Virus record (IMG/VR): IMGVR_UViG_3300042904_000308
Location: 32,001 to 96,000 of that record
Origin: a virus
Direction: 5' to 3' (one strand)
DNA: 64,000 nt
The notes beneath the pieces were generated by a model, which was given only the letters and a program-made list of their open reading frames with translations, ran no database searches and was not told the origin of the DNA. Position 1 is the first letter of the stretch. Each line of letters begins with the position of its first letter. A program made the position numbers and the translations under genes. Shown piece after piece: positions 1 through 64,000 of the stretch.

Positions 1-120
1 ATCAAAGGTGCCCACGGTCTTCAGCGTGTTCGAATCGACGGCGACCGCGCCGAGCTCTACCATGCTGTAGAGCCCAGGCGCGGGACCGTCTGCTTCAATG
101 TCAACGACGATGTAGATCAT
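1..120 (-). CDS. DEDD-family 3'-5' exo(ribo)nuclease, N-terminal part (runs off window)
   Basis: Own translation MIYIVVDIEADGPAPGLYSMVELGAVAV; DxE ExoI motif in a DIEADGP.PG.YSM context. Confidence 0.7.
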   Translation of the reverse strand, partial: MIYIVVDIEADGPAPGLYSMVELGAVAVDSNTLKTVGTFD

Positions 121-581
121 TCAGTAGACGCCTCCGTCGATTTCTGCTCCCGTGGAAACTGCCCTGGGATGCCGAAATACCCCTGCATAAACGCCAGTGA
201 CCCGTAGATAGTCTCGGCCCACATCTGCGCTTCGCTCAACGACCCAGCTGTCATGATGGCGTTGACCTTTTCGTAAATCTGGCGATTCACCTGAATCGCC
301 ACGTCCCTTGACACGTCTTTATGGGACGTCCTTCTCCGAAACAGCACCTATACCTCCTCGGCACGCATGCCATGAATGAAGTCATACGGAGACGTTCGAG
401 CATCGGCAGGAATATCTCCCAACGCGACGAACAGTCTGTTCATTTCCCACGGAGGAAGATTGAGGCTCAGCAGAAAGTTCGCCATGATACCGATCCTGTC
501 CCGTACCTTGCTGTCAATTCTCTCCGTCATCTCTCGGTACTGATCCTCAGTCAGTCTGATCGTGATGTCAGTTCTCGCCAT

Positions 582-1499
582 TTAGACCTCCTGCAGCACA
601 CGCTGCGCGATGAGCTTGTTGATCGGTTTCCAGTACGCCTTGAAGAGCATTTCCTTGATCAGTTCGCTCTCTTCCTCATGCACATCCTTCGCCACGAGGG
701 GGATCAGGTTGTGGGGCTTTCGAATATCCTTCCCCATCTCCTCTGCACGCTGCGCAGCCTTCCGAATCCTCGCCTCGGTGACGACGGAATCGACGATCAC
801 GGCCAGCGGATCGACCGCCGTCTTCAGCGACGTGCGTGGCGCTTTCACTTCCTGATAATCCTCACGCACACACTTCGCGGCAAGCATTGTCTCGGTGTAG
901 TAGATCATCTCGTCGTCACTGGCGCGGCGATACCAGCATTTGATGTCGCCGTACGCCTTGACCACGACGCCCTCCATCGTGACGCTGTTGTCGATGCCGC
1001 TCTCCTGTATGAGGCTCTGTACGTGCTCGATGTTGCGGAACGGGCCGCGATACAGGTAGGGCAGGTAGTCGATCTTGAATCGTTGAGCGAGCTCGATCAG
1101 TTCGTCGGGAGCTAGATATCGTTCCTCAGACGACACGTACACATCGAAGAGAATGAAGTCAGGCGCACCCTCGTACCTGAGCTTCCCATTCCCGATCATC
1201 TCGCCGTAGAGCACCACAGGCGTCTGGAAGGTCTGATACAGCTGATCAAACACGCCAGACAGCGCACGCACCCGACACCAGTCGAACACCTTCGAGAACA
1301 TACCAGCGTTATCAGCACTCAGGGTCTGGTTTCGTGACTGCACACCCCAGGTGCCAGCTTCGCAGACGTGAATCCCGACGTTACTCCCGTCAATCTTCTC
1401 CTGAATGACAACATCGTGGTTTGCGTAGAACTCCTGACACTTGTCAATGCGCTCGATCTTCGGATATTTGAGTAGCTCTACTGCGAGACATTGCGTCAC
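582..1499 (-). CDS. ATP-dependent RNA ligase (Rnl2-like)
   Basis: Motif I EKIDGSN, LYGE, FILFDV, EGVVVK; GAGGAGG RBS. Confidence 0.8.
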   Translation of the reverse strand: MTQCLAVELLKYPKIERIDKCQEFYANHDVVIQEKIDGSNVGIHVCEAGTWGVQSRNQTLSADNAGMFSKVFDWCRVRALSGVFDQLYQTFQTPVVLYGEMIGNGKLRYEGAPDFILFDVYVSSEERYLAPDELIELAQRFKIDYLPYLYRGPFRNIEHVQSLIQESGIDNSVTMEGVVVKAYGDIKCWYRRASDDEMIYYTETMLAAKCVREDYQEVKAPRTSLKTAVDPLAVIVDSVVTEARIRKAAQRAEEMGKDIRKPHNLIPLVAKDVHEEESELIKEMLFKAYWKPINKLIAQRVLQEV

Positions 1500-1512
1500 A
1501 TCACTACCTCCT

Positions 1513-1546
1513 CACTATTAATATCGTCACAAGGTGCTTGAAACTT
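1513..1546 (-). promoter_or_regulatory. Repeated phage promoter, copy 1 (AAGTTT-N12-GACGATATTAATAGTG)
   Basis: Near-identical 34-mer at 5 loci, always oriented with and upstream of genes. Confidence 0.8.
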
Positions 1547-1751
1547 ATCCTTTTCAACGCAGGTGTGAAAAATGGTCACGACAACCAGTAGTGCCACGAC
1601 TCCCTGCCACGTAAAATCGAAGGGGTACTGGAACGAGAGCACAAACCAGCCAGCATGAAAGAGCAGCAGGGCATAAATGCCGCGCAACATCAGCAGCATG
1701 GTGGACTCGATTACGTAAAGTAGTTCTTCCTCAGTCATTCCGTCACTCATG

Positions 1752-2633
1752 CTAGAACTCAATCCCATCCCCGACGTCGAACACAGGGAGGCCCAGCTCA
1801 TAGCGCCACATGCGGATCACCTGAGGACGATCATCGATAATGCCCTTGACGTTGTATCTTCCTTCTATATGGTTCTCGAACAGCGCACGCTTCACGACGG
1901 AGTCCTTGCGGTTGTCGCCGTCCTGGCGCATGAAGAGGCACTCCCGTCCCTCGTCTTCAGCTACCAGCAGGCCATGCTTCCACAACCACTCCCCCGTCTG
2001 ACGCCTGAATTTGTCGGAGCGACCAGAGAAATAGACGACATTCTCGCCCTGCTTCTTGAGGGTCTTGATGAGGTCCGCAACGTGCAGGTTCAGATCGTCG
2101 TCGAGGCACTTCGCGGTGTCGTACGGGCTGCGGTGGCTGATGTCGGCCAGCGTGCCATCGATGTCACAGAGATAGATACCAGGGCGACCTTCGACGTATG
2201 GTCGAAGCGGCGGCTTCAGGTACTGTCGCCACATCTTCTTGATCACGTCGGCACCGACCGACTCGGCACGCTTCAGATCGCGTTCAATGCAGACCTCAAG
2301 CGGCACGTCTCGGAAATCCACCCTCCGAAAGTCCGCGTTGTAGATGCCAGCGATCCGCCGCAGGGCTACTTCGTGACTGGGATCGAAGTTCGTGTCATCC
2401 ACGATGACGTCGCAGCCATCAGCAAGCGCAATCCCAACGGTGAAATCTCGCAAGGTGACAATGAATTTCTCGTTCTTCTTCGACCAGACGCCCCCATCGA
2501 CCATTGCCCGAAGCGAGTCCTTGTTGACCCGCTTCACTTTGCCCTTGCTCTTCCGCACCTGCTCCAAGGCCCAGGTCGATTTGCCTGACCCAGGGAGCCC
2601 AATCGTCATAAACACACACGGCTGCACGATCAC
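1752..2633 (-). CDS. pseT: Polynucleotide 5'-kinase/3'-phosphatase (T4 Pnkp-like)
   Basis: P-loop GLPGSGKST, VIVDDTN; HAD motif CDIDGTL, SGR, DDR. Confidence 0.92.
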   Translation of the reverse strand: MIVQPCVFMTIGLPGSGKSTWALEQVRKSKGKVKRVNKDSLRAMVDGGVWSKKNEKFIVTLRDFTVGIALADGCDVIVDDTNFDPSHEVALRRIAGIYNADFRRVDFRDVPLEVCIERDLKRAESVGADVIKKMWRQYLKPPLRPYVEGRPGIYLCDIDGTLADISHRSPYDTAKCLDDDLNLHVADLIKTLKKQGENVVYFSGRSDKFRRQTGEWLWKHGLLVAEDEGRECLFMRQDGDNRKDSVVKRALFENHIEGRYNVKGIIDDRPQVIRMWRYELGLPVFDVGDGIEF

Positions 2634-3109
2634 TCCTCCGAGACATCTACATACACAGGGAACGTGGGACCAGGACTCAGTTCAATCTCGCAGACGGTCG
2701 GCTCGTTGTATGCTGCACGTATCCGAATCTCTCGGATGTTGATAACAGGGTTGCCTTCAGCATCAAATATCTTGGTGGTCCTCCCGTCCCGTCCAAGCTC
2801 GATACGGTATCCAGCAAAGACATTCACGTCTTTCTGCTTCTCATCTTCCTTCTTCAACCGCTGGTACTCGCGCTCCTGGTCCGCGATGCGCTCTCGCTCA
2901 CGAACGCGCTCCCGCACTGCGTACGGCACTTCGCTGGTTCCAAACAGTCGTAGACCATTGCAGGAAGGACAGCGGGTGATCAAATTAGAAGGTCCAAAAG
3001 GCTGGCAGGTTAGATCGGCTTCCACGGCTTCAAAGACAGTGCAGCACGTGTTGCATTGAGACTTGCTGCTCCAGTCCAGATGTTGAGGGCAAGGCTTCAA
3101 TACTCTCAT
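2630..3109 (-). CDS. Hypothetical Cys-rich (Zn-ribbon-like) protein
   Basis: CNTC and CPSC motifs; overlapping start/stop coupling with neighbours. Confidence 0.5.
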   Translation of the reverse strand: MRVLKPCPQHLDWSSKSQCNTCCTVFEAVEADLTCQPFGPSNLITRCPSCNGLRLFGTSEVPYAVRERVRERERIADQEREYQRLKKEDEKQKDVNVFAGYRIELGRDGRTTKIFDAEGNPVINIREIRIRAAYNEPTVCEIELSPGPTFPVYVDVSEE

Positions 3110-4212
3110 TACGCTACTCCAAACAAAATAGGGACCAGTGCCTGCGCAGGCGACGGTCGAATGTGCTTCCAGATCACCTGATCGTACGGCTTGTTGTCGT
3201 AGTGCAGGAAGCAGGCGGTTCGCAGGTGTGGTGGCAAGTCTTTTACCGAGTCCGCAAACTGTTTGCGCGTCTGTGATCTGCCGACTTTCAGCGGAGCTGT
3301 GGCGCGGTGAAACTCCACCAGCGCGTCGAGCTCGGTCTGTCGGTACTCATCAAGCAGTGCGCTCGATGTTGACTTGATCCACTGCTCGAACTCCTCAGGC
3401 ACGCCTTCCATCAGCTCGTCGAGGTTCTTCCCTTCCGACAGGTACTCCCAAATCACCCGCTCGTTGAGCCCCGTCACGATGCGGTGCAGGCGCACGTACT
3501 CCTCGAATTTGATCTTGACGCGCTCGCCTGTAATGAACCTAATGACGTAGCCCTCCTCATTGAAGAGATTCTTCGTCTTCAGGTGAGCGGCGACATGATC
3601 GAATTCCTGTCCATAGTTGGTGTGTGTCGCCAGCGGCAGCGCCCTGTCGTGCTGCCACTCCGTGACATGCTGTACAGGGATTTCCAGACCCGACGAGGTA
3701 TCGATCTTCGCCAGCAGCACCAGACCGCGATGCTGACCGTAGTCAACGACAATGCGGTTCTCGGGGATGATCAGCTCGAAGCAGTACGTCCAGCCGTCCT
3801 CGACCCACTCGGTGCCGTACTTCTCCAGCAGCATCAGGTTCGCTTCCTGGGCCTGCATGCTGGTGAAGGAGCCTCGGCTGGCGACCAGCACGTGGCCCTC
3901 GAACTTGGTGACGATAATCAGCGAGCCGTCGAACTTCTCATGTACGGTGAATCTGTGGTTCGGCATCGTTCGCCCGAGCCTGGGCAGCTCCTCGTAGTTG
4001 AAGAACTTGCGCAACGGTCGAGCGACAATCGTGCCGTCGCGGGTAACGATCAGGCCTCGACACGACTCGGTTATCTCATCCCAGTGGGCCTCAAATGTCG
4101 TCTTCGGTGTGTAGTTATAAATGAACAGCTCACCCTCATAATTGGGGTGAGTCTGTCGCATCAGATAGCCCTGTTCCAGATAGGCGTCCAAGATTTCTGG
4201 TTGCATCAGCAT
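3109..4212 (-). CDS. rnlA: T4 Rnl1-like RNA ligase
   Basis: CRGL...KFFNY, EKFDGSL, SRGSF, FELI, EGYV, KIKFEEY. Confidence 0.9.
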   Translation of the reverse strand: MLMQPEILDAYLEQGYLMRQTHPNYEGELFIYNYTPKTTFEAHWDEITESCRGLIVTRDGTIVARPLRKFFNYEELPRLGRTMPNHRFTVHEKFDGSLIIVTKFEGHVLVASRGSFTSMQAQEANLMLLEKYGTEWVEDGWTYCFELIIPENRIVVDYGQHRGLVLLAKIDTSSGLEIPVQHVTEWQHDRALPLATHTNYGQEFDHVAAHLKTKNLFNEEGYVIRFITGERVKIKFEEYVRLHRIVTGLNERVIWEYLSEGKNLDELMEGVPEEFEQWIKSTSSALLDEYRQTELDALVEFHRATAPLKVGRSQTRKQFADSVKDLPPHLRTACFLHYDNKPYDQVIWKHIRPSPAQALVPILFGVA

Positions 4213-4417
4213 GTCGCAAGCACGGCGGCTTGCACTTCCTCCTTCGTTCCCCAGTAGTAGGTGTCCCGCATCTCATCAGTCCAGCCGAAACGGCGCAGCT
4301 TCTGATCGCTGGTGAATGAGGCCCAGGTTCGCAGGGCGGTGATCCAGGTCCACGTGGGACCGCTCGGATCATCCCCCTGCCTGATCCTCTCCGCCTCAAC
4401 GGCCTGCTCCAGCTCAG

Positions 4418-5248
4418 TTACCAGCCTCTTGCTTGCCATTCTTCTCCCTCATTCGTGTAGGCCCATTCAAGGAACCGCTCAAGAGCGTCCTGGTCGATAT
4501 GCTCGGGAAGCTGGGACTTCTCATAGGCGTTGTCGAGGGCGTACCTCGCGTAGTCCGCGCCCTGATTGAAGAGCGCTTCCGCTGTCGCCAGATCAGTCTC
4601 GGGATGCTTGATGTGATTGATCACCCGAGCGGTGACGGCGTTGATCTGAGGACTGAAGTCTGCGTATTCAAGCAGCTGGCGTCCCTGCACCAGCACGCGG
4701 ATATGCGCGGCCCACGCCTTGCGCATTCGCCGCTCATCCGAGGGGCAGCGCCCTGCTCGGTCGACCTGACTCTTGGCGTACCCTACGTGCGCGTTATAGA
4801 CGTTACGCTTGTTCAGCAAGCTGCGGCGGCTGGAGTAGAGCCACGTCCACACCAGACTCGTCTCTTCACACTTGTTGCTCCACAGCACTTCGAGCACCGT
4901 CGGATTGCCGCTGGTCGCCAGCTTCACAAAATGGTTCAGCTCGAAGGTGACGAGGTCGCCCCCCTCCGAGATGCTTCGGGGGGCTTTTTCCTTACGAAAG
5001 GGGCTGAGCATGTGCCGCAGGCTGCTGCACTGGACGACCGCGTAGTCCGTGTCGGACTCTGGTGTCGCGAGTCCGTGCAGCTGCGATCCAACGATCACTC
5101 TGGCAATCGTGCGAGGCGCACTAAGGTCCGCATAACTCACTGCAGATATCCGCTGACTGGTGACAGGCAGCTCACTGTCATACAACTGGGAGAAGGTATC
5201 CATATACGCTGTTTCCCTGAGTATTGTGGTCATAGCGACTGGTGCCAC
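4418..5248 (-). CDS. Pol-beta superfamily nucleotidyltransferase (RlaP-like)
   Basis: GSQLHGLATPESDTDY motif, GNPTVLEVLWS, GYAKSQ. Confidence 0.8.
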   Translation of the reverse strand: MAPVAMTTILRETAYMDTFSQLYDSELPVTSQRISAVSYADLSAPRTIARVIVGSQLHGLATPESDTDYAVVQCSSLRHMLSPFRKEKAPRSISEGGDLVTFELNHFVKLATSGNPTVLEVLWSNKCEETSLVWTWLYSSRRSLLNKRNVYNAHVGYAKSQVDRAGRCPSDERRMRKAWAAHIRVLVQGRQLLEYADFSPQINAVTARVINHIKHPETDLATAEALFNQGADYARYALDNAYEKSQLPEHIDQDALERFLEWAYTNEGEEWQARGW

Positions 5249-5560
5249 CCTCTCGGCGCACGTGCGTCAAAACGCGGGTATGGTTCATCAAGCCGCGTCT
5301 TGAAAACATGCAGCCTGCCGAGGGTGACTCCCGCGACACTGCCGTATTCGGCCCACATCTTCTTGATCAGATCGAAAACAAATCGCTCCTGGTTCGCCTG
5401 AACGATGTACTGCTCATCACCCCGCTGCTGTCGGTCTGCAGGGATGATGTCGACAAGGCTCCACTTATCCCATCCTCCGTTCGGCAGGCCAATGGTCATC
5501 TCGAATCGGTACTCGACCCACGGCATGTGTTTATCGAGCCACTCCTGCTCTTCGGGATCG

Positions 5561-6145
5561 TCAGACTGCAGCGGTATATCGTTCAGACTCTCGATCTGCG
5601 GCTCCACTCGCTACCCTCTTCACTTCCGTAATAAATCGTGAAATGCAGGCCAGCGTCTGCTGTGCCTCAGTGACAGTGTCGGGAACACTTCCAACGATAA
5701 TCTCTTCCGCCGTCTCGCCCATCTCCTCGGTGATGATGGCAACCCAGTCGAGCACCGACACCCGCTGCGCACCGTACTTGTCGAAGTGGTGCTGCACCTG
5801 ATCCTTGATGCCGTACGTCAGCTCGGTGTACCGATGTGATATCGTGTAACGCCTATCCCATACGCGGGAGGCTGACTCCCATGCAAAGAACGCCGCAGCC
5901 CGTCTGGCCTCAATTACCGCTTGCGTGTAATTCTTCTTCAGGTACGCCTGAACCGCTCGACCCCAGTACATTTGCACGTAAAGCACCAGCGAGCTTCCTG
6001 CAGAGTCGAGAGAGTTGACCTCCAGAAACCTGTCCAGATACCCGTGCAGCGCTCCCGCATCACCGAACGCCTGCCTGCGGTACTGCCTGTCCTGAAATTG
6101 CGCAACATCCATGATGCGCCACGTACCGCGCTCTCGTATAATCAT
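5561..6145 (-). CDS. Protein with C-terminal MazG-like (all-alpha NTP pyrophosphatase) motif
   Basis: WVAIITEEMGETAEEI. Confidence 0.45.
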   Translation of the reverse strand: MIIRERGTWRIMDVAQFQDRQYRRQAFGDAGALHGYLDRFLEVNSLDSAGSSLVLYVQMYWGRAVQAYLKKNYTQAVIEARRAAAFFAWESASRVWDRRYTISHRYTELTYGIKDQVQHHFDKYGAQRVSVLDWVAIITEEMGETAEEIIVGSVPDTVTEAQQTLACISRFITEVKRVASGAADRESERYTAAV

Positions 6146-6455
6146 TCGCTACTCCAATTCATATCTTCCAGTGAGATTCGCAGGTTCCCATCGCGAATCT
6201 GACTCTCGGCCTCCTCAGACGCCGATGCCACTATCCAGCCCAGGCCGACGATGCTCAGGGAGCCGAGCTCGGCCTTATCGACATGCACAATGGCCTCGAT
6301 ACGCTGCATTCGAACCTCGACCGCGAAGAACGTCCAGACGACGTCGTTCGCGCAAAACCCCATACGGTAGGTGCCACCACATACTTTGAATGGTTCGATC
6401 TGCTGTACTTTCTCCTGAACTCGTTGCTCCCATTCCGAGAAATCCATCGGTCTTC

Positions 6456-7403
6456 CTATACTTTGGAAACCGCAAACTCAACACTCGGCACTCCCCACGG
6501 CTGGCTGACCTCTCTGGCGTCAGCAAAGACCGCAGGAAAGAACGGCGACAACGCCTGGTAGACGGCGTATATGAATTCACGAATCGACTCATCCGCAGCT
6601 GGAGCAGTTCTCGTTTCAACAATGTGTCTCGCGGCTCGCATATTGAGCGAGAACATACCGTCGCTGCCGAGGGCGTTGGGAAGCACACTGCGTGCGGCTT
6701 CCTTGGCTCTCTTGCGCCTGAGCGTTCCAGTGAACGTCCCAGCCAGCTCGTCTTTCACTCGGGCCTGCAGCAGCCTGTAAGCCGCGACGTCGTTCCGACA
6801 GTTATCCATGAACAATGTCCGCGCCTCGGGATCATCACGAAACGCAGGCGGCACAATGAATCGCTGAAACTTGTCGGTAAATCGGGTACTTTCGAAGGAG
6901 TACTCGGTCCCTGCGCTGTGCCTCACCAGCTCCAGCTGTGTGCTGCGTGGCAGATCGGCAACCAACGTATTCACCCAACCGTGCGCAACGACGCTGCCGT
7001 GCCTGTGCTCGATGATCGATGACTGCAGGTACTCTTCGCGTGTCTTGCCAGACGGGTTGTCCCACGACTGGTAACACACGCGACCAGCGGCTTCGAGAAT
7101 AGCCTCAGGGCTTAGCGAGGACTCGCGACGTTGAATAATCTCGACGTCATTCGTCACAACGAGAGGACGGTGTGCCCTCCCGAATCCGTTGTAGTGCTCC
7201 TCCAGGTACTTACGATTACGTTCAAGTTCTTCTGGTGATAGATCGATATTGAACTTGATTATCGGCGGCAAGTCGATTACATCGGTGTTCCACTCGACGT
7301 CTCGGTAGGCGAGATAGTCGCTAATCCCCTGCTGCTGGGGTGTCGAGACGCCGACCACAAACACCCGAGGCGCGTGATCAATAAAGGTCAATGATTTCAT
7401 CAC
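6456..7403 (-). CDS. thyX: FAD-dependent thymidylate synthase
   Basis: AGRVCYQS, HGSV, ELVRH...ESTRF, KEAARSVLPN, NMRAARH. Confidence 0.9.
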   Translation of the reverse strand: MMKSLTFIDHAPRVFVVGVSTPQQQGISDYLAYRDVEWNTDVIDLPPIIKFNIDLSPEELERNRKYLEEHYNGFGRAHRPLVVTNDVEIIQRRESSLSPEAILEAAGRVCYQSWDNPSGKTREEYLQSSIIEHRHGSVVAHGWVNTLVADLPRSTQLELVRHSAGTEYSFESTRFTDKFQRFIVPPAFRDDPEARTLFMDNCRNDVAAYRLLQARVKDELAGTFTGTLRRKRAKEAARSVLPNALGSDGMFSLNMRAARHIVETRTAPAADESIREFIYAVYQALSPFFPAVFADAREVSQPWGVPSVEFAVSKV

Positions 7404-8236
7404 GATTGATTTTCACATCCCACCGCACGATCCACCGAAGGTGCAACGCGCAGTTCCGAGCCAGCGTCTGCATCGCGCTAATCGCTGGCCGCTCGTCCAT
7501 ACACGAGCTGATATGCACCGTCAGGAGAAACACACGAAACGTTTCCATGTTTTGTGCGCCACCCGTCGATGTCACGTAACCCTCAATCAGACCAGCATTC
7601 TGCAGCTCGGCCATTGCCATATCCATAAGCGCCGAACCGTCATCGCTATAGACGACCTCTTCCAGGTCGTAATACTTACTTCTCACGCATCTTCCCTTGT
7701 CTGTTCAATCACATAGGGGATCAGAATATCTTTTTCCCAAAACAGCCTGTCCCGCAGCACCCTGCACAGTCCATCCACGTTTTTTGGTGGATAGGTGGAC
7801 TGCACAGGGAGGCTGACGGTGAGGCCCAGGCGGAAGTCATGGAGAAACGTTCGATCCACGGAAAGCTCGGGAAACTCCTGCAGCAATAGCGTTGCGAAGA
7901 AGTCACAGCAGTCCAGATTGAATCGATCTATGATGCGTTCTTCTTCCGCTCCCTCCTCTAAACTGTCCATCTACTCCCAAATCCCCATTTCGATAAATGA
8001 TCCATCGAGCGCGAACACGAAGGTCGTATAGAAACCGCTATATCCCGCTATCCGAAACCCAGCGTCCTCTTGGTGCGTAAAGTCGTCCCATTCTTTGTTT
8101 CTCGGTTGAGACTTGGCATCCAGAGTAAATTGAATCACGTTCCTCGATTTGCCATACGACCGCTGTTCAACCTCTTTAGGCTCTACCTCGATTTCCAGCG
8201 ATGCGAAGAAGGCTACCGTTCGCTCAAGGTCAGTCA

Positions 8237-10225
8237 TCAGAGAACCTCACAACTGTCGTTATTACAGAACTTCGAGTCCTGACCGTCTGAGCCTCCAAAC
8301 GTCGACCAGTCAATCGTCGCGATATCCTTCGCCCGTCGGTCGTACTCGGCTTTCGTAATCCCCTCGTACGGCATCTGCGCGTACGCTCCCTCGTCGGTGT
8401 CTGGCAGCAGGCTCAGCGTCTTGATGAATGGCACGGCGAACGCGAGGAAGTCCTCGATCTGGTGTCCTTCCGTTTTCGGGTTGAACGTCACGGTGTTGCT
8501 CACCATGTTGTCCGACCAGTGCCGCTGCAGCGTGGCAACCATCCAGCCCTTCTGGTGCATGGAGATGTCACGCTGCGACCGCCGCGCCCGAGCTTCAACG
8601 GGAAACTCGAAGACGGTCGTGTTATCCGAGTACGCATCATCCTCGTGTGGCACGCCTGCGCTGGCGAGAATGCCTCCAATTGGTGTGTCTTTGCCGACAC
8701 GAATACGACGCACGTAGCGCGTATACGGCGGATAGTGCATACCAGGGGAAACACCTGCCAATTGGCTAACGGTGCCGCTCGGCTTGACGGTGGTCACGCG
8801 GATCGAGGGCGCAACCCCAGCGTCCCTCGCCAGCTTTGCATTGATTTCTCGAACCCAGTCGTAACCCTGTCGCATCAGCGTAACGATTGGCGATGCGCCG
8901 ACCGTGTCGAACCAGTCCGCGATCCCGCTCAGGCTCTCACCGATGCGGTGATTGCGAGCGACGACCGCGTTCGTCTCCTCGCTGTGCGTCGGCAGCAGCG
9001 AGACGGTGTGCGCGTAGATTTGGGCCAGCTCCAGCGCTTCGAAGTACTCCTCGTCCGTCTGGCACTTCGTCGGGAAGACCTCGACCAGACAGCAGACTTC
9101 CTTATCCTCAAGCGGCTGCTCGGCGCAGGGATTGCAGCCCGTGGCGGAATCAAACATCTCGTCGCCGTACCTGCCATACTTCTGAATGTTGAGCAGGTTC
9201 ATAATCCCTGGCTCCCCGTTGGCGCGAATCATCTCCGCGATGTCAGGGAGCTTCTTGAAGTCGTCAGTATTCGCCAGCACGATACTGTTATTGCTCATCC
9301 AGCCAATGTCAGCGCGGTCGGGATAGAGCTCGTAGTTCTTGAGATTCACGAACTCGCTGTCGTGCGGCGAGCCCAGCGCAATCTCCGCCGAACGCCGCAC
9401 GTTCCCCGCGACCACGCACGCGCCGATGGCATTCATCACATCGGCAATGACTCTGGTCGAGGAATGACTCGATTCGAGATACCCCCTCACCCGCTCGTGG
9501 AGCTTGATGAGTGGATCAGGGCCAGAGGCTGTGCCTCCAAACCCGCGAATCGGTTCCCCCGCTGGTCGAATCTGGCTGTAATCAAATGTCGCCCGATACC
9601 GCTGCGGCTTCTCGTAGCTCGCGATCAGACGCCGCAGACTTTCAACCCAGCCTTCCCGAGAGTCGGGGATCACGTATGGCTCTGGATCATCCTCAGGCGG
9701 TCGAAAGAACTCGCTGAGCTCGGTGACGCCAAAGCCGACGCCGACGCCACACATCAGTGCGTCCATCGCCCATGCCGCATCGCGGGAGAGCTGATTGACC
9801 TCCACGTAGCCGCAATTTTGCAGGGCCATCCCGCCACGCTCGTAGATGTAGGGCGTGCCCATCGCCCACAGACCTCGGCCAGGGGGAAGGAACCGCATCT
9901 CATAGATCGCGTCGGCCATGTCGATAGACTTCGCCTGCCAGTAGCTCTCGTCCCACGGCAGCTTGTGCTTGACGTACCAGTCCTTGCGGATCGACATCAC
10001 GCCCTCGACCACGCGGATCACCGTGTCGGCCCACGTTTCCTGACTGCCGTCGTCCTTGAGGCGTGAATAGGTTCGGTAATACACGACGGACCCCAGCTGG
10101 CCGAAGCCAAAGCTGGGGGTCCGCCCTCTCAAGTTCCGTTTCATGAACGGATTGAGGCTAAATCGCTCTTCTACAAACACAGGCCTCTTACTTGTCCTTC
10201 TTTTTCTTCTCGCTCGCCGCAGCAC
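8237..10225 (-). CDS. nrdJ: Class II (adenosylcobalamin-dependent) ribonucleotide reductase; true start probably ~10145-10180
   Basis: RTYSR, PPGRGLW, GNVRRSA, NPCAEQ, TTVKPSGTVSQLAG, C-terminal CxxxxC. Confidence 0.93.
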   Translation of the reverse strand: MLRRARRKRRTSKRPVFVEERFSLNPFMKRNLRGRTPSFGFGQLGSVVYYRTYSRLKDDGSQETWADTVIRVVEGVMSIRKDWYVKHKLPWDESYWQAKSIDMADAIYEMRFLPPGRGLWAMGTPYIYERGGMALQNCGYVEVNQLSRDAAWAMDALMCGVGVGFGVTELSEFFRPPEDDPEPYVIPDSREGWVESLRRLIASYEKPQRYRATFDYSQIRPAGEPIRGFGGTASGPDPLIKLHERVRGYLESSHSSTRVIADVMNAIGACVVAGNVRRSAEIALGSPHDSEFVNLKNYELYPDRADIGWMSNNSIVLANTDDFKKLPDIAEMIRANGEPGIMNLLNIQKYGRYGDEMFDSATGCNPCAEQPLEDKEVCCLVEVFPTKCQTDEEYFEALELAQIYAHTVSLLPTHSEETNAVVARNHRIGESLSGIADWFDTVGASPIVTLMRQGYDWVREINAKLARDAGVAPSIRVTTVKPSGTVSQLAGVSPGMHYPPYTRYVRRIRVGKDTPIGGILASAGVPHEDDAYSDNTTVFEFPVEARARRSQRDISMHQKGWMVATLQRHWSDNMVSNTVTFNPKTEGHQIEDFLAFAVPFIKTLSLLPDTDEGAYAQMPYEGITKAEYDRRAKDIATIDWSTFGGSDGQDSKFCNNDSCEVL

Positions 10226-10429
10226 TCAGTGTTCGCACGCCTGGAGGATCAGGGGCGGGAGATTCCTCCCCCGTTCCCTGAGCCTCCTGCTCTGCCTGCT
10301 GGGCTATGACTGCCTGATAGACCGCAATCGCTTGCACATACTGCTGGTACCAGTCAGCCAGAGCCTGTCCCTTGAAGATCGTCTCGCGCCCGTTGCCGAA
10401 CACGAAACGAATCTCTGTCAGTCCCTCGC

Positions 10430-10927
10430 CTACCAAGGTGCCTGCTCCCCATCATCGATGTCGTCATCCTCGACATCCTCATTGCGGGAGCGTCGGTTCC
10501 TCGACGAACCAGACGAGCGGCCCTTCGAGGCTGGCGCAGCCTTGCGTGCTGGTCGGCGTGGAGCCTCCTCTTCCTCTTCCTCATCGGCACCGCCGCCTCG
10601 CGGATCGCTGCCGAGGTTGACTTCCGAGGCGTTGACTTCCCAGCCGTAGCGTGTCTCACCGTCCTGATTCTCGTACGAGTAGGTGCGCAGGCGACCGACG
10701 ACCGTGACTTCCTTGCCCTTGACGAGGTAGTCGACGATGCTGCTGCCGACCTTGCCGTACGCCGTCACAGGCACCCAGGCCGTCTGCTCCTGCCGATTCC
10801 CGTCGCGGTCGTTGTAGCGGCGAGTGTTCGCCATGCGAAACTTGACGACTTCGGTACCACTGTTCGTCTCGCTCAGCTCTGCATCCGCGCCGAGTCGACC
10901 ATTAATGACAACCAAATTGACTGACAT
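10430..10927 (-). CDS. ssb: Single-stranded DNA-binding protein
   Basis: VNLVVINGRLGAD, KGKEVTVVGRL, acidic tail ending PW. Confidence 0.93.
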   Translation of the reverse strand: MSVNLVVINGRLGADAELSETNSGTEVVKFRMANTRRYNDRDGNRQEQTAWVPVTAYGKVGSSIVDYLVKGKEVTVVGRLRTYSYENQDGETRYGWEVNASEVNLGSDPRGGGADEEEEEEAPRRPARKAAPASKGRSSGSSRNRRSRNEDVEDDDIDDGEQAPW

Positions 10928-10982
10928 GTATCTAATTCACTCCTGTAAGTTTGAACTGGGTATGTACGACAGACGTTGTGGT

Positions 10983-11108
10983 CTAGGCGTGTGCGATAGA
11001 CGCAGCGGCCTGAGCGCAGGCAATAGCTGCTGCGGCCTGGGCATACGCGACATACATCACGGCCTGGACATAGGCAAGGTACGAATAATCGATCTGCTGA
11101 ATCATCAT
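10983..11108 (-). CDS. 41-aa peptide built of 9-residue repeats (not in ORF track)
   Basis: GAGGAG RBS; MMIQQIDYSY-LAYVQAVMY-VAYAQAAAA-IACAQAAAS-IAHA*. Confidence 0.55.
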   Translation of the reverse strand: MMIQQIDYSYLAYVQAVMYVAYAQAAAAIACAQAAASIAHA

Positions 11109-11343
11109 CTTAGGTCATCTCCTCTAACACTTTCTGATCAAGTAACTGTCTCGTATTGAACGATTGCGATATACCGATCCTGACCTGTATACCCCCCGTC
11201 ATCCCTCCGAGTTTCGAAAGCGACGACTGTCGGATAGAACACTTCAGGGCTCGCAAAGATGCGGTTGATGGCGTCCTGCAGCGTGAGCAGGGACGACTCA
11301 TCAATAATTCTGACCCGCGTCTGGACGGGACTTGGCTCTTCCA

Positions 11344-11637
11344 TTAATGCTTCTCGCTACTGTTCCTGGGAACCTCAGGCGCGGGTGGCGGCGGATCGCC
11401 CCATCCCGCGTCGACCCACTGCTTGTTCAGGCGCTCCAGCTTGTCGCCAGGCCTGCCGTCATTGATGTGGTCATGCTTGAACGAGCCGTCGCAGTTCCAC
11501 GTGTCGGGAACGGGATAGACAACCCGAGTCGAGAGCGTGCCGCACGCGGGACAGGGAACTTCCCACTCCGCGTCAATCATCTTACGGACAATCTCGAAAA
11601 CGCCGTGCGTCGGGCACTTATGATCGTACCGAGCCAT
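11344..11637 (-). CDS. FmdB-family zinc-ribbon protein
   Basis: MARYDHKCPTHG.FE...CPACG...RV. Confidence 0.7.
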   Translation of the reverse strand: MARYDHKCPTHGVFEIVRKMIDAEWEVPCPACGTLSTRVVYPVPDTWNCDGSFKHDHINDGRPGDKLERLNKQWVDAGWGDPPPPAPEVPRNSSEKH

Positions 11638-11983
11638 CAGCGTACCCTCGGCGGCTCAGGCACATAGAGACTCGGGTGCTTCGACCGCGCCTGCTGCTCT
11701 TGCTGCGCCTGCATCATGCTGTGAAACAGCAGCAGTTCCAGCTTGGCCTTCGCAATCTCGCACATGTGGATCATTTCCTGTGGATGGAACTGACCGTTCT
11801 GTGTTCCAACCATGACCTCGCCTTCATCATTGATGAAGAGCAGGATCACGGGTCCAGTTGGCTGTTTCGATTTCTGTGTTTCTTCGCTCACGTACCTTTC
11901 CTTTGATCTAGCTCGCCTGTAATGTCAGTTCGGATCGTCGATACGCTCCCTCCTCGTTACATGTGAATACGAGCGCTTGCCTC

Positions 11984-12017
11984 CACTATTAATATCGTCA
12001 CAACATGCTCGAAACTT
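11984..12017 (-). promoter_or_regulatory. Repeated phage promoter, copy 2
   Basis: cactattaatatcgtcacaacatgctcgaaactt on + strand. Confidence 0.8.
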
Positions 12018-12242
12018 ATCCTGTTTGGCCCCAACCTTTGAGAATGAATGAAAGTTCGTTCTGCTTGGCCTGCTCCTCCGATATCTCACCGTTTTCGAAG
12101 AGCTTGATGTTGGCTGAGAGGAACATATACTGGCTGGGTGTCACCGCAGACCAGTGGTCCTGAAACCACGGTTTATAGGACGCATAGCCCAGCTCGCCGT
12201 CTTCCTCGTCTGCATATAAGGGTCGAAGCAACTTTAACGCCA

Positions 12243-12272
12243 TTTACAACTCATCATTCCTTGTGATACACT
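12243..12272 (+). promoter_or_regulatory. sigma70-like promoter for the lone plus-strand gene
   Basis: TTTACA-N18-TACACT with extended -10 TG. Confidence 0.45.
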
Positions 12273-12308
12273 GCGTCGGATTCGCTGGTTTAGGGAAAGG
12301 ACACAGGG

Positions 12309-12713
12309 ATGGAAGGGTTCACACTCTTTGAAGCGCCTCGTCGAGGCAAACCACAGACCGAGCCAAGGGTATCGTTGAGTACCAATGGCACACTCACACT
12401 GAACACGCTGGCACTGGAGCTCTTCAACGACAGCACGGTTGAATGCGTTCAGCTTCTCTACAGTGAGGAGTCTCGACAGGTCGCGCTGAAGGGCGTGCCT
12501 ACCGATGCGCCCTACAGTTATCGACTTCGCCAGTCTGGTAAGAGCGAGTCCCGCTCAGTCAGCGCTCGGGCCTTCAGTGAGTTCTACGGTATTTCGCTCG
12601 ACGAACGACAAGAGTTCACCCCCTGGGCAGTCGAGCCAGGAATTGTTGCCTTCAGCTTGGAGAATGAAGTTCCTGACGAGAACGCTACTCAGCCGAAGGG
12701 ACGTCGGAAGTAG
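12309..12713 (+). CDS. Hypothetical protein, possibly AbrB-like beta-hairpin DNA-binding fold
   Basis: Only clear + strand gene in the left arm; has its own promoter; VSLSTNGTLTLN...LF pattern. Confidence 0.5.
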   Translation: MEGFTLFEAPRRGKPQTEPRVSLSTNGTLTLNTLALELFNDSTVECVQLLYSEESRQVALKGVPTDAPYSYRLRQSGKSESRSVSARAFSEFYGISLDERQEFTPWAVEPGIVAFSLENEVPDENATQPKGRRK

Positions 12714-13518
12714 CAGCCTGTCGCGCATCGCATGCTTCTCTCAAGGCACAATAATCGCAGAGCACATGGCGATACCCCCGCTCGTTCATCCAGAGTGGGG
12801 GCATCTCTTTGTCCGTTCGGTAGCGCACAATCGGCCTGAGCCTCTCGATGATAAACGCCTCAGTCTCGTCAAGTGACCATAACGGCGCAGCCACCTTCTT
12901 GGTGCCGCTCATGTCGAAATACAGGATTCCCGCCTGGTCAATCTCGATATGCTGGGTCTTCATCTCGGGCAGCAGATCGGTCGTCTCCATATTGACGCCA
13001 CCCCACATCAGCCAGCGGTAGATCGACACCTGCTTCGGGTGATCTTCCTTCGGCAACCCGTCCTTGATCGGCTTGCGGTTGATCGACTTCGTTGATTTGA
13101 AATCGATCAGCAGCTTGCGCTTCAGATCGGTCCAGTCGGCCTTGCCTGTAATCTCGATGGACACACCATCAATCTCAACCGACTTACGAAAGCGGATTTC
13201 CTGCACGACGTTTGCTTCGTCGCTACCGTAGGCTTCCATCATCAGGTGGCCGATGGTGCCCCGAAATCTCGCCCAGTAGGAAGACGGCTTCTCGTAGTAG
13301 TCCTCTTCCTGCATGAGGATGACCTTGCGCGGACAGTCCAGCAGCATCGTTGCCGAGATACCCGCGTCCTTGCGTTCCCTCTGATTCTTGCTCATCGCCA
13401 CCAGCAACGGCAGCGGGTTATCGCATCGACGAGGGCCACCAGCCCTCGCGCATGCTAGACACTCATCGAAACTATAGGCTTCGCCGTCTGCATCGCAAAG
13501 CACCCCTTTAAGACCCAT
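12685..13518 (-). CDS. Cas4-like PD-(D/E)xK exonuclease
   Basis: CPRK, GTIGH, ITGKAD, IDFKS, QVSIY, CDYC..REAC Fe-S ligands. Confidence 0.85.
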   Translation of the reverse strand: MGLKGVLCDADGEAYSFDECLACARAGGPRRCDNPLPLLVAMSKNQRERKDAGISATMLLDCPRKVILMQEEDYYEKPSSYWARFRGTIGHLMMEAYGSDEANVVQEIRFRKSVEIDGVSIEITGKADWTDLKRKLLIDFKSTKSINRKPIKDGLPKEDHPKQVSIYRWLMWGGVNMETTDLLPEMKTQHIEIDQAGILYFDMSGTKKVAAPLWSLDETEAFIIERLRPIVRYRTDKEMPPLWMNERGYRHVLCDYCALREACDARQAATSDVPSAE

Positions 13519-13539
13519 GTAGTATTAGACACCTTACGA

Positions 13540-13923
13540 TTAACCATTAGTAGTAATCCACGCACGAACTGCATCGCCGTCCTGCGTGCCCTTCAGGTAG
13601 AACTGACCCTTATCGCTCACCATGTACAGCACTGGTACAGAGCGGAGGCCCAGGCTCATTGCCATGCTCCCCGCCGAGTAGTTGTCCACATCGAGCTTGT
13701 AGAACGTGACGTCGGGAAACTCCCGAGCGATCTGTTCCAGCACTGGCCCGTATTGCTGACATGGGGCGCACCACTGCGCGGAGAAGTAGTAAATGGTGGT
13801 CGCGTCGGGCTCCATGAATTCATGCGTGATCGGTTCACCAGGCTGGGGAACGATGAAGTTCGACGGCCTGACGTGCGCGGTCACGCGCCTCATCAGCTGC
13901 GGTTTCAATTCAATCTCTGGCAT
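13540..13923 (-). CDS. Thioredoxin
   Basis: FSAQWCAPC, KLDVD, SVP. Confidence 0.88.
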   Translation of the reverse strand: MPEIELKPQLMRRVTAHVRPSNFIVPQPGEPITHEFMEPDATTIYYFSAQWCAPCQQYGPVLEQIAREFPDVTFYKLDVDNYSAGSMAMSLGLRSVPVLYMVSDKGQFYLKGTQDGDAVRAWITTNG

Positions 13924-14157
13924 GGTTACTCCTCTGCTGCCACGACCTCATAGCCGTACAGCTCTGCAATGTGTGAGGGCAGGTTCTCCGTCGGCTGAGC
14001 GCCGATGAGTCCTGCCGCCTGCTCACGGTATCGAATCAGGCGAGCCTGTGACATGGTGAGCACAGGGTACTTCGCACAGACCTCGGCATACCGTTCGGGA
14101 TTCTGCTGCGCGGCCAGCTCGAAGAATGCTTCGACGGCGCGGTGATGTTGTTGCGCG

Positions 14158-14628
14158 TCAGACCGTTTCATGCACCACTCCAAATTCCATGCAGAACACG
14201 AGTCGGTCGACTGCACGCATGATGCGCTGGTACATGCTGCCGATATCCTTGATGCCCCACTCACCGCACAGCTGCTCCAGGGTATGTGTCTGAAACAGCA
14301 GGTATCGGTAGACGAGGCTCAGGTCGTCGTCGGTCAGGGCACGCAGCCCCGTCTCCAAATCGAGCATCGAGACGTGAATCTCTTGTATCTGTTTGGACTT
14401 GCGTTTCCCGTCCCGAGGGGCTCGCGCTCCTCGCGGCTCCAGAAACGGCCACGGCATCTTGCTGTTCTTGGACATGCCCAGCGGGTACTCTCGGGAGACA
14501 CCGTGCTCGGTGCGCTCTTCGAGCACCATTCCATCCATCAGGCGTTGGGCCTGTCCCTCCTGCATCTGACGAAAATCGAGATAATTCCTAAGTAATCTGA
14601 CAACGAGCTCTCGTGAATAGACCTTCAT
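14158..14628 (-). CDS. sigma70 region-4-like HTH transcription regulator
   Basis: LETGLRALTDDDLSLVYRY...TLEQLCGEWGI...RAVDRL. Confidence 0.55.
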   Translation of the reverse strand: MKVYSRELVVRLLRNYLDFRQMQEGQAQRLMDGMVLEERTEHGVSREYPLGMSKNSKMPWPFLEPRGARAPRDGKRKSKQIQEIHVSMLDLETGLRALTDDDLSLVYRYLLFQTHTLEQLCGEWGIKDIGSMYQRIMRAVDRLVFCMEFGVVHETV

Positions 14629-14656
14629 ACTTCCTTTTGCTTACACTCACAAACCA

Positions 14657-15754
14657 CTACCCCTTTCGTTTATAGCGAGCACGCCGCTTCCTCATTTTCT
14701 CGGCATAATACCGACACGATGAATCACAGTAGCTGTCGAAGACTGGCTCCTGACACGGAAAGAACGAATATGCTCCGCTGTACGCTGACTCAACCTTGGT
14801 CAGCAGGACATCGGCGTCCATCGGAGGATCGTTACGACTGTTCCACTCCTCCATCGCGGCGACCGCCATGTCCATCGGAAACCCCCTGTCACGGAAATAA
14901 CACGAGAGGCGGAAGGCAGGCACGTCCCGCGCTCCCTCGACCACGCCTCGCGTCATCACGTTCACCATGCAGGGGGGTGTCATTGCGCCGACCGCCCCAG
15001 GCTGGTCAACGATGTTGACCTGTGACCTGAATGCCTCGACGTCAATCTGGCAGTCCAGAATGAGCCCATCGAGCTGCTTCTCCGTCACGACGGGAAAGAG
15101 CTCCAGCGCTTCCCACTGATCGGGACCAGACAGAAGCTCGAAATGACGGTCGACAAAGCCACACCAGTTGCCCGTCTTGCGGTGCTTGCCGAGTGGCAGC
15201 TTGATCAGGCTCCCGTACGTTTTCTGCGTAGCCTGTTTGGGAAAGACCTCGACGTGAATTCCCTCTGGCGGCTCAACCTGCCGCTCAAAGAACCGACCGA
15301 AAGCGTAGACCTTCAATGCCTGCACAGGCTCGAAGAAAATCCAGATGTGGTATCCCCTCGATCCCGAGTACTCGACCAGAAACGGGATATCCCACGCCTT
15401 CAGAACTCTTGCCAGAGCTATCGTGTGCGCCCTGATCTTCCCCTGGGCCTCCCCGACATCGACGCCTTTATCAATATCGACATCGAAGCAGAGCCACTTG
15501 ACGGTGCCCTCCTCATCCATTGGATAAATGCCCAGCGTGATGTCGCCTTCGAGATGACGCTGAACGTCCTGGCTCGTCATTGGCACATGCTGCACATCAG
15601 GACATCGCCGCTTCGGACACTTCGGTGTATGACTGCACTCGCCGTGTGTAACCTTGACGTATCCCCCTTCCTGCTTTTCCGTGCTGTACCACTGATGAGC
15701 AAACACATCAGTCCGATGAATGAATCGTTCCCTGATCAGCGCTGTCTTGTTCAT
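14657..15754 (-). CDS. Archaeo-eukaryotic-type primase with PriCT-like C-terminus
   Basis: CFDVD, SGSRGYHIWIFF, EVFPKQ, IKLPLG; EGARD...WNSRNDPPM. Confidence 0.85.
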   Translation of the reverse strand: MNKTALIRERFIHRTDVFAHQWYSTEKQEGGYVKVTHGECSHTPKCPKRRCPDVQHVPMTSQDVQRHLEGDITLGIYPMDEEGTVKWLCFDVDIDKGVDVGEAQGKIRAHTIALARVLKAWDIPFLVEYSGSRGYHIWIFFEPVQALKVYAFGRFFERQVEPPEGIHVEVFPKQATQKTYGSLIKLPLGKHRKTGNWCGFVDRHFELLSGPDQWEALELFPVVTEKQLDGLILDCQIDVEAFRSQVNIVDQPGAVGAMTPPCMVNVMTRGVVEGARDVPAFRLSCYFRDRGFPMDMAVAAMEEWNSRNDPPMDADVLLTKVESAYSGAYSFFPCQEPVFDSYCDSSCRYYAEKMRKRRARYKRKG

Positions 15755-16432
15755 TCGTTTCCTTTACGACTGCTCGACGTAGACCACTCCCGTGTCAAGC
15801 AGCAGCCTGACCGTCACTGGTGTGCTATGCGCCACCGTGCCGTCTGTCCGCGTGACCTCTGACCGCACAATGGCGACCACGATGTCCTGATCACTGAACC
15901 CCCTGACATACGGAAATCGTCCGACCTTCCACTGCATCAGGTGGTACGGCTCAATCAGGAAGTCATAGACGGGCTCCAGCGTTCCGTACTCCTCAGGAAC
16001 CTCGATGAACTGCTCGCTGGCCCACCAGTCCGCTACCAGAAACTGGGCGTAGTCGGCAATGGCCTCGGCCTGCTGCAGCGTTAACCGCACCATGTAGGCA
16101 GGTTTGATGTCAGCCCAGGCTGGAAGCGTCGGTGTTTCCTGATCGTTCCCAGCTGACTCTTCGTCGATTGGTGTTGTCTCCAAATCCAAGTCCTCTCAAA
16201 TAGCTCAATGTAAAGTGATATGGTTTCCCCGACGCTTCTGCCTGAAGGATCAGGTCGATCTGTGCGAGCGCCATTGTGACGAACCTTCCCGCACATTGTT
16301 GTTCGATGAGACGGACCACGCGCTCCAGATCGAGGAACCGCTCTTCATCGAAGATGCAGAACTTCAACATCGCGTGCTCATAGGTGTGTCCGATGCTTAC
16401 CTTCAGTGACAGGCCGTTAACTTCGTTCTCGA

Positions 16433-16963
16433 TCACGATATCAGCCTCGTTTCGAGTACCCCCTTCGGCCACGACACGACATACTCGATGACAGGCAGCT
16501 CGCAGTAGGCGTTGTGAACGCACGCGGCCTCGACCGCGCCTCTCACTGACGCGCCGACGCAGAGCGCCCCCATCGCGACCTCGCCGCCAGAACCAATCGC
16601 GGTGTACGTGTCGATATGACGAATATAGAATCCGTTGATGTAGAACACCACACCTTTATAGGCATACAGATAGCTGTTGTTCAGCGTGTATTGCTTGTTA
16701 TCGATTCGCTTGGAGGCCCAGGACTGGAACGAGGCCAGGTGATCGATCATGGCATCCTCGCTCGGCTCTTTCAGGTGGTTCGTGTGCAGATAGACGCGGA
16801 AGAGGCCAATCTCCTCCGCGTACCCGACCGAGCCGATGATGGCATCACCCGCCTGGAATATCTTGCTGTGTGGAACAGACTCTTTCACCGAGCCTCGCGT
16901 GACCTGTGAGTCCGCAGCGATGCGAACCTCCTCGGGAGTTACCTGTGCAACGACAACTGACAT
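16433..16963 (-). CDS. Ntn-hydrolase (HslV/proteasome-beta-like) protein
   Basis: N-terminal (M)SVV, IAADSQVT, SKI, AIGSGGEVAMGAL. Confidence 0.75.
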   Translation of the reverse strand: MSVVVAQVTPEEVRIAADSQVTRGSVKESVPHSKIFQAGDAIIGSVGYAEEIGLFRVYLHTNHLKEPSEDAMIDHLASFQSWASKRIDNKQYTLNNSYLYAYKGVVFYINGFYIRHIDTYTAIGSGGEVAMGALCVGASVRGAVEAACVHNAYCELPVIEYVVSWPKGVLETRLIS

Positions 16964-17376
16964 ATATCTACTCGCTTAAGAAGTCATACAAAAATGCGAC
17001 AGTGCCGCCTGCCGCCGCCGCAAAGCATGGGAAAATCAGGGAGGCCAGAAACAGCGCCTCGGTCTGACTCTCGGTGCCATACACCGAGGAGTACAACGCG
17101 AAGAAGATCAGCACCCCCTCGATGACGATGGTCGCCACGACAGCAAACGCTATCGCGGCCAGCAGAAGCACTCGCCTCATCGCTTCACTTTCATTCGGGC
17201 TTTCCGCTTGGCGAGCTTCTTGGCGAGCTTCCGCCGCTCGGCTCGATTCCGCCCCAGGTGCTCCTCTAGGACGTGCGTGCCCCCGCCAGCAAGGACACGC
17301 TCACGCTGCGCAGCTCGTTCGGCTGCATTCATATCATCAGGTTGTGGCATCTACTTTCCTATTAACTCTCTCACAC

Positions 17377-19536
17377 TTATTTCGCCTCGCCCCATGTGTA
17401 TCCCGTTCCTGCCTCAGCGGCGAGTGGGACGCGCAGGCGCGGGTTGATCAGACTTGTCATGTAATGCTGAACAATCTTCGCCGCTTCGTCGGCGTTCTCC
17501 TCGGGAGCCTCGGCCACGACCTCATCGTGAACCTGCAGCAACATGTATGCCCCGAACGGTTCGAGCGCCTGCTGAATCGCGGGGATCGCCTCCGCCACGA
17601 TGTCAGCGCACGAACCCTGAATGATCGCGTTGACCGCCTGCCGCTCGGCTCGCATCACGTCCCAGCGGTTATCCGACCAGAGCTCAGGCAGTCGCCGCTT
17701 GCGTCCGCCGATGGTCTGGATGTACCCAACCTTCTTGGCGTAGCGAATGACGCGCTGCTTCCACTCGGTCATGCCCTCATACGTGGTGTTGAATCCCGCG
17801 ATCAGCGCGTCGGCCTCTTCCAGCGAGACGCGGACACCACTCTCCACCAGCAGGTGGACCTGAAACTTCTTCCCCGCCATTCCGTAAAGCAGGCCGAAGT
17901 TCGACACCTTGCCAATCGTTCGGCGCAGCTTGGCGTCGACATCGTCATTCTCGATGCGTTCGAGCAGTTCCTCGTACGGGATTCCTGACTGGGTCGAGGC
18001 GGTCATCGCGTGCAGGTCAAGCCCGTCCGCGAACGCCTTCACCATCGTCTCGTCCTGACTGTAATGTGCAGCCACCCGCAGCTCCATTGCCGCGTAGTCC
18101 GCAACGATCAGCTTGTGCCCAGGCCGAGCGACGAACATCGAACGCGCCTTCTTGCCTTCCGCTCCCCGACTGGGAATCTGTTGCAGGTTCGGTCGCTGGC
18201 TCGACAGGCGTCCCGTCGCGGCAATGTCCTGTCGAAACGAGGTCCGCAGGCAGTAGTGGTCGTTTGGATCAGAGAGCTCGACGAACGGGTGAAGGAACGC
18301 CGTGATGAACTTGTTCGCTTTCCGCCATGCCAGAAGGTCTTTCAACACCTGCGGCGACTTCTCGCCCAGCATGTAGTCGAGCACCTTCAAGGTGTTGCGA
18401 TCAACGCTGTACTCGCCCGACTGTGTGCGCTTCAGCTTCAAATCCCCAGGCGGCTTCAATCGGTAATGCTCGAACAGCAGCTCGGTCATGTGCTTTGTGG
18501 AGCCTGTATTGAAGACCAGCTTGCGGTACTTCGAGCGAGGCGTCGGCTTGACTAAAGGAAGGCGCAGGCCGTCCTCTTCAATCCAGAGGGTGCCGAAAGC
18601 GTCGACAATCGCCTCCTCGACCTCTTCATCGTCCGCGATCTTCAGGTAGCCTTTGGGGATGTTCTCTGGCGCGTACCGCTGCAGCACCATCTTGACGCCC
18701 TCGGCATTCACCCGAGCCGACAGCTCCTGCTCCGTAGCCTGGGCCTCCGCCAGAGTCTGCTTGACCAGCTCCATATCGAGGGCAATACCCTTGCGCTCCA
18801 TCTGCTGCAGTGTCACGCAGAGCGGCATCCAGATATCGCAGAAGGCGTGCTCCAGCCCATCCTCGGACAGGTCGACCGCCAGCTTTCGCCAGAGCTTCCA
18901 CGTCACGCCTGTGTCATGCACCGCGTACGTCGCGCCGATGTCGAGCGGCACGCCGAGGAACTCTTCCTTGCCGAAACCCTCATAGCGATCCAGCTCGGTG
19001 AACTCGGTCATCGTCTCACCGACCAGATAGGCCAGCTTCTTCAGACCTGTCGAGCGGTTCTCGTCGAGAAGCACAGCGGCGAGCTGTGTGTCGGCCACCC
19101 TGCCCCTGATCCTCACCCCCATCTCCGAGAGGAAATGCAGATCGAACTTCAGGTTGTGGGCGACCATCTCGACGTCCGTCTGATCGAAGAGCGGCTGCAC
19201 GGCGCGAACGAATTCGTCGCGGTCCATGAACTGATGAAGGATCAGCGGGGCATGCCGTCGAACGACCGCATGGTCAAGGTACTGTTGGAGACGCGGCTCG
19301 TAGTTCGGGTCTTCGACGGTGTGCTCGATGCAGAGATAGACGCTCGGACCTTGATCAAACGAGAGCGCCAGACCCAGCACGCGATCCTTCAGGTAGTCAA
19401 GACCGCTTGTCTCGACGTCGAACGCGAATGATTTTCCGTGGTGTTTCTTCAGGCACCTGCGAACATCGTCCAGATTGGTGATCACAAAGCCTGGAAGTCT
19501 CGTGTTCCGCTGTAACTGTTGCGTAACGGCTTCCAA
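17377..19536 (-). CDS. polA: Family A DNA polymerase with 3'-5' exonuclease (no 5'-3' exo domain)
   Basis: FDVETSGL, HNLKFD; TGRLSS..PNLQQIP, ADYAAMELR, KVSNFGLLYG, QVHDE. Confidence 0.96.
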   Translation of the reverse strand: MEAVTQQLQRNTRLPGFVITNLDDVRRCLKKHHGKSFAFDVETSGLDYLKDRVLGLALSFDQGPSVYLCIEHTVEDPNYEPRLQQYLDHAVVRRHAPLILHQFMDRDEFVRAVQPLFDQTDVEMVAHNLKFDLHFLSEMGVRIRGRVADTQLAAVLLDENRSTGLKKLAYLVGETMTEFTELDRYEGFGKEEFLGVPLDIGATYAVHDTGVTWKLWRKLAVDLSEDGLEHAFCDIWMPLCVTLQQMERKGIALDMELVKQTLAEAQATEQELSARVNAEGVKMVLQRYAPENIPKGYLKIADDEEVEEAIVDAFGTLWIEEDGLRLPLVKPTPRSKYRKLVFNTGSTKHMTELLFEHYRLKPPGDLKLKRTQSGEYSVDRNTLKVLDYMLGEKSPQVLKDLLAWRKANKFITAFLHPFVELSDPNDHYCLRTSFRQDIAATGRLSSQRPNLQQIPSRGAEGKKARSMFVARPGHKLIVADYAAMELRVAAHYSQDETMVKAFADGLDLHAMTASTQSGIPYEELLERIENDDVDAKLRRTIGKVSNFGLLYGMAGKKFQVHLLVESGVRVSLEEADALIAGFNTTYEGMTEWKQRVIRYAKKVGYIQTIGGRKRRLPELWSDNRWDVMRAERQAVNAIIQGSCADIVAEAIPAIQQALEPFGAYMLLQVHDEVVAEAPEENADEAAKIVQHYMTSLINPRLRVPLAAEAGTGYTWGEAK

Positions 19537-19551
19537 TGGATTTCGTTCCCC

Positions 19552-20260
19552 TTAATCATCGATAGGGTGACGATCTGCATAGGAGCAGATCAACCCCAGC
19601 CCGATGCACAACGACAACACATATAACAACGCTGTAATAATGCCAAGAGGAATGAACAGATTAAGCGCAACACCGACAGCAAACATTCCACCGACCACAT
19701 ACCCAACTGCGGCAAACAACACCAGCACCCGCAGGAACATTCCAAATCCGAAACTCACTCCCTCTCTGACTATCTCCACCTGTCACCCTTCTAATACTTA
19801 CCACTCAACTTCGCGTCGATGATCGCCAGCAGCAAACCTCCGACGAGAACCTCAGCTCCAATGAAACTGCAGCCTGCCAGAAAGTGGTAGTCGAAAGCCA
19901 TCTGGCCGAGCAGAATAGAACCGACGACGATACCAGCAACGATAGCCAGTCCGACAGCGATCAGGTATATCTGCAAGGCAGTCTTTAGAATCTCAATCAC
20001 GTATACCCCTCACTATTAATATCGTCACAAGGTGCTCGAAACTTTCGCTTTTGGAACTAGGAATCAGAAATTGCCAGAAGGAAGGCGACCGCGACACAGC
20101 TGCCGACCACCCCTGCCAGCGCAAACCAGCCGCCTAGGTCGAAGAGATACGTCATGAGCTGTACATACCCCCAAAAACAACCAGCAAGCACGCCAACGCC
20201 CACGGCAATCAGTGCCATTATCAGACTATAGACTGCTGTCGTCTTAAGAATCTCGGTCAC
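19552..20260 (-). CDS. Three tandem small two-TM membrane proteins (19552-19779, 19791-20000, 20057-20260)
   Basis: Hydrophobic; shared N-termini MIEILKTA / MTEILKTT / MEIVRE. Confidence 0.6.
20011..20044 (-). promoter_or_regulatory. Repeated phage promoter, copy 3
   Basis: cactattaatatcgtcacaaggtgctcgaaactt on + strand. Confidence 0.8.
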
Positions 20261-21781
20261 GTCGTAACTCCTCCAGATAGCGTTCTGTCTCTTTGGTGCA
20301 ATCGATAAGGTCTTGCTCGGTGTAATTGGGAAGCTCAGGGATGGGGGTTTTCAGGTGACGCCTGCAGACCGCTGCCGCTTCCTGAATCGCCAGCAGCCCC
20401 ACGCCTTCCTCATAGCTCTCCTCACAGGCAATGATCTTGAGAAGCCTGCCGTTTTCCCGCACCTTCTTCTGCACCGTCAACCCGCGTTCCCGCAGGTTGT
20501 CTCTGCCCCAGCGCTTCTCTTTCTCGACCGCCTCAGCCAGACGCCAGCGTTGAAACTCGGCGCGGTTGACATCAACCGAGAGGTCGGGGATGTACTTCTC
20601 ATCGCTCACGCGGATGAACTGCACAATGAAAAGTTCGACCGCTCCGCCAGCAAAGTACTTGTCGACCACCTGATCGTCGTTCGTCGCCGCCGTGATCAAT
20701 GTCTCGGCGGTCTGCTTGTCGATCCCCTCTACAGGCACCGCCTCGGGCCGCGCTCCTCGCTCGATCCCTGAAATGAAGCATGACTGGCACTTGAGCTTGC
20801 CAGACAGGAAGTCCCTGACCAGCGCAGGCTTGCCACAGTGGGGGCAGGTGCTGTCTTTCGCCGCGCTAGACATCGTCAGACTCCTCACAGTGAGGCGTCT
20901 CTCCGAGAAAGATGCGAAGATCGTCTCCCTCTGACCAGATCGAGTACCAGGCGATGTCGTCGTAGCGAGCCATCACCGCGTCGACCGCCACAATGATGTC
21001 GTCCTTCACCTGTCGGATCGCGCTCGGCCTGGTTCTCAGCTCGAAAGGCACCTGCCTGTGGTACTTCAGTGTCGCCTCAAGATGCTGTCGATCAATCATC
21101 GTTGACAACTTCTTCCGCCAGTGCCGTTTCGTCTTCAAACGAACACTGCAGCGTGTGAAAGTTGACCTTCGCGTCACACACCCCTCCCCCGTCGTAGTCA
21201 GGATGGCAATCGATGTGCAGATCGGCGTGCTTGCCAGTTCTGAGGTATACAAAGTACGTATCGATAACACGTTGAAGCTCGCTTGTGATTGTCATTACAG
21301 TTCCTTCTTAACCATCTTTACGGACAGCGCCCTTCGAGATGCTGCTCAGCTGCATAGCCGCAGTCGTCGCAATCTCCCTCATGGAGCACGGCTGCTCTAC
21401 AGGTCACGCGAACGATGCGGTTCGCATTCTCGATTTCCGATTCTGTCGCTCGCCTGAGCGTGTACCAGCTGCCCTCCCACTTCGCGGCTCCCCTTGCCCA
21501 CTGTCCGATACACGCTCGAAACCCTCGAAGGAAGAGCGGTTCGTGGTCATCAGTGAAGACGTACACACCATCACCGTCATCAGCCAGGCTCTCTCGACTT
21601 GGTTTATACGCCCTGTTGAATATCAAAGTAGCCATCTACAGCTCTTGCTCCATAATCGGCTTAAACCAGAGTCCGATGAACAGCGTGCCGTCTGGCAGCA
21701 TCGACGCTTCAGTGTGAAGCTCGCGCTCATCCCCCCTGAACGGGGCGGTAACAATCTCGATGTCCTCGATCAGCGAATCGA

Positions 21782-22393
21782 CTATGGTTTTGACTGATTG
21801 ATCTGACATATGCACCCTTTCTCTCGCACCGCAGCACCGAGCTTGGCGAGTTCCAGCAGTTCGAGGAACATCCGAGCAGGCGTCATGACGTGGGCCTCCC
21901 CCTTGTCGCCAGGGATGAGTACGTGATCCTCGGTGTACTGATTGTTGACCCAGTGGACCCACAGGATGCCGAGCTCGCCAGCGTCCTTGGCCTCCTGAAA
22001 CGTCTGGTCGATAACGCTCTTCTTCAATGTGAAGGTCTTGTCACCTGTCGGCGTCAGGATGCTTGCACCCTTACACTCGATCTTCACGAAGTCCCGACCG
22101 AGCATGTCCTTGACCTCGACGTCACCCGTCAGGTTGCGGGAGCCTGTCTTGATCGCACCGCTCATCGGCGTGCGCTCGCCGCCTGTGAGGGCAGCGACGT
22201 TGCGCTCGACGCTCTTGCCAAAATTTCGGTTGCGGTTGTTCTGTTCCTGGCGGGTCTTTCCCGCCGCGTTCAACTGGGGAATCTCCTGATCGCTCTTCTT
22301 CGATCCACCCTTTTTTGGTGCCGCCTTCCCCGCTGCCTTCTTCTTCTTCGAAGACTCGGGCTTGGGAACAGGCGAAAAGTATCTATCTGACAT
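21782..22393 (-). CDS. Holliday-junction-resolvase-like PD-(D/E)xK nuclease
   Basis: GKSVERNVA...SGA...GDV...IECK. Confidence 0.7.
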   Translation of the reverse strand: MSDRYFSPVPKPESSKKKKAAGKAAPKKGGSKKSDQEIPQLNAAGKTRQEQNNRNRNFGKSVERNVAALTGGERTPMSGAIKTGSRNLTGDVEVKDMLGRDFVKIECKGASILTPTGDKTFTLKKSVIDQTFQEAKDAGELGILWVHWVNNQYTEDHVLIPGDKGEAHVMTPARMFLELLELAKLGAAVREKGCICQINQSKP

Positions 22394-22404
22394 GTATCCT
22401 TATT

Positions 22405-22902
22405 TCACTTCTTCATCTTCTGAATAAAGGTCAAAGCGTGCTCTCGTAACCGTTCCCCGTCACGCTTACCCAGCTCCACCCGTTCGCCGTACGTCAGTGG
22501 CTCCAGCTCCTGATAGGGCATGTAGTACGAACCAAAACCGTCATCAGGGAACGAAACGTTCACCCAGTACCCGCTGCCGAACGTCTCGAACAAGCCTCGA
22601 TCACGTCCCACAGCGTTATGTTTCGAGTCAATCCACTCGAAATCAAACCGCATCTCGACTCCATTCACGTCGGTGCCGCCTTGTGCGAGTACCGCATTCA
22701 AGTACTCGGCATACGGCATCCCGCTCACGGACACCAATCGTCCACCAGGCAGGTACATCCGTTCTGCCGTCGGTGTCCGCAAAAGACATGACAGAACCAC
22801 AGGACTCGTGTTCTCGGCCTCAGTGCCGTCTGCCGCAACTGTCGCTCCCGCTGTAACAACGGCTGCTCCGCCCAACCACTTGAACATTTCCCTACGATTC
22901 AT
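22405..22902 (-). CDS. Hypothetical protein with twin-arginine-like signal peptide
   Basis: MNRREMFKWLGGAAVVTAGATVAA from ATG at 22902, coupled to the upstream stop. Confidence 0.55.
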   Translation of the reverse strand: MNRREMFKWLGGAAVVTAGATVAADGTEAENTSPVVLSCLLRTPTAERMYLPGGRLVSVSGMPYAEYLNAVLAQGGTDVNGVEMRFDFEWIDSKHNAVGRDRGLFETFGSGYWVNVSFPDDGFGSYYMPYQELEPLTYGERVELGKRDGERLREHALTFIQKMKK

Positions 22903-23555
22903 CAGACGAGCGCCCCTCCCGCGATGACCAGCTGCCTGCACACGTCTCGTACGTGATCCAGATCGCCGTCCACGTTCATCAGGCTGAAGTCCGCGTCGAG
23001 CTCATCGACATACGTCTCACTCGGGTGGCTCAGGATTTTCTCCAGCTCCTGGTCAATCAGTGTGTCGTCGTCTCCGAACTTGGCGCTCAGCATCGAGCGG
23101 ATGCTGTCCAGCCTCGAACGCTCGTCACGCACGATGCGAATGATCGTGAAGCCCATCTCCTGCAGCGCCTCGATTTCATTCGGAAAGCGGCAGTCGTCGC
23201 AGACCACCAGATGCGGCTTGCCATACAGCGAACAGCCTGTGCGGTCCATTCTGAGCTCTTCGCGAAACAGGTCGACCCATAAAGAATCTGGCCCGACGTA
23301 CTGCCGACCGAGCTCGGTGCCAACACCTTGCAGCAGCCAGCGCAAATCGTTCTTGTCTCGATCAAGCTGGGCTCGGGTCATCGACGGCTCTCGACCGATG
23401 TGCGTGAGGAACGCATTGATCATATCGACCGAGGCGTTCTTGACGGGATCGGCAAACGCCATCCGCAGAAAGTCGTGACACTCGACCAGCTCGTTCGCGA
23501 ACGTCGTCTTGCCGCTGTGCATCTTCGCGACAAACGCAATGTATTGTGTTTCCAA
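22902..23555 (-). CDS. Deoxynucleoside monophosphate kinase
   Basis: GGAG RBS + TTG start; AKMHSGKTT, FADPVK, RWLLQGVGTE, DDCRFPNE, HPSE. Confidence 0.88.
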   Translation of the reverse strand: METQYIAFVAKMHSGKTTFANELVECHDFLRMAFADPVKNASVDMINAFLTHIGREPSMTRAQLDRDKNDLRWLLQGVGTELGRQYVGPDSLWVDLFREELRMDRTGCSLYGKPHLVVCDDCRFPNEIEALQEMGFTIIRIVRDERSRLDSIRSMLSAKFGDDDTLIDQELEKILSHPSETYVDELDADFSLMNVDGDLDHVRDVCRQLVIAGGALV

Positions 23556-23619
23556 CCTTATCTCCGTATCCAAACAATGAGTAGTAATCCGAAACAAATG
23601 AATGCAACCGTGATCATGG

Positions 23620-24204
23620 CTAGCGGTACTCCCAGGCGTGGTCACACACTTCCCACCAGTCGAACACCCGATGCAGACGCTCGTGCTGAGGCACCTGCTG
23701 GTTATAAGGCTTGTCGATGACATAGACCTGATCGAACAGGCCGCTCGCTGGCATCTCCGTCGTGTGGTGTGGTGCATCCTCGACGACTTTGGTGAGGCCC
23801 AGGCGTCGGGCCGCATCAATCTTGCGATTCCCTGGTTCCTTCTTGCTCGTCGTCGTCACCTGCATCGGCGGGAAATCATTGCGGTTCAGCCACGCCTCGA
23901 TCCACTCTTTCATATGTGGCAGGCGATCCGAGACAACGAACAAGTCCTGCCCGTGGTCGTAGAGCTCCCACACGGCATCCTCCGCGTTGGCAACAGGCGG
24001 CACACGCAGCGTCCAGTCACGGCTGAGGAAACATTCCTCGCCCCACACGTAATCACCGTGCTCTTTCGGCTGCGCTCTCCAGAACTCCCAGTCCTCGATC
24101 ATATGCGTGCTGTACTCGGTCCCGAAGTAGTCGTTACAGCTTCGGACAGAGGCTCCGTCGAGGTCTGCCAGAACGCTGTCAAAGTCGATGAGCCATCTCG
24201 ACAA
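23620..24204 (-). CDS. HAD-family 5'(3')-deoxyribonucleotidase-like protein
   Basis: IDFDSVLAD, VSDR, K, VEDAP, KPYN. Confidence 0.8.
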   Translation of the reverse strand: MSRWLIDFDSVLADLDGASVRSCNDYFGTEYSTHMIEDWEFWRAQPKEHGDYVWGEECFLSRDWTLRVPPVANAEDAVWELYDHGQDLFVVSDRLPHMKEWIEAWLNRNDFPPMQVTTTSKKEPGNRKIDAARRLGLTKVVEDAPHHTTEMPASGLFDQVYVIDKPYNQQVPQHERLHRVFDWWEVCDHAWEYR

Positions 24205-24205
24205 A

Positions 24206-24739
24206 TCAGTTCATCCTTTCAAACGACTCCCACTCCAGCAGCGACGTCGGCAGTCGATAAAACGGCTTCGGCTTTCCGCCGTCCTGAAAGTGATCGACCT
24301 CCAGATCAGGCAGCAGCTCCGCGAGCTTGTCCATCGTCATTCTGTAGGAGATAGCTTCGTTCTTACTGTCGTACACAAATACGGTAACAGGTCTTCCGCT
24401 AGACGTTTGCCAATTACAGAGCTGTTGTACATTATCGAGTTTCAGTTTAATGATCTGGTCCCTGCCGACCCCCTTAATCTCGGTGAGGAAGTGGCGTGTG
24501 ATCTTTCCCCTTTCATCTATGAGATGATCGAACCTTTCACCCTGAGCCTCACAGAGGAAGTCGGGCGTGTAACGTAAGAACGGCGAGAGCCGCATGAAGT
24601 GGTCAAAGGGCGGACGCTGCATCCCGTACTCAACGTATGTGATGTCGTTCTGTCTGCACCAATGCTTGAATACTCCCTCGGCCATGTCGCCCATCTTCTT
24701 AAACCGCACGTTAAACGGTTTATCCTTGAATTGGGACAT
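24206..24739 (-). CDS. PD-(D/E)xK nuclease-like protein
   Basis: GDMAEGVF, YTPDFL, EIKG. Confidence 0.55.
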   Translation of the reverse strand: MSQFKDKPFNVRFKKMGDMAEGVFKHWCRQNDITYVEYGMQRPPFDHFMRLSPFLRYTPDFLCEAQGERFDHLIDERGKITRHFLTEIKGVGRDQIIKLKLDNVQQLCNWQTSSGRPVTVFVYDSKNEAISYRMTMDKLAELLPDLEVDHFQDGGKPKPFYRLPTSLLEWESFERMN

Positions 24740-24971
24740 GTCTGTAAATCAACTATTTCCCTTCTGACTGACGCCGCTGCTCGAAGTACGCTTCACGAAA
24801 ACCCTCCGCGAAGCCTGCGTAGTTGACACTGATGAAGAGCGATATCAGTGTGATGATCGTGATCGTGTCGTCGCTGACAGGCCAGTCACCTGTGAACAAC
24901 CGCATGACCAGCAGACCCAGCAGTATGAGAGAGATAACCATGTATGCCTCCTGAAACGAGATGTCAGCTGA

Positions 24972-25667
24972 CTAACTCTCGATAAAGTCGATGAAGTCTC
25001 CGAAGCGTGACTCGAAGCGCGGCCAGTAGCGGTTGCGTACCTGCAGCTTGCCGCACGGCTCGACGCTCACGCCGTCCATCACAGACACGTCAATCGTCGT
25101 GAACTCCTCCCCCTGTCGTACCCGCGCCTTGAAGACGGCGGGGTACCGCTTGTCGATGGGGTCTTCCTTCCCCTGCAGTCGCTTGACCTCGGCCTGCACG
25201 TCACGCAGCGGCACCTCTGCCGCCTGCTTCAGCAGCTCGGGGATCACGTCCTGATGCTCTTCGTCCCGCACCAGCGGCAGGATCGCTCGCACCTTGCTGA
25301 CGCCAGCGTTCAGCATCAGCTCGATGGCACTGTCCACCCGCTCGGCATCGGGCGCGAGCATTGGCAGAACCTCGCGGCGAATCCGCAACAGGTCTTGCAC
25401 AACGCGCCAGCCAAGCTCGATGTGTGGCCCCATCGCCCAGGTCCGCAGATCGGGGCAGCTTCTGGCGAGGTAGTACTGGTTCTCGTCAAACTGGTGCAGC
25501 ATGTTGGCAAGCCTGAAAAAATTGAGCTCGATACTTCGCTTGGTGTCGACGATTTCCGACTCGGCTTCCTCCGCCGCCTGGACCTCCGCCTGTGTAATAT
25601 CTCCGTAGACATCGGCGTATCGGACGAGCTCACCAGAGCCGTCCACTATCCATTGATCCTTAGCCAC
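24972..25667 (-). CDS. Hypothetical protein
   Basis: 231-aa ORF coupled to neighbours, phage-like codon usage. Confidence 0.6.
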   Translation of the reverse strand: MAKDQWIVDGSGELVRYADVYGDITQAEVQAAEEAESEIVDTKRSIELNFFRLANMLHQFDENQYYLARSCPDLRTWAMGPHIELGWRVVQDLLRIRREVLPMLAPDAERVDSAIELMLNAGVSKVRAILPLVRDEEHQDVIPELLKQAAEVPLRDVQAEVKRLQGKEDPIDKRYPAVFKARVRQGEEFTTIDVSVMDGVSVEPCGKLQVRNRYWPRFESRFGDFIDFIES

Positions 25668-26656
25668 TTATCAGTTTCACTCCAGCCTCAGCAAACGCAT
25701 CAAGGACCGCGTCCGCTTCAATTAGCAGGTGCTCGTGAGGAAGGGAGTGCTCTGGCATCTCCTCCCACGGCACCCAGTCTTCACCATCATTCACGGTGCT
25801 CCAGATCGCCTCGGCAACCAGCCGCCGAAACTGCTCAGGATGTCCCTGCTGCACCACCGTCACGACCACATCTTCCAGAACTCAAGCAGGACGATGATCA
25901 GCGGGATGTTCCACACCACGCCGCGCACAATCTCCGCTTCCGATTTCTCCACCGTCTCCCGCCTCATCCTCAGGGCGAGCTCAGGCGCAAACAAATTGAT
26001 CGTAATCATGACCGTCACCGCAAACGCGACGATCAGGAATGATCCAAATACAATCCAGTCCCACATTTAATTCATTCTTCCTTTACCAAGACACTCGACA
26101 GATTTTGTCGTCTGACCTGTTGACTGATCCATCGTGGTACTGATCCGATACCGCGTAGGGCGGTTTGCCCACCTGTGTGCCGCGCCCCAGCCCTTCAGAA
26201 ACAACTGCAGCAGGACGTTAACAACGACGGCAACAATCAACCCCAGCGCTAGCCAGCCAACAATCCAGAGCGCGACTAACGACTCAGATTCCATTGCGTT
26301 GTTCCACTCTTCCTTATCACTCTACTCCTACAAGCTCATAGACAGGCTCAAGTGTCGGCACGCGCTCGCACTCTTTCTGTCGGTAGATCGTCTTTCCAAT
26401 CATCTTGGTATCCCAATGACAGCGGTACTCATTCTCGTAGAAGTAGCTCTCGCCTCCTCCGCCGCCGAGCAGAGAAGCAGCCAGCAAGATGACGACCGTA
26501 ATACCGACGATATGCGCAAAGATAACACCGATCATAGCCAACATCGGCACAAACGAGTAGTATCCGAACTCATTTTCAAGTGTGTTATTGTGGTTTCCCC
26601 ACCAGTCAAAGTACCGCTGCACTGGGCGAAGAGCTCTGACTACATACGTCACACAA

Positions 26657-27613
26657 CTAATCCTTTCTTCCTTTTTGTACGCGCTCCGTGAGCGATCCCT
26701 TCACTGGGTGTGGCTCAACGGGCTCGGGTTTCGGTTGTGACCATGTCGTCTTCGCGGGGTAGAACGTCACAGGCGTGCTGCCCGTCGGACCCTCGCGGTT
26801 CTTGGCGATGATAATCCGAGCGTCCCGCTCCTCTTCCAGTGGCGGTGAACCGTTCATCTGCTCGTAGTAGTACGGTCGGAACGGGAACCAGACATTCTCC
26901 GCGTCCTGCTCGACCGCGCCCGAGTCACGGATGTCCGACATGTTCGGTATCTTGTTCTCGCGACCCTCAACACTACGATTCAGCTGTACCAGTGCGATGA
27001 TCGGAATGTTGAGATAATCAGGCCGAGCCAGCGCACGCAGGTTGCTGCTGATACGGGCTACTCTTTCGTTCTCGTTCACCTTGGCGGCATCCCTCAGCAG
27101 GGAGAGGTAGTCCACGACGACCAGCCCGAGGGGAGGCCCAGGGGCGGCGGCTGCGCGTTCTGCCCACTTCTCCGCGTCGTCGGCCAGCCCCTCAGATGTG
27201 AAGGTGGTGTCGGCCATTGCGATGGGGTACTGGCGCAGCTCTTCCGCAGCCTGCTTGACCCTGCGAAACTCCTCAGGGCTGAGCATGCCGCGCACGATCT
27301 TGCCGCCTGGGATCATCGTCATGCTGGAGAGCATGCGGTTGACCATCCGCTCGGCGGTCATCTCCAGCGAGTAGAAGAGCACGCGGTTATTGGCCTTCGC
27401 CACGTTCTGCGCGATGTTCAGGGCGAGGGATGTCTTCCCTACCCCTGGACGCGCTCCGATAATTGTCAGTGTGTCGGGCTGGAGCCCTCCCGTCAGCTCG
27501 TCGACGCGATGAAAGCCAGTGGGGATGCCGATTGTCTCGACACCCCCACGTTTCTGCCGCTCTCCGACGATCCCGAGGTAGCTCTTCGCCACGTCCGCGA
27601 TCAGACGTGCCAT
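26657..27613 (-). CDS. dnaB: DnaB-like replicative helicase (C-terminal RecA domain only)
   Basis: IPTGF, GARPGVGKTS, SLEM, VVDYL, QLNR, DIRDSGAVEQDA, KNREG. Confidence 0.92.
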   Translation of the reverse strand: MARLIADVAKSYLGIVGERQKRGGVETIGIPTGFHRVDELTGGLQPDTLTIIGARPGVGKTSLALNIAQNVAKANNRVLFYSLEMTAERMVNRMLSSMTMIPGGKIVRGMLSPEEFRRVKQAAEELRQYPIAMADTTFTSEGLADDAEKWAERAAAAPGPPLGLVVVDYLSLLRDAAKVNENERVARISSNLRALARPDYLNIPIIALVQLNRSVEGRENKIPNMSDIRDSGAVEQDAENVWFPFRPYYYEQMNGSPPLEEERDARIIIAKNREGPTGSTPVTFYPAKTTWSQPKPEPVEPHPVKGSLTERVQKGRKD

Positions 27614-28576
27614 ATATCCTCATTCCCAGTTAATATGCAGCACATAGTGGTCTTTCAGTTCAAACGTTCCCTTCCACCATTGATTGACAACCGTGACTTC
27701 ACCGCTCAACAGGCGAGCCATTTCCTCGACGGTGTCAAGCTCGATAGCGGGGAGCGTCTGGATCAGTGTCCTTGTGTAGTAGGTGCGCCCATCGTAGTAG
27801 CGACCGTCGTTCGCGTCGGTGCCCCGCTGATGGATTTGATGGTCCTGACCTTCAGACTTCCAGTCCTCGATCCACTCATCCCGTTGCTGCTGCTCGAAGA
27901 TCGTGAGCCCTCGCCGTGTCTCAAGGTAGTCCCAGCTTGTGTACCCTTCCTCGCACCCTTCGAACTCATGCTCGAACATCCCTGGGATGGGATCGGTGTC
28001 GATCAGATTGACGGCGAAAATCATGACATCCTCCCCGCCACCTGAGCCTCAACCCGCGCTCTCTGAGCCTTGGCAGCGCGTCGGTTGGAGTAGATCGCTG
28101 CACCGATGCAGAACGCGGTGGCAAGGAGCCAGAGCAGAATTCCTGAGACGACAACCTGATCCATTGTCGTCCCTGGTATCCCCGTCTCTCTCCACGACCA
28201 GAGCTCGACGATGAGGGCATACAATCCGAAGCTGACCGCGATACCAACGAGGATAATGAAACCCACGCCGAAGAACACAAACAACGCACGGTCGCTCCAA
28301 CGGACTGCGCGACGATCCCACACGTCTTCTTCCATCATGGTCACTTCCCTCCGTCGATCCAGCGAGTCACGACGTTGTCACCACTAACGAGCCACACAAT
28401 GCCACCGCAGACGTACCCCGTCGTCACCACAACGCCCGTGAACCCGACCAGCGCGATCAGGCCTGACGACAGGCCGTCCTCCAGCCCGATAGCAATGCTC
28501 AGGGCGGGTACGGCAATCAGCCAGGCCAGCACGCACGCCACCGCAATCATTCGACCTAACTCCGACCTCGGCCAGC

Positions 28577-29278
28577 TCATTCCCACACCCCCTCTGGAAT
28601 CTCGAAGTAGTTCGTTTCAGGTGGAGCCTGATAGCTCACGGTCTTCTTGCTCCCTTCCCGCTGGCCCGTGACCCCGTTCAGGAATCCATACACGGCTCTC
28701 AGCGGGTCTTTCGCTTTGCGTTTCTTTCTCAGCTCCCTCAGGACCGTCTTCGGCCCGAAGCGGTCGAACTGCTGGCCGAGGTAGAACGTTTCTTTGGGGC
28801 TCAGGCCTCGGCCCAGGATGTACTCGACCTCTCGCACAGCCTTGCCGATTTCTGGCGGCAGCTCTTCCGCGAGGCCGCTCTCATCGCCCGACTCCAGCTG
28901 CGCGATGCGGTTGTGGAGCCGCGTGATCGTCTTCTCCAGGTCCGTGATCCGCCCCTGCTCGTCCTCCTCTTCAGCGAACGAGAGCTTCTTGTCGCTCCCC
29001 GCGACGAACTTGGGGATCACGATGCTCGTACCAGAACGCTCGATGTAGGGGTCAATCGTCCCGCCTGCGCAGGCAGGGGATTCGAGCCACTGCAGCGCGG
29101 CCCGAACCGTCGTCCGCGAGTGACCAGTGAGCCGAGCAAGCTCACTGACCGTCACATCGAGATGCCCCTGCAGGTCCGACCGCAGGAGCAGTGCCATGAA
29201 CACCTTGAGCTGGGCCTCCGTCATCACCGACAGGTGATCGATCAGCCCAACCCGTACCATTGAGAACTGTGAGGGCAT
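28577..29278 (-). CDS. Putative replication initiator (N-terminal wHTH, DnaD-like C-terminus)
   Basis: MTEAQLKVFMAL...TVSELARLTGHSRTTVRAALQWL; GRGLSPKE...FG. Confidence 0.6.
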   Translation of the reverse strand: MPSQFSMVRVGLIDHLSVMTEAQLKVFMALLLRSDLQGHLDVTVSELARLTGHSRTTVRAALQWLESPACAGGTIDPYIERSGTSIVIPKFVAGSDKKLSFAEEEDEQGRITDLEKTITRLHNRIAQLESGDESGLAEELPPEIGKAVREVEYILGRGLSPKETFYLGQQFDRFGPKTVLRELRKKRKAKDPLRAVYGFLNGVTGQREGSKKTVSYQAPPETNYFEIPEGVWE

Positions 29279-29752
29279 AACTACTCCCGAGACTCAAAGG
29301 GTCCGTTGTCGTTGAACACCGACGAGCGCCGATTGAATACGGGAAACGGCGGCTTCGGTGGCGTGTTACCTGCGATCTGGCGGACCTTCGCGACCAGCGC
29401 GGCCACGTCATCAAAGCGTCCCAGCGTCACGTAGAATGGGTCACTGCCTTGCCCGACCTGGATGACAAGCTCCTCACCCTGTAGCGTCACCTTAACCTGA
29501 TCAGGCATATCCTCTCGCAGTGTCAGGTCAATTCGATCAAGATTCATGCCAGTATCAACGCCTCCCCCACTCTCTTCACAACGTGACTCGCGTACTGCTT
29601 CGCCATCGCAGGCGTTGCAGGGTCGATGTAGTATTCACACCCTGCCCAGTTCGCCTTGTTCCTCGCCCACTCCGTGACATCCTCATGCTCACCTGTCAAC
29701 AGGAACTCACCGTAGCCAATGATGTACACGTAATACGTCTTCGGCGTGTGCA

Positions 29753-30310
29753 TCAGAACGGCACAGGCTCCTTGCTCTTTGCCGCAGCCGCTGACTTCGA
29801 GGTCGCCGCCCGTCGCTCGTTGGCGATGACGACCTCCTCGTAGGACGCATAGCTCTCGACGTCACCGAACCCAGCCGCGCCGAGGGCACGACCGATGGCG
29901 CTCGTCTCGCAGTCCTCGCGAGGGCTGGTGTTCTTCGCCGCCTTGCCCGACGACTCCCGCAGGTTCTGGCTCTGGCCGTAGTAGGTACCGTAGAGCCCCT
30001 TGCCCAGCTCCGCGATGATGGACGGCTTCACCGAGTCGGGGATGTCCGCACTGATCGACGCATCGTTGATCGCTCGAAACACCCGCTCATTGAGCACCGT
30101 CACCCGCGCCTGGATGATGATGTACTTCTCATCGTCGGGATCGAGCTCCTTCGTCTCCACGCCGACCAGCTGTCCAATGCCGTGCGCGAGGTAGAGCCGA
30201 CCGTTGACCGTGATGTAATCGTTTCCGCTCAGGACTTTGATGTAGCCCTTCGATTTCAAGTCCTTCTTATCAATGTTGTGTGCTGGCAACTCTTCCTCCT
30301 GTCGTGCCAC
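29753..30310 (-). CDS. Rad52/Sak-like single-strand annealing protein
   Basis: GNDYITVNGRL, EDCETSAIGRALGAAGFG..ASYEEV, C-terminal PF. Confidence 0.75.
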   Translation of the reverse strand: MARQEEELPAHNIDKKDLKSKGYIKVLSGNDYITVNGRLYLAHGIGQLVGVETKELDPDDEKYIIIQARVTVLNERVFRAINDASISADIPDSVKPSIIAELGKGLYGTYYGQSQNLRESSGKAAKNTSPREDCETSAIGRALGAAGFGDVESYASYEEVVIANERRAATSKSAAAAKSKEPVPF

Positions 30311-30518
30311 TAATCCAGTGTTATCTTAAGCTAAATGTCTAGGGGCTCCGCCCCCTCGTTTTCAGATACCGTACGTTAGGCCGCTCGGTAAAGTGTGAGG
30401 CCCAGGCTTGAGAAGGGTGCTGTGTTCCTGTGTGCCTTCATCAATGCGCTCTGTACCATGTTTCCGATCAGTTGCCGTATGTTCTACCCCCGCCTTCCTG
30501 ACAATAAATACAGTCCTC

Positions 30519-30552
30519 CACTATTAATATCGTCACAGGCCGCTCGAAACTT
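30519..30552 (-). promoter_or_regulatory. Repeated phage promoter, copy 4 (head of replication block)
   Basis: cactattaatatcgtcacaggccgctcgaaactt on + strand. Confidence 0.8.
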
Positions 30553-30686
30553 TCACTTTCCGCAGGCAATCCTGAAAATTGGTCCGATCTGCTGGTGTGC
30601 GTTTTGTTAAAGTCCGTCGGTGGGCCTCCCTGCTTGGGTCAGATCGCGTCAGCGGGAGGGGCAATCTGCTCACGGCGCGTGACCAG

Positions 30687-30721
30687 AAAAAGAAAAACGC
30701 CCCGACGTCGTTGTCGAGGCG
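30687..30721 (-). terminator. Intrinsic terminator ending the early-region transcript
   Basis: CGCCTCGAC-loop-GTCGGGGCG followed by TTTTTCTTTTT. Confidence 0.8.
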
Positions 30722-31165
30722 AATTTCACCAATTGATTCCGTTGCGCGGTGTATTTCTGCTATCGTCGCAGCAATTATTAAATGGCCGCGAAGAACGGGG
30801 TGATCTGTGGCGTTTCCCGATGCTCAATCAGCGGGAGCGGGGGCATGACCTGCATGCCATGTAGCCGCACGGTGAACCGATCACAGTCGTGGACCTCCAC
30901 CACACTCATGACCACGACCTCGTTGAGCTCGTTGAATCGCTTGAATGCCTCATAGACTTTCAACGACAGCTCGCCTGTGCTGTCCTTGCCCGTAACTTCG
31001 ATGACCTGGGTATCCTCCAGCTCCATCAAGTAGGGGTAATGCAGCTCGCCTTTTAATATCGCCGTCCTCTTGGGGTTGCGAATCAAACGGGTAAGGGATT
31101 GTTCGATTGTTTCGCAGGTATGCACTGGTTGTTTACCTTTTCACAGCCAAAAGCGGATAAGATGG

Positions 31166-31789
31166 TTAGAGTTTTCGAGGATCGAGTTGAAATGCGCTAC
31201 CTTCCTTCTTCAGTCGGCGCTTGAGCCTGTGCGCTTGCAGGTGCAGCGACTTGGTATCTTCTCCTGATACCTTGCGCCGTTGCCACTCCGTCATCAGACA
31301 GATCGCCTTGCGCTCTGTCTTGCTCGCACTGTCCCAAATCTCCTGAAGACGCTCCGATGGCGTGCATTCAATCGCCTCGATTTCATCGTCGTGGGCGTCG
31401 TCGTGAATCTCCTGGGTGCGGTACTCGAAGATGCCGCAGTCCGAGACTCCCGACTTGCACATTGGCATCGCTACATACGCCAGCCGCGTCGTACGCTCCG
31501 CCTTGCCCGACGATTTGCTTCTCCCTTGCACCTGTCGAATCTTGTCGACCTGTGCATTCCTCAGGTGCCACTGCGCGACCTCGACGTTGCTGTTCACGGT
31601 CTGAATGACGTTGGAGTCATCCACCTGAACCGTCGAGCGCGTGCCGTGGGCCTTCAGGAAGCGATACATCGCGTCCTGACGCACATCACGATCCCGCAAC
31701 GATGCGGAATCAACCTCCTCGATAGGCGCTCCCTCCGCGTGATAGACAAGAAACTCTCCCAGGGTGACACTCGACCAACCGTCTGACAC
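31166..31789 (-). CDS. Hypothetical protein, possibly sigma-factor-like regulator
   Basis: C-terminal RLQEIWDSASKTERKAI..., basic helix. Confidence 0.35.
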   Translation of the reverse strand: MSDGWSSVTLGEFLVYHAEGAPIEEVDSASLRDRDVRQDAMYRFLKAHGTRSTVQVDDSNVIQTVNSNVEVAQWHLRNAQVDKIRQVQGRSKSSGKAERTTRLAYVAMPMCKSGVSDCGIFEYRTQEIHDDAHDDEIEAIECTPSERLQEIWDSASKTERKAICLMTEWQRRKVSGEDTKSLHLQAHRLKRRLKKEGSAFQLDPRKL

Positions 31790-32187
31790 TTATCTTCTCC
31801 GCGTGGTGAACAATTAGATCGACACTTATTCATCCGTCTCGGTTATCGAGAACCCCTCCGCTTCCAGTTCCGTCTCTCGGAACACGTATGCCCTTCCTCC
31901 GCCTACTGGCACGACCGTCACACCCTTACCCCTGCGACGTCGCGCCGTGATGAATGGTGGGTGGATGGCTGCAACGATCCACTCCGTACCATCATTTCGG
32001 GTGAGTCGATCACCCTTGTTAACGCTCTGCATCTAAACTCGACCTTTCGAAGGTGCGATACCACCGCAGCGGTCAAATTCAGAAGCGCTACGCGCTCCTA
32101 ACCCTGGCGCTTCGGCGCTCTCTGAGCTGATAGCTCTTGTGTGGTTTAGATGCTCACGTGTCGCTCTTGCGATCAAGTGATGACGTG

Positions 32188-32217
32188 AGCATAGACCACA
32201 GGTTATTAACGTGTCAA
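32188..32217 (-). promoter_or_regulatory. sigma70-like promoter with overlapping inverted repeat
   Basis: TTGACA-N18-TATGCT; ATGCTCACGT (32150-32159) / ACGTGAGCAT (32183-32192). Confidence 0.6.
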
Positions 32218-33018
32218 GAGCAATTGTTCACTGCGAGACTCCTGACACACATTTGACACACCCGTCAGTGAGATACGTGAAACTGGTAGGCTCCATAATC
32301 CCGTATCGAGATAGGCCTGCGCCTCGATCACGCTCTCGGATGCGAGCGTTACGGTGGCCGAAAAGAACCATGTCTTGATGCGATCCTCATACCACGACAC
32401 CCCCAGTTCACCAACAACCGCTGGCACGATTCCTGCGACATCAAACCGTTCCACTACTGCGCGAGGGATGCGTATCGGTACCACCTTGGCTCTGCGTTCA
32501 ACGCCACCAGTGGCAATCCACTCCTCCGTCGAGAGGAGAAAGGCTGCGTCATCAGCTGACACAGCCTCCACAACACCACTCACGAGCGCCACGTAGTTAG
32601 CCATCAACACGCTCGTCACTTGCTAACGTGAAGTGAACGTACTGCGTGTGCATGAGGCCCAGCAGCTGGGACACGTGAGCGCTCTCAACTGGCGCGTCGT
32701 CGAGTGTTTCCAGCATGTGTTCCGAGAGCCCTCGCTGGATCAGTCCCTCCAGTGCGACATCAGCACGCACGAGCGCCTGAATCTCCGTCGGAGATGGAAG
32801 CTCATCACCGTGCAACGCCACCATCGCGGGACCATCGTCGTCCGTGCCGACCGACAGCCCCCAGTCGTTGGGGCTCTGCACCATGACCTCGGTGTACTTG
32901 CTGGAGCAGATCACCCACCCCTCGTCGGGGTTAAGCTCGCTCAGCGGCGTTGCGCTGGTCTTGAGCGGGTAGCCGAGCTCGGATGCGAGCACGTCTGCCG
33001 CTCGAATGTGGTCGAACA

Positions 33019-33438
33019 TTACGCTGCCCTTTCACTGAACGCCCCCAGCACCTGGGCCTCTCCCATGTGCTTGCAGGGCACGTTTCGATAGGTAAACTGT
33101 GGACACGTACATGATACGGCACGCCCCTGCGAGACATCGAGCTGGACCGTGTAGCTCTTGCCAATCTCGCTGTAGCTGCCAATCTCGACCTCCCGCAGCG
33201 GTGAAACCCTGCCGTAGAACGTTCGGGCTCCCTCGATGGTGTCGGCGGGAATCTCAATCGGGTCGCAGTAGCCTTTCCCGTCGAGGATCGCGTCCTCCAT
33301 CAGCGTGTAGAGGTACGCTCGCTCCTCGTGGGTGAACTCGCTGATCCGTGCCAGCAGCGTCTCTGGCGTGACCTCGACCGAATACACTTCGCGAATACAG
33401 AGCTCAGCTACCATGTTCGTCCTCCTCCATGTCATCAA
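33019..33438 (-). CDS. SWIM zinc-finger protein
   Basis: YTVQL...CTCP...PCKH. Confidence 0.75.
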   Translation of the reverse strand: MMTWRRTNMVAELCIREVYSVEVTPETLLARISEFTHEERAYLYTLMEDAILDGKGYCDPIEIPADTIEGARTFYGRVSPLREVEIGSYSEIGKSYTVQLDVSQGRAVSCTCPQFTYRNVPCKHMGEAQVLGAFSERAA

Positions 33439-34944
33439 GTACCTGCTGCCAGAACGCCTGCCAGTCCGTCACTGCCACGAATCCGTCGTCTGTTACCTCC
33501 ATCATTACGTCCTTGCAAAATACAGCGCTCGCTCAAGTGCCGACGAGTGTTCGAAGTGCGCCGACAGGTCGATCACCTGCAGCGGCGAGTGCCCGAGGTC
33601 GTGCTCGTCGACGAACTCCCGCACCATCTCGATCAGCTCGTCGCTCGCTCGGTCCTGCTCCAGCTCGCCCAGTGCCCTCACCCACTGCGGGTACGGCGCG
33701 GAGTGCTCGTCCAGGCTGGCCTCGCTGAACTCGTCAGCCGCAAGCTCGTCCTCGAACCAGACGCTGACCTCGCTGTCGTCGCTGAAGCCGCGCCACTCGA
33801 TCTGGTTCAGGATGTGGTCCCGCTCCCACTCAGCCGCCCGTTCAAGCATGCGCTTCCACTCGCCGTAGGTGCGCGTACACCAGACCTTGTTCGCCTCGTA
33901 CTCCTCGGCGTAGTCGATCATGCGGTCCAGCACGTCGCCAATGGCTGCTGCGGGGTTGCGCCACTCGAACTCGATGGGCCACGAGACGTCGTTGATAGTG
34001 AAGAAGAGCAGCCTGTCCTCCCCCTCACCCGTGAGGCTCAGGGTCAGGTTCGTGGGGAAGTGGGCGCACTGAAAGACGCCCGTCGTAGACCCGCCACCCC
34101 GAACCAGGGCCAGCGCACTCCTCAGGCGTGCGGCATCCTCGTAGTCAAGGAAGACGCACTCCCCCTCCCCCTGGGCCTCAATGAGCAGCCGAATGTAGTC
34201 GTGGGTCTGGTAGATCGTCAGGAGGTTGCCATCCTCGTTCATGATGTCCCAGCCCGATTGTTCCTCCTGCTCCATGTTCAGGTAGTAGCTCACTTGGCCT
34301 CCTCCTCCGCGATCAACCGCTGGACTTCCTCCTGTACCCACTCCCTGACGTCTCCGTAGACCGCGAGGAAGGGTGTGAGGATTTCAGGCAACGTCGCCAT
34401 CATCACTTCGGCTACGGCCAGCTGCTTCTCGTAGAAGCTAGGACCGCTGACGAGCCCGTACATGCCTGAGTGACCGCGTATCGTCGAGGCTTCGAGGTTG
34501 GTGTAGTCAACGGTGTTCCGCAGCCGCTTCAGTGACACCTTCGCGTTATGGAACACCGTTCGCACCATCTGTCGCACGATGTCACGCGCCTCCTCACAGG
34601 CGTCGTCGAGCTCGGTCGCGTTGACCAGCGCTGTCGCCTGTTCGTGCAGGTAATCTTCGTAGGTATCATTGATGATCGAGTACGCGCTCTGCGTTCCCTC
34701 ACGCTGACGATCATCGACGCGGGTCAGCGTGAAGTAGCACAGCTCATCAATGTGTGGCTCAACGATGCCGATGACGGTGTATGCCACACCGTTGATTGTC
34801 TCAGGCTCCGTGAACCTGAACTGCACCGAGGCTCTGCCTGTCAACCGCATAATGGCCTGGTTCGAGCTGTTGGGGAGCGGGATCGTCCGCTGCCAGTGGC
34901 TCATCATCGGAAGCAAAGAGCTATAGATCATGGTCCCTCCTCTG

Positions 34945-34981
34945 AAAAAACGAAAACCCCTCAGTCAGAAAACGCGAGGGG
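34945..34981 (-). terminator. Intrinsic terminator
   Basis: CCCCTC-loop-GAGGGG then TTTTCGTTTTTT. Confidence 0.6.
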
Positions 34982-35736
34982 CAAAATGCCGATTTATTTT
35001 TCGAGGCACTTTTGCTAAGTGCGCCAGAACAGCTGGTGCCGCACAACCCGCCCGTCGAGCGTCACCACTGGCTCAGCAGGCTGGTAGGTAATGGAGTCGT
35101 CAAACTCCACAGTAACGGCTATTGGCTCTCCGACGACGAGGACGTTCCCCTCCAGATCGACCACGTCGGTTCGAATCTCAACCCTCGCTCGTATTGGTAT
35201 TGGCTCAGTCATTACAGGTTGCCCTCCTGGGATTTTCTGACTCCCTCCAGTGTGTGTCTGACGATCTGCCTCAGCCAGGGCACGTCCTCAGGCAGGACGG
35301 GAATGCTGCCGTAATGGATGCGCACGATGCGCGGCTGAACCACGAGCACTGTCAGGTACGTATAAACCTCGTCTTCGTCGTCGGCCTCCCACACGAGGTC
35401 ATCGAGCGTGCTGTACGATCCGTGTACCCCCGACGTGGAGCAGAACAGCCAGTTCAGGGTGTAGTCGGTGCCATCCACGAAGATTCTTCGTAGATGGTCG
35501 ATGTCAGGAATGTGTGCTACGTGACTGCTTGTTGTTCGTATCGGTGTTGGGTCAGTCATCGTAGTACCAATGGACATCCAAAACCTCCTGAAGACTGTCG
35601 TTGATAAACGTCACGCCGTCGACATCCGCCCCCTGTGCTCGCAGATCGTCGAGAAACTCCTCCAGCTGCTCCTCACTCTCGACCTCGAAACTGACGTCGC
35701 ACGTCACGCGCAGATCGAGCTCGGCTCGTACCTTCC

Positions 35737-36186
35737 TCATGCCGCTTCCCGCTCCTCTCTGGCAATCTCCATCAGCGACTTCGTGATCTGCTCGATGGCG
35801 TTCGTGTAGCGATTGATGCGCTTGCGGGTGTACCCCGCTCGATTCATGGGGTGCAGGTGGTCCCACAGATCGTAGAGCTTGACGGTCATCGCCAGCGCGT
35901 CACCACTCTGGCAGATACGCTCGATGTACGCCTCGTAGCTCTCCAGCTGAGGGTCAACGCGGGTGAGCAGGCGGATCGCGGTGAACTGAGTCAATGTGAG
36001 GCCCAGCCTCGGGGAGCCGAGCGAGGCCCAGGTCGCCAGCCCGTCCTCGATCAGATCGTGGAGCAGGGCGACAATGTACTCGTCGCGGGTCTGCGCCATA
36101 TCCGCCACCCGCCAGGGGTGCCTGTCCTTGGAGCGGTTGTGAAGAAACGTCTCCACCGTCAGCACATTGTCGAACGATCTGCACAT
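35737..36186 (-). CDS. HD-domain small alarmone hydrolase-like ((p)ppGpp hydrolase/Mesh1-like) protein
   Basis: HPWRVA, VALLHDLIED, LLTR, YEAYIERI, VKLYDLWDH. Confidence 0.75.
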   Translation of the reverse strand: MCRSFDNVLTVETFLHNRSKDRHPWRVADMAQTRDEYIVALLHDLIEDGLATWASLGSPRLGLTLTQFTAIRLLTRVDPQLESYEAYIERICQSGDALAMTVKLYDLWDHLHPMNRAGYTRKRINRYTNAIEQITKSLMEIAREEREAA

Positions 36187-36187
36187 G

Positions 36188-36871
36188 CTAGTCTCCGATC
36201 TGCGGCGAGAGGTTGACGTTCCGCCCCGCCTCGTAGCCCCGCCCGAAGGCCTGCTGGTTATGGCTGTAGGCTCGTGTGGCCTTGCGTGTGCGCGGGTACA
36301 GCTGCTTGAAGGCCATCGCCACTTCGTTGTCCTTGACGACCACCAGCGCTGAGCCGTGCTCGACGTTCTCAGCCTCGGCCTTCTGCGCGTCCTTCATCGC
36401 GTCGATCACCCCCTCGACCGCGCCGAGGAAGAAGTTGTTCTTCCAGGTCTTGGTGTGAACCTGCGGCGGCTTGTCGGCCAGCGAGTCGTTCGCCAGTCGC
36501 GTGAACGCCTCGTCCAGATACAGGTACAGGTGCTTGATGACGATGAAGCTATGCGGCTCGGCCACCACCCGCACGACACCGTTGCCCATCGTGATTGCGC
36601 GACCGAAGTTGAACTTGGCGATCTGCCCGATCAAGGCCTGCTGCCAGGTGCTCTTCGCGTCGGTCGTGACCTCGTGGCTGTCGTAGTCGCTCTTGCGCTG
36701 CTGCCCGTGCAGGCGCTGCGTGACCTCGTCCATCGTCAGGCTGTGGCGCGTCAACAGCCGTGTGAGGCCTGCCGCCGCCGCCTGGGCCTCCCCCAGGCTC
36801 TCTGTGCGGTCGGCCAGCGTCATCAGGTTCTCGATCTTGTTTAGCAGCTGGTTCCAGTTCACGTCACTCAT
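36188..36871 (-). CDS. DUF2786-like domain protein
   Basis: LLNKIENLMTLA....GEAQAAAAGLTRLLTRHSL; FFLG; GYEAGRNVNL. Confidence 0.75.
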   Translation of the reverse strand: MSDVNWNQLLNKIENLMTLADRTESLGEAQAAAAGLTRLLTRHSLTMDEVTQRLHGQQRKSDYDSHEVTTDAKSTWQQALIGQIAKFNFGRAITMGNGVVRVVAEPHSFIVIKHLYLYLDEAFTRLANDSLADKPPQVHTKTWKNNFFLGAVEGVIDAMKDAQKAEAENVEHGSALVVVKDNEVAMAFKQLYPRTRKATRAYSHNQQAFGRGYEAGRNVNLSPQIGD

Positions 36872-37871
36872 GATTGATCCTTTCGCAAGTCGATCATCTG
36901 CCAGCGGTCCATCACAGGGGTGCGCAGATCAAGCAGCGCGTGCGTGGTCGGACAGTCCTTGTCGAATACCACGTCGAACATTCCGAGAAACCGCCACACG
37001 CCAAAATCTCTAGGGTGGAAGTACCGTATCCCGTCCTCTCTGGCTCGCATATCGTCGAAGGACCGATGGTAGTCGTTCAAGGTGAGTAAGGGACGAGGCA
37101 CAGGTCCGTACGTTTCCCACACGTCGTCCAGCACGTCGTGCATCAGCCTGGCGAGATTCCCTCTCGTCTTGACCCGAATGACCTCTGCCATCACCGTCGT
37201 CGGTGGTGGGATGTCCTTCAAATCCATTATCACGACAGGCATCGTTTTCTGAGCATACGTCTCGAAGTAGTCCGAGGGATAGTCTTCGATCACCCTGCAC
37301 CCCCGAAGAACCCGACGAACCGCTGCCACAGTGAGGCCTGCTCCAATCGTGCCGCCAGCACCTGGACCTCCTCTCGCTGCTGGTGTCGCTGCTTGTTCAG
37401 CTCTGGCAACACGACCGCATACACATTGCGGCAGTACCGTGTCGCTTCATGTGGACGCTCTTGGACGATGACCTCCAGCGCGTTCTGAATGGCCGCGAGC
37501 GCGTCGTCAATCGCCTGTTCGCTGTCCGCGTACCTGTACTGCACGAGCGCGGTTCGGAGCGCGTCATGCTTCACAATGTCGTTGACCTCGATTCCCATTC
37601 TTCCCCTCACTACACTAATACACTGACGTAGTCGAACTTGGGCAGACGCTTTCGGAACGCTGCCGCCCTGCCCCCGATCTTGACCGTGTAGCCGCTGCGC
37701 ATCGCCGTGAAGTGCGGTGTGCAGACGGTCGCCTGGGCAATCTCGGGGCTTCGCGTCGAGGCGTACTCAACCTCGACCAGATATCGCCGCTGGTTCATGC
37801 AGCGGGTGCCTGCCTTGGTCTGGCAGTCGCATGCTGATGCGTCCATGTCTCTCCTCATATAGGAACTAAGG

Positions 37872-38072
37872 CTCTCCCTTCTGGCGTCCTGGCCGCGTAT
37901 CACGCTCGTCAGCGTGGCGGCTGGGGGCACCCCTGACCCTGCGGGTGCGGTCTGCCTTGCCGCACCTTTCGCCTGCAGGTTGCCGCTGGGCGCACCATAC
38001 GATCTGCAGAGGTCCGCTCTTCTCGAACCCGTCACAGCACTCCGTGCCTGATCAGGACGCCAGAAGGGAGAG
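37872..38072 (-). ncRNA. Candidate structured ncRNA closed by a perfect 20-bp stem
   Basis: CTCTCCCTTCTGGCGTCCTG (37872-37891) / exact reverse complement (38053-38072); internal hairpins; downstream of promoter and boxA-like motif. Confidence 0.6.
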
Positions 38073-38138
38073 TGTTGGCCCCGTGGTTGGGGCCAGTATT
38101 CACTTGTCAAAGTTCAGAATGAAGCTGCGTCTCTCTTC

Positions 38139-38168
38139 ACTATACGCGAAGACGCAACTAGCTGTCAA
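38139..38168 (-). promoter_or_regulatory. sigma70-like promoter followed by boxA-like GAACTTTGACAA (38104-38115)
   Basis: TTGACA-N18-TATAGT. Confidence 0.7.
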
Positions 38169-39424
38169 GGAACTAACGCGAGGCCTGATATTCAAGCTCG
38201 TTTTCGTAGTATGAGCGAACGAGTGCCTGGAGCCTGAGAATCTCTCGCTCGTGGTTGTCATTGTCGGAGTCGTACATTTCCTGCACGGCCTCCCTGCATG
38301 CTTCAGCTATAAGTCCGTCAGAGTCTTGCATGGTCCTCCCTCATTTTTACGTCGTTCCGTTCGGTCAATTCAGCGAACAGCCGCTCGACGTCCTGCCCGT
38401 ACAGTGTAATGAAGATCGGGGCTCCTCCACTCCTCCGTCCTATCGTCAGGGTGCCATCCTCGTCGATGTCCCAGCGAGGCCCAGCGTCGAGGGGATGCTC
38501 GTCGAGCTTCGCCAGCACGCGGTCCTGCCTCGCAAACTGCCGCCGAATTCGCGCCTCCTCTCGCGGGTCGGTGACGCCTCGTCGCCTGATGAAGTCATCA
38601 GCGCTGCTCATGAGCAGCCTCCCTCGATACGATGTACCGCTCAAGCCTGCGTAGCTCGGTGCCGAAGTCGTGCATGAATGCCTCCTGCCCGACCGCCTCA
38701 CGATGCTCGTACAGGCTGCTGGTCAGCGAGGAGAGCACAAGGTTCCACATCGTCACGAACTGCTCCCGAGCTACGAGAACGTGGGTTTCCTGAATCTCGT
38801 CGATCAGCCATTCGGCCTCCATCCAGGCGCTCGATCCGAGACATGCGCCATCTATCCGTGCTTGCACCCGCTCGATCATTGCACGTCGTTCGTCAGCCAT
38901 TACGCTTCCTCCAGTCGTACGCCGCGTTCTCCTCAGCGGCCTCGATTTCCTCCGCCGTCAGCGGCAGCACCGAAGCCTTGGCGACCTGCAGCGCGTCCCA
39001 CCGTTCGCCATCATCGGCAAAGTTCAGCGGGTTCGGCGGACAGCGTAGATCGACCATCGTGTCGTCGCTGTCGTTCTCATCAAGCTCCCCACCGAAGAAA
39101 GTCACGAGCCGCCGAGCCAGAGCGATGTTGTCGGCGCAGGACTTCATACTGAAGCCTGGTCCTACCCACTCAGACGCCCCTAGCTGCCAGTGGAAGTAGA
39201 ACATCCGCTGGTACCCGTTCAGCGGAGACTCGAAAAAGACCGTCAGCATATCCCCGTCACTGTTTGGCACGATCTTCACGACGTCACATTCCGCATGCAC
39301 CGAGGGTATGTGTGGCCTGACCTCCTTCTCGTTGCCGAGGCAGAAGGCCGTCACGTCGAAAATATCTCGCGCCTTCGCGCTGGAAGGGAAAATGACCTTC
39401 AGATTGACTCCCATATTGTCCCTC

Positions 39425-39727
39425 CTAGTAGTCCGACGGAAGCAGGATCGTGAACACGTCGTCCTCGATCACCCACACGTCCTGCCCGTTCATCTGCGTG
39501 CTGAACTGGTAGTCGTCGGGACTGGCGCTCCGCTTCCAGACGACGAACTCGTTCCAAATCTCGATCAGTGCCGCCTGGCTGAACTCCTCCCACACCGCTC
39601 GGGTAGCGAGGATCGGTCGACCGCCGCTCAGCTGCTCCCAGCGGTGCCGAGCGAACTCGGCCAGCACGCCGTCCTCGACGCCCTGCTCCCAGGTGTAGAC
39701 CGAAATGACTGCTGCGTTCTCGAACAT
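39425..39727 (-). CDS. Conserved phage/MGE hypothetical protein (DUF6573-like)
   Basis: ISVYTWEQGVEDGVL ... TILLPSDY. Confidence 0.55.
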   Translation of the reverse strand: MFENAAVISVYTWEQGVEDGVLAEFARHRWEQLSGGRPILATRAVWEEFSQAALIEIWNEFVVWKRSASPDDYQFSTQMNGQDVWVIEDDVFTILLPSDY

Positions 39728-40835
39728 TTAGCTCCCTCCTCCGAAACGAATGATCCTGCCCCCACCCTGAGCCTCCAGCACGACCTCTCTCCAGTCGGGG
39801 GGAAGCAGCCCCTGCATCGCCGCTCGATTCGCGGCCTCGTGAAGATATGGGTTCGGGTCATCCATCGCCGCAAAGAAGATGCCCGACGAATCGTCGCCAC
39901 CCTCCTCCGAGTGCTGGGCGATGACCGTTGGCCCCCCGAAGAGGGCCGTGAGTGGTGCGCCTGTCTGAGGGCAGAAGTAGAGGTCGGCGTTGTGGCCGTC
40001 GATCCCGAACGAGCCGAGCCATTGGCAGTTCGGGCACCCCATGTCTCCGTAGATCGGCTGTCCGTTCGTCTCCACTACTCCTCTCCCTTCTTCAAGCGTC
40101 GAATACGCAGCGTCGAGCTACCCCAGTGTGTCAGGCTCATCTTGTACCAGCCTCCTCCGATACTCCGAACCTCGATGAAGCGTTGACGATTACGTGGGTA
40201 GTCCTCGACCTCGACGGCGTACTGCCGACCAGCATCCTTCGCGTTCGAGGCCATGCAGGGCCAGCCCTCGACCTCGTAGCGGACCTTCGGCCCAGGCTGA
40301 CTCGGCTTTCGTCGAACAATCTTGGTGCCGTAGAAGATGTCGTTCAGTCTGTCTTCAAGCAATTGCAGTCTCATTAGTTACCTCCTGTTCTGACGACGCA
40401 GTCGTACAGACTTCCAAAGAACCGCTCCGCCTGAATGCGTGCCCTCCACTTCTTGCCGCTGTACTCGGACTCCTCGAATGCCCTCGTCTGGTAGTAGTAG
40501 CCGTTGTCATCCCTGAACGTTCCGACGAAGCCCAGCTTCTGGTCCTTGTCGTTCCACAAGGGAAGCTCGTAGAGAAACCCGCGCTCACTCAGAACGTCGA
40601 ACATGACTGCCTCTGCTTCTCGACCTCGCGGCGATTGCGAACGTTTCGTTGAATGGCCTCAGCGTGGGCCTGCTGGCGTTGCACCGCTTCCTCCAACCGC
40701 TGGGCCTCATGAAGTCCGCACGAATCCCGTACCCCTATAATAATGCCCTCAGCCAAGCCCCAAGAATAGGCGTCGTCAGCCTGACGCAACCTGCCGACTC
40801 TCACAGCTAAGGCGATAATCGTGTCGTCGTTGAGG

Positions 40836-41138
40836 CTATCTCGCCGCATTGTCGTCCTCCCCCAGCTCATTGAGCAGAGCCGCCATATGCTTGCAGCGAC
40901 CGTGGAACGTGAAGCCTCGGCAGTCGCACCCGCTGGGCCACACGTTATGCACGATCCCAGGCTGCGACACCGACGTCGCGAAGAACTCCTGCTGGCTGAA
41001 GCTCTTGAAGATACGCACCCCCTCCTCCCTCGCCCGTCCAAGCAGGCGCTTGAAATCGCCGTACGACATGTCCATTCCGACGGGTTCATGCACCCGAATT
41101 TCGCCGCTCTTGGTCACGTACTGCACTACTGGAAGCAT
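40836..41138 (-). CDS. SWIM zinc-finger protein
   Basis: CDCRGF...RCKH; likely start at MLPVVQ. Confidence 0.7.
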   Translation of the reverse strand: MLPVVQYVTKSGEIRVHEPVGMDMSYGDFKRLLGRAREEGVRIFKSFSQQEFFATSVSQPGIVHNVWPSGCDCRGFTFHGRCKHMAALLNELGEDDNAAR

Positions 41139-43879
41139 TACCCCTCCTATCGAACCGCTGCCCATACCACGGACGCGGCACTGAACGCCCACACGAACAC
41201 CCAACCATACTCCGCGATCAGGTTCATGTCACTGCCTGCCTCCTCACTAATCCTCGGTGAAGTGTCGTTATGTCTCCCTATTACGACAGCACTACCCGCC
41301 GTTCTGTGCCTTTGTTCGATCTTCGATGAGTAGGCCATCGTGATAGATCGCCGCCGACTGATATGCCCCACTCACCCACAGGATGCAGAGTGCCGCTGCT
41401 GTCATACGTACCCGCGTACTTAGCCGTATCGTGGGGTAAGGAAACATCGTATCGGCGCGATCCTCCCACCTGTCGTCTGAGAACTCCTCGACCGTTCGTT
41501 CCCCGTCCTCGGTGACTCTCACTACTTTCCACATTAGCGGAACCTCCCTTCCTGTATCAGGTGACTCACCACCTGATTCTCGACCTCCCGCTGCACCCGT
41601 TCGAGCAGGTACCCCACCGACTCATTGACCTCCCTCAGTGAAGTCTCTGGCGACACGCCTCGTGGACCGTTCTGGAACTCGAAGTCCTCCAGTGCCAGCA
41701 CGACCAGCCGCTCGATCAGTTCCTCCGTTAGCTCTCCCATACGCCTGCTCCACTGATCCCGAGCCGCGTAGACGTCGAGCCGTGCCTCCTGCTGTGTACT
41801 CATGCCTCTCTCCTATCTGGTGTACAGATCGTACTCATGTTGCCAGTCGGCAATCTCTTCCTCGGTCCACAACGCAGGATTCGAGCCAGTGCCGACACAC
41901 ATGGTGCAGTTCTGGATGTAGGTGCTGCCGTCGGGTCGCGTGACCAGTCTCCATCCCTCTCCGTTGCAGACGGGGCACTCCTGGGGCACAGGCTCGGGCA
42001 CAGGCTCCTCGTGCATCTTCTCGACGCACTTGTATGACAGCTTCCGCAGTGCGTCGATCATATCAGGTGTGAACATCGAACGTGCCCCTCTCTCCACTAA
42101 TACGCTGCCATCGCTCGGCAGTCCTCGATGAACTGCTCCCGCTTGTCCTCGGGAAACAGCTGGCCGAAGAACCAGTAGCGGGACTCCCACCCCTGCTCCT
42201 CGTTGATGCCGATGAGTTCGTTGGTGAGCCGAGCCATCGCGTGCAGGTGTGTGATGCTCAGGTTGATGTTGTTGTCGGCAATCGCCTGCTGGTAGCTCTG
42301 CAATGCCTCGCACGCCTCGCCGTGTACCGTTGCGTAGTCTCGCACGCTAGTCCTCCTCTCCTGCCCACGCCTGGGCCGACAGTCGATCAATCTCCGCGTT
42401 GTAGACCTCTCCCATCACGTCCCATGCGAACGATGTCAGCGCGATAATCGTGACCACATACTCGCCACGCTTGGGGAATAGAATCATCGCCTGCTTGTAG
42501 ACGATGCAGTTTGAGCCTTGAAACTCAGGCGACTCAAACGGGAAAAAGGGCTCTTGATTGTATGACCTGCACCGCTTGTTGACTGCCTCCATGAATCGCT
42601 CGTACGCCTGCGAACCGCCTGTAATCTGCGCCCGTAACGTGTGGAACGAATACCAACCGTGTGAATGGTTCATGTTTTCCTCCTCTATCTGAGCCTCTAA
42701 GCCAACATTGCGGTTTCTTCGTCAAGAATCTCTGATGTCCCGTCTACAAGAAACGGTCGAGGAAGATCGTCGCAAGCCGTAACCTCGTAGACGCATCCAG
42801 ACAGCTGCTTCGTGATACGCACCCATCCTTCTGTCAAGGTACACCACACCTCCTGACCGACCTGAAAATCGCACATGCTTCCTCCTCTACTGACAGTAGC
42901 AGTACGTCGGCGTGCTGGGATATGCGCTGGCAATCTCCCCGCCTGCTATGACCTCGTCGCGGTACGCTGTCGCTTCGTCCCTGGACCCCCATCCAAGGCT
43001 CACCCACTGCTCGTTGCGCCACACCATGACGCACCATGCGCGGTCACAGCTTGGTACATTCCTCAACATTGGTTCCTCCTCTACGATACCCTCTACTCTA
43101 AGGGCACGATGCAGGGTGCCTTGACACCCTGACTCGTAACCTCAGCTGTTTGCTAGCCGCCAATTTCATATGCGATGCGGTTCAGTGGTTCTCCGTTGGA
43201 CCGCAGTTCAACCACGGCAAGATTCTCCTGGGTCTGTCGCCCGAGCTTGTCGATGACCTCCTTGAGGTCCATCCCGTAGGCCTCTGCGGTGACGTCGCCC
43301 GTCGTCTGGTCGATGAGCTTGCCGCAGTACCCCGCGTAAAATTTCGTCAGGTCGATGTAATGCGTCTGTTCCATGCTTTCCTCCTAGCTAAACGGTGGAC
43401 CGTCCCACGGCTCCTGCATACCCGCCTCTACTCTACAGACCTCGCACCAGCCAAGGGGATCAGCTGAGTGGCGCAGGGCCAGGGAGAGAGTGTCATGCGC
43501 CACGATGAACCCGTGATCCTCGCACACCGTCTGCCAGCGGCCCCCAGCCGTGTCAAGCATCGCCTCCTCGCCATCGTAGACCGCCACGATGCGGCCCGTC
43601 TGCCGCGCTCGTGCCCACTTCCTCAGCCCCGCATGGTCGGGCCAGTTTCTCATCGCCAGAACCTCCCTCAGAGCGTTGACTTGTCTTGGTACCGCCCGAG
43701 CCACGCTCTCGCATCTGCCAGACTTCGATGAGCGTTTTCCAAGCGTCGGGCGTCTCTAGCAGAAGCATCGAACGATGGAAGACTGTCGCGTTCCGCCTGT
43801 GCCGCCCTCTTTATCTCGGCACTGATGCGATCTATCTCTTCTTGCAGCCGAGAAATGTCCTTGCGAGATAACGCTCGAC

Positions 43880-44077
43880 TCATCGCCAGAACCCCCCGTC
43901 GCTGTAGACGTTGATGAGACGGTCGCCCTCGTACACCTGCGCCTGCCCCCCGTCCTGATCGACCCACGCTTGCGCCTGGGCGTAGGCATCGAGCAGGGTC
44001 GAATACTCACGCACCAGCCCCCTCAGCGTTATCCATTGTCCACGCTCGTTGAACCCGAAATGCTTGACCTCGAACAT
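43880..44077 (-). CDS. Small early protein, paralog of 52586-52780
   Basis: Collinear high similarity between the two translations. Confidence 0.75.
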   Translation of the reverse strand: MFEVKHFGFNERGQWITLRGLVREYSTLLDAYAQAQAWVDQDGGQAQVYEGDRLINVYSDGGFWR

Positions 44078-45170
44078 TGTTCCTCCTCCTATGCTTGTGG
44101 GTACGCCTTTGCGACGTCCCTACCCTTATGGGTCAGCAGCACCTTGAGATTGCTGAGGCTCAGGCTTTCCCGCTCGTACCGCGCCCTGGCCTGGGCCTCA
44201 TCGTCGTACTGCGCAAAGAACCATGACGGTCGATCCGACCAGACCCCCGAGGGCGCGAGATAACTGACCGACCACTCTGTCACCCTAATCTTCATAGCTT
44301 CTCCCCCAGCACGCCGTTGCCGTGGAACGTTATCGTCCTGTAGTGACCACTCGCCACAAGGTGCCTGTTGCGCTTTCCCGCTGCCTGCTTGACTGCCTGG
44401 AACGCCACGAGAACCTCCAGCCTCGTGACGGTTCGCTCGACCTCGCTCCGCCGATTCTCGTTGTGTGCCCAGCACGCCATCCTGTGAACATGGGAAGCGG
44501 CATCGACCTCCGCCTGCAACCGCTCCCCCTCCTCGTCCAGATGCTCCCACACGGCGTCAGTCTTGTTCGTCATCCTCCCACTCCTCGTCGTAGCCGTTGA
44601 TACGGTCGGCTCGAAGCTCCATTTCCTGCGCCAGCTTCGCCAGAACGTGTTCCCGCAGCTGCCTCGTCAGCCGCTTGACCCCGTAGTGATTGCAGATCGC
44701 CTCCCTCGGCGCGTAGACGATGCCTGCCAGCCCCGCGTCCCACGGACAGGTGAACTGGCCCCTCGGCGTGGTCGTGGCACAGAGGGCCACCCCGCCATGC
44801 ACGTAGGCGTAGACAGGGAGCGCCACCCCGCGCCCAGGCTCGTTCAGATAGGCGACCGTGCCGCTGATCGTGACCTGTGCCCGTGCAGGCAGCGTGTCCA
44901 CGAACCGCTCCAGGTCTGCATCGACCGAAAAATATCTGCTGGTCGTCTTGCCGTAGAACGTTCCGATCATCGTTGTGCCTCCAATACTGTTCGTGCCTCG
45001 TCCCATTGAATCCACCCGTCGCGTAAGTCCTCGGTTAGCTCGGCAATCAACCCCCTTTGCGTACCCTGCGGTGCCGTTACCTGCTGCCTCGTGACCTTCC
45101 CTGCAATGCGCAGCGTGCGCAGGATCACGAATCTCCCCTGCGCGTTCGTGGTGGCCTTGTATGTGACCCT

Positions 45171-45536
45171 CATCGTGACTTCCTCTCTCTACCCTAACAC
45201 TCGCTCGATCAACGTTCGTGCCCTCATCGACGGCTCCCGCGTCAAGAAGCCCTTGCCGCGTGCTGCCTCGTAAGGAACGGGAGTCTCAAACTGAGCAGCT
45301 GTCACATCCAGCACCTGACCGTCGAGCGTCCGCAGAAACCAGTGTGACGCCCCCTCGTGCCTCACGTGCATCGGTGTATCGACCCTGCCCCGTAGATGGT
45401 ACAGAGCTTCACTAGCCACGTAGCAGTGCCCCGCCAGCGGATGGCTTCGACCCCTCCATTCAGGCCGCAGCAGATCAGGCGTGAGACGTGCAACAACCGC
45501 GTCAACCATCGTGACTACCTCTCTCTACCCTAACAC
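45171..45536. repeat. 30-bp direct repeats (45171-45200, 45507-45536) bracketing one gene
   Basis: catcgtgactWcctctctctaccctaacac, 29/30 identical. Confidence 0.85.
45189..45509 (-). CDS. Small papain/transglutaminase-like protein (Cys-His-Asp triad)
   Basis: GHCYVASEALY, SHWFL, VLDVTAAQF. Confidence 0.6.
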   Translation of the reverse strand: MVDAVVARLTPDLLRPEWRGRSHPLAGHCYVASEALYHLRGRVDTPMHVRHEGASHWFLRTLDGQVLDVTAAQFETPVPYEAARGKGFLTREPSMRARTLIERVLG

Positions 45537-56134: not shown

Positions 56135-57651
56135 TACCCTAATTCCAGATGCCCCTACGCGCATATAATGAAAGCGGCCAGGCCGTTTGCAATGTTGAAT
56201 ATGCAGATAAACATTGGGCAAACGGGGCAATTTGAGGCAATTTTTGAGAATCGTAAAATTGCCTCATATTTGACCGCTCATCCCTCACATTATGGCAACC
56301 TATCGCCCTGGTCGGCATGGTTCTACGACCTCGTTAGCGGTAGCTATTCGAGCCTGCAATGTGTCGTGAATAGCAGTCTGGCGTACGCCGCTAGCACGCC
56401 GCTAGCAGTGCCCCTACAGTGCCGCTAGTGATGCCCCTAGCCTATCGTGGGAGATGCCCCTATCGTGCCACTGGTACGCCAGACGGGGCAGGCACGATTC
56501 ATGAACGGCAATTCACGATAGCCTGGTTTCGTTACTAGGCAGTAAGCAATGGCGGCGGGTTGGTAACTGGCGAGTAAGGAAGTCGAGCGGGTGAATGTGA
56601 ACGAGGGTATAGAATGGACGGGTTGGGAGTGAACGAGGGTAAAGTATGGGATTACTAACAGTTCGTCACATACGCGGATTATTACCAGTGGGTTAGATAT
56701 GTGAGCTGCGTTTGTGAATGTGCGGTAAGTGGGTATGTGAACGAGCATAAAGCACATATGTGAACGAACGATAAGCGACCAGGCGAGTGCTGACAGTCAA
56801 CCTAATCACTATTAGGCGGGTTGACACTCCAGACGGGGCTAGAATAGTGCGTACGTACGCGGGTTTAGGGGTGGCGTGGCCCCTCAAATCCGCTCCATTC
56901 GCGCGTTATGTTGACCGCTGCAAGTCACCAAAATAACTGCCCACTATTTTCGCAAATGCGCCTCGTTCAGCTCCCCCGCCCCGCTCGATTTTCACCGTTT
57001 TCGAAGCCGATCTGAGCCGATTTTCGAAATTCCAGGCGGTATTTTCGCCCTGGAAGAAATTCCTGAAAAATTCGCGCAAAATTTGGCCCTTTCTGGCCCT
57101 CTTTTCATTAAACGCCACCAGAGCGTCACTGTTGAGGCCAAAAATGGGCCTGAGAGCCGCGAAATGTCACACGAATGACACAGATATCGCGTAGGACGGC
57201 CTTTTCGGCCCTGAGGGCAAGAATGAGGCCATACCCCGAGCCTGGGCCTCACCTGCCGTCGGAAATCATGAGCGCTCTCTCTCGTGACCGAGCGCACCCT
57301 GGTCGACGGCTTACTCCTCTCTCTGTGTGTGTACTCTCCCCTATGGAATGGGAGGGGCTCAGGCCAGGGGATCGATCCGAGCTCGGACGCCTGCGCAGGC
57401 AGCTGGTACGGATTGTGCTATAACGCTGATTGCTAGGAGAGCTGGCTGCAACAGCTGTCCTGGTACAGCCAGAGGCGAGAAGCGTCACCCGAGCTCAGGG
57501 TGGCGCTTCTTTAGCTCGACCAGAAAACGTACGTTGACCCTGCTAACGTACGCTTTATTAGAACGAAGGTTCTCTAGTACTATACCTATATTAGATATAT
57601 AGGGCCGATTTCCTGAAACCCCAGCTCCCGCCTAGGCATTTGGGAAATGGG

Positions 57652-57692
57652 GTGGTCAATGACTGACCACTTACTGGTCAATGACTGACCAC
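57652..57692. promoter_or_regulatory. Tandem palindromic operators/iterons TGGTCA-N5-TGACCA (22-bp period)
   Basis: TGGTCAATGACTGACCAC twice; AT-rich tract at 57575-57602. Confidence 0.7.
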
Positions 57693-57826
57693 CTGTAAGA
57701 AAAAGCTGACAGGTGATCGGGCCGTTGACATAGGGTATTGGGGTTGTTTTAGATGCAGGGTGCGTGTATTATGAACAGTGAGCTTACCGAATCAGACCCA
57801 ATTTCCGATTCGCTTCAAAAAAAGGT

Positions 57827-57860
57827 AAGTTTGGAGGATGCTGTGACGATATTAATAGTG
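57827..57860 (+). promoter_or_regulatory. Repeated phage promoter, copy 5 (drives rightward arm)
   Basis: AAGTTTGGAGGATGCTGTGACGATATTAATAGTG; inverted relative to copies 1-4, matching gene direction. Confidence 0.8.
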
Positions 57861-58175
57861 GAGGTAGGTGGACGACCGTTCAAGGTCTTCGGAAGCGAGA
57901 AGGTCTGCCCTACGTGTGGCGAGACGAAGCCGATTGATGACTTCACGGTGAACGCCCGAGCCACGGACGGCCACCACTGGGAGTGCCGCGTCTGCAAGAG
58001 CAGGCGTGACAGCAAGAGTTACGAGCGCCACCGACAGAAGCGAATCGAGATGTCGAAGCGCTACAGAGAGGAGCATCCCGACAAGCACAGAAAGTACAGC
58101 CGCGACTACAAACGTCGGAAGCGGCTGGAGGAGCGCGAGAAGCGGATACGCGAGCTGGGCCTCAAGCCCTGGTAG
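57858..58175 (+). CDS. Zn-ribbon basic protein (HNH/EndoVII N-terminal-like module, no nuclease domain seen); start uncertain
   Basis: KVCPTCGETKPIDDF...DG...ECRVC, Arg/Lys-rich tail. Confidence 0.6.
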   Translation: MEVGGRPFKVFGSEKVCPTCGETKPIDDFTVNARATDGHHWECRVCKSRRDSKSYERHRQKRIEMSKRYREEHPDKHRKYSRDYKRRKRLEEREKRIRELGLKPW

Positions 58176-58758
58176 GTGCCTTCGGGTGCCTGCATTCAGG
58201 AGTGGTGAGGAGCGGAGCCATCATCCGTTTGCCAGCCAGCCGCGATCAAACTGACTATTGTCACCGACCGCTCGCCACTCCTGATTTCAGGTACCCGCCA
58301 AGTACCGTTGTTTCTGCGGTTGCGGACGGGGGTGTGAGCCTCCAGAGGAACGCAGCCCCATCATAGGTCATGATGTGTATGTTCCTGTGTCTCGCCCCTG
58401 TTCGTAATTGCACCTTGAGGAGCTTTCCATGTACGCCGACTGCCAGCACTGCGGCACCCAGCACGACCGTCACGGACGAGCGCACCACTGCATTTCGTGC
58501 GGTGCCCCCTTGCGTTTCGAGGAGCAGCAGTCGGTGATCTATAACGTCACCTTTAATGAATCCGCCCCGCCGACCACCTCGACCGAGGATGATAAGGCCG
58601 CTCGGGAATACCAGAACGCTCGGGTGATCGCCTGGGGCATTCTGCTGATCCTGCTCGCCTACGCTACGTTTGTCTACTAGGGGAGGCCCAGGCCAAGGGC
58701 GCTCACTGAGCGTGGCCTGTGTATTAGTTGTTTCTGAGCTAGTTTCGCGGAGATATAC

Positions 58759-59097
58759 ATGTACGAATTGAACTGGTACAAGGCGACCGTCGTGCGGCAC
58801 GTTGATGCGGACACGACGGTCGTCGACATTGACCCTGGCTTCGATCTGACGATTCGCAAGACGGTGCGCTGGGCGGGGATCGATGCCGCCGAGCGGTTTA
58901 CGCCCGAGGGACAGGCCGCGCTGGCCTATGTGGAGCAGATGATGCCTGTCGGCTCGACGGTGATCATGAAGAGCGCCAAGAGCACGCGGGACAAGTACGG
59001 TCGCTACCTCGCGAGGTTCTTTGGCGATAACGGCAAGCCACTCGACGTGGAGCTGGTCGAGAAAGGCTGGGCCGTTGCGTACGTCGGGCGGCAATAA
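58759..59097 (+). CDS. Thermonuclease (SNase-like) family protein
   Basis: VVRHVDADT, VRWAGIDAAE, DKYGRYLA, LVEKGWA. Confidence 0.85.
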   Translation: MYELNWYKATVVRHVDADTTVVDIDPGFDLTIRKTVRWAGIDAAERFTPEGQAALAYVEQMMPVGSTVIMKSAKSTRDKYGRYLARFFGDNGKPLDVELVEKGWAVAYVGRQ

Positions 59098-59158
59098 GTT
59101 TCGGAAGAGTTGGATATCGAGAATCGTTCTGGCGAATGACGTGACAGCGGAGGTAATT

Positions 59159-59941
59159 ATGGATTTTGTTCAATTGCGGGAAGCGCTCGCGGATTTCGAG
59201 CACGCTCGCTGGTCGGACTGGCAGGAGTGGGTCCACGGTCGCTGTGTCCAGAATGACGACGGCTCCCTGACGATCCCTGCCGAGGACGTCGAGCGCTGGA
59301 ACAGGCAGATCGAGACGGACTACCTGGAGCTCTCGGAGGAGGAGAAGGACTCCGACCGCAAGCAGGTTGATCGCTACCTGCACCTGATCGAGGACTTCAT
59401 CATTGATGCGGTGCAGGAGCAGGCCGAGCAGCTGACGCAGACGGATGTCTCGCCGCGTGAGCAGAGCCTGCGAACCCACAACCAGCTGCTCAGGCAGCGC
59501 TATCAGGGGGTTTCCGTCGATGTGGAGGAGTTGCGCAAGCTGCGCACAGAGGTCGAGCGCCTGAAGGCCGAGAGGGCGAACCTGAACAGCTACATCGAAA
59601 ACAGGCTGGAGCCTGAGAAGGAACGGCTGCAGGAAGCGCGTGAACGGCTCTGGAAGCAGATGGACGAGGCGGTTGAGGAGCCCGAGTTGCGCGAGCGGTT
59701 CGAGCAGCTCCAGATGGAGTCGAGAGAAGCTCGGGTGCTGATGAACAGCCTACTCGTGTTCTTTGACCACGTGCGGGACGAGAACCGCCGTCTGTGGGAT
59801 TTGGTCAACGCGCAGCGGGTCAACCTCGCCACACCATCCCCTGAGATGGGGCGGCTGGGTGAGCTGCTGCTTGAGCTTGACAGACCTGCGCCTGCGCCTC
59901 CCGACGATGAGGACGAGTGGCCCGACTGGGAGGAGGACTGA
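59159..59941 (+). CDS. Protein with RyR-repeat-like N-terminus and coiled coil
   Basis: GGAGG RBS; EHARW...DYLELSEEEKDSDR; heptad-rich C-terminal half. Confidence 0.55.
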   Translation: MDFVQLREALADFEHARWSDWQEWVHGRCVQNDDGSLTIPAEDVERWNRQIETDYLELSEEEKDSDRKQVDRYLHLIEDFIIDAVQEQAEQLTQTDVSPREQSLRTHNQLLRQRYQGVSVDVEELRKLRTEVERLKAERANLNSYIENRLEPEKERLQEARERLWKQMDEAVEEPELRERFEQLQMESREARVLMNSLLVFFDHVRDENRRLWDLVNAQRVNLATPSPEMGRLGELLLELDRPAPAPPDDEDEWPDWEED

Positions 59942-61588
59942 TGACGACCAAGCCAAGAACCTATGTGGCCTCGATCACGGTCACTGAGCGTCCGACGGGT
60001 GTGTCGCAGACGTTCGACACCGAGCCGTGTGAGCTGTGGGATTTGCCCATTGTGGTCAAAAACATGCTGCGGATGATCGAGGAAGACCCGTATCCGTTCT
60101 GTCAGGGAGAGGAGGACGAATGGTAACGACTGCCACCGTTTCACGCACACGCCTGCTCAGCAGCCTGCGGCGAGGCGAGTTTGCCGAGTGGGACGCGAAC
60201 GAGCTGCTGGCCGAGATTGTGATCGCGGAACACTTCGGTGACGCCGAGCGGCTCGCGTTCCTGAACGCCGAGCTCGATTACCGCGCCACGCGCCTGACGC
60301 GCAAGGCCTACGTGAGCAAGCTGGAGAGGGAAGACGCATGACGCTGACCTACAACGACGACGATCCCGAGGGGCGGGTGTGGGTGCCGCTACACATTTCC
60401 GATGAGGAGCCTCACTGGGAGCTGAGCGACGAGACGACGCTACAGGCGCTGGTGTTCGAAGAGGCAGACCTCGACGAGTCAGATGACAGCATGTACAAGG
60501 CGTATGTGTCTGCAGACGGAGATGTTGAGCTGTATATGACGGATTACCCCGACCATGCTGACGCTAAGGTAGAGAGACTCTGGATCGACGACATCGATCT
60601 GATGATCGAGCGCCTACAGGAGCTGAAGGCTCTGGCGTTCGCGCACTTCGGAAGGGAGTGGTCGAGCTGATGATCGTTCTCAAAGAACCCGTTCCGCTCG
60701 ACCAGTGGAGTACCAGGCATCGCTGCCTTGGGTGTGAGGCGGTTGTCTCGCTGTCAGTTGGAGATTTCGACTACGCTCGCACGACCCATCTCACCGTGAC
60801 GCATTACTTCCCGACGACATACTCCAACTTCGTGCGTTGGGAATGCGGATTCTGCGGGACCATCTCCAAAGTCCTCATTCCCACTAATTTGGTCAGCCAG
60901 ATCGCTGGCCGACGTATCCCGATGAAGCCGTGCCCGACCTGTCACGGCGGCAGGAAGCAGCGGGGCCGCTGGGATCGCTTCACGCACTGGCTGCGGTACG
61001 GCGAGTGCATCGAGTGTGAGGGAGAGGGATGGGTACTGGCAACCTGACAACCAAGAGCCTGGGCCTCTATCACCGCCGCTGGGTGGAGGAGTGGTGCGTC
61101 ATGTGCGGCTCGCCATTCATCACGCCTGTGATCCAGCACATCGAGGGGCTCGGGGATACACGCACGGGGTTCTGCTGCTGCGAGTGCGGCTATGACTCGA
61201 CCAACCCGCCACAGAGTCTGGTCATCCGCATGTACTACGAGCAGACCTATCCCGAGCATGTCGACCGCGTTTTTCCGTTCGCGAGTATTAGTGAGGCGAC
61301 AGGACGTGTCTGATTACACATTTACCTATCCGAGCTCATCGACCAGGCAGGTGATCGAGCTTGATCTGCGGCTGGACTCATTCTGGAAGCACAGGGGCAG
61401 GAACCCAGCGTATATCGTGATGAGCCATGACCGCTACACAGAATTCGAGCGTCAGTTGTGCGAGACGCATCGACGGGTGAACCGCAAACGGGATGAAGAA
61501 CCTGGGCCTCCCATGTACTGCGATATTCGCATCCTTGTTGACGACGCCAGCTCTGGCGAGATGTTTCTTATACCGTAAGAGGAGAGAT

Positions 61589-61834
61589 ATGACACCATCG
61601 GTTGGAAGAATTGTTCATTACACGAATTTGGGATCAGTGGACGACGACGGCAACATGATCTACCCGCCAACGCAGCAGGCGGCGATCATTACCGAGGTCA
61701 ACGAGACGGACGGCATATGCGACGGCACCGTGGCGCTGCACGTGTTCTACACGACGGGCCAGTTTGACATGCCGAGCGTGCCGTTCTCCGAGACGTACAA
61801 GCGCGGCCACTGGTCGTGGCCCCCGAGGGTTTAG
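61589..61834 (+). CDS. Conserved phage hypothetical protein
   Basis: MTPSVGRIVHY...AAIITEV...WSWPPRV; GAGGAG RBS. Confidence 0.65.
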   Translation: MTPSVGRIVHYTNLGSVDDDGNMIYPPTQQAAIITEVNETDGICDGTVALHVFYTTGQFDMPSVPFSETYKRGHWSWPPRV

Positions 61835-62473
61835 CTGTGGCAATTCCCGTTAGTGAGTTGACATTTCCGCCGTCCGTGATGACCAAAGCAGCGGAAACCT
61901 ACTACCAGAATCTGATCACCGTCCATTTCACGGAAGTGCTGGATCGGGTTGGCAACCAGTTTGACGAGGCGATGGAATCCGATCTGGTGATGTCGGATGA
62001 TCCCGCAGTGGCCCAGTCCGCGTTCTTTCGGGTGTCCTTCCTCGCTGAGCTGTTTCACGCCTACGAGCGGATGTATGTCGAGATGACCGATGCCATGAAG
62101 CGACACGTTGCGGAGAACCGCATGCTGGAAGACCTGTGCCCGTGGTGTGCCTCCCCTGAGATGTTATGGGCTGACACGCAGGAGGGCGAAGCGGCGTACC
62201 CTGGCAGTCGCTGTCGTTCCTGCGGCTGGGACTCCGACTGCGACATGAGTCCAGGGAAGGTGAAATTGTGATCAACATTTGGGACACGTCTGTTGGCGGA
62301 TACGATGACTTGAACGCGCTCTGCGCGAAGGCGTGGAGTGACAGCTATCCGTTAGGAATTGGAGGTAAGTACTGGCGAGAGCTTACGGAGCGCGAGCAGC
62401 AAGGGTACATGGCATTCGCGCAGTCGGTGATGGAAAAGTACTACGCCGAGCTGCAAAAAGAACCGAGCCTTAG

Positions 62474-62965
62474 ATGATCAACATCCGCATCGACCAGTTT
62501 CCATCGACCGTGGGCATCATCGGCTCTCGCGAGTTCCCGAAGCTGGGCTGGGTGCGGCGATTTGTTGACCAGCTCAACGAGGGCACTCGCGTGGTCAGCG
62601 GCGGGGCCAGGGGCGTCGATATCACGGCCACCAATCACGCCGAGGATCGCGGTCTGGAGACAATGATCTACTGGCCCGACAAAAAGCTGCCTGTGCCAGC
62701 TCGCTTCTTCGAACGCAATACGAAGATCGTGATGGACGTCAAGAAGGCTGGTGGGCTGCTGGTGGCGTTCGAGCTCTGGCCCCGCAAGACGGGCGGCACC
62801 AAGGACTCCCTGACGAAGTGTGACAAGTACGACATTCCGTACATCCACTTTCGCATGGATCACGAGGGCCAGTGGCTCGACACCTGGGTTGGCCGCGCAG
62901 TAGTGCTTCACGAGAAGTGGAGAACGTTAGTGTTTGAGGACGACAGCTTTGGAACGCTTAGTTAG
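62474..62965 (+). CDS. SLOG-superfamily (DprA/YspA-like) nucleotide-binding protein
   Basis: IIGSREF, VVSGGARGVD, RNTKIV, GGT. Confidence 0.75.
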   Translation: MINIRIDQFPSTVGIIGSREFPKLGWVRRFVDQLNEGTRVVSGGARGVDITATNHAEDRGLETMIYWPDKKLPVPARFFERNTKIVMDVKKAGGLLVAFELWPRKTGGTKDSLTKCDKYDIPYIHFRMDHEGQWLDTWVGRAVVLHEKWRTLVFEDDSFGTLS

Positions 62966-63246
62966 CACGGTGAGCTAATGGGATATGTCACATCGATCAG
63001 CCGAGTCGAGGAGATGCTGTCGAGAACCGATATCGATGGCCGCTGGGTTGGCATGGACGTCAGGGGAGAAGAGATTCAGTTCCACGCATCTGATGACCTG
63101 GGCCACACCGAAGCCTGGGTGGTTGTCGCCGCTCATGTGCTGGAGAGGCTCAGCGACGAGGCGCTGATCAATTTCCTCTTCGATGAGCTCGCGACTGCCC
63201 TGCAGGAATCCGTGAACATGGGGGGAAGGACGGTGTATATCGCGCA

Positions 63247-63846
63247 GTGAAAACGTGTACGAAATGCGGGGTCGAGAAATCGCTCGATGATTTCTACAAA
63301 CACCCGAGAACGAAAGATGGCAAGCAATCGAACTGCAAGCAGTGTATGACTCAGGCAGCACGTCAGATAAAATCGACGTCCAGAACGGTCAGGCCATTCA
63401 CGAACAAGCGCTGCAAAGCCTGTGGCGTTCGCAAGCCGCTCGCACAATTTGATGACAACCTTTACACCACGGACAGGCATGACTATGTCTGTCTTTCATG
63501 CAAGGGACCAGCACCAGCTCGCACCCCGAAGGTCGATCTGAACTCCGAGTGTTCTCTTACGCTTTTGTGGGATTGCTATCTTGGGGAAATGCGGTGTGCT
63601 CAGTGTGGAAGGCAGCTGCCTGCTGTGATCCGTCAAGAGTTGCGAGGGAAACTGTCACCTGACATGTCAGGCGCGGTCGAGCTGATCGAGTCTGTCAAGC
63701 GGTTCGATTTTGAATGTTCGGGGTGTAGACGTAGGCGCGGTCGAGCTGATCGAAATCTTCATGACATGGAAGAACGTAAGCAGCGTGCCGCCTCCAGAGC
63801 GATAGGTACGTGGCTCATGCGGCTGTCTGAGGCGTGTTGCGACTGA
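63247..63846 (+). CDS. Multi-Zn-ribbon protein
   Basis: KTCTKCGVEK..DDF..DG...CKQC duplicated; further CxxC pairs. Confidence 0.6.
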   Translation: MKTCTKCGVEKSLDDFYKHPRTKDGKQSNCKQCMTQAARQIKSTSRTVRPFTNKRCKACGVRKPLAQFDDNLYTTDRHDYVCLSCKGPAPARTPKVDLNSECSLTLLWDCYLGEMRCAQCGRQLPAVIRQELRGKLSPDMSGAVELIESVKRFDFECSGCRRRRGRADRNLHDMEERKQRAASRAIGTWLMRLSEACCD

Positions 63847-64000
63847 TTTTCTCCTTTTTAACTGATCAAACGTATTATATCAAAGTAGAAGGGTAAACCA
63901 ACCTACCAACAGAAGCGTGCGTTCGGAAGGGAAACGAGCCTCTCGGTCGGAAGGCGGCACGTCGATTCTGCTGACCATTATTTGAATCAGATACCCCCTG

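What the first reader, a model, noticed from the sequence alone, without database searches (positions are those of the whole stretch)
37872..38168. Promoter, boxA-like motif and a 200-nt RNA clamped by a perfect 20-bp stem
Seen, in transcript order: TTGACA-N18-TATAGT, GAACTTTGACAA, a GGCCCC/GGGGCC hairpin, then a domain closed by an exact 20-bp inverted repeat containing hairpins (GGTGCGG/CCGCACC, CTGCAG/CTGCAG, CACGCT/AGCGTG). Known: rRNA precursors use boxA plus long RNase III-cleaved closing stems. Inference: a dedicated stable ncRNA expressed and excised like an rRNA; I cannot assign it to a known family.
Basis: partly seen in the sequence, partly recalled or inferred. Interest (0 to 1): 0.7.

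Follow-up and report, generated by a model that had tools for sequence, protein, structure and literature searches.

The report
Phage promoter with clamped RNA leader
An uncultured 115-kb phage has a strong internal promoter followed by about 285 untranslated bases whose main part is pinned shut by a perfect 20-base-pair helix, laid out like the phage lambda N-gene leader or a bacterial rRNA leader, so it is most likely a control and RNA-processing leader for the next genes and not a free-standing RNA gene.

Summary
The promoter (11 of 12) is the best sigma-70 match in the whole 115-kb phage record. The 20/20 inverted repeat is the longest in the genome (next longest 14; shuffles reach 15 at most).

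Three results change the reading:
- The 161 nt inside the clamp fold no better than shuffled sequence (z -0.96), so only the clamp is exceptional.
- No terminator follows. A strong Shine-Dalgarno site and a 78-aa gene start 17-26 nt after the clamp, so this is a 5' leader.
- The "boxA-like" motif plus a long-range clamp recurs in this phage's main early leader. There a 14/17 match to the motif sits 4 nt before a bulged 19-bp helix that encloses 118 nt. This favours an RNA-level module over a mobile element or an invertible switch.

A fold of the lambda pL-nutL-N leader shows the same order of parts. No homologue was found in any collection searched, so covariation cannot be tested. A 9-bp direct repeat flanks the whole cassette (empirical p about 0.01), which hints that it was inserted between two genes.

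Verdict: a new variant of a known kind of leader, of modest interest. The scan has reported similar rRNA-style phage RNA units on other DNA.

The parts
38139..38168 (-). Sigma-70-type promoter, TTGACA-18 nt-TATAGT. The inferred start of transcription is near 38132. The -35 box begins 5 nt after the stop codon of the upstream gene.
   Evidence: 11/12, the best match in the 115-kb record.
38123..38159 (.). Operator-like inverted repeat (AGTTGCGTCT / AGACGCAGCT, 9 of 10) that brackets the -10 box.
   Evidence: pair I9. Its significance was not established.
38097..38115 (-). BoxA-like leader motif GAACUUUGACAAGUGAAUA, starting about 19 nt after the inferred start of transcription.
   Evidence: the only other match with 3 or fewer mismatches in the window is 55855-55839, in the main early leader. 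ACYTTRACAA occurs 3 times, all on the transcribed strand in untranslated stretches.
38077..38094 (-). GC hairpin with a 6-bp stem and a 6-nt loop AACCAC, 9 nt after the motif. It occupies the position that boxB holds in a lambda nut site.
38053..38072 (-). 5' arm of the clamp (CUCUCCCUUCUGGCGUCCUG).
37892..38052 (-). Enclosed 161-nt interior, GC 68%. It is non-coding in all six frames, and its fold is no better than shuffled sequence.
37872..37891 (-). 3' arm of the clamp (CAGGACGCCAGAAGGGAGAG).
37861..37872 (.). Downstream copy of the flanking direct repeat (AGGAACTAA exact; 11 of 12 with the two copies extended).
   Evidence: (D5).
38168..38179 (.). Upstream copy of the flanking direct repeat. 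It holds the stop codon of the upstream gene and overlaps the -35 box.
   Evidence: (D5).
37610..37856 (-). SD GAGGAGAG (37856-37849) and the first gene of the unit. The gene encodes 78 aa, is basic and Cys-rich, and is an orphan.
38173..38331 (-). Upstream 52-aa gene. Transcripts reading through it would enter the element.
55682..55855 (-). Sister module in the main early leader. The motif ACCUUGACAAGUUCAUA (55855-55839) runs into a bulged 19-bp (8+3+8) long-range helix, 55841-55822 with 55703-55682, which encloses 118 nt.
30698..30721 (-). First strong intrinsic terminator downstream (9-bp stem followed by TTTTTCTTTT). It is the likely end of the unit started at 38168.

Best explanation
The element is an internal early promoter plus a regulatory 5' leader of about 285 nt. 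It heads the next block of minus-strand genes, from 37846 down to the terminator near 30.7 kb.

Proposed mechanism:
1. Host sigma-70 RNA polymerase starts near 38132.
2. The nascent RNA first displays the phage's boxA-like motif and a small GC hairpin. Together these form a nut-like site. It is inferred to load an elongation-modifying (Nus-type or phage-specific) complex, which keeps the polymerase termination-resistant across the long untranslated stretch.
3. Holding the 5' end near the RNA exit channel would also help the 5' arm find its partner 161 nt later, so the perfect 20-bp helix forms.
4. That helix is a minimal full substrate for host RNase III. Cleavage would sever the nut-like site, and any read-through RNA from upstream genes, from the downstream message. 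The message would then begin a few tens of nt before its SD.
5. This would set the stability and translation of the first gene, as RNase III does in the lambda N leader.

The excised piece of roughly 180-200 nt is most likely a by-product.

Shown here: the sequence features, their statistical rarity, the lack of a terminator, the non-coding interior, and the recurrence of the module within the phage. Inferred: transcription, factor loading, RNase III cleavage and the regulatory outcome.

Separately, the cassette looks as if it was inserted into a once-tight gene junction, because a 9-bp direct repeat flanks it. That concerns its origin and is compatible with this function.
For: - The promoter is the best sigma-70 match in the genome.
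- The clamp is far beyond chance and is present in the MFE and centroid folds of every context tried.
- No terminator lies on the transcribed strand between 38139 and 30721.
- An SD and an ATG follow the clamp at 17-26 nt.
- The interior is non-coding.
- The 17-nt motif recurs only once more in the window, in the main early leader, immediately before a bulged 19-bp helix that encloses 118 nt. A third, weaker copy of the motif (ACUUUACAA, one base shorter) precedes an 11-bp clamp.
- A further copy of the 10-nt core sits in the untranslated stretch after the terminator at 30.7 kb.
- The fold of the lambda pL-N leader gives the same order of parts: boxA, 8 nt, boxB, a roughly 16-bp bulged long-range helix enclosing about 90 nt, then the SD of N.
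- PMC5725501 states that nutL lies about 200 bp upstream of N, that the intervening RNA is highly structured, and that RNase III modulates repression (it cites Wilson 2002).
- PMC8632103 describes how the rrn complex holds the nut-like element and delivers the 5' strand to its distant partner, forming the RNase III site.
Against: - The motif misses the gamma-proteobacterial boxA consensus GYTCTTTAANA (PMC5725501) at 3 positions, and matches of that quality to the E. coli boxA are common.
- The host is unknown.
- No N-like protein (PF11438) and no phage RNase III were found.
- The clamp does not sequester the SD, so the benefit of cleavage is unclear.
- The interior shows no excess structure.
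- A helix with 20 of 20 Watson-Crick pairs and no G-U pair is also what a DNA-level repeat would look like.
- No homologue exists, so nothing is supported by conservation or covariation.
- The degenerate 10-nt core (ACYTTRACAA) was defined after seeing its copies, so the enrichment is inflated.
Confidence: 0.5

Rival explanations
1. It is a stand-alone, stable, trans-acting non-coding RNA gene. The clamp-closed RNA of about 200 nt is the product, cut out by RNase III and protected by its paired ends. The downstream genes merely share the promoter.
For: It has its own strong promoter. Paired 5' and 3' ends are typical of stable RNAs. The interior has elevated GC, 68% against 58% for the genome. 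The scan has reported other phage RNAs with the same rRNA-style framing, some of them conserved (unchecked notes).
Against: The interior fold is at chance level. No Rfam family matches even at E up to 10. No terminator follows, and an SD and a gene do follow at once. The element is single-copy and has no homologue in any collection searched. No Ro60/TROVE partner was found.
Confidence: 0.12
2. It is an invertible DNA switch in a 5' UTR. The 20-bp perfect repeats would be recombination sites, and a phage recombinase would flip the 161-bp segment. The leader RNA would change and the downstream genes would turn on or off after transcription has begun, as in the Clostridioides difficile flgB and cwpV switches.
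For: The geometry nearly matches the flgB switch, which is 154 bp flanked by 21-bp repeats, lies between promoter and first gene, and acts after initiation (PMC5386303). Perfect repeats are expected of recombination sites. The record encodes a tyrosine recombinase and a large serine recombinase. In the inverted orientation one hairpin would be followed by UUU. Candidate viral invertons have been reported (PMC13501310).
Against: The sister module in the main leader has a bulged, imperfect helix (8+3+8) in the same position relative to the same motif, which is an RNA-style helix and not a pair of recombination sites. Both recombinases lie 36-44 kb away and look like integrases. No convincing terminator or promoter appears in either orientation. 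The G-over-C bias of the interior matches its neighbours in the present orientation, although this is within one standard deviation.
Confidence: 0.1
3. It is an inserted foreign cassette or a relic of a mobile element. A segment of about 300 bp landed between two tightly packed genes. The 20-bp repeats are the ends of a small MITE-like element carried within it, and the RNA features have no evolved role beyond supplying a promoter.
For: The exact 9-mer AGGAACTAA occurs only twice in the window, and the two copies exactly flank the cassette. The empirical chance of such a repeat at two boundary windows is about 1%. Removing one copy plus the cassette would leave a normal stop-spacer-SD-ATG junction. 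The interior GC is higher than the genome's. The phage has another unit bracketed by a 30-nt direct repeat, at 45171 and 45507. The perfect terminal-style repeat encloses an unremarkable interior.
Against: The direct repeat does not abut the inverted-repeat ends, and no duplication flanks those ends. The ends defined by the direct repeat are not inverted repeats of each other. No other copy of the arm, or of a gapped 13+13 arm pattern, was found in this genome, in 185,579 species' genomes or in IMG/VR; the arm 20-mer alone, also scanned against JGI metagenomes, gave a single hit that is an unrelated chance match. The motif-plus-clamp module recurs in the phage's own main leader, which argues for native function.
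Confidence: 0.13

Closest known systems
Phage lambda pL-nutL-N leader (boxA, boxB, RNase III-sensitive structure, N gene)
   Same: The order and spacing of parts are the same. A strong host-type promoter is followed by a boxA-type motif, then 8-9 nt, then a small hairpin. A long-range helix then closes a branched domain, and the SD and a small basic first gene come soon after the helix (ours; lambda). The role of RNase III in the lambda leader is cited from PMC5725501.
   Different: There is no sequence homology. Our motif differs from CGCUCUUA. The hairpin loop is AACCAC and not a purine-rich pentaloop. The clamp is perfect, at 20 bp against about 16 bp with a bulge, and it encloses 161 nt against about 90. 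No N homologue was found. The promoter is internal to a long early arm and is not the main early promoter.
Bacterial rrn operon leader (boxB-boxA-boxC, rrn antitermination complex, RNase III stem around 16S)
   Same: A boxA-type motif sits shortly before the 5' strand of a long-range helix that RNase III could cut. PMC8632103 gives the mechanistic reason for placing boxA next to the 5' strand.
   Different: The enclosed RNA is 161 nt with no evident fold of its own and is followed by protein genes. The motif fails the gamma-proteobacterial consensus at 3 positions. The order here is motif then hairpin, as in lambda, whereas in rrn leaders the hairpin comes first.
This phage's own main early leader (55450-56100), described by an earlier follow-up as T7-like or rrn-like
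   Same: It has the same 17-nt motif (14 of 17 identical) directly ahead of a helix of about 19 bp that encloses 118 nt, and it follows a sigma-70 promoter on the same strand.
   Different: Those clamps are bulged and shorter, there are two in tandem, and there is no GC hairpin between motif and clamp. The interiors share no sequence.
Clostridioides difficile flgB (Cdi4) and cwpV (Cdi1) invertible 5' UTR switches
   Same: A segment of 150-200 bp is flanked by 20-21-bp inverted repeats and lies between a promoter and the first gene (PMC5386303).
   Different: Inversion has not been shown here. No recombinase is encoded nearby. The repeats here are GC-rich and perfect. The sister module has imperfect arms.

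Membership tests
NusB/NusE-binding boxA (rrn or lambda type) | Match to the boxA consensus (gamma-proteobacteria: GYTCTTTAANA, PMC5725501) | tested here: not met
   GAACTTTGACA differs at consensus positions 2, 3 and 8, while the CTTT core (positions 4-7) is kept. Matches to the E. coli 12-mer with 3 mismatches number 43 in the window against 27 expected. The host is unknown, so its own boxA may differ.
NusB/NusE-binding boxA (rrn or lambda type) | Position in an untranslated leader shortly after a promoter, on the transcribed strand | tested here: met
   The motif starts about 19 nt after the inferred start of transcription. Sister copies lie in other leaders at 55846, 56050 and 30604.
NusB/NusE-binding boxA (rrn or lambda type) | Binding of NusB-NusE and resistance to Rho-dependent termination | not testable with these tools
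   This needs a binding assay or reporters in the (unknown) host.
Lambda-type nut site | boxA, a short spacer, then a boxB hairpin with a purine-rich GNRA-like loop, read by an N protein with an arginine-rich motif | tested here: not met
   The 9-nt spacer and a 6-bp hairpin are present, but the loop is AACCAC. There is no PF11438 match in the record. The 78-aa first gene is basic but an orphan, and its model is poor.
RNase III processing helix | About two turns (20 bp or more) of double-stranded RNA formed by the transcript | tested here: met
   20 of 20 Watson-Crick pairs, present in the MFE and centroid folds in all contexts tried.
RNase III processing helix | Cleavage in vivo or in vitro, lost in an rnc mutant | not testable with these tools
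   No transcript data are available, and the phage encodes no RNase III of its own.
Any Rfam family | Covariance-model score at or above the gathering threshold | tested here: not met
   There is no hit at gathering score. The best permissive hits have E 0.24 to 2.5 and are clearly spurious.
MITE / IS-derived element | Terminal inverted repeats | tested here: met
   Perfect 20-bp repeats bound a 201-bp unit.
MITE / IS-derived element | Target-site duplication directly abutting the terminal repeats | tested here: not met
   The flanks are ...CTAAGG and TGTTGG..., with no duplication. The 9-bp direct repeat abuts only one arm and lies 95 nt beyond the other.
MITE / IS-derived element | Multiple copies in a genome or across genomes | tested here: not met
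   It is single-copy in the record. The arm 20-mer and a gapped 13+13 pattern are absent from genome contigs and viral contigs; the arm 20-mer alone, also scanned against the metagenome collection, gave a single hit that is unrelated.
Inverton (invertible regulatory segment) | Inverted repeats flanking a segment of 100-500 bp next to a regulated gene, with a recombinase encoded in the genome | tested here: met
   The recombinases are distant and resemble integrases.
Inverton (invertible regulatory segment) | Both orientations present in a population | not testable with these tools

The most novel reading that the evidence does not exclude
The motif-plus-clamp unit could be a phage device that makes discrete, end-paired RNAs from inside mRNA leaders, with three such units in this phage. 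In that case the 180-200-nt RNA released by RNase III would act in trans on the host or on the phage's own expression. The perfect 20-bp repeat could also double as a site for DNA inversion.
Probability: 0.12. Interest if true: 0.65.

Novelty: new variant of a known kind. Interest (0 to 1): 0.32.

Why it matters
If the reading holds, an isolated phage lineage has independently built the same leader logic as lambda's N leader and bacterial rRNA operons. Its DNA polymerase is at most 33% identical to that of any cultured phage. The logic is an elongation-control motif placed just ahead of a long-range helix that RNase III can cut. The phage uses it at least three times. That would add to the case that boxA-style control plus RNase III processing is a general, convergent tool of phage early transcription. 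It would also give a compact 300-bp cassette that can be tested in reporters. As it stands, this is one unconserved example supported by sequence alone.

Tried and rejected
Homologue searches, all empty:
- blastn of the region against 50,697 phage records and against plasmids.
- The exact 20-mer arm in IMG/VR and in GTDB genomes.
- The exact 20-mer arm in JGI metagenomes. Its one hit, L004, shares nothing else with the phage by blastn or tblastx and has only one arm, so it is a chance match.
- A gapped 13+13 arm pattern in genomes and in IMG/VR.

Synteny through neighbouring proteins failed:
- The 78-aa and 227-aa neighbours and the DNA polymerase have no close relatives in IMG/VR; the 78-aa protein, the only one of the three also sought in the JGI metagenome contigs, has none there either.
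- The 5.8-billion-protein search returned only the proteins themselves.

Other readings tested and dropped:
- Coding. An open 166-codon frame runs through the element, but it has no SD, an odd composition and no codon signal in any frame.
- Replication origin. There is no local change in skew; skew follows the direction of transcription.
- Retron, Ro/Y RNA, phage RNA polymerase or N protein partners. There are no RT, TROVE, T7-type RNAP or N36 matches; the RNAP search also rang in no control genome.
- Decayed duplicate of the gene junction. The gapped alignment of the two junctions is only marginal, with 16 of 500 shuffles as good.
- Function of the first gene. Pfam, PHROGs, the protein atlas and an AlphaFold model (pLDDT 46) were all uninformative.

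Full report
**Context.** The window is bases 32001-96000 of a 115,172-bp IMG/VR virus record, linear and about 80% complete. GC is 58%.
- The minus strand from about 56.1 kb down to about 0.5 kb of the window carries a long arm of small orphan genes. After these come replication and nucleotide-metabolism genes: DnaB-like helicase, dNMP kinase, family A DNA polymerase, primase, ribonucleotide reductase, thymidylate synthase and two RNA ligases.
- The DNA polymerase is at most 33% identical to that of any cultured phage, so the lineage is isolated.
- The finding lies in the gap between a 52-aa gene (38331-38173) and a 78-aa gene (37846-37610), both on the minus strand.

- The promoter TTGACA-18-TATAGT (38168-38139) is the only 11/12 sigma-70 match in the whole record. 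Only six other sites reach 10/12.
- The 20/20 inverted repeat (38072-38053 with 37891-37872) is the longest exact inverted repeat within 600 nt in 115 kb. The next is 14 nt, and 20 dinucleotide shuffles reached at most 15.
- The 201-nt unit folds with z = -6.3.

**What the tools add against a "structured ncRNA".**
- Without the clamp, the 161-nt interior folds at chance level: z -0.96, with 38 of 200 shuffles as good. The opposite strand gives z -0.23.
- Rfam has nothing at gathering score or at E up to 10.
- The interior is not coding in any frame by a codon model trained on this genome. It scores -0.12 to -0.55, against 0.33 +/- 0.18 for real frames. The open 166-codon frame through it has no SD.
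- No terminator follows. The first good intrinsic terminator on this strand is at 30721-30698.
- The 3' arm is followed after 15 nt by the SD GAGGAGAG and then by the ATG at 37846. The RNA is therefore a leader of about 285 nt for a unit of about 7.4 kb.
- Transcripts from the upstream gene can also run into it, since the -35 box starts 5 nt after that gene's stop codon.

**What the tools add in favour of an RNA-level control module.**
- The 17 nt beginning with the boxA-like core (ACTTTGACAAGTGAATA) have only one other match with 3 or fewer mismatches in the window, against 0.05 expected. That match is at 55855-55839, inside the main early leader.
- There the motif runs straight into a bulged 19-bp (8+3+8) long-range helix, 55841-55822 with 55703-55682, enclosing 118 nt.
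- An upstream, weaker copy of the motif (ACUUUACAA, one base shorter; 56058-56050) precedes an 11-bp clamp that also encloses about 118 nt.
- A fourth copy of the 10-nt core lies in the untranslated stretch just after the terminator at 30.7 kb. The degenerate 10-mer was defined after seeing the copies, so its enrichment figure is inflated.
- "Motif plus clamped domain" is thus a repeated device of this phage. Because the sister clamps are imperfect and bulged, they read as RNA helices and not as DNA recombination sites or transposon ends.

**Comparison with known systems.**
- I fetched lambda and folded its pL-to-N leader. The order of parts is boxA CGCUCUUA, 8 nt, the boxB hairpin, a roughly 16-bp bulged long-range helix enclosing about 90 nt, then the SD of N.
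- Our element has the same order: motif, 9 nt, GC hairpin, 5 nt, a 20-bp helix enclosing 161 nt, 15 nt, SD, then a small basic first gene.
- PMC5725501 records that nutL sits about 200 bp before N, that the intervening RNA is highly structured, and that RNase III modulates N-mediated repression.
- PMC8632103 explains why a boxA-type site next to the 5' strand of a long-range helix makes mechanistic sense. The modified elongation complex holds the site at the RNA exit and delivers the 5' strand to its distant partner, forming the RNase III substrate.
- Membership is another matter. The motif fails GYTCTTTAANA at three positions. Matches of that quality to the E. coli boxA are common. The hairpin loop is not boxB-like, and no N homologue or phage RNase III is encoded. 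The element works like these leaders on paper but is not a member of their families.

**Origin.**
- The exact 9-mer AGGAACTAA occurs only twice in the window, at 37861 and 38168. It brackets the promoter-to-clamp cassette precisely, and the two copies match at 11 of 12 when extended.
- Random pairs of boundary windows in this genome show a direct match of 9 nt or more in about 1% of trials.
- Deleting one repeat plus the cassette would leave a normal junction of stop, short spacer, SD and ATG.
- This hints that the cassette was inserted or is exchangeable. It is not a classical MITE. The repeat does not abut both inverted-repeat ends, the repeat-defined ends are not inverted repeats, and no other copy exists in the record, in 185,579 species' genomes or in IMG/VR, nor — for the arm 20-mer — in JGI metagenomes, apart from one unrelated chance hit there.

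**The inverton rival.**
- A 161-bp segment between perfect 20-bp repeats, placed between a promoter and the first gene, is geometrically like the C. difficile flgB switch. That switch is 154 bp with 21-bp repeats and acts after initiation (PMC5386303).
- The record encodes a tyrosine recombinase and a large serine recombinase.
- I could not test orientation heterogeneity. In silico inversion creates only a weak hairpin followed by UUU.
- The imperfect sister clamps argue against this reading. I keep it at about 10%.

**Limits.**
- No homologue of the element or of its neighbouring genes was found by any route.
- The host is unknown.
- The scan's notebook shows that similar rRNA-style phage RNA units have been reported on other DNA. 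Those are unchecked notes and were not used as evidence.

**Verdict.** The element is best read as an internal early promoter with a nut-like, RNase III-clamped leader (confidence 0.5). It is possibly an inserted cassette, a new variant of a known kind, and of modest interest.

Noticed in passing
window 38123-38159: An inverted repeat with 10-nt arms (9 of 10) and a 17-nt gap brackets the -10 box of the promoter, which makes it a possible operator. The main early promoter has a comparable pair around its -10 region (GCGTTTG ... CAAACGC).
   Followed up: no
window 38047-38056 and 56119-56128: The palindrome CCTGATCAGG, which contains a GATC, sits at the inner end of the clamp. TCCTGATCAG also lies in the spacer of the main early promoter. 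A 10-nt match is at chance level by blastn.
   Followed up: partly
window 45171-45200 and 45507-45536: A 30-nt direct repeat (29 of 30) brackets a 336-bp unit.
   Followed up: partly
window 30280-30721: A strong intrinsic terminator (30721-30698, minus strand) is followed by about 400 nt of untranslated RNA that carries another copy of the leader motif (GGACTTTAACAA, 30615-30604), ahead of the next gene. This stretch folds no better than chance (z -0.22).
   Followed up: partly
window 32188-32217 and leader to 32032: Another sigma-70-type promoter (10/12) has a leader of about 150 nt. The leader holds an 8-bp hairpin (GCTCACGT ... ACGTGAGC) and CTGAATTTGACC, which is loosely like the leader motif.
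   Followed up: no
window 46030-46150: Rfam tmRNA matches at 72.5 bits over only 121 nt, with the whole middle of the model skipped. ARAGORN calls nothing there. This looks like a miniature tmRNA-like gene in the phage.
   Followed up: no
genome 24423-26072 and 106018-107106 (outside the window): A large serine recombinase (about 550 aa) and a tyrosine integrase (about 362 aa) are both encoded in the record. The phage may be temperate, or the record may include foreign DNA.
   Followed up: no
window 55440-56100: The main early leader of 660 nt folds with z -5.0 and contains two motif-plus-clamp domains in tandem.
   Followed up: partly
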